A stretch of DNA of 26,868 nucleotides from Promethearchaeota archaeon (GTDB lineage: Archaea; Asgardarchaeota; Hermodarchaeia; Hermodarchaeales; Hermodarchaeaceae): NCBI GenBank assembly GCA_048938295.1, contig JBHLMI010000030.1, positions 1 through 26,868 of the forward strand, read 5' to 3'. Under the pieces are notes generated by a model. The model had not been told where the DNA came from. It saw only the letters and a program-made list of their open reading frames with translations, and searched no databases. The position numbers were made by a program, and so were the translations under genes. Within the stretch, counting starts at the first letter, position 1; each line of letters begins with the position of its first letter. Below are positions 1-26,868 of this stretch, one piece after another.

Positions 1-1311
1 CTACGGTCTTCAGTAGTTGACGAGAAGTCAGTGAAAGAGCTCGTGCAAGATCTTCAACGAGCACTTCTCCAAGCTGATGTGAATGTTCACCTCGTGATGG
101 ACCTAACGAAGCGGATTGAACAACGGGCACTCAAAGATAAAATCGCCCCTGGTATTTCTCGCCGAGAATATGTCGTTAAGGTTGTATATGAGGAATTGAC
201 TGATATTCTCGGACAGAAAGTCGTGCCCCTCAAATTACAGCCCAATCAATCCAACGTCTATCTTGTCGTTGGGATTCAAGGAAGTGGAAAGACTACTAAC
301 ATAGTGAAATTAGCAAAATTACTCAAAAAAGAAGGACATTCAGTTGGTGTTGTTGCAGCAGATACCTTCCGGGCCGGTGCTTATGACCAGTTGAAACAAC
401 TAGCCGACCGAGCAGAAGTTCCCTGTTTTGGGGACCCCAAGGAAAAAGATTCCATCAAGATTGCCAAGAAAGGTGTGAAGCACTATCAAGACCAAAAAAC
501 GAAGATCATCTTGGTCGATACCGCTGGGCGCCACAAGGAAGAGACGGGCCTTATCCGGGAAATGAAACAGATCGCCAAAGCCCTCAACCCTACTGAGATT
601 ATTCTAGTCGTTGATGGTACTTTGGGGCAACAAGCCTCATCTCAGGCTGAAGCCTTTAACGCAGCAACCCCCATTGGATCCATCATCGTTACGAAACTCG
701 ATGGATCAGCCCGAGGTGGTGGTGCACTTTCCGCGGTAGCGGCTACTGGAGCTCCGATTAAGTACATTGGCACAGGCGAGAAAATCAACGATATTGAGAA
801 ATTTGAACCAACTAGGTTTGTTGGACAGCTCTTGGGAATGGCTGATTTTGAATCGCTTCTCAAGAAAGTGCAAGACGCTGAAGCGATGCCAGATAAGGAA
901 CTGGCGAAAGCGCTTCTGTCAGGCAAATTTACCTTGAAGGAAATGATGGCACAGATGGAAGCCATGGGCAATGTGGGGTCAATTGGCAAGATTTTGAGCA
1001 TGTTGGGATTGGGTTACAAAGTACCCGATGAGATGAAAGAGGTGGCCACAGAGAACTTAGAGAAATGGAAGGTCATCATGAAATCCATGACCGAAGAGGA
1101 ATTGGAAAATCCAAAGCTCATTAAGAGTTCTCGCACGGCACGAATCGCCCGAGGCTCAGGGACCCAACAAAAAGATGTCAAAGATTTGCTCAAACAGTAT
1201 CAACAATCACGGAAATTCATTAAGACCCTTCGCAAGCGGAGGGGTGGCCTTCGTATCCCAGGAATGGAAGGTATGATCGGTGGTAAAAAACCTCCTCGAG
1301 GCGGCCGTTAG
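1..1311 (+). CDS. srp54: Signal recognition particle protein SRP54, 5'-partial (frame open from base 1)
   Basis: GTPase motifs GIQGSGKTT, DTFRAGA, DTAGRH and TKLDG; Met-rich M domain with SMTEEE and RIARGSG. The frame reads LRSSVVDEKS upstream of the GTG at 31, so the true start lies before the window. Confidence 0.97.
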   Translation, partial: LRSSVVDEKSVKELVQDLQRALLQADVNVHLVMDLTKRIEQRALKDKIAPGISRREYVVKVVYEELTDILGQKVVPLKLQPNQSNVYLVVGIQGSGKTTNIVKLAKLLKKEGHSVGVVAADTFRAGAYDQLKQLADRAEVPCFGDPKEKDSIKIAKKGVKHYQDQKTKIILVDTAGRHKEETGLIREMKQIAKALNPTEIILVVDGTLGQQASSQAEAFNAATPIGSIIVTKLDGSARGGGALSAVAATGAPIKYIGTGEKINDIEKFEPTRFVGQLLGMADFESLLKKVQDAEAMPDKELAKALLSGKFTLKEMMAQMEAMGNVGSIGKILSMLGLGYKVPDEMKEVATENLEKWKVIMKSMTEEELENPKLIKSSRTARIARGSGTQQKDVKDLLKQYQQSRKFIKTLRKRRGGLRIPGMEGMIGGKKPPRGGR

Positions 1312-1875
1312 TTGCCCCGGTTACACATTTTCCTTGACTCACCCGCCAGCAACGAACTCACCAAAACCGAACTCGATATTGGAATCGTAACCCGACCCTA
1401 CGTGGCTATCGCCCACTGCATCCGCGCAGGATTTTGCATCTCTCACGCCCTTCGTGACTGGGTTCGGATCACCATCGGGTTTACCCAACTGGAACCGTAC
1501 TCGCTAACACTGGATCCCACGACGATTCGATATCTAGGCACCGACGAACGCTCCATTCTCCACATCATTCTTCGTGCGCAAGAAGCATACCGAAGGTCAA
1601 AAGTCAAGATGCCTTATGGTGTGACCATCCATGAAGAACCGTTTCAAGGCCTGCTTAAAACTAGCCTTAATCAGGAGGGGCTTCTCTTGATTCCAGACCA
1701 AACGTCATCATGGCGGGCAAAAATATCTGAATTTTCAAAATTTGCCATGTATTGTCCCCTTTCTAAGGTCTGGGACCCGATTGAACACCTGCCATCAGAA
1801 ATCGCTTTTTACCATGATTTCCTTGCGCGTGATATTGCTATTCTCGAACTTGTTCATGCATTGGATCAGTTGTAA
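1312..1875 (+). CDS. TrmY-like SPOUT-family protein (tRNA m1-pseudouridine-54 methyltransferase homolog), SAM-knot motifs degenerate
   Basis: HCIRAGFCISHALRDWV and RYLGTDERSI resemble TrmY (RC...FFLSHxxRRDV, xxxPDERxI); C-terminal LELVHALDQ resembles ITIxHNxLD. Immediately upstream of pus10. TTG start abuts the srp54 stop. Confidence 0.7.
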   Translation: MPRLHIFLDSPASNELTKTELDIGIVTRPYVAIAHCIRAGFCISHALRDWVRITIGFTQLEPYSLTLDPTTIRYLGTDERSILHIILRAQEAYRRSKVKMPYGVTIHEEPFQGLLKTSLNQEGLLLIPDQTSSWRAKISEFSKFAMYCPLSKVWDPIEHLPSEIAFYHDFLARDIAILELVHALDQL

Positions 1876-1923
1876 ATCGTGACGCAGAAAGACTGAAAAA
1901 GCGGCAAAGTCGTCCTTGGCTTA

Positions 1924-3279
1924 ATGACGTTGGGAAATATGGCGAATAAAGCGCAACGGATTCTTCGTCTCTACTCCATTGATGACTGGTGTCTAGGTAG
2001 GCAGTTTGCCATGCAAGGATATGGCCTGACAAACAAAGATCGAGGAATCGCGTTAAAGACAATGTTGCTGATGGCAGGAACAGAAGCACATCAGCGAAAT
2101 TCCCAGCGAGGTATTACTCTTCTTCGTCGCCTGGCAGAAAATGGACAATTTCATCCTGCAAGAGAGTACCTCGAAAAGGAAGGAATAACCGACCTGCAGC
2201 CAAGTCGAAAATGCGATATCTGTAATGGTGTCATGGACCAACTCCCTGAAGCAGCAAAAGCCATGATTCAAGCGTTTAAGGGCTGGGAAGCCACTTCACT
2301 TCTCGTCGGAACTAAAGTCGATCCAAACATAATGGAGAGGGAGGAACAACTGCGAAGTGAGCTGCAAATCGACACTGGAGAACCCATTAAAGCTGAACTT
2401 AACCGAGAAATCGGAAAACTCGTCACCACCCATCTTAAGTTAGACGTCGATTTTGAATCCCCCGATATAGTAGGAGTTATCCAAATCCCTGGTTTTTCAG
2501 TTGAACTCGAAGTCCATTCATTATTCATCTTCGGGCGCTATCGGAAACTGGTTCGTGGAATACCACAAACCCGATGGCCCTGCCGCGAATGCCGAGGAAA
2601 AGGTTGCCCGCGGTGTAATCAGACTGGAAAAATGTATGCTGAATCAGTGGAAGAGCTCATCGCCCCTGCACTTCTCGAATATACGAGAGGAACTGATGTC
2701 AAATTTCATGGTGCAGGACGCGAGGATATTGATGCACGAATGCTGGGTACCGGTCGGCCCTTTGTCATTGAGGTGCTCTCTCCCCATACGCGAAAAATTC
2801 CTCTTGATCAAGTTGCGAATCGTATTAACAGCTCAACCGATGGCAAAGTGGAAGTGAGTAATCTTCGTTTTGCCAATAAGGAAGTGGTGCAACGAATTAA
2901 AAGCACCGCTACGTCGTCCAAAAAGGTTTATAAGGCGACTGTGCATGTTGAGGAGCCCATTGCCCAAGATTCGCTGAAAACCCTTCACGAGCTGCCGTTA
3001 CCGCTAGAGGTGCACCAACGAACACCACAACGAGTCAGCCACCGTCGGTCAGACCGTATACGGAAAAAACGTGTTGATGCTTTAGAAGCCGTTTTCATTG
3101 ACGCCAATACATTTGAACTGACTATCCAGTGCCAAGGTGGTCTCTACGTCAAAGAATTTATATCGGGTGATGAGGGACGCACTGTACCAAGTATCACCGA
3201 AATCTTGGGTACAACTGTTGCATGTACACAACTCGATGTGATAGATGTAGTAATCGCGGAGGAAAAACTACCATGGTAA
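1924..3279 (+). CDS. pus10: tRNA pseudouridine(54/55) synthase Pus10
   Basis: CLGRQF N-terminus, GRYRKLVRGIPQTRW, FHGAGREDIDARMLGTGRPF (catalytic Asp), QRTPQRVSHRR, GGLYVKEFISGDEGRT. Confidence 0.96.
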   Translation: MTLGNMANKAQRILRLYSIDDWCLGRQFAMQGYGLTNKDRGIALKTMLLMAGTEAHQRNSQRGITLLRRLAENGQFHPAREYLEKEGITDLQPSRKCDICNGVMDQLPEAAKAMIQAFKGWEATSLLVGTKVDPNIMEREEQLRSELQIDTGEPIKAELNREIGKLVTTHLKLDVDFESPDIVGVIQIPGFSVELEVHSLFIFGRYRKLVRGIPQTRWPCRECRGKGCPRCNQTGKMYAESVEELIAPALLEYTRGTDVKFHGAGREDIDARMLGTGRPFVIEVLSPHTRKIPLDQVANRINSSTDGKVEVSNLRFANKEVVQRIKSTATSSKKVYKATVHVEEPIAQDSLKTLHELPLPLEVHQRTPQRVSHRRSDRIRKKRVDALEAVFIDANTFELTIQCQGGLYVKEFISGDEGRTVPSITEILGTTVACTQLDVIDVVIAEEKLPW

Positions 3280-3578
3280 AACGCTCCCACGGCTACCGTG
3301 TGGGTACCCGTAAACTATTGACCAAAAAAGTTCGCCAGCGTGGTATGCCTAGCCTAGGCAAGCTCTTACACACGTATAATGAAAGTGATCGTGTTGATAT
3401 CATCATTGATTCATCAATCCATGGTGGGCAACCACACCGACGGTATCATGGGCGCGTGGGAATAATTCGAGGACGTCGTGGTCAAGCCTACGAAGTTGAA
3501 ACCACGTTGGGAAAGAAAACGAAGTTACTCATAATTCGTCCAGAACATCTCCGCCCCAGTGGGACCCAAACCGAATAA
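3273..3578 (+). CDS. rpl21e: 50S ribosomal protein L21e (eL21)
   Basis: MVKRSHGYRVGTRKLL...GGQPHRRYHGRVG...KLLIIRPEHLRP. Start moved from the track's 3222 to ATG 3273, overlapping the pus10 stop. Confidence 0.96.
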   Translation: MVKRSHGYRVGTRKLLTKKVRQRGMPSLGKLLHTYNESDRVDIIIDSSIHGGQPHRRYHGRVGIIRGRRGQAYEVETTLGKKTKLLIIRPEHLRPSGTQTE

Positions 3579-3596
3579 TCAAGGAAGGGAGCAATT

Positions 3597-3956
3597 ATGG
3601 CAAAGGAAATTATTGAATCACAACCGCTTACTCTTGCAGAGGTTAAGTCAATCCTTACTAAGCGTGGTAAGAAAGCGGAGCTAAGCTATATTCAAAGGGT
3701 AACTTTGGATCATACTGGGAAGTTCTCATCACTTTCAGCGCGCACCGCGAAATCACTAGTCAAAAAGCTAGTGAAAAGTTACGAGATGGAAGAACCCTTA
3801 GCTATCCAAATCGTTGACATCGCTCCAACTACAACAGATGAACTTGCTTCTTTTCTCGCTCGATCCCCTCGTACTTACACGCCTGACGAGATAGCTGATA
3901 TTTTAGAGCTTCTTGTATCGTCGACGAAGAAGGAGGCAGCAACGAAAAAAAAGTAA
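3597..3956 (+). CDS. rpo4: RNA polymerase subunit Rpo4 (RpoF/Rpb4)
   Basis: EIIESQPLTLAEVKSIL...LSYIQRVTLDH...AIQIVDIAPTTTDEL pattern; conserved rpl21e-rpo4-DUF655-rsmA gene order. Confidence 0.9.
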   Translation: MAKEIIESQPLTLAEVKSILTKRGKKAELSYIQRVTLDHTGKFSSLSARTAKSLVKKLVKSYEMEEPLAIQIVDIAPTTTDELASFLARSPRTYTPDEIADILELLVSSTKKEAATKKK

Positions 3957-4028
3957 TCCCCGTGCAGGAGACGGGAAGAGAGATAAACCCGCTGCACCTT
4001 CAGTAAACTACTTTCATGAGGGCAAAAC

Positions 4029-4628
4029 ATGACATCACGTCCACCCACGAAAAAGTTTGAAGAATATGCATACGTTCTAGACCATTTGCCACGTGGGTAC
4101 CCCGAGGACACTCGACCGATTTTCAAAAAAGATCCCATCGTTCAAGCCGTCGGTGACACCTACTTTACCCTTTTGGAACTAGTCCCTCGGAAAGGAGCAC
4201 GATTCAGCCCTCAAGAATCCATATTCATTGGACGTGACCGACGAGACAAGATTGATCATGTCAAACGACGGATAACCTTTGACATTTTAACCGCCACAGC
4301 ACGAAGTGAATTACCCTTCGTAATTGAAAAGCTCGTTGAAAAGTCTGAAAGCCGGTTTGTTGACTTTTTCAATAATGCCCGACCACTGACGACTCGGATG
4401 CATAGTCTCGAGCTGCTTCCCGGCATCGGAAAGAAACTAATGTGGGACATCCTTGAGGAACGCCGAAAAGCCCCCTTCACCAGCTTCCAAGATATCGCGG
4501 AGAGAACTCAAATTCGTGCCCCCAAAGAAATCATCGTAAAACGAATTCTCATGGAACTCAGTGCGGAAGACAAGTATAATCTGTTCACCCGCAAACCCAT
4601 TGTGGAAAAAGAACAAGAACGAGGCTAA
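4029..4628 (+). CDS. DUF655-family protein (putative nucleic-acid binding, HhH motif)
   Basis: EEYAYVLDHLPRG, QAVGDTYFTLLEL, RMHSLELLPGIGKK; typical position between rpo4 and rsmA. Confidence 0.9.
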   Translation: MTSRPPTKKFEEYAYVLDHLPRGYPEDTRPIFKKDPIVQAVGDTYFTLLELVPRKGARFSPQESIFIGRDRRDKIDHVKRRITFDILTATARSELPFVIEKLVEKSESRFVDFFNNARPLTTRMHSLELLPGIGKKLMWDILEERRKAPFTSFQDIAERTQIRAPKEIIVKRILMELSAEDKYNLFTRKPIVEKEQERG

Positions 4629-4642
4629 ACGGAGCTTTCAAA

Positions 4643-5467
4643 ATGACCCCGGGGTCCCTTCTCACCCGGACTAAACAATGGCTCAGAAGAAATGATATCC
4701 GTATCTCCAGACAGCTTGGTCAACATTTCCTCGTTGACGAGCAAGTACTTCAACGAATAATCGAATATTCGGACCTCTCTCAAGACGAGAAAGTCCTAGA
4801 AATCGGAACGGGGAACGGGGTGTTAACTCAAGCCCTCGCAAAACATGTTCAACAAGTGTTCACAATCGAAAAAGACACAAAATTGTATCAAATCCTCTCA
4901 AACGAGCTTAGCTCAATAAGGCAGATTACACTGATTCAAGGCGACGCTACCAAAATCGAGTGGCCCCATACTGATAAACTAGTCGCTAATCTTCCCTATG
5001 CAATATCTTCGACTGTACTTTTCCGGTTTTTCGAGGCCAAGATCCCTTTAGCTATCCTTATGCTGCAAAGGGAGTTTGGGGAGAGACTGACGGCCCAACC
5101 CAACACGAAGCAGTATGGACGATTAACAGTGATGGCTGCATACCACTCAATTGTGGAATTATTAGAGGTGATCGAACCTGAGGCTTTCTACCCTCCCCCG
5201 GTAGTGTCATCTGCCCTTGTTCGAGTATTCAGAAAGGATCAACCTAAATTCATAGTTAAAGATCAGATTTTGTTTGGACAACTGGTTACCGCACTTTTCA
5301 ACCAACGCAGAAAAAAAATCCGAACCCCATTGAAAGCGTTTCTGGGTAAAGGTGATTTTCAATGGCTTCAGGATAAAATTACTTGGTTGGATCAGCGCGT
5401 TGAGACCTTGAATCCAGAACAGCTGGCTGAAATTGCGAACATCATCTATGAGGAACGAAGCACATGA
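4643..5467 (+). CDS. rsmA: 16S rRNA adenine dimethyltransferase RsmA/KsgA/Dim1
   Basis: LGQHFL, VLEIGTGNG (motif I), VANLPYAIS (motif IV), AFYPPPVVSSA, FNQRRKK. Confidence 0.96.
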   Translation: MTPGSLLTRTKQWLRRNDIRISRQLGQHFLVDEQVLQRIIEYSDLSQDEKVLEIGTGNGVLTQALAKHVQQVFTIEKDTKLYQILSNELSSIRQITLIQGDATKIEWPHTDKLVANLPYAISSTVLFRFFEAKIPLAILMLQREFGERLTAQPNTKQYGRLTVMAAYHSIVELLEVIEPEAFYPPPVVSSALVRVFRKDQPKFIVKDQILFGQLVTALFNQRRKKIRTPLKAFLGKGDFQWLQDKITWLDQRVETLNPEQLAEIANIIYEERST

Positions 5468-6069
5468 GCCCTTCAGCAGCGTTTTATGAAGATATCTGGG
5501 TTATTGTAGATGATGGCGTCTATGAACCTGCCGATGACACCTTTATGCTCTGTGCAAACCTTGAGATTTCACCCGGTGAAACCGTGCTAGAAATTGGAAC
5601 AGGCTGTGGACTTGTCGCCATAGTAGCGGCTAAGGCAGGGGCTAAGGTAGTCGCCACCGACCAATCAGCTGCTGCAGTTCAAAATGCAAAGAAGAACGTT
5701 ACGCTTCATGGATATGGATCACGAGTTGAAATTCGGCAAGGAGATCTCTTCGAACCTATTAGTACTAAGGAAACATTTACCTTGCTGTTGTTTAACCCCC
5801 CATATCTTCCTGGTACCAAGGATGATCCGGCATTTGATCCTGCTTGGTCAGGAGGAATCAAGGGATATGAGGTTACTGAAAGATTCCTCGATCAGTGTGT
5901 CCAATACCTTGACCCGAATGGTCGGCTCCTATTAGTTCAGTCTACTCTGGCTGATCCTAAACGCATCCAGCTTCGACTTGAGCGGCTTTTTCGCAGGGTG
6001 AAAGTGAAAGAGGAAAAAGCATTCTTCTTCGAGCGTTTATTATTATTTGAGACCCAAGACCCCAAATAG
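5464..6069 (+). CDS. HemK2/N6AMT1-type release-factor glutamine methyltransferase
   Basis: VYEPADDT, VLEIGTGCG, LFNPPYLP, WSGG motifs; ATGA overlap with rsmA. Confidence 0.88.
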   Translation: MSPSAAFYEDIWVIVDDGVYEPADDTFMLCANLEISPGETVLEIGTGCGLVAIVAAKAGAKVVATDQSAAAVQNAKKNVTLHGYGSRVEIRQGDLFEPISTKETFTLLLFNPPYLPGTKDDPAFDPAWSGGIKGYEVTERFLDQCVQYLDPNGRLLLVQSTLADPKRIQLRLERLFRRVKVKEEKAFFFERLLLFETQDPK

Positions 6070-6128
6070 AGCCTATTATTAACAAAATTTTAGAGTTAGT
6101 CTCTGCTGAATGGGATGTGTGGAGCCCC

Positions 6129-7295
6129 ATGCCCGTTAACTTGACCGCTGAAGCTCAAGCAGCGAAAATTGCTTACGAAGAAGCATCAGGCCTTGATGAA
6201 CGAATCGAAAAACTTGAGAAGTTCATTTCACTTATCCCGAAACACAAATCCTCAGAGAAGATGGTGGCCCACTACAAGCATCGATTGACCGTGTTGCGGC
6301 AAGAAAAGGAAGATTTGCGGGTACGCCGAAAAGTCGCAAGCGGAGGACCTACGTACGCGATGGCGAAGGAGGGAGCTGGACAAGTAGTCCTAGTTGGTGT
6401 CACTAATTCGGGAAAAAGTGCTCTTCTGAACCGATTAACAGGTGCTAAAGCCAAGGTTGGTGATTACGAGTTCACTACACAACTTCCTGAACCAGGCATT
6501 TTGAAGTATGGCGGCGCAGATATCCAAATAATCGATATGCCTTCGCTGTTTGAAGGCGCTATTGACAGTAGCATTGGAAGGCAAATCCTGGGAGGTATAC
6601 GTAACGCGGATCTCATCGTCTTAGTCATCGATCTTACCCGACCCCCGAAGCCACAACTCGAATTTCTTCTATTAATTTTAGAAGAATCGCGAATTAAACT
6701 CAACAAGCCCCCACCGCCGATTCGGTTCGCTAAAACGGGGAGTGGAGGAACTAATATCGTTGGTGTTACAAACTTTCAAGGGGATCCGGAACTAATCCGC
6801 CAGCTCATGCGTCGTCGACGAATTCACAATTTCTCAATTCAATTTCGCGGTCCCGCAACCTTGGAAGATTTAATAGAAGTCATTGATAGTCGAACAACAT
6901 ATGTTCCTTCAATCATTATAGCGACTAAAGGTGATTCAGCTAGTAGTTCAGAAAATTATGCGGAATTACAAAGAGAATATGGTGAGGTTTTTCCTATATT
7001 TCCGGTTTCAGTGGAGAAGGATATAGGTATTAAAAACGCAGCAGAGGCAATTTTCAAAGCGTTAAAGGTCCTCCGCATCTTTACACGAAAAAGTACAGGG
7101 GAAATCGGTGAGAAACCACTCATTTTGCCTTTGGAGTCGAATGTTGAAGATCTCGCCAAACGCCTTCACAGTGATTTTCACAAAAACTTCCGGTATGCCA
7201 TTGTTTACCGGTTAAGTACCGGGCAAATGCGTAAGAAAGTCGGATTCACCTTTGCACTAGAAGATCAGGATGTCGTCCAAATCTTCACCTTTTAG
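6129..7295 (+). CDS. OBG/DRG-family GTP-binding protein with C-terminal TGS domain
   Basis: MPVNL start, IPKHK, G1 GVTNSGKS, switch I YEFTT, G3-like DMPS, G4 ATKGD, TGS LHSDFHKNFRYA...LEDQDVVQI. Start placed at ATG 6129; the track gives 6117. Confidence 0.9.
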   Translation: MPVNLTAEAQAAKIAYEEASGLDERIEKLEKFISLIPKHKSSEKMVAHYKHRLTVLRQEKEDLRVRRKVASGGPTYAMAKEGAGQVVLVGVTNSGKSALLNRLTGAKAKVGDYEFTTQLPEPGILKYGGADIQIIDMPSLFEGAIDSSIGRQILGGIRNADLIVLVIDLTRPPKPQLEFLLLILEESRIKLNKPPPPIRFAKTGSGGTNIVGVTNFQGDPELIRQLMRRRRIHNFSIQFRGPATLEDLIEVIDSRTTYVPSIIIATKGDSASSSENYAELQREYGEVFPIFPVSVEKDIGIKNAAEAIFKALKVLRIFTRKSTGEIGEKPLILPLESNVEDLAKRLHSDFHKNFRYAIVYRLSTGQMRKKVGFTFALEDQDVVQIFTF

Positions 7296-7381
7296 TATTC
7301 ACTATAGCCTGTTAGCACGTAAGATTAATAAGACGGCAAGATTTGCCATACTTCCTGTCCTCTCTCTTGAGGTGAATCGCT

Positions 7382-7918
7382 ATGCCTATCAGACCAGGAA
7401 GATGCTATAGACAAATCAAACGACCGCCATACACACGGAAAGAATACATCAAGCGGATGCCAGGAAACAAAGTGGTGCTGTGGCGTATGGGCAAGAAACG
7501 AAGTGTTAACTTCGAATTAACGTTGAGCCTGCTAGTGGATGAAGCAGTTCAAATTCGACATAGTGCACTTGAGGCAATGCGCATTGCGACCAATCGTCAC
7601 CTCACACAAATTTTGGGACCTGAGGGGTACTTCTTATGGCTTCGCACCTATCCGCATCAAATTCTTCGAGAAAAGAAGATGATGGCCTTTGCTGGTGCAG
7701 ACAGGATCCAAGAAGGAATGCGCCGATCCTTTGGTAAGCCTTTTTCGTTAGCAGCACGAGTAAAACCAGGGCAACCTGTGATGACCTTAGAAGTCGATTA
7801 CAAAAACCTGAAAGTCGCGAAGGATGCCCTCCGTCGGGGAGCAATGAAGCTTCCAACACCTTGTTCTATTCATCTTGATGAAGCTCCGGAAGAGCTGCGT
7901 AAAAAAATCGGTTTCTAA
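7382..7918 (+). CDS. rpl10e: 50S ribosomal protein L10e (uL16)
   Basis: RPGRCYR, QIRHSALEAMRI, YPHQILREKKMMAFAGADRIQEGMRRSFGKP; GAGGTGA SD upstream. Confidence 0.97.
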   Translation: MPIRPGRCYRQIKRPPYTRKEYIKRMPGNKVVLWRMGKKRSVNFELTLSLLVDEAVQIRHSALEAMRIATNRHLTQILGPEGYFLWLRTYPHQILREKKMMAFAGADRIQEGMRRSFGKPFSLAARVKPGQPVMTLEVDYKNLKVAKDALRRGAMKLPTPCSIHLDEAPEELRKKIGF

Positions 7919-7972
7919 CAAATTCGAGCTCTATCTCAGAAGCTAAAATGAGTCGTGTAAACAGCGAAGTTG

Positions 7973-9265
7973 TTAATTTACCCTACACTTTCGAAACTGG
8001 TCTCCAGCATACCTGCCCTTAGCGCCTAAGTCTTGGTTGATTTTGATAAGACGATTATATTTCGCGGTTCTTTCACCTCGGGCTGGTGCTCCGGTTTTAA
8101 TTTGCCCACAAGCGAGAGCTACGGATAGATCAGCAATGAAGGTGTTTTCTGTTTCTCCACTACGATGACTTACAACAACAGTGTAGCCGTTTGCTCCCGC
8201 AAGCTTAGCCGCTTCTTTAGCCTCTGTGAGTGTGCCAATCTGGTTGACTTTGAGCAATAACGAGTTGGCTGCACCTATATCAATGCCCTTCTGCAGACGA
8301 GTGCTATTTGACACAAATATATCATCACCAACAATCTGGACTGACTTACCAATCATTTGGGTCAGTTGGGCAAAGCTTTCGAAATCGCTCTCTTCAAAGG
8401 GATCTTCAATGGAGATGAGTGGATACTCTTTGCTCAATTCGCGATAGAAGTCGAAGAGGTCCGGCGTTGATAAGCGGTGACCGTCAACTCGGTATCCGCC
8501 CCGGGAATGGAATTCACTAGCAGCTGCATCCAAAGCTAAGCCTATCTCTTTTCCAGGTTTGTATCCTTCTTGTTCAATCGCAGTTATTAAAGCATCGAGG
8601 GCTCCACGAGTGTTTTTTATTGGAGGAGCAAATCCTCCCTCATCACCGAGGTTCTTACCTGCAGGACCATACTTTTGCGCTAATACCTTGCCGAGGGTGT
8701 GGTAGACTTCTATACCTGCGCGTAAGGCTCGATGGAAATCATCAAACCCAATGGGCATAATCAGAAACTCTTGAATGGCAAGTTCATTACCTGCATGCAC
8801 TCCGCCATTGATGATATTCATCATGGGAACCGGTAGCACATATTTTTCCCGTTGAGCAAGATATTCAAACAAGTGCTGGTTGCCAGTATCCGCTGCGGCT
8901 TTGGCCACTGCTAGCGAGACGCCCAGAATTGCATTTGCTCCTAAATTACTTTTGTTGGAAGTACCATCCAATTGGAGCATTTTCGTATCGATTGCTCGTT
9001 GTTCTCGAGCGTCCATCCCGATGATTGCGGGTGCAAGAATTGTGGAAATATTTTTCAGTGCTTGGAGAACGCCGCGTCCGTGAAACCGCTTCGGATCGTT
9101 ATCGCGTAATTCGACAGCTTCATATTTCCCTGTCGAAGCCCCTGATGGAACCATTGCTCGCCCATATGCTTCCTGAGTGAGAACCTCCACCTGAATCGTT
9201 GGATTACCACGACTATCCAAAATCTCCATAGCCCGAATTTCTTTGATGGTATATGAATTTGACAT
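7973..9265 (-). CDS. eno: Enolase (phosphopyruvate hydratase)
   Basis: ILDSRGNPT, VPSGASTG, GDEGGFAP, LDAAASEF, IEDPF, VGDD, LLKVNQIGT, SHRSGETE, QIKTGAP. Confidence 0.98.
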   Translation of the reverse strand: MSNSYTIKEIRAMEILDSRGNPTIQVEVLTQEAYGRAMVPSGASTGKYEAVELRDNDPKRFHGRGVLQALKNISTILAPAIIGMDAREQRAIDTKMLQLDGTSNKSNLGANAILGVSLAVAKAAADTGNQHLFEYLAQREKYVLPVPMMNIINGGVHAGNELAIQEFLIMPIGFDDFHRALRAGIEVYHTLGKVLAQKYGPAGKNLGDEGGFAPPIKNTRGALDALITAIEQEGYKPGKEIGLALDAAASEFHSRGGYRVDGHRLSTPDLFDFYRELSKEYPLISIEDPFEESDFESFAQLTQMIGKSVQIVGDDIFVSNSTRLQKGIDIGAANSLLLKVNQIGTLTEAKEAAKLAGANGYTVVVSHRSGETENTFIADLSVALACGQIKTGAPARGERTAKYNRLIKINQDLGAKGRYAGDQFRKCRVN

Positions 9266-9354
9266 AAGCGGATTACCTCTAAGTGCTCAAGAGTGTTGTA
9301 CCTCGATGCAGTTAAGTGTTGATAATACAATGGTTCTAAAAAAGAGAATGGTTT

Positions 9355-9990
9355 ATGTCAGCACTGCTGCCCCGAAAACAGTTGGGAATATTGCTCAGTC
9401 AACTCAAAGGGTTTCCTGATCCTAGCCCGAATATAGAGCAATATGAGGTGTCGGATGATGTAGCTGCCACGATGGTCTTCACGGCTGCAACGTATGGAGA
9501 CATTGAAGACCGGAGCGTATATGATCTTGGTTGTGGTCCAGGACGCTTAGCCATTGGTGCCGCGTTATTGGGAGCCAGCAGAGTTGTTGGGGTCGATATT
9601 GATTCGAAAGTATTAAATGTCGCAAAACAAAACGCAGTTCAAGTTGGTGTGCAAGAGCGAATCGAATTCGTCGCACAAGCCATTGAGACACTTTCTGCTA
9701 AGGCAGATACCGTGCTGATGAATGCCCCATTTGGGGTTCAACGGGTTCACGCTGATCAACCGTTCCTCCAAAAGGCCTTGGAAATCGGCAAGGTGGTCTA
9801 TTCCTTGCATAAAGCCTCGGAAGGAGGGCGAAAATTCATCACCCGGTTTGTCTCAGATCTTGGAGGACGAATCTCATTTGTTCAAGAAATGTCGATGGCA
9901 CTTCCAGCGACCATGAACTTTCATGAGAAAAAACGGTATACCATTCAGGTTGATTTTTACCGAATAGAAAAACAGGAGGAAACTGTATGA
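9355..9990 (+). CDS. METTL5-like predicted RNA methyltransferase
   Basis: EQY, DLGCGPG, motif IV-like MNAPFG, DQPFLQKALE, VYSLHK; conserved position upstream of csl4. Confidence 0.88.
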   Translation: MSALLPRKQLGILLSQLKGFPDPSPNIEQYEVSDDVAATMVFTAATYGDIEDRSVYDLGCGPGRLAIGAALLGASRVVGVDIDSKVLNVAKQNAVQVGVQERIEFVAQAIETLSAKADTVLMNAPFGVQRVHADQPFLQKALEIGKVVYSLHKASEGGRKFITRFVSDLGGRISFVQEMSMALPATMNFHEKKRYTIQVDFYRIEKQEETV

Positions 9991-10601
9991 CCAGTCAACG
10001 TATCAAAGAAGGAGACTCGGTTTTACCCGGCGTAAGGCTAGGAGTGATTGAGGAGTTCCTGCCAGGTGAGGGAACCTTTCAAGATGAAGATGATGTCATA
10101 TACGCAAGCATAACTGGTATCGTTCACATAGATATGAAAGAACGGAAAATTAGTGTCGAGGCGACAACTCGGAAACCAGTATATCCGGAAAGAAATGACA
10201 TTGTCTTAGGTTTTGTACAAACCGTGACCAAAAAATCGGTCATCGTGAACATCTTTCAGATTGGAGACAAAGAATGTCCAGTCACCTTTTCTGGATACTT
10301 ATTTATCAAAAACGCCGCAGGAGGTTATGTCGATCAAATGCGTGACCTGTTTGCGCCTGGCGACCTCATTATTGCACGGGTACAACAGCAAGCAGATGGT
10401 CTCGCTCGCCTTTCAACGGTCGGCTCACGATTTGGAGTACTCCAAGCTAATTGTAGTCGATGCGGTGAACCCCTGCATTTACAGGGACAACGGCTCGAAT
10501 GTGTCGATTGTGGGAACTATGAACGGCGAAAACTCGCTCAAAATTACGGGAAGCTTCCTACTTCTGAAACTCGGATAGAGAAGGAAAAAGAGGCGGAATA
10601 A
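9987..10601 (+). CDS. csl4: Exosome complex RNA-binding protein Csl4
   Basis: VLPGVRLGVIEEFLPGEGT N-domain, S1-like middle region, FAPGDLIIARV, Zn ribbon CSRCG...CVDCGNYERRKLA. Confidence 0.94.
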   Translation: MTSQRIKEGDSVLPGVRLGVIEEFLPGEGTFQDEDDVIYASITGIVHIDMKERKISVEATTRKPVYPERNDIVLGFVQTVTKKSVIVNIFQIGDKECPVTFSGYLFIKNAAGGYVDQMRDLFAPGDLIIARVQQQADGLARLSTVGSRFGVLQANCSRCGEPLHLQGQRLECVDCGNYERRKLAQNYGKLPTSETRIEKEKEAE

Positions 10602-10616
10602 GGGGTCGAAGCTAGA

Positions 10617-10826
10617 GTGGCTCGTTGGATGAAAAAGAGCCTTACATTCACTATACCTGGTGGGCCAGCTCAAATCGATTTCATCGACCAGTTGAAACGA
10701 AAACTTAAAGTTAACTTCCACATCAAAGCTGACCAAAAAAGGCTTACAGTAACGTTGCGTGGGGATCCTGAAAACATCCGAAAGGCCGTTTCTCAAGCTC
10801 AAGGGATATTTCGCGATACCAAATAG
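10617..10826 (+). CDS. Small hypothetical protein, possibly like the DUF2067 N-terminal domain
   Basis: 69-aa ORF filling the csl4-rpo11 gap; the pattern LTVTLRGDPENIRKAV recalls the N-terminus of archaeal DUF2067 proteins. Confidence 0.6.
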   Translation: MARWMKKSLTFTIPGGPAQIDFIDQLKRKLKVNFHIKADQKRLTVTLRGDPENIRKAVSQAQGIFRDTK

Positions 10827-10863
10827 ATTATCTACTCTTCGCGAGTTCATGAGGTAAGCAAGA

Positions 10864-10871
10864 TTTTAAAA
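10864..10871 (+). promoter_or_regulatory. Candidate TATA box for rpo11
   Basis: TTTTAAAA about 50 nt upstream of the rpo11 start, preceded by a purine-rich stretch. Confidence 0.45.
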
Positions 10872-10927
10872 GCAAAGTTGTGTAGGGTTCGCCTACTCAA
10901 GAAACGTCGAATTAGGATTTGATGGCC

Positions 10928-11212
10928 ATGAACATCCACATCGTCAAAAACACTGCCAGGGAATTAGAGCTAGATATTGAAGGCGAAGGACATACCCTTT
11001 GTAATCCCCTTCGTGAAATCCTCTTCGAGGATAAGCACCTAACCTTTGCCGGCTATTCGGTTCCCCACCCACTTGAACGTAGTGCGAAGTTTATCGTGCG
11101 AACGGACGGAAAAGTAAAGGCCATCACCGTTTTCAAAAATGCAGCTCAAAAACTGATAGACCGTTCAGAGGAAATTCGCACGGAATTCAAAAAAGCCCTC
11201 AAAGCCGTGTGA
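10928..11212 (+). CDS. rpo11: RNA polymerase subunit Rpo11 (RpoL)
   Basis: IEGEGHTLCNPLR, FAGYSVPHPL. Start could be 10919 (TTG), 10922 or 10928 (ATG). Confidence 0.94.
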   Translation: MNIHIVKNTARELELDIEGEGHTLCNPLREILFEDKHLTFAGYSVPHPLERSAKFIVRTDGKVKAITVFKNAAQKLIDRSEEIRTEFKKALKAV

Positions 11213-11676
11213 CCGGCGTGTCGTTATTTGAGGATTTACGCGCACTTCTCGAAACCGAAGGTATCCATTCACTCGAGTCCGCTTTGAGACACAAAGAGTT
11301 AGCCAAGCTTGGAGATCCCCTTACGAACCTACTATTCTCTTTAGCTCTTTCGACTCATACCAAACGATTTGATGGACAAAAGGTGTCAGGAAAGATCCTC
11401 GCCATCGCAATTCGGCTAGCTGAACTCCGTCATTTGGCACCCTCTCGCCTTGATGCTCATGGACTAGGAGATTGCGTTGAGGCGATGATAGCGTATGGGT
11501 GGCTTCGCGGCTTTTTCACCATTCCTGAGGCAACTCGGACTCTTCATGAGCAATTTGTTCGAACTGGATTGGGAACAACCCAATCAAAGGCAGAACATAA
11601 TGAAGCAATTGCCATGGGATTCGCCGTGTTACTGAAACAAATATGGGAACACGAACAAGCTGACACCTCTCTGTAA
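11209..11676 (+). CDS. Archaeal Mini-RNase III-like (ribonuclease III family) protein
   Basis: LAKLGDPLTNLLFSLALS and HGLGDCVEAMIAYGWL match the RNase III signature pair; no dsRBD; GTGA overlap with rpo11. Confidence 0.8.
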   Translation: MTGVSLFEDLRALLETEGIHSLESALRHKELAKLGDPLTNLLFSLALSTHTKRFDGQKVSGKILAIAIRLAELRHLAPSRLDAHGLGDCVEAMIAYGWLRGFFTIPEATRTLHEQFVRTGLGTTQSKAEHNEAIAMGFAVLLKQIWEHEQADTSL

Positions 11677-11743
11677 AGCCAATACATTCTTATGCAATTT
11701 CTCGTATGCTTTCTAACCCTTGCCAGTCCGGAGATTAGATTAG

Positions 11744-12088
11744 ATGGAATTTTGCCCTAAATGCTCAAGTATTCTCATTCCCCAAAAAAATGGAGACAAG
11801 AAAGTTTTATTCTGTCAGACTTGCGGTTACTCCAAGCCTCTCACCTCAAAAGATGAAAAGGAGTATCGATACGGAGACAAGATTAATCATATCCCTGAAA
11901 AGGAAGAGGTTTTTGTCATCGATGAGGAAATGCTTGAACAACGAACCATGCCCACCGTTCGTGCTATTTGTCCAAAATGTGGGCATAAGGAAGCCTATTA
12001 TTGGCAGGTTCAGACCCGGTCTGGAGATGAAGCAATGACCACGTTTTATCGCTGCACCAACTGCGGTCAAACTTGGCGCGAATACTAA
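11744..12088 (+). CDS. tfs: Transcription factor S (TFS, RpoM/TFIIS homolog)
   Basis: Two Zn ribbons (FCPKC...CQTCG; CPKCG...CTNCG) and QTRSGDEAMTTFY with the acidic DE dyad intact. Confidence 0.95.
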   Translation: MEFCPKCSSILIPQKNGDKKVLFCQTCGYSKPLTSKDEKEYRYGDKINHIPEKEEVFVIDEEMLEQRTMPTVRAICPKCGHKEAYYWQVQTRSGDEAMTTFYRCTNCGQTWREY

Positions 12089-12104
12089 TCTGAGGACAGG
12101 AATT

Positions 12105-13325
12105 CTACCCCCAAATGAGGTGGGGGAGAAAACGGGTTTTTGTTATTAGCAAGCCTAGGACGCTTCGTAATAACACAGGGGAGGTAAAGGCAGTCCTAAT
12201 AAGTCGACCTTGGTGGTCAATATCTCCTTGGTCTTCGATGATTTGCCGAGTGCGGCTGTGCTGGAGGCTAGAAAAAAGGTGATCGAGTTCTTCGTTGGTG
12301 AGAGTGTTAATTAATCGGCGAAGGAGGGACATCAGATGGAGTTGGCGGCCCCAACTCCGTTTCCATCTGCGCTCATAGCGTTGGAGTTCTGTATGGTTAT
12401 AGGATTCGCCGTGAAGGGCTTGGTGAATACTTGAAGCAGCCATGATTGCACAGGCACCACCGGCAACTACTCCGCCACCAGTGGTTGCTTTCGTTTGACC
12501 CGCGGCGTCTCCGATATTCACGAAGCGTTCGGCAATTGTACGCGAGGAAGGACCTCCTGAATAAACAATGCCTCCATAGCGTTGGTCAATCTTTGCCCCT
12601 GCGATGAGACGACAACCCTTGAGGAATTTGTTTAATGCTGAGGGTGCCTGGTTCTTAGCCGTCGCTAAGCCAACCCGTGCATGGTGCGCGTCAAGGGGAA
12701 TCACCCAGGCAAAGAAGTCCTTTGCAAGTTGGGTGTCAAAAAACAAGTGCACAGTATCTGTCGGTAATGAGATGTTCGAGACTTCATATTGGAGGGCAGG
12801 TAGCATATAGGCTCGTTTTGGTCTAGGTAAGTTGAAAGGTTTCATCAGTTGTGCATTGATTCCTTCAGCGTTAACTACCAGGTGAGTGCGAAGTTCGCGG
12901 GTTTTCCCCTTTTCAGTGATTTGAAGATGCATCGCATCGTGTTCATGGCGGATTTTGGTAACCTTCGTTTCTAGTTGTAAGGTGGCACCCGCCATCTGGG
13001 CTTCTTTGGCAATTTGTTGATCCAATCGGTCTCGATGAAGGACAAAGGCATGTGGTTCCCCTTTATCGAGGATTAATTGTGCTCCAGAAGGTGAGTGGAA
13101 GATTGATCGGCGCACTCGCTGGAGTACAGCATCGGAATGGGGAATTATACCATTGTTCCTCAATCCTTCGATGCCGATGAGCCCTGCACAGTGAACAGGT
13201 TGACCCACGTTTGGATGCTCTTCGAGAAGTAAAACTGAATGATCTTTACGTGCCAGCTGTCGGGCTGCAAGACTTCCAGCTGGTCCTGCACCCACTACGA
13301 CAACATCTGCATCCACAGCCATCAC
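12105..13325 (-). CDS. Geranylgeranyl reductase-family FAD-dependent oxidoreductase
   Basis: VVGAGPAG, HCAGLI, FAWVIP, GDAAGQTKATTGGG. Confidence 0.9.
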   Translation of the reverse strand: MMAVDADVVVVGAGPAGSLAARQLARKDHSVLLLEEHPNVGQPVHCAGLIGIEGLRNNGIIPHSDAVLQRVRRSIFHSPSGAQLILDKGEPHAFVLHRDRLDQQIAKEAQMAGATLQLETKVTKIRHEHDAMHLQITEKGKTRELRTHLVVNAEGINAQLMKPFNLPRPKRAYMLPALQYEVSNISLPTDTVHLFFDTQLAKDFFAWVIPLDAHHARVGLATAKNQAPSALNKFLKGCRLIAGAKIDQRYGGIVYSGGPSSRTIAERFVNIGDAAGQTKATTGGGVVAGGACAIMAASSIHQALHGESYNHTELQRYERRWKRSWGRQLHLMSLLRRLINTLTNEELDHLFSSLQHSRTRQIIEDQGDIDHQGRLIRTAFTSPVLLRSVLGLLITKTRFLPHLIWG

Positions 13326-13434
13326 TAGCCCATTTTAGTTTGAGAGTTGTGTGATATCAGACAACGCCCTAATTTTTAAATCGTTTTCAGTCATGACTAA
13401 GTACTTAAAGGAATTAACAGAGGGTTGCGATGAG

Positions 13435-13827
13435 ATGGAGAATGTGAATCCAGCAAGAAAAATCGTTGAGGAGTTTGAATATAAGCAGATGTTGGTGATC
13501 CGAACGGATTTGAAGATGAGTCGCGGGAAACTTGCTGTACAGGTAGCCCATGCGGCTGTTTCTTCTGCCGAAGAGGCAAGGAAACATGCACCCGCCTCAT
13601 GGCGAAAGTGGCTCTGGGAGGGGCAAAAGAAGGTCGCCGTTAAGGTTCCGACCGAAGCCGATTTGGTTGCTCTTTATGAGAACGCGCAACGCGCTGGATT
13701 GCCAAGCTATTTAGTTCGTGACAGGGGTCTCACCGAGTTACCTCCAGGAACGATAACTGTCCTAGGAATTGGTCCCGCTCCTGTAAAGAACGTGGACAAG
13801 ATTACAAGCAAGTTACAACTACTTTGA
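13435..13827 (+). CDS. pth2: Peptidyl-tRNA hydrolase Pth2
   Basis: YKQMLVIRTDLKMSRGKLAVQVAHA, GQKKVAVK, VRDRGLTELPPGTITVLGIGP. Start likely ATG 13435; the track's GTG 13351 extends across the divergent promoter. Confidence 0.95.
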   Translation: MENVNPARKIVEEFEYKQMLVIRTDLKMSRGKLAVQVAHAAVSSAEEARKHAPASWRKWLWEGQKKVAVKVPTEADLVALYENAQRAGLPSYLVRDRGLTELPPGTITVLGIGPAPVKNVDKITSKLQLL

Positions 13828-13835
13828 TCTGATCG

Positions 13836-15140
13836 GTGGATTATGTGCGTGGTCAAGAATATGAAACCCACATTGGAATGAAGGTCTATACAACTCCAAC
13901 ACCGGGTATTGGTGGGCGTCTCAGAAAAACACCTGAGGATTTTGTTGTCCAAGAAATCGGGTTAGATGATTCAATTGCTCCCCTCGAGCCCTCTGACCAA
14001 GAATTCGTTGATCAACTTGGGAAATTTACTGCCTTTTTTCTTGTGAAACGGAATCTCGATTCGATTCAAGCAATTCGTCGTCTCAGTAGGTCCATGGGTG
14101 TGAGTTACAAACGCTTCTCGTATGCGGGAATAAAGGATCGACGAGCAGTTACCTCCCAGCGAGTATCATATCGGGGAGCACCACACGATCTTGTTGGACG
14201 AGAGGACCCACAGCTCTTAATCTTACACCCACACCGAGTACCAAGGTCTATTGTTCCAGGGGCTTTGAAAGGGAACCGATTCACTATCATTGTTCGTGAT
14301 GTAGCTCTTTCAGCTAGGGAAGTGCAGCAGCGTTTAGAGAAGGTCCAACAGGAAATAAGACAAGCAGGGGGCGTGCTGAATTTTTTTGGTCCACAACGCT
14401 TTGGAGTAACGCGCCCCAACACGCACCTCATCGGAAAAGAAATCGTTCAAGGTAACTTCGAGGAGGCAGTCCGCATTCTCCTCGAAGACCCCGAATCCTC
14501 AAAAGACGACGAAGAGTCGACATTGATAGAAGATTTCGCGCCAGGGACTTATGAGCGAGCAATTGGGCATTACTTGAATAAACACCCAGGAAGATTCAAG
14601 GATAGTTTTCAGGTGTTGCCAAAGGATTTGGTCAGACTCTATGTGCATGCCTACCAATCTTTCATCTTTAACCAGGTCATTAGCGAAAGAGTGGCCCGTA
14701 GAATCTCCTTACAGGAGCCAATTGTTGGTGATTTCACAATGGCTCATTCGGGGGAGATACACACAGTGCGGATGGTGACAGAGGACACGCAACCACAAAC
14801 ACAGCAGGAAGTAGAAAATGGAACGCGCATCCTGGTGGTCCCGCTCATTGGTTTTGACTTCGAGCATGTTCCGCTAGAAGGGAGTATAGGCGAAATTATC
14901 AATTCAATTCTGAAAACTGAAAACATCACGCCCTCCCACTTCCGAATCGTAGAGATGCCCGGATTTAGTTCCCGGGGAACTTTTCGACCACTATTAATCA
15001 CCCCAGATAATCTACAGTTAGTGGTGATTGGTTCGAACGATGATACGTCAGTCCGGGTACAGTTTGACCTACCAAAGGGAGGCTACGCATCAGTGATTCT
15101 GCGGGAGTTCATGAAGCCTGACTCACCTACTCAACTCTGA
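13836..15140 (+). CDS. truD: tRNA pseudouridine(13) synthase TruD/Pus7
   Basis: PEDFVVQE, YAGIKDRRAVT (catalytic Asp), LKGNRFTI, NFFGPQRFG, HAYQSFIFN, FDLPKGGYASVILRE. Confidence 0.96.
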   Translation: MDYVRGQEYETHIGMKVYTTPTPGIGGRLRKTPEDFVVQEIGLDDSIAPLEPSDQEFVDQLGKFTAFFLVKRNLDSIQAIRRLSRSMGVSYKRFSYAGIKDRRAVTSQRVSYRGAPHDLVGREDPQLLILHPHRVPRSIVPGALKGNRFTIIVRDVALSAREVQQRLEKVQQEIRQAGGVLNFFGPQRFGVTRPNTHLIGKEIVQGNFEEAVRILLEDPESSKDDEESTLIEDFAPGTYERAIGHYLNKHPGRFKDSFQVLPKDLVRLYVHAYQSFIFNQVISERVARRISLQEPIVGDFTMAHSGEIHTVRMVTEDTQPQTQQEVENGTRILVVPLIGFDFEHVPLEGSIGEIINSILKTENITPSHFRIVEMPGFSSRGTFRPLLITPDNLQLVVIGSNDDTSVRVQFDLPKGGYASVILREFMKPDSPTQL

Positions 15141-15148
15141 TGTTGGAT

Positions 15149-15658
15149 TTAATCGAACACAATCCGGATCCTTTCATTCGTCATTTCATAAATTGCATTT
15201 TCTAACTGTGTGAGCGAGAGAGGGATTCTATCACGTTCCCGTTCGCTTATCCGTACTATGCGTTCGAAGCTATTGTCGGGAAGCCAGATGGTGTTGACTC
15301 CAAGAATCCGGACTGGTCGGATTAGATCCCGAAGGATATCTTGAGGGTTACGACTTTCTTCCACAATTCTAACTTGGGCTTTGAGTTCCTCTTCTAACTG
15401 GCGTAAAACCCGTCTGCTGGAGCCGAGGATGCGACGAACATCTCCTTTGGCAACGAGCACGATGATGACTCCATTAATTTCTACTACTCGTTTGAAAGTG
15501 ACATTTTTGATGGAGGGAAAAAGGTCTTCTAAATTGGTTAGAGCTCGTGCTACCTTGACGCCGAGTTCAGTAATTTCGCCTTCATCGATCTTTTCTTGGC
15601 AATTACCACAGATGAGCGGATAGTTTTTCAAACAAATTTCACAGAGCGGAGATTTCAC
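15149..15658 (-). CDS. NusA-like transcription elongation factor (archaeal type with Cys-rich N-terminus and KH domains)
   Basis: MKSPLCEICLK...CGNCQ N-terminus; KH-like ILG...VLRQLEEEL...VRIVE...LIRPVRILGVNTIWLP. Confidence 0.82.
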   Translation of the reverse strand: MKSPLCEICLKNYPLICGNCQEKIDEGEITELGVKVARALTNLEDLFPSIKNVTFKRVVEINGVIIVLVAKGDVRRILGSSRRVLRQLEEELKAQVRIVEESRNPQDILRDLIRPVRILGVNTIWLPDNSFERIVRISERERDRIPLSLTQLENAIYEMTNERIRIVFD

Positions 15659-15859
15659 GGTTATGCCTTCTCTTTCTAGCGCATATGAGCAACAGATAGA
15701 TTCGTTGAGAGGGCTACAGCTAGAGGGTTAAAAAACGTTCCTCTCTCTTGATTCATTGGTGCCCCTTGTCATATTAGTGCGATTTACTTTACACAAGAAC
15801 AATGCTGAAAAGGCAATGCCCCTACTCGTCAACTACACATTCTAATAGGTGTGGACTGA

Positions 15860-16348
15860 TTGGAACTAGTTGACAGAGTTGTACGATTAACGGAACGGCA
15901 GCTTGAGATTTTGCGAAAACTCTATCAGGCGAGCATTCCGATGTCGGTGCAAACCGTTATTCGAACGCAAATGGAGTTAGCCAAAGAGCTGAAGATTACA
16001 CGACAGGCGTTGAGCAACCATTTACGCAAGCTTCGTGGCCTCAAGCTTATTCGAACCGGTCGCGGATTCATTGACTTATCACCCGATTCTCTTCGGCTAT
16101 TAGGGAAATCCACTGATCAAGCACTGGTCTTTTTGAAAGTTGAACCAAAATCACGATACGATGTCTATGAACATTTAAAACAGCTTAATCCCATTCGTCT
16201 TCACCGTGTGACAGGATCGGTGGACATCGTGGTTGCTGTCGGTGGGGCTGAACTAGCAGAGTTTTTATCGAAAGCCGCTGACATCGATGGGGTCGTCGAG
16301 ACATCAACCCATACTGTACTCACAACCTGGACGCCTGAAACCGTTTAA
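15860..16348 (+). CDS. Lrp/AsnC-family transcriptional regulator (wHTH plus RAM/AsnC domain)
   Basis: TQMELAKELKITRQALSNHLRKL HTH, RTGRGFIDL wing, C-terminal HRVTGSVDIVV...GVVETSTHTVL. Confidence 0.85.
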   Translation: MELVDRVVRLTERQLEILRKLYQASIPMSVQTVIRTQMELAKELKITRQALSNHLRKLRGLKLIRTGRGFIDLSPDSLRLLGKSTDQALVFLKVEPKSRYDVYEHLKQLNPIRLHRVTGSVDIVVAVGGAELAEFLSKAADIDGVVETSTHTVLTTWTPETV

Positions 16349-16360
16349 TGGTGAGTTTTC

Positions 16361-17512
16361 ATGCGACTTTTTGAATATGAAGCAAAAGATGCGTTTCGCC
16401 AAGTGGGATTACCGCTTCCCTCATCGGGATTGGCAACCACAGCCGAAGAAGCCGCTAAAATCGCCAAGGAACTGGGAGGTCCTGTTGTCATCAAAGCCCA
16501 AGTTTTAGTAGGAGGCCGAGGAAAAGCAGGTGGAATTAAGTTCGCAGACACCCCTGAAGAAGCTAAGACAGTGGCGGAAGAACTCCTTCAAATGACGATT
16601 CATGAGCACCCAGTTCTTCGGGTCCTTGTTGAGCAACGCCTTGAAATTCAACAGGAAATCTACTTGGGAATCACCATTGACCGATCCCAGCGCCGTCCGG
16701 TAGCTATCTGTAGTACGATGGGTGGCGTGGATATTGAACAGGTCGCTGAAAAGCACCCTGAAAAAATCGCTCGGTTTTGGGTTGACCCGGTTTTAGGACT
16801 GCGGGATTTTGAAGCGCGGAATATCGCTAAAACCGCAGGCTTTGGGGGCAAGGCGATGGTTCAAGTTGCTGACATGTTGCTTAGGCTTTGGCAAGTGTTC
16901 ATCCAAAATGATGCAGAACTGACTGAAATTAATCCACTGATTGTAACAGCTAAGGGCGAGTACATTGCCGCTGACGCCCGGTTGAACGTCGATGATAACT
17001 CCTTGTTTCGTCACAAAACGCTAGCGGAGAGAGTCAGTTTAGGAATTTCAGAGCAAACTGACCTTGAGCAACGAGCCCAAAAAGCGGGGATGACCTACGT
17101 CGAATTAGATGGAAATATCGGAATCATCGGTAATGGCGCTGGACTCGTGATGGCAACAATGGACGCTGTCAAATACTATGGTGGTGCCCCAGCCAATTTC
17201 CTTGACGTTGGAGGTGGCGCGACCGCAGACCGTATGAGCCAGGCGCTTGATATCGTGTTGTCTCATCCTGACGTGGAGGCTGTTTTCATCAATATTTTGG
17301 GTGGTATTACCCGATGCGATGAAATCGCCCAAGGTATCGTCGATGCCCAGCCAAAATTACCACGTAAGGCACCAATTGTCATTCGGATGATTGGAACCCG
17401 CGAAAAAGAAGGCGCTACGATTTTAGAAGCGGCTAATATCCCCTTCTTAGGTTCCATGGACACTGCAGCCAAACGTGTTGTTAACCTTGTTTCGGAGACT
17501 GATTCAGCATGA
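16361..17512 (+). CDS. sucC: Succinate--CoA ligase (ADP-forming) beta subunit
   Basis: MRLFEYEAK, KAQVLVGGRGKAGG, EINPL, GNGAGLVMATMD, PANFLDVGGGA, NILGGITRCDE. Confidence 0.95.
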   Translation: MRLFEYEAKDAFRQVGLPLPSSGLATTAEEAAKIAKELGGPVVIKAQVLVGGRGKAGGIKFADTPEEAKTVAEELLQMTIHEHPVLRVLVEQRLEIQQEIYLGITIDRSQRRPVAICSTMGGVDIEQVAEKHPEKIARFWVDPVLGLRDFEARNIAKTAGFGGKAMVQVADMLLRLWQVFIQNDAELTEINPLIVTAKGEYIAADARLNVDDNSLFRHKTLAERVSLGISEQTDLEQRAQKAGMTYVELDGNIGIIGNGAGLVMATMDAVKYYGGAPANFLDVGGGATADRMSQALDIVLSHPDVEAVFINILGGITRCDEIAQGIVDAQPKLPRKAPIVIRMIGTREKEGATILEAANIPFLGSMDTAAKRVVNLVSETDSA

Positions 17513-18378
17513 CGATTTTGATTGACAAAGAAACAAGGATTTTGGTTCAAGGTATTACTGGTCGTGAAGGCCAGTTTCATACACAAGCTATGCTCGAGTA
17601 CGGTTCTTCCGTAGTTGCTGGTACAACACCAGGAAAAGGTGGACTGGAAATCGAAGGGCTACCAGTTTTCGATAGCGTCCTAGAAGCGAAGGAACAATTC
17701 CCGGAGCTTAACGCCTCGATAATCTTCGTTCCTGCCCGATTTGCAGCTGATGCAGCCACTGAAGCTGTTGATGCTGGCCTGAAGGTTGTCACAGTGATTA
17801 CCGAACACATCCCCGTCCATGATGAGATGCGATTCATTGAACTAGCCCGTCGACAAGGAAGCTATATCATTGGACCAAATACCCCAGGGATCATTTCACC
17901 AGGGCAATGCAAACTTGGAATCATGCCCGCCCACGTCTTTACACCAGGACGGATAGGATTAATATCACGTAGCGGAACACTCACTTATGAGGTAGCAGCT
18001 AGCCTCACTGATGCGGGTTTTGGCCAATCCACCGCAATCGGGTTGGGAGGCGATCCCATCGTTGGGATGTCATTTGTAGATGCGCTCAAACTCTTTGAAG
18101 AGGACAAGGAAACCAACGCCACCGTCCTCATCGGGGAAATTGGTGGGAGTGCCGAAGAAGAAGCTGCCATGTACATCAAAGAAAACATCACGAAGCCCGT
18201 CATCGCCTATATCGCAGGACGCACCGCACCAAAGGGTAAACGCATGGGGCATGCGGGAGCCATTGTGAGCGGAAAAACAGGAACCGCTGATGGGAAAATC
18301 AAGGCATTGCGGAAAGCAGGGGTGACCGTCATCGAACGCCCTATCGACGTTGACGAGACCTTACAGAAAATCCTCTAA
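17509..18378 (+). CDS. sucD: Succinate--CoA ligase alpha subunit
   Basis: VQGITGREG, ITEHIP, IGPNTPG, SRSGTLTYE, GLGGDP, MGHAGA (phospho-His). Confidence 0.96.
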   Translation: MTILIDKETRILVQGITGREGQFHTQAMLEYGSSVVAGTTPGKGGLEIEGLPVFDSVLEAKEQFPELNASIIFVPARFAADAATEAVDAGLKVVTVITEHIPVHDEMRFIELARRQGSYIIGPNTPGIISPGQCKLGIMPAHVFTPGRIGLISRSGTLTYEVAASLTDAGFGQSTAIGLGGDPIVGMSFVDALKLFEEDKETNATVLIGEIGGSAEEEAAMYIKENITKPVIAYIAGRTAPKGKRMGHAGAIVSGKTGTADGKIKALRKAGVTVIERPIDVDETLQKIL

Positions 18379-18392
18379 TCCTCGCGATATCC

Positions 18393-18399
18393 TTTTAAG
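18393..18399 (+). promoter_or_regulatory. Candidate TATA box for the rpl40e-tRNA-Val unit
   Basis: TTTTAAG 38 nt upstream of the rpl40e ATG, with SD AGGTGA at 18426-18431. The same heptamer precedes rpl38e. Confidence 0.5.
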
Positions 18400-18436
18400 G
18401 CACCAAAGGAATCCGCACCCCCGTTAGGTGAATACG

Positions 18437-18598
18437 ATGCCTGTTGCTGATCCAGAAAAACGCCGCATTGCCCTGCAACATCTACTCTACGTCAGCATTT
18501 GTCGTGATTGTGGAGCGAAAAACCCCTTCAAGGCAACCAAGTGTCGTCGCTGCCACCGCAAAGATCTCCGACCTAAACGACGTGAACTCTCAAGGTAG
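18437..18598 (+). CDS. rpl40e: 50S ribosomal protein L40e (eL40); absent from the ORF track (53 aa)
   Basis: Manual translation MPVADPEKRRIALQHLLYVSICRDCGAKNPFKATKCRRCHRKDLRPKRRELSR*. C4 Zn finger ICRxCGAxN..A.KCRRC...LRPK; AGGTGA SD upstream. Confidence 0.95.
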   Translation: MPVADPEKRRIALQHLLYVSICRDCGAKNPFKATKCRRCHRKDLRPKRRELSR

Positions 18599-18612
18599 TC
18601 GTACACCTCGTA

Positions 18613-18720
18613 GGGCCGGTGGTCTAGTGGTATGACGCCGCTCTCACAGGATTTTGCCAAGAAAGGCTAGATGCGAGGAAACGGCGGAGGTCGCGTGTTC
18701 AATTCACGCCCGGCCCACCA
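18613..18720 (+). tRNA. tRNA-Val(CAC) with a 33-nt intron (18649-18681, register ambiguous by 1 nt) and encoded CCA
   Basis: Acceptor GGGCCGG/CCGGCCC plus A-CCA; D arm GTCT-AGTGGTA-TGAC; anticodon stem CCGCT/GGCGG with mature loop CTCACAC; T arm GCGTG-TTCAATT-CACGC. Confidence 0.93.
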
Positions 18721-18761
18721 TTATCCAAGTGGTAAAATGCTGCAATCAGTAGACCGGGAGC

Positions 18762-18785
18762 ATCACAATGCTTTTAAGTTGTGAT
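18762..18785 (+). promoter_or_regulatory. rpl38e promoter: TATA-like TTTTAAG flanked by a perfect 7-bp inverted repeat
   Basis: ATCACAA-TGCTTTTAAG-TTGTGAT; SD AGGTGA at 18808-18813; ATG at 18820. Confidence 0.5.
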
Positions 18786-18819
18786 TCTGCCTCGTAGCCA
18801 ATCCCAAAGGTGAGTTTCA

Positions 18820-19014
18820 ATGCCTCGTGAAATACAAAGCGAAGAGGAGTTCCTCGAAGTTGTTGAACGGGCGAGTGAGGTTCGCGTCAAACGACTTCGA
18901 AGCTCGGTGAAACTGAAATTACGCACCCCTAGTTATTTGTACACCTATGTATGTGACCCAGGGACAGCAGAAAGATTACTCGCAAGAATGAAACTTCCTG
19001 TCGTTGATGTTTAG
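18820..19014 (+). CDS. rpl38e: 50S ribosomal protein L38e (eL38)
   Basis: MPREI...F...A..VRVKR....VKLKLRTPSYLYT is the eL38 signature. Confidence 0.92.
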   Translation: MPREIQSEEEFLEVVERASEVRVKRLRSSVKLKLRTPSYLYTYVCDPGTAERLLARMKLPVVDV

Positions 19015-19041
19015 AGCCTTTTGTCTTGTTGCCCATATGTG

Positions 19042-19917
19042 TTAAGGGATAAAAGGCAACACCCAGCGAATTAAGAAGCCGATGGTTATTCCAAGCAGGC
19101 CTAAGGCAACAGGAAAAGGAAGGCCTGCCATGATGCCCCGTTTTTCTAATAGTTTTAGTGTAATTAGAAATCCAGAAATAAGGCCAACTATGGCCAGAAT
19201 AGTGGGAAGAAATCCAAAATTCACTAGAGCCAGAACCGTCATCATGCCGTAGAATGCCACATCGCCCAGTCCTATGTCCCATTCCGCACTTGAAACAGCT
19301 AACGCCCCCAGTTTGTCTGGGTCATCTTCGGTGAGTTCTACGATTTTTCGAATGGGCCCACGTTTCACTGAATAGTAATCATAGATAGCTAGGCCGATGA
19401 GAAGCAGGATACTGGTCCATACTGGAAGCACAACGCCAAGAAATGCGCCGATGAAAGCACCGAAGATGAGTAAGCCGCCATTTTTCATTCGATTATCGGC
19501 ATCGACGGTAAGAAACGCTAGTGCCATGGTCATGATTAGGGCGATGAGTATCAGGGAGGCGAGGATCGGATCAACGAATTGGAATATGATAACGAACATG
19601 AAACCAAAGTAAAGTGCCACAATGATGCTGATGAAGCCAAAAGCGCCTATCAGCAGATATCGTAAGAATTTTTCACGACCGTACTTCAAGAGCAAAACAA
19701 CCAGCGTGGCGCCAACAGTAGCTAAAACGACAAAGAGGACGGCGTTGCCCACGGCAGCAAGGATTCCGAATTCGGATTCAGGAATTGGTTCGGCGTATAA
19801 TCGGAAGCCAGATAAGAAGACAATGATTCCGAGGAGCGCAGCAGCAATTAACGAAGTGAGTAGGTTCACTAGGATGGTGCTGCGGTTCCCGGAGATTACT
19901 GGCATTTCATCGGCCAT
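19042..19917 (-). CDS. Presenilin-family GxGD intramembrane aspartyl protease
   Basis: About 9 hydrophobic segments; AIYDYYSVKRGP (Asp codon 19378-19380), IGLGDVAFYG (Asp codon 19261-19263), AGLP at the PAL position. Start placed at ATG 19917 because the track's 19977 overlaps the upstream gene. Confidence 0.9.
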   Translation of the reverse strand: MADEMPVISGNRSTILVNLLTSLIAAALLGIIVFLSGFRLYAEPIPESEFGILAAVGNAVLFVVLATVGATLVVLLLKYGREKFLRYLLIGAFGFISIIVALYFGFMFVIIFQFVDPILASLILIALIMTMALAFLTVDADNRMKNGGLLIFGAFIGAFLGVVLPVWTSILLLIGLAIYDYYSVKRGPIRKIVELTEDDPDKLGALAVSSAEWDIGLGDVAFYGMMTVLALVNFGFLPTILAIVGLISGFLITLKLLEKRGIMAGLPFPVALGLLGITIGFLIRWVLPFIP

Positions 19918-19924
19918 AATATAT

Positions 19925-21253
19925 TCACCCAAGGGTTGAGAGTTTAAAGCGTTGTCCTGTCTCAGCTGCATTTGCATTTATGCCATTCTGTTTATGCAAT
20001 GTCTTAGCCAGAAAATCGCAGGCTTCAGCTTCACCGTGAACCGTATAGAGACGTTCGAGGCTGGGAAAGGAGCTACCGAGTTCTAAGAGTTGATCTTGAC
20101 CAGCGTGGGAGGAGAAGTCGAAGAGTTGGAATTTGGCTTTGACACGCTTGAGCCCAGACCCATCATCATAGGATCCGTTTTCTAAGAGGTTCCGACCGGG
20201 TGTTCCCGGGATTTGAAACCCAACAAGCAGAACACCGTTTCGAGGGTCATGCATGATTTCTCCGAGATATCTTGCCGCGGTACCTCCTTTGAGCATACCT
20301 GCTGGTGCCACGATTAAACCCGGATCCTTAGTGATGCCCTCCCGTTGCCGGCGACTGTGAATCCATTGGGCATTGGCTAATGCACGTTTCAGGAGTTTGA
20401 AATTTCGGAAGAATTCCGGATACCGAAGAAAGACTTTTGCAGCATCACGGGCCATTCCGTCCATGAAAATGGGAAAATTGACCCGGTACTTGGTTAAAAC
20501 GCATAGGATTTCTTGAGCCCGTGCTACGGCAAAGGCTGGAACGAGGATTGTTCCTCCACTGTCGATGATTTCTTCAGCGGTATTGATAAAATTTTCTTCA
20601 ATCGTTTTTCTTTCGTCGTGTGCGGTTAGTGCGTAGGTGCTTTCTAAGATGAGAGTATCGGTGGTGTTTTTGGGAAGGCGAGCAGCTTTGAGCATTTGCG
20701 TATCGATGGTATTGATATCACCGGTATATAGGATGTCGTGGTGTGGAGTTTCCACTTGGATCGCTGCACTGCCTGGGATGTGTCCGGCATCATGAAATGT
20801 TATCGTGATGTCGCCTTTTATTTCAATTGGCTCTCGATAATTCACAATTCGAATTCGTCTAATCAATCGGTCAAGTTCTTCCTTTTCAAAGGGGAGGAAA
20901 TAGTTGCTTAACCGAATCATGTCCTTAAGAAGGAGTTTGATTAGATCGCGAGTTATTGCAGTCATATAGACGGGAGCAGAGCCACTGGCGAAGAGGAGAG
21001 GGAGGCCCCCACTATGATCTAAATGTGCGTGACTAAGTGCAACTTGGAGGTTCGCGGGTCGGCTGAGCTGTGGAAATGTTGGGTTTCCGTTGAAGGATGC
21101 TCCAAAATCACATAGAATGGAGGTGGCGTTCTCTTCAACGAGGTATGCAGAACTACCTATGGTTTTGCAGCCACCCAGAAAATGGATTTCGGTCAAACTT
21201 TTGCGAGTCCCCTTCGCCTGTACGTAGGTTTGGTTGGCGGGTAATGTATTCAC
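19925..21253 (-). CDS. Metallo-beta-lactamase / beta-CASP ribonuclease (CPSF-like, no N-terminal KH domains)
   Basis: CDFG, SHAHLDHSG, AGHIPGS, YTGD, LESTY, PAFAVARAQE, GFQIPGTPG, FSSHAG, VHGE. Confidence 0.93.
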   Translation of the reverse strand: MNTLPANQTYVQAKGTRKSLTEIHFLGGCKTIGSSAYLVEENATSILCDFGASFNGNPTFPQLSRPANLQVALSHAHLDHSGGLPLLFASGSAPVYMTAITRDLIKLLLKDMIRLSNYFLPFEKEELDRLIRRIRIVNYREPIEIKGDITITFHDAGHIPGSAAIQVETPHHDILYTGDINTIDTQMLKAARLPKNTTDTLILESTYALTAHDERKTIEENFINTAEEIIDSGGTILVPAFAVARAQEILCVLTKYRVNFPIFMDGMARDAAKVFLRYPEFFRNFKLLKRALANAQWIHSRRQREGITKDPGLIVAPAGMLKGGTAARYLGEIMHDPRNGVLLVGFQIPGTPGRNLLENGSYDDGSGLKRVKAKFQLFDFSSHAGQDQLLELGSSFPSLERLYTVHGEAEACDFLAKTLHKQNGINANAAETGQRFKLSTLG

Positions 21254-21329
21254 GCCATTTAGAGGGTGTGCATAAATGTATTTCGAAGTAAAAAAGAGCG
21301 TAGCTAGAATCTATGGATTTGTCTAATCA

Positions 21330-21346
21330 GAAAAGAAAATTTAAAA
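21330..21346 (+). promoter_or_regulatory. Candidate BRE-TATA for the PAC2 gene
   Basis: GAAAAGAAAA (purine-rich, BRE-like) directly followed by TTTAAAA, about 47 nt upstream of ATG 21393. Confidence 0.5.
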
Positions 21347-21392
21347 CTACGAATCATGTTGCTAAAGCCAACAAGCGTATGTGGTGACGCTG

Positions 21393-22133
21393 ATGGAGTA
21401 TTCAGAAGAAATTCAAATCATCTTACAAGACCCCAATGTAAACCTAGATGGAAGAATCTTGGTGTCGGGGTTTCACAGCTCCTTAGGTGAAACAGGGTAT
21501 ATTGTGCTCCGCCATCTAGTAGGTCAAAAAGAAGCCCGACCAATCGGATGCATCATGAGTCCGTTGGTTCCTCCACACGTTTTCATCGGTGGTGAACAAC
21601 TCCTGATGCCCATTGAAATTTACGAGTACGGTGACCGCTTCATTCTCTTGTTCCCGCGACTCCAACCACATCGTGCTGAGTGGGCACCGTTTACCGAAAC
21701 TGTTGCCAACTGGTGTGTGGACATGAAATTCAAAGAAGCAGTACTACTCGGTGGACTGGACCAGCAATTCGCAGAAGGTGATGACCGATACCGCACAGCT
21801 TATACACCTGCCTATCGAAAAACCGCTCAGAAATTCAAATTACCAGTACTTGAAGAGGGACGGGGGATTTACGGGCCATTAGCACTTCTACTCGCGAACT
21901 TTAAAATCCGAGATTTTCCTGCAGTGGCAATTCTACCCTATGCAGAAAGAGGACGACCAGATCCACGCGCAGCCAGCGTTGCCGTCGATGCGTTTAACCA
22001 AGTATATGACCTTGGCATCGATACTGATGAGCTAATGGCTGATGCTGAAGCCATTGAACAGGAAATTAAACAACTCCTCGCTCGTCAACAGGAACGTGAA
22101 AACGACCGCGGTGCAGGCGGGATGTTTGTTTAA
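21393..22133 (+). CDS. PAC2-family proteasome assembly chaperone (PbaA/PbaB-like)
   Basis: LVSGFH..LGETGYIVLRHL, VLLGGLD, IYGPLALLL, RPDPRAA, IDTDELMADAEAIE. ATG 21393 has a GGTGA SD at 21383-21387; the track gives 21381. Confidence 0.9.
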   Translation: MEYSEEIQIILQDPNVNLDGRILVSGFHSSLGETGYIVLRHLVGQKEARPIGCIMSPLVPPHVFIGGEQLLMPIEIYEYGDRFILLFPRLQPHRAEWAPFTETVANWCVDMKFKEAVLLGGLDQQFAEGDDRYRTAYTPAYRKTAQKFKLPVLEEGRGIYGPLALLLANFKIRDFPAVAILPYAERGRPDPRAASVAVDAFNQVYDLGIDTDELMADAEAIEQEIKQLLARQQERENDRGAGGMFV

Positions 22134-22146
22134 CCGAGTCGCCCTA

Positions 22147-22488
22147 TTAGTGGACAGGGGTTCCTGGTGGTAAGTCTCGCTCAGGCTTTACTAAGACTAC
22201 TTGGTAGTCGGAATCCCCTTGTTGACCGACCTCTGCCGCCAAGAGCATCCCCTCGGATTTCTCACCACGAAACGCCGCAGGTTTGAGATTCACTAACACT
22301 ACCAGCTGCTTACCCACCAATGATTCAGCAGAATAGTACTGGGCTAGTCCAGTAACGATTTGACGTTGACCCAATTCACCGAGATCAATTTGAAGCTTCA
22401 ATAGGTTCTTCGTTCCTGGAACTTGCTCAGATTTAGTCACAGTTGCGATTCGAAAATCGAGCTTCTTGAATTCTTCAAAGGTTATCAT
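22147..22488 (-). CDS. Stand-alone tRNA-binding OB-fold protein (Trbp111/CsaA/MetRS C-terminal-like)
   Basis: MITFEEFKKLDFRIATV, LLKLQIDLG, RQIVTGL, VVLVNLKPA.FRGEKSEGMLLAA, PPGTPVH. Confidence 0.92.
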   Translation of the reverse strand: MITFEEFKKLDFRIATVTKSEQVPGTKNLLKLQIDLGELGQRQIVTGLAQYYSAESLVGKQLVVLVNLKPAAFRGEKSEGMLLAAEVGQQGDSDYQVVLVKPERDLPPGTPVH

Positions 22489-22499
22489 AAAACACGCCT

Positions 22500-22665
22500 C
22501 TATTTGCGCATTGTACTCTACAAATAGTATTTAGCTGTGACTCACGCATAGTTCTATCTCAATCCCTTTCGGATACCCTAAGGAAATCGCAGACACTTTT
22601 GACTGTGCGATTTTCTAAAGAAAGGTCTAAAAGTTTGCTGACAACGGTCGTTAATGCAGTAACGA
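22500..22665. promoter_or_regulatory. Divergent intergenic region containing three inverted repeats (candidate operators)
   Basis: CTATTTG-N14-CAAATAG (22500-22527); AAATCGCA-N14-TGCGATTT (22584-22613); TCGTTA-a-TGCA-g-TAACGA (22648-22665). Confidence 0.45.
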
Positions 22666-22696
22666 GTGAGAAAGTAAGCTATTTGGTGAAATTGCG

Positions 22697-25600
22697 GTGG
22701 CACGACGACATTGGATTATAGTCACGTTCATCGTCGTCCTCCTCTTTCCTCTTCTAGTTGATACGCCAAATCTGCCAATACATAGAGTATCAGCTGAAAA
22801 TTCGGGTTCACCTCAATATTCACCACCACCACCTTATGGCGGAGAACCTGTTGGAGAATATAGTGGGAATGGCGCTACAACCAGTATAATGGCAACGTAT
22901 AACAAAACGCTTAGTACCCCTACATCATCTGACGTATTAACTGATTTTTCCGTTACTTTACCTATCAACTGGGATGTTGTCATTAATACCTCGTTTAGCA
23001 GCCTAACTGCCAATCCAGTTGTTTTGGATGTTGAAACTGACGACTCCACAGTTGAAGGGAGTCATAATATACGAGCGGCCATGAGTTTCCAGATAACAAA
23101 TTCCTGTTATTTGAGCAGCGTTATGGTTCGTGTTGAAGCAGGTTTGTTTGAGCTATTAGACTCTCTTGATGATCTATATGTGAGTATATTCAATGCTACC
23201 GAAGACAGCGGGCGACCAAAACCAGATCAGTTATGGTCAACTAGGGAATATTTTGATTTGGGAGACAGCACTGACACTTTTGATGGGTGGATTAACGCAA
23301 CTTGGGCAAGCCCTGTCCATCTTACAACCTCAACATCTTACAATGATTATTATTTCGTTGTACTTGTGCCTGAATCCGGGGCTACGGTGTCTTGGCAATT
23401 TCGTACGGACGTGGGAAATGGTGACAGTGGATATGCGTGGCGTTGGATGGCTGGATGGACGTTTTACCCGGTTGATTATTTCCTGAATGTTTCTCTGTTA
23501 CCCTCGGGGGGCACTCCGAAACCAAGTCAGATTTCAATGCAGGTTAATGGTACAGCGGTGACTGATGCAGTTGGTAATGCAGGATGGTGGGCCTCATCTT
23601 TCACAGCGTCAAGTTCTCCAACGCTGTTTAACGTAACCGCTACTTGGCCAATTACATTTGATTATACCTATATCGCCCTTTTCGCCCAAATTTTGGTTGG
23701 TACAACAAACTTCCAAACTGACTATCAACTTTCTCTTGCTAGCTGGAACATTACTGCGTCTGTGTCTTTTCCCAATGTGAACGCAGACGCCAATAGCCGC
23801 ACCATCAACTTCTCCATACCAGCAAATTGGAAGATTCAAACCCTCCTGAACGGGACAACCGTGAAATCAATAACCGACTATAAAGATAACAGCACTAATC
23901 CTGGCTCACCAGGATACCTCTTCATCGACGAGCCCACCGGTGCAGGAAACGGCACCCTATGGCGGACGGTTTCTTCGGATCTCAATTACGTGCAAACACC
24001 TGTTATCAAACGTGGCGGACTTGATGTTACTGGTCAACAAGTCAATATCACAGACACGTTGGCCGTTTCGGTGCAAGTTTCCACATTTACCGATGGTCAA
24101 GGACGATTCAACCCCTACGATGAGCTTGGGGTTTCGCTAAACGAATGGCTGCAGACACCAGATGGGGGAGGATTACTGAACTTTACATCCTTCACCCCAT
24201 CATCTTATGCCATAACGAATGTAAGCATGCGATGTGAAGTCGTATGGAGCAATAGCTTTCATGCCGGAGTTGGACTGAGTAGTGTAGGTTTGTTGTATCC
24301 AACAATGGTGACCGGCACTCCGTCAGCGTACACGAGCCTCATAGGCGACATGGTCAACGTTTCAGTTTACTATGAGGATACTCACAACACGGCGGGTATC
24401 CCGAATGCAGAGGTTAATGTCACCTTCAGCGGATCTACATATACTCTCACCGATCGAGGAGCCGGCTATTATTGGTCACTCTTAGATACAGGGACTATGG
24501 GACTTGGACGGGGAGTGCACTCAGGTTCAGTGAGTGCCGACCGACAGGGCTATTCGGCCAGTTTAACCTCGGTTTCATTGATCCTCTGGTCTAAGACACA
24601 ACTAGTAGCTAACTTTACATCACTGACAATTAGCTATGCGGATAGCGTCGTATTAGAAGTGAACTATTCAGTTCTAACACCCCTGGGCGAAGGTGGCATC
24701 CTTGGGGCCCAAGTCAACATTTCCGAATCTGGAATTGTCTTAAGTGCTCTGACCGATGTGGGAGGTGGTAATTATACGATTCTCCTTAGTGGTATGAGCC
24801 TTGACGTTGGTGTACACAATCTCATCGTGAACGCATCAAAGCCCGGAGAACTCTATCAAAACAACACTTTGTTTGTGATCCTAACTGTAACAGGAGAACC
24901 GACCACAATTACAGGAGCCGCCCCCTCAAGCGTCGATGGTGGAACCGCATTTAACGTGTCCATAGATTATCTGTTCCTAAATGGAACTGGAATTACGGGA
25001 GCCAGTATCTCCTGTCTACTAAATGATTCACCGTTCCTTGGCTTTACACTCTTTGATTTAGCGAATGGAACCTACAAAGCACAATTTGTGCTCGATGTGA
25101 GTGGAAGTCCAGCCACATTTAACATTAGCTTAACGGCCTCACGAGGTGGGTTCGATGCCGCCTCCTATGATGCCTTAGTTGATGTGTTGATTCGCCCCAC
25201 AACGTATAGTGTGCAAGTGCTTTCAGCTTCACCTGTCGTATACAGCGCGCCGTTTCAGATTCGAGTAACATACCAGGATATGTTGGCTGTAGGAATTATT
25301 GGGGCCGTGGTGGATGGGAACTGGTCAACAGTGATTTCTGTTGACAATCTTGATGGCACCTATACGGTTACCTGCCAAACCACCGGATGGGCTGCGGGCT
25401 GGTGGACCATCAGTTTCAACATCACTGTCATCAACTATGACACACAATACTTCAGTGAAACGTTTTACCTTGTCTGGAGCACTACCCTTACTCCCCAAGG
25501 CGGGGACTTTAGCCCAGCTGACTATGAAAACGAAAACATAACTTTAGAAGTCACCTTTTGGGATTCCAGCAACAGCGTGGGGATTACTGGAGCGACGGTT

Positions 25601-26868
25601 TGGACCGTTTTTCAATCTGTTACCCATAACTTCGTCTCTATGGGAAGTGGAGTCTACCAGCTGACATTGAATTTAACAGGTGTTACCCCCACAACTTATC
25701 CGCTAATTGTGTATGCACAGCGACCGAACTACGAAAACCAATCGATAGGCTTGAACTTGGGAGTTCTTGCAAAGCTCATACCTTCATTGACTGTGACCCT
25801 ACCACAGGGAATTGTTGAGGGAACTGAGGTTGCAGTGAGAGTGGATCTAAGTTTTGCCAATGCCACGCCTATTATAGGCGCTACAATCAACCTGACTGTC
25901 TGGGTGGATTATCAGAATGGAACCATCTTAGTTTTGTACTCACAGATAGTCACTACTGACAATCTAGGTACACGTATTGCCCCTGTTCAACTCGTGCCCT
26001 ACTCCGAGGAGGAGTGGGCCAGCGGAACCTTTGAGCCCTACCTTTGGGCATCAGCAGAGTTCGCGGGTACCCGTGCCCTGACGGGATCAACAGATGTTAC
26101 CTCCGAACCGATTTCACCACGGTTCAATCCCTGGCCATGGTGGGTTTATCTACTCGTGACTCTTCTACCTTTCATTCTAATCTTAATCTTCATAATTATA
26201 ATCAGTTGGGCATACTATGCAAAGCGGGTTAAACCACGACGGTTGGCCCAACAACAAGCCCTTGAACAAAGCGCAGGAGTCTGGGCGCAACGCATGATGG
26301 GTTTAATGAACTTGCGGGCCCTCTTCGTGACCTACTCTAAAACGGGATTACCCATTTTTACGTACGATTTTGCTGGTGGCGAAATGCCGAGTACCTTGCT
26401 ATCTGGGTTCCTCTCTGCGGTCAATGCATTTTATAGTGAAGTCTCCGGTGAATTAGACCGCGAATCCCAACTCCGTGATATCCACTACAAAGACCTGCAC
26501 TTGAGCTTACGAGAAGGGAAGTACATCGTAAGTGTCCTCATTCTCGGCTCATCACCCAGCGAGGTCCTGACCCAGTCGCTAGCAGAATTTACCTCGAAAT
26601 TTGAAGTTCACTTCAGAAAGAACTTGGCGACCTTCGAAGGACGTATCGATGTCTTCGACAAAGCTACAGAAATCGTTGAATCAAGTTTCCATGGCGAATT
26701 GTTACTGGCCTACGAATGTGTGAAGCCACCTTCGCGGGGATTCGCCCGGAAAATCTATGAATTAGGTGTTGACCTTGCCGATGATGAAGGGCGGATTTAC
26801 CTTCCTCAGCTGTTTGTTGCAGCCATCGAAAAATTTGGATCGAAGAAGAAATTCGACATCGCCAATGC
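22697..26868 (+). CDS. Large type-I membrane protein, 3'-partial: signal peptide, beta-rich ectodomain with Ig-like repeats, single TM, cytoplasmic longin-like domain and further C-terminal domain
   Basis: Manually translated: 1390 codons with no stop, from GTG 22697 (GGTGA SD at 22685-22689; in-frame TGA at 22667) to the window edge. N-terminus MARRHWIIVTFIVVLLFPLLV; TM WWVYLLVTLLPFILILIFIIIISWAYY (26138-26218) followed by KRVKPRR; tail LRALFVTYSKTGLPIFTYDF...LLSGFLSAVNAFYSEV...FTSKFEVHF. Confidence 0.93.
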   Translation, partial: MARRHWIIVTFIVVLLFPLLVDTPNLPIHRVSAENSGSPQYSPPPPYGGEPVGEYSGNGATTSIMATYNKTLSTPTSSDVLTDFSVTLPINWDVVINTSFSSLTANPVVLDVETDDSTVEGSHNIRAAMSFQITNSCYLSSVMVRVEAGLFELLDSLDDLYVSIFNATEDSGRPKPDQLWSTREYFDLGDSTDTFDGWINATWASPVHLTTSTSYNDYYFVVLVPESGATVSWQFRTDVGNGDSGYAWRWMAGWTFYPVDYFLNVSLLPSGGTPKPSQISMQVNGTAVTDAVGNAGWWASSFTASSSPTLFNVTATWPITFDYTYIALFAQILVGTTNFQTDYQLSLASWNITASVSFPNVNADANSRTINFSIPANWKIQTLLNGTTVKSITDYKDNSTNPGSPGYLFIDEPTGAGNGTLWRTVSSDLNYVQTPVIKRGGLDVTGQQVNITDTLAVSVQVSTFTDGQGRFNPYDELGVSLNEWLQTPDGGGLLNFTSFTPSSYAITNVSMRCEVVWSNSFHAGVGLSSVGLLYPTMVTGTPSAYTSLIGDMVNVSVYYEDTHNTAGIPNAEVNVTFSGSTYTLTDRGAGYYWSLLDTGTMGLGRGVHSGSVSADRQGYSASLTSVSLILWSKTQLVANFTSLTISYADSVVLEVNYSVLTPLGEGGILGAQVNISESGIVLSALTDVGGGNYTILLSGMSLDVGVHNLIVNASKPGELYQNNTLFVILTVTGEPTTITGAAPSSVDGGTAFNVSIDYLFLNGTGITGASISCLLNDSPFLGFTLFDLANGTYKAQFVLDVSGSPATFNISLTASRGGFDAASYDALVDVLIRPTTYSVQVLSASPVVYSAPFQIRVTYQDMLAVGIIGAVVDGNWSTVISVDNLDGTYTVTCQTTGWAAGWWTISFNITVINYDTQYFSETFYLVWSTTLTPQGGDFSPADYENENITLEVTFWDSSNSVGITGATVWTVFQSVTHNFVSMGSGVYQLTLNLTGVTPTTYPLIVYAQRPNYENQSIGLNLGVLAKLIPSLTVTLPQGIVEGTEVAVRVDLSFANATPIIGATINLTVWVDYQNGTILVLYSQIVTTDNLGTRIAPVQLVPYSEEEWASGTFEPYLWASAEFAGTRALTGSTDVTSEPISPRFNPWPWWVYLLVTLLPFILILIFIIIISWAYYAKRVKPRRLAQQQALEQSAGVWAQRMMGLMNLRALFVTYSKTGLPIFTYDFAGGEMPSTLLSGFLSAVNAFYSEVSGELDRESQLRDIHYKDLHLSLREGKYIVSVLILGSSPSEVLTQSLAEFTSKFEVHFRKNLATFEGRIDVFDKATEIVESSFHGELLLAYECVKPPSRGFARKIYELGVDLADDEGRIYLPQLFVAAIEKFGSKKKFDIAN
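24299..26119 (+). repeat. Six protein-level tandem repeats of about 94-115 aa (Ig-like/beta-sandwich) within the large ORF
   Basis: Unit starts near 24299, 24593, 24899, 25196, 25478 and 25775. Recurring GIPNA/GILGA/GITGA/GIIGA/GITGA/PIIGA and DRGAGYY/DVGGGNY/DLANGTY/DNLDGTY/SMGSGVY. No obvious DNA-level repeat. Confidence 0.75.

Follow-up and report, generated by a model that had tools for sequence, protein, structure and literature searches.

A complete type I surface glycoprotein of a Hermodarchaeia-type Asgard archaeon carries a modelled longin-fold cytoplasmic tail that recurs across Asgard genomes

Introduction

Can a longin domain be held beneath the membrane of an archaeon by a protein whose bulk lies outside the cell? 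This question is raised by a locus of a Hermodarchaeia-type Asgard archaeon, where a frame at the end of a contig (22697-26866, plus strand) stays open for 1390 codons up to the edge of the window, with no stop. The window, which is the whole stretch of DNA analysed here (26,868 nucleotides), is the entire contig C46. A preliminary description had noted this uninterrupted frame and had read it as a receptor-like protein, linking an ectodomain of Ig repeats to a cytoplasmic longin domain and so possibly coupling contact outside the cell to GTPase signalling or trafficking within it. Longin and roadblock domains serve as dimeric GTPase platforms, and fusions of GTPases with longins exist in Asgard archaea (PMC10933270; bioRxiv 10.1101/2020.10.19.343400).

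Results

The frame is opened by a GTG codon, which is the first start codon past the upstream stop. The final 77 nt of C46 overlap the end of contig C45, on which the frame extends for 35 codons more and then stops (L003, about 6420-6315, minus strand). The gene, with its first 1390 codons in the window (22697..26868, plus strand), thus codes for 1425 amino acids, and an identical 1425-aa protein is on record from a 31.7-kb contig (P0002). A related-locus search from the alignment of the tail led to orthologues in Hermodarchaeota MAGs, and gene order across the C46/C45 junction was the same at these orthologous loci. An assembly chimera, which the preliminary description had named beforehand as fatal to its reading, is therefore ruled out by the overlap with C45, the identical full-length record and the conserved synteny. 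Retrieval of the full gene, one of the checks proposed there, shows that the product is a complete 1425-aa type I membrane glycoprotein. From the N-terminus it consists of a signal peptide, a beta-rich head, six repeats, a transmembrane (TM) helix, a linker, a longin domain, a winged-helix-like domain and an acidic tail.

Hydropathy revealed only two hydrophobic segments in the protein, an N-terminal signal-like stretch and one TM helix. The signal peptide (residues 1-33; 22697..22795, plus strand), assigned by hydropathy and direct reading of the sequence, has an RR(H) n-region and a hydrophobic core, residues 1-29 being signal-like, and VSA at 31-33 is followed by a probable cleavage site. 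The TM helix spans residues about 1146-1170 (26132..26206, plus strand) with a 19-residue Kyte-Doolittle mean of 3.2; after it, residues 1171-1205 (26207..26311, plus strand) form a positive-inside cluster, KRVKPRR, and a juxtamembrane linker that is helical. All 36 N-x-S/T sequons lie in the ectodomain (shuffle mean 14.6 +/- 3.2; 0 of 2000 shuffles reach 36), and the cytoplasmic tail of 255 aa has none. By its hydropathy, the KRVKPRR cluster and the split of the sequons the protein is a type I single-pass glycoprotein, its glycosylation being predicted from the sequons. The signal peptide, ectodomain of about 1110 aa and single TM helix with a positive-inside cluster described earlier agree with this hydropathy. 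The same three lines of evidence place the tail in the cytoplasm and not outside the cell, the other outcome that had been named in advance as contrary to a receptor.

The ectodomain begins with a head (residues 34 to about 545; 22796..24331, plus strand) that is beta-rich in the model, where pLDDT reaches roughly 70-85 only at residues about 124-234. Two paralogues, on contigs C9 and C6, have this tail as well and share residues about 193-576. The head is followed by six beta-sandwich repeats in tandem, each about 98 aa long (residues about 546-1135; 24332..26101, plus strand), as judged from motif spacing and the model. The motif G-[ILV]-x-G-A-x-[IV] recurs in every repeat, at residues 567, 667, 765, 866, 962 and 1058, with a period of 97-101 aa; it was this spacing that revealed the repeats, and BLAST of the ectodomain against itself found none. 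The model of the ectodomain is all-beta and of low confidence (pLDDT 54), and resembles tandem Ig/FN3/cadherin arrays. Its Foldseek matches were titin, contactin, protocadherin and S-layer arrays, with E values of about 1e-10 to 1e-7 and TM-scores of only about 0.1. No Pfam Ig, FN3 or Big family matched the protein by hmmscan, even at E <= 1. The "Ig-repeat" of the preliminary description is thus only loosely confirmed: the tandem repeats and all-beta model of low confidence are in keeping with it, and no Pfam Ig family matches. Gaps in the alignment suggest that repeat content differs among orthologues.

The cytoplasmic longin-fold domain (residues 1206-1336; 26312..26704, plus strand) was defined by an AlphaFold2 model of the tail (pLDDT 85, pTM 0.77), structure searches and conservation, and the longin pattern read earlier at 26312-26689 (residues 1206-1331) coincides with this unit. 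Its elements run beta-beta-alpha-beta-beta-beta-alpha-alpha, which is the longin order (DSSP of the predicted structure, in model numbering: E15-22, E28-33, H41-58, E69-73, E76-82, E86-92, H98-120, H132-145). The modelling and Foldseek search that had been proposed for the tail returned longin domains as the best 19 PDB matches listed, with a target-normalised TM-score of 0.73 for Sec22b. In VIA-align the best 23 matches listed were longins, with Z from 12.4 to 9.9 over model residues 14-144. Synbindin and Sec22 reached 12.4 and Fuzzy 12.2, VAMP7 and sigma-adaptins were also among the best solved matches, and rmsd to eukaryotic longins was about 3 A over about 121 residues. The Lokiarchaeota longin 8yqg aligned over 137 residues (Z 11.1), and all 30 matches listed from Swiss-Prot models were longin proteins. 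A non-longin fold had been named beforehand as the result that would undo the reading; the tail models as a longin. On the strand-helix order and full-length longin matches of the model, the tail has a predicted longin fold.

At the level of sequence, no Pfam longin family (e.g. Longin, Clat_adaptor_s, Sybindin, Sedlin_N, SRX) matched the whole protein or the tail by hmmscan at E <= 1, where the sole signal was a sub-threshold DUF4381 over the TM region. Pfam longin families were likewise absent among the 25 most-matched families across 77 family members, and a PDB sequence-profile search with the tail alignment gave non-significant matches only. With Pfam longin, roadblock and Ig families all failing to match, it is from the predicted structure that the assignment is made. 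NPRL2 and NPRL3 chains did not appear among the 50 matches listed per PDB search or the 30 from Swiss-Prot, lists that one large family can fill, and hmmscan gave no match to Pfam NPR2/NPR3. Two copies of the tail scored 0.01 in a complex prediction, which counts neither for nor against a homodimer. A longin SNARE was rejected for this protein, as the TM helix precedes the longin in reversed order, no SNARE family matches, and a compact winged-helix-like domain follows the longin.

This winged-helix-like domain, which does not figure in the preliminary description, covers residues 1337 to about 1404; its first part occupies 26705..26868 (plus strand), up to the end of the window, and the rest lies on C45, followed by an acidic C-terminal tail (residues 1405-1425) for which the model is of low confidence. 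In the AlphaFold2 model it comprises H158-169, E175-177, H178-189, H191-206 and E210-212. Some family members gave weak winged helix-turn-helix matches in Pfam, namely NirdL-like_HTH (7 of 77 members, best E 8.8e-5), HTH_24 and HTH_AsnC-type, and structural neighbours carry automatic names such as ArsR, PCI and HTH_47. Ten distant family members have C-terminal extensions, for which Pfam gave only sub-threshold TPR or coiled-coil matches.

The preliminary description had supposed that similar architectures probably exist as hypothetical Asgard proteins, and the survey that it called for shows this to have been an understatement. The cassette of TM helix, linker, longin and winged-helix-like domain was found in 141 of the 151 Asgard genomes searched, including 72/72 of high quality, with 8 to 18 or more matches per genome and 657 matching cluster representatives. 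A TM helix lies just upstream in 104 of the best 147 of these representatives, and the linker between it and the first longin strand measures 28-37 residues in 90/103 family members. Ectodomain length varies widely, with a median of about 950 aa and a maximum of about 2400 aa. Between orthologues, residues 1201-1275 are 69-92% identical as against 5-77% for most ectodomain windows, and no stretch of the protein is better conserved than the longin domain. The cassette thus stays constant in a large family that spans the Asgard archaea, carries no annotation and varies in its ectodomains. No description of an ectodomain-TM-longin architecture was found in the literature searched, a scope that lies outside the asCOG family lists.

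Within 8-10 kb of the gene at orthologous loci, and of family members at two distant loci, there was no small GTPase, roadblock or longin gene. In the source genome, which has 33 Ras-like GTPase matches, 14 roadblock (PF03259) matches and about eight soluble matches to the tail profile, family members do not lie near Ras-like genes beyond chance (permutation test, P = 0.06-0.3).

Discussion

The present study shows that a surface glycoprotein can be joined, through a single TM helix, to a cytoplasmic tail that models as a longin. Eukaryotic longins (sigma-adaptins, zeta/delta-COP, Sec22b/VAMP7/Ykt6, TRAPPC1/C4 synbindin, Fuzzy, Mon1-Ccz1) share the fold of the tail with Z up to 12.4, and like the tail they are cytosolic and work at membranes. 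Unlike them, the tail has neither Pfam profile membership nor a SNARE motif, it stands in a type I glycoprotein, on the C-terminal side of the TM helix, with a winged-helix-like domain after it, and its GTPase binding and coat partners are putative. The asCOG "longin" and "NPRL2-like longin" (bioRxiv 10.1101/2020.10.19.343400) and the Roadblock-Longin 8yqg have the same fold and come from the same phylum, and a longin with a small C-terminal domain recalls the NPRL2-like organisation. However, the Asgard longins described either are soluble proteins or occur in fusions with GTPase, roadblock, TRAPPC3 or two-component domains, unlike the ectodomain-TM-longin form found here.

Membrane-bound relatives show how such a domain can be anchored. 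In the SRP receptor the longin-type SRX domain of SR-alpha (Z 10-10.9 against the tail) pairs with SR-beta, an Arf-like, TM-anchored GTPase; here the arrangement would be inverted, with the longin anchored, and any GTPase partner, which is putative, would be soluble. Phytolongins, the TM-anchored non-SNARE longins of plants, ranked 5 and 7 in the Swiss-Prot model search and likewise have no SNARE motif, but they are tail-anchored, with the longin N-terminal, the TM helix C-terminal and no ectodomain. Ragulator (LAMTOR1-5) and MglB have the sister fold (Z 9-9.9), and the tail fits longins better. Ragulator is a roadblock platform that docks small GTPases on a membrane; it is anchored by lipidated LAMTOR1, with no TM helix of its own and no ectodomain. 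On the outer side, tandem Ig/FN3/cadherin receptors and archaeal S-layer glycoproteins are also single-pass proteins with strings of beta-sandwich repeats and N-glycosylation (here, sequons). This is an analogy only, as there is no family-level sequence match and the model is of low confidence, and S-layer proteins have no folded cytoplasmic domain.

How these parts work together can be weighed from several sides. The explanation that best fits the whole, and to which we give about an even chance of being right, is that this complete surface glycoprotein combines a variable contact ectodomain with a membrane-tethered docking tail. It could also be thought of as a structural envelope protein or adhesin, whose ectodomain forms part of a glycoprotein coat and whose longin-winged-helix tail only anchors, oligomerises, sorts or positions it, for instance by a link to the cytoskeleton or to insertion machinery, GTPase signalling playing no part. 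The gene is a single copy in a conserved housekeeping block, syntenic across Hermodarchaeia, which suggests a constitutive function. The ectodomain, with its beta-sandwich repeats and dense sequons, is like S-layer/adhesin arrays such as 7ptp and 6xi3, and there is no GTPase neighbourhood. Against such a role, conservation within the protein is highest in the tail. A plain anchor would not call for one and the same pair of domains, on a linker of fixed length, beneath hundreds of unrelated ectodomains; for archaeal S-layer proteins a TM helix or a lipid is enough. A purely structural role is for these reasons somewhat doubtful, though it deserves serious attention.

The tail itself could also be read as a roadblock/MglB-type domain or a roadblock-longin intermediate, acting as a GAP platform like MglB, the two folds being sisters (PMC10933270). 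An extra N-terminal helix (residues 1193-1205) precedes the first strand, as in roadblock domains, and MglB, LAMTOR and Asgard roadblock structures match from that helix with Z 9-9.9. Yet these matches end at about model residue 120, whereas the best 23 VIA and best 19 Foldseek matches are all longins and reach model residue 144, taking in both C-terminal helices. The best-scoring roadblock protein, MglB, stands below the longins (Z 9.9), and PF03259 does not match the tail, though it finds its 14 other loci in the source genome, so that a roadblock identity is improbable. Still less probable is a release of the longin-winged-helix tail by a presenilin-type protease that cleaves within the TM helix, after which the winged helix would bind DNA or another nuclear-type target. 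Presenilins cleave N-out/C-in type I proteins in eukaryotes, and this protein has that topology, a winged-helix-like domain after its longin and a presenilin-family gene three genes upstream (19042-19977) that is retained in the orthologous loci. This neighbour carries no specific signal because the whole 20-kb block is syntenic. In addition, the winged-helix region has a net charge of -1, and throughout the family its last helix ranges from neutral to acidic, unlike winged helices that read DNA, and its PDB profile matches, MCM and cullin winged-helix domains, were not significant (E 0.3-0.4).

In the favoured reading, that of a contact ectodomain over a docking tail, the ectodomain would be a variable contact or adhesion surface on an S-layer-less Asgard envelope. 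Cultured Lokiarchaeia, which have no ordered S-layer, bear numerous complex surface proteins (PMC9834061). The conserved tail would be a membrane-tethered docking platform that brings cytoplasmic partners to the membrane at the site of the ectodomain, and the rigid linker could possibly report engagement of the ectodomain. The most plausible partners would be the numerous soluble small GTPases of this archaeon, soluble longin/roadblock paralogues that would pair with the tail in the manner of eukaryotic longins, or both. Other roles of longin domains, for example those in SNAREs and coat subunits, have nothing to do with GTPases. Of the original reading, the cytoplasmic longin tail and the integrity of the gene have stood, while the coupling of surface contact to GTPase signalling or trafficking is an inference from fold analogy alone, with no GTPase neighbour at the loci compared.

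It could further be possible, though at present this is a tentative and rather unlikely proposal, that the cassette defines an Asgard-wide class of single-pass surface receptors in which a longin tethered directly to the plasma membrane recruits or switches small GTPases that lack an anchor, or adaptin-like or longin partners, at contacts with the outside, as a forerunner of eukaryotic signalling. Asgard archaea encode dozens of small GTPases and longin/roadblock proteins, and how both kinds of protein act at the membrane without lipid anchors or organelles is a question in the origin of eukaryotes. Surface glycoproteins present in 8 to 18 or more copies per genome, each with a longin held at a constant depth beneath the membrane, would supply an answer that is concrete and can be put to the test. 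The gene described here is a good test case, being complete, single-copy and syntenic across Hermodarchaeia, with a strongly conserved tail whose model is of high confidence. The family would also identify some of the complex surface proteins of cultured Lokiarchaeia and, if the proposal is true, it would be a prokaryotic forerunner of eukaryotic receptor-to-GTPase signalling or of cargo-adaptor coupling.

Results

The receptor frame opens with GTG at 22697 and, as the preliminary description had it, reaches the last base of the window without a stop; this stretch spans 1390 codons. Between the upstream stop and this GTG there is no other start codon, the frame counted from stop to stop being just 9 codons longer (1399 aa). 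The source is an archaeal MAG of 2.5 Mb in 66 contigs, 91.6% complete, and the window is one entire contig of it, C46. The end of C46 (window 26792-26868) is identical over 77 nt to the end of a second contig, C45 (locus L003, 6421-6497), on which the frame continues for 35 further codons and then stops. A record identical to the protein over all 1425 residues is located on a 31.7-kb contig, and at two orthologous loci (contigs of 68 kb and 23 kb) the gene order is the same on either side of the C46/C45 junction. Thus the gene is real and complete, and the identical record and the conserved order across the junction rule out an assembly chimera. C46 and C45 are adjacent in the genome, and joining them restores both the receptor gene and a syntenic block.

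It was found by hydropathy that the protein has just two hydrophobic segments, a signal-like N-terminus (residues 1-29, with RR before and VSA at 31-33 after) and a transmembrane (TM) helix at residues ~1146-1170 (19-residue Kyte-Doolittle mean 3.2), immediately followed by KRVKPRR. The 1111-aa ectodomain stretch is rich in Ser, Thr and Gly and poor in Lys and Arg (33 K+R vs 93 D+E). All 36 N-x-S/T sequons lie in the ectodomain and none in the 255-aa tail; shuffling the same ectodomain residues gives 14.6 +/- 3.2, and 36 was reached in 0 of 2000 shuffles. The protein fits an N-out/C-in type I glycoprotein topology, glycosylation itself being predicted from the sequons. Hydropathy, the KRVKPRR cluster and the sequon distribution therefore match the signal peptide, the ectodomain of about 1110 aa and the single TM helix with a positive-inside cluster that had been proposed.

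No Pfam match was found in the ectodomain. The motif G-[ILV]-x-G-A-x-[IV] occurs there six times (residues 567, 667, 765, 866, 962 and 1058), so that six copies of a 97-101-aa unit stand in tandem. With an alignment of just 13 orthologues, AlphaFold2 gave an all-beta model of low quality (mean pLDDT 54), confident only at ~124-234 and in the last two repeats. Its Foldseek matches are tandem arrays of Ig, FN3, cadherin and macroglobulin domains, an archaeal S-layer protein and the repeats of bacterial adhesins, with E-values of ~1e-10 to 1e-7, yet with TM-scores near 0.1. The term 'Ig-repeat' used earlier can thus be kept in the loose sense of tandem beta-sandwiches, but not in a stricter one, given the silence of Pfam, the poor model and the low TM-scores. 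The orthologue alignment has gaps; identity falls to 12-13% across residues 601-750 in one orthologue, and a second is divergent at residues 826-1050. Comparison of these sequences suggests that repeat content differs between orthologues. The head (~193-576) is common to two paralogues of the same genome that bear the same kind of tail (on contigs C6 and C9), and giant proteins encoded on contigs C2 and C64 are similar to the repeat region.

The tail (residues 1192-1425) was modelled by AlphaFold2 with an alignment of 77 diverse family tails (A2), giving a mean pLDDT of 85 and a pTM of 0.77. The model has an N-terminal helix (1193-1205), two strands (1206-1213 and 1219-1224), a helix (1232-1249), three further strands (1260-1283) and two last longin helices (1289-1311 and 1323-1336); the longin order of elements falls exactly where a longin pattern had been recognized, at residues 1206-1331. 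In a Foldseek search of the PDB the first 19 rows were all longin domains, among them zeta-COP, sigma-adaptins, Sec22b (target-normalised TM-score 0.73), VAMP7, Fuzzy and Mon1-Ccz1, and the roadblock domains of MglB, LAMTOR and the Rag C-terminus ranked after them. VIA-align, a method independent of Foldseek, gave over 48,161 representative chains Z-scores of 12.4 (synbindin and Sec22), 12.2 (Fuzzy), 11.9 (VAMP7) and 11.1 (8yqg). The last is a Roadblock-Longin protein of Lokiarchaeota whose longin domain has been solved and has the same fold as the tail. Among the Swiss-Prot model matches listed, 30 of 30 were longin proteins. In having an additional N-terminal helix the domain recalls roadblock proteins, and it may be intermediate between the longin and roadblock folds, which are sisters. 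Classing it as roadblock-type, a question of classification that is compatible with any of the functional readings, appears improbable, as longins match better and the best roadblock protein in VIA-align, MglB, reaches Z 9.9 with coverage ending at model residue 120. On the predicted structure, longin is the better assignment.

The longin domain is followed by a helix-strand-helix-helix-strand unit (residues ~1337-1404) which, with moderate confidence, is winged-helix-like. Some family members have weak wHTH Pfam matches, structural neighbours of the tail carry automatic names such as ArsR, PCI and HTH_47, and PDB profile matches of the unit to MCM and cullin winged helices are non-significant. 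The unit carries a net charge of -1, and throughout the family its last helix ranges from neutral to acidic, which argues weakly against DNA binding. Over residues 1405-1425 (C45/L003 ~6315-6380, minus strand) the closest orthologues have in common an acidic C-terminal stretch with two aromatic residues after it (IFF, VYF, LFY). This end, lost from more distant orthologues, looks from its sequence like a short linear motif.

Among the orthologues (1281-1575 aa), which come from MAGs labelled Hermodarchaeota and in some cases Promethearchaeota or Odinarchaeota, residues 1201-1275 are 69-92% identical vs 5-77% in most ectodomain windows. Positions that are invariant or nearly so family-wide are confined to the longin domain, where they comprise the S-G-F-L-x-A helix, one Tyr and the F-x-x-x-F-E helix. 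A HMMER search of 1.84 billion cluster representatives found 657 proteins at E <= 1e-3, which are mostly long (up to 3025 aa) and have the module close to their C-terminal end. In 104 of the best 147 of these 657 a TM helix lies at most 110 residues upstream of the module, and of 103 members 90 have a linker of 28-37 residues between the end of the TM helix and the first longin strand. The ectodomains, by contrast, can be almost absent or as long as ~2400 aa (median ~950). Of 151 genomes of the phylum searched by profile, 141 contain the module, including 72 of 72 high-quality ones, with 8 to at least 18 matches per genome. Paralogues of the TM-linker-longin-winged-helix cassette are also present in cultured Lokiarchaeia. 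The expectation that similar architectures would exist among hypothetical Asgard proteins was thus borne out; neighbours with the same two-domain module in AlphaFold DB and ESM Atlas (TM-score 0.7-0.76) are all uncharacterised archaeal proteins. The source genome has four TM-anchored copies (C46, C6, C9 and C50) and about eight soluble ones. The other anchored frames encode 1389 aa (C6, ~44.8 kb), 758 aa (C9, ~51.5 kb) and 922 aa (C50, ~15.2 kb). A 718-aa open frame at ~114 kb of C32 combines, from the N-terminus, a longin-like domain that is a relative of the tail with a charged-rich, coiled-coil-like region of ~550 aa; its match is weak with the orthologue-tail profile (E 0.03) and clearer with the family profile (E 6.5e-10).

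The receptor gene lies in a block that is syntenic across both orthologous loci examined. It is preceded, in order, by TruD, succinyl-CoA ligase, L40e/L38e, a presenilin homologue, a beta-CASP nuclease, PAC2 and a tRNA-binding protein, and followed by an OB-fold protein (RPA2-like by our reading), aIF2-beta, DUF424, NMD3, aIF1A, EMG1, RIO1 and a KH protein. Two ORFs of the block are below the 80-aa listing threshold: 18428-18598 (+, 56 aa), whose C-x2-C...C-x2-C zinc ribbon looks like ribosomal protein L40e, and 18820-19014 (+, 64 aa), in whose position the syntenic locus L004 has a gene matching PF01781 (L38e). Elsewhere in the window, a tRNA-Arg(TCG) at 7475-7568 (+) is, at 94 nt, above standard tRNA length and may hold an intron; a mechanical ORF (7382-7918) overlaps it.

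Within 10 kb of the receptor gene, neither the syntenic block nor the orthologous loci have a small GTPase or roadblock gene, and two distant family members with enough flank likewise have no such neighbour. The source genome has 33 Ras-family and 14 roadblock matches; compared with random positions, its family members are not significantly nearer to Ras-like genes (2/13 within 3 kb, P = 0.26; 4/13 within 5 kb, P = 0.06). The result is in line with a statement in the literature that GTPase genes of Asgard archaea do not, in general, share operons with longin or roadblock genes (PMC10933270). The C50 paralogue is ~3 kb from a Ras-like GTPase gene (C50:18121-18600). On C61, a soluble 331-aa protein (59085-60078) matches the tail profile over the longin part, and a Ras-like GTPase gene (60146-60619) follows within ~100 nt; this pair may be easier than the receptor for testing longin-GTPase binding.

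Discussion

The constant cassette, the fixed linker and a conservation stronger than that of the ectodomain argue for a role of the tail beyond anchoring. For this reason a purely structural envelope protein, though a fair possibility, seems less likely than the docking platform described below. Another reading is that the tail is freed by intramembrane proteolysis. Presenilins take type I TM proteins as substrates, and a presenilin-family protease homologue (19042-19977, minus strand; PF01080, E 4.9e-12) is encoded three genes upstream of the receptor, a position it keeps in two orthologous loci; together with the winged helix and the type I topology it makes such release thinkable. However, the whole block is syntenic, which weakens this cue and leaves the presenilin-receptor link speculative, and the acidic last helix of the winged-helix unit also speaks against it. 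We regard proteolytic release as very improbable.

The longin/roadblock fold provides dimeric small-GTPase platforms in eukaryotes and bacteria, and pairing subunits of coat, TRAPP, GATOR and Mon1-Ccz1 complexes (PMC10933270; bioRxiv 10.1101/2020.10.19.343400). The reading favoured here, at about an even chance, is that the receptor is a membrane-tethered docking platform, in which the longin-winged-helix tail would act as the platform and the ectodomain would serve as a variable contact surface above it. The earlier proposal that the ectodomain is coupled to GTPase signalling or trafficking stands as to architecture; its functional part is conjectural, with no GTPase neighbours and no significant proximity.

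It should be noted here that longin and roadblock expansions in Asgard archaea are already well known: Lokiarchaeum has 41 longin-like domains (PMC4917890), and 130 asCOGs of the roadblock superfamily plus 'NPRL2-like longin' families have been reported in Asgard (bioRxiv 10.1101/2020.10.19.343400). No description of longin domains under large glycosylated ectodomains was found in the full-text literature, a search that did not extend to the asCOG tables. The receptor thus brings a known fold, and a known phylum-level expansion, into an undescribed receptor-like architecture.
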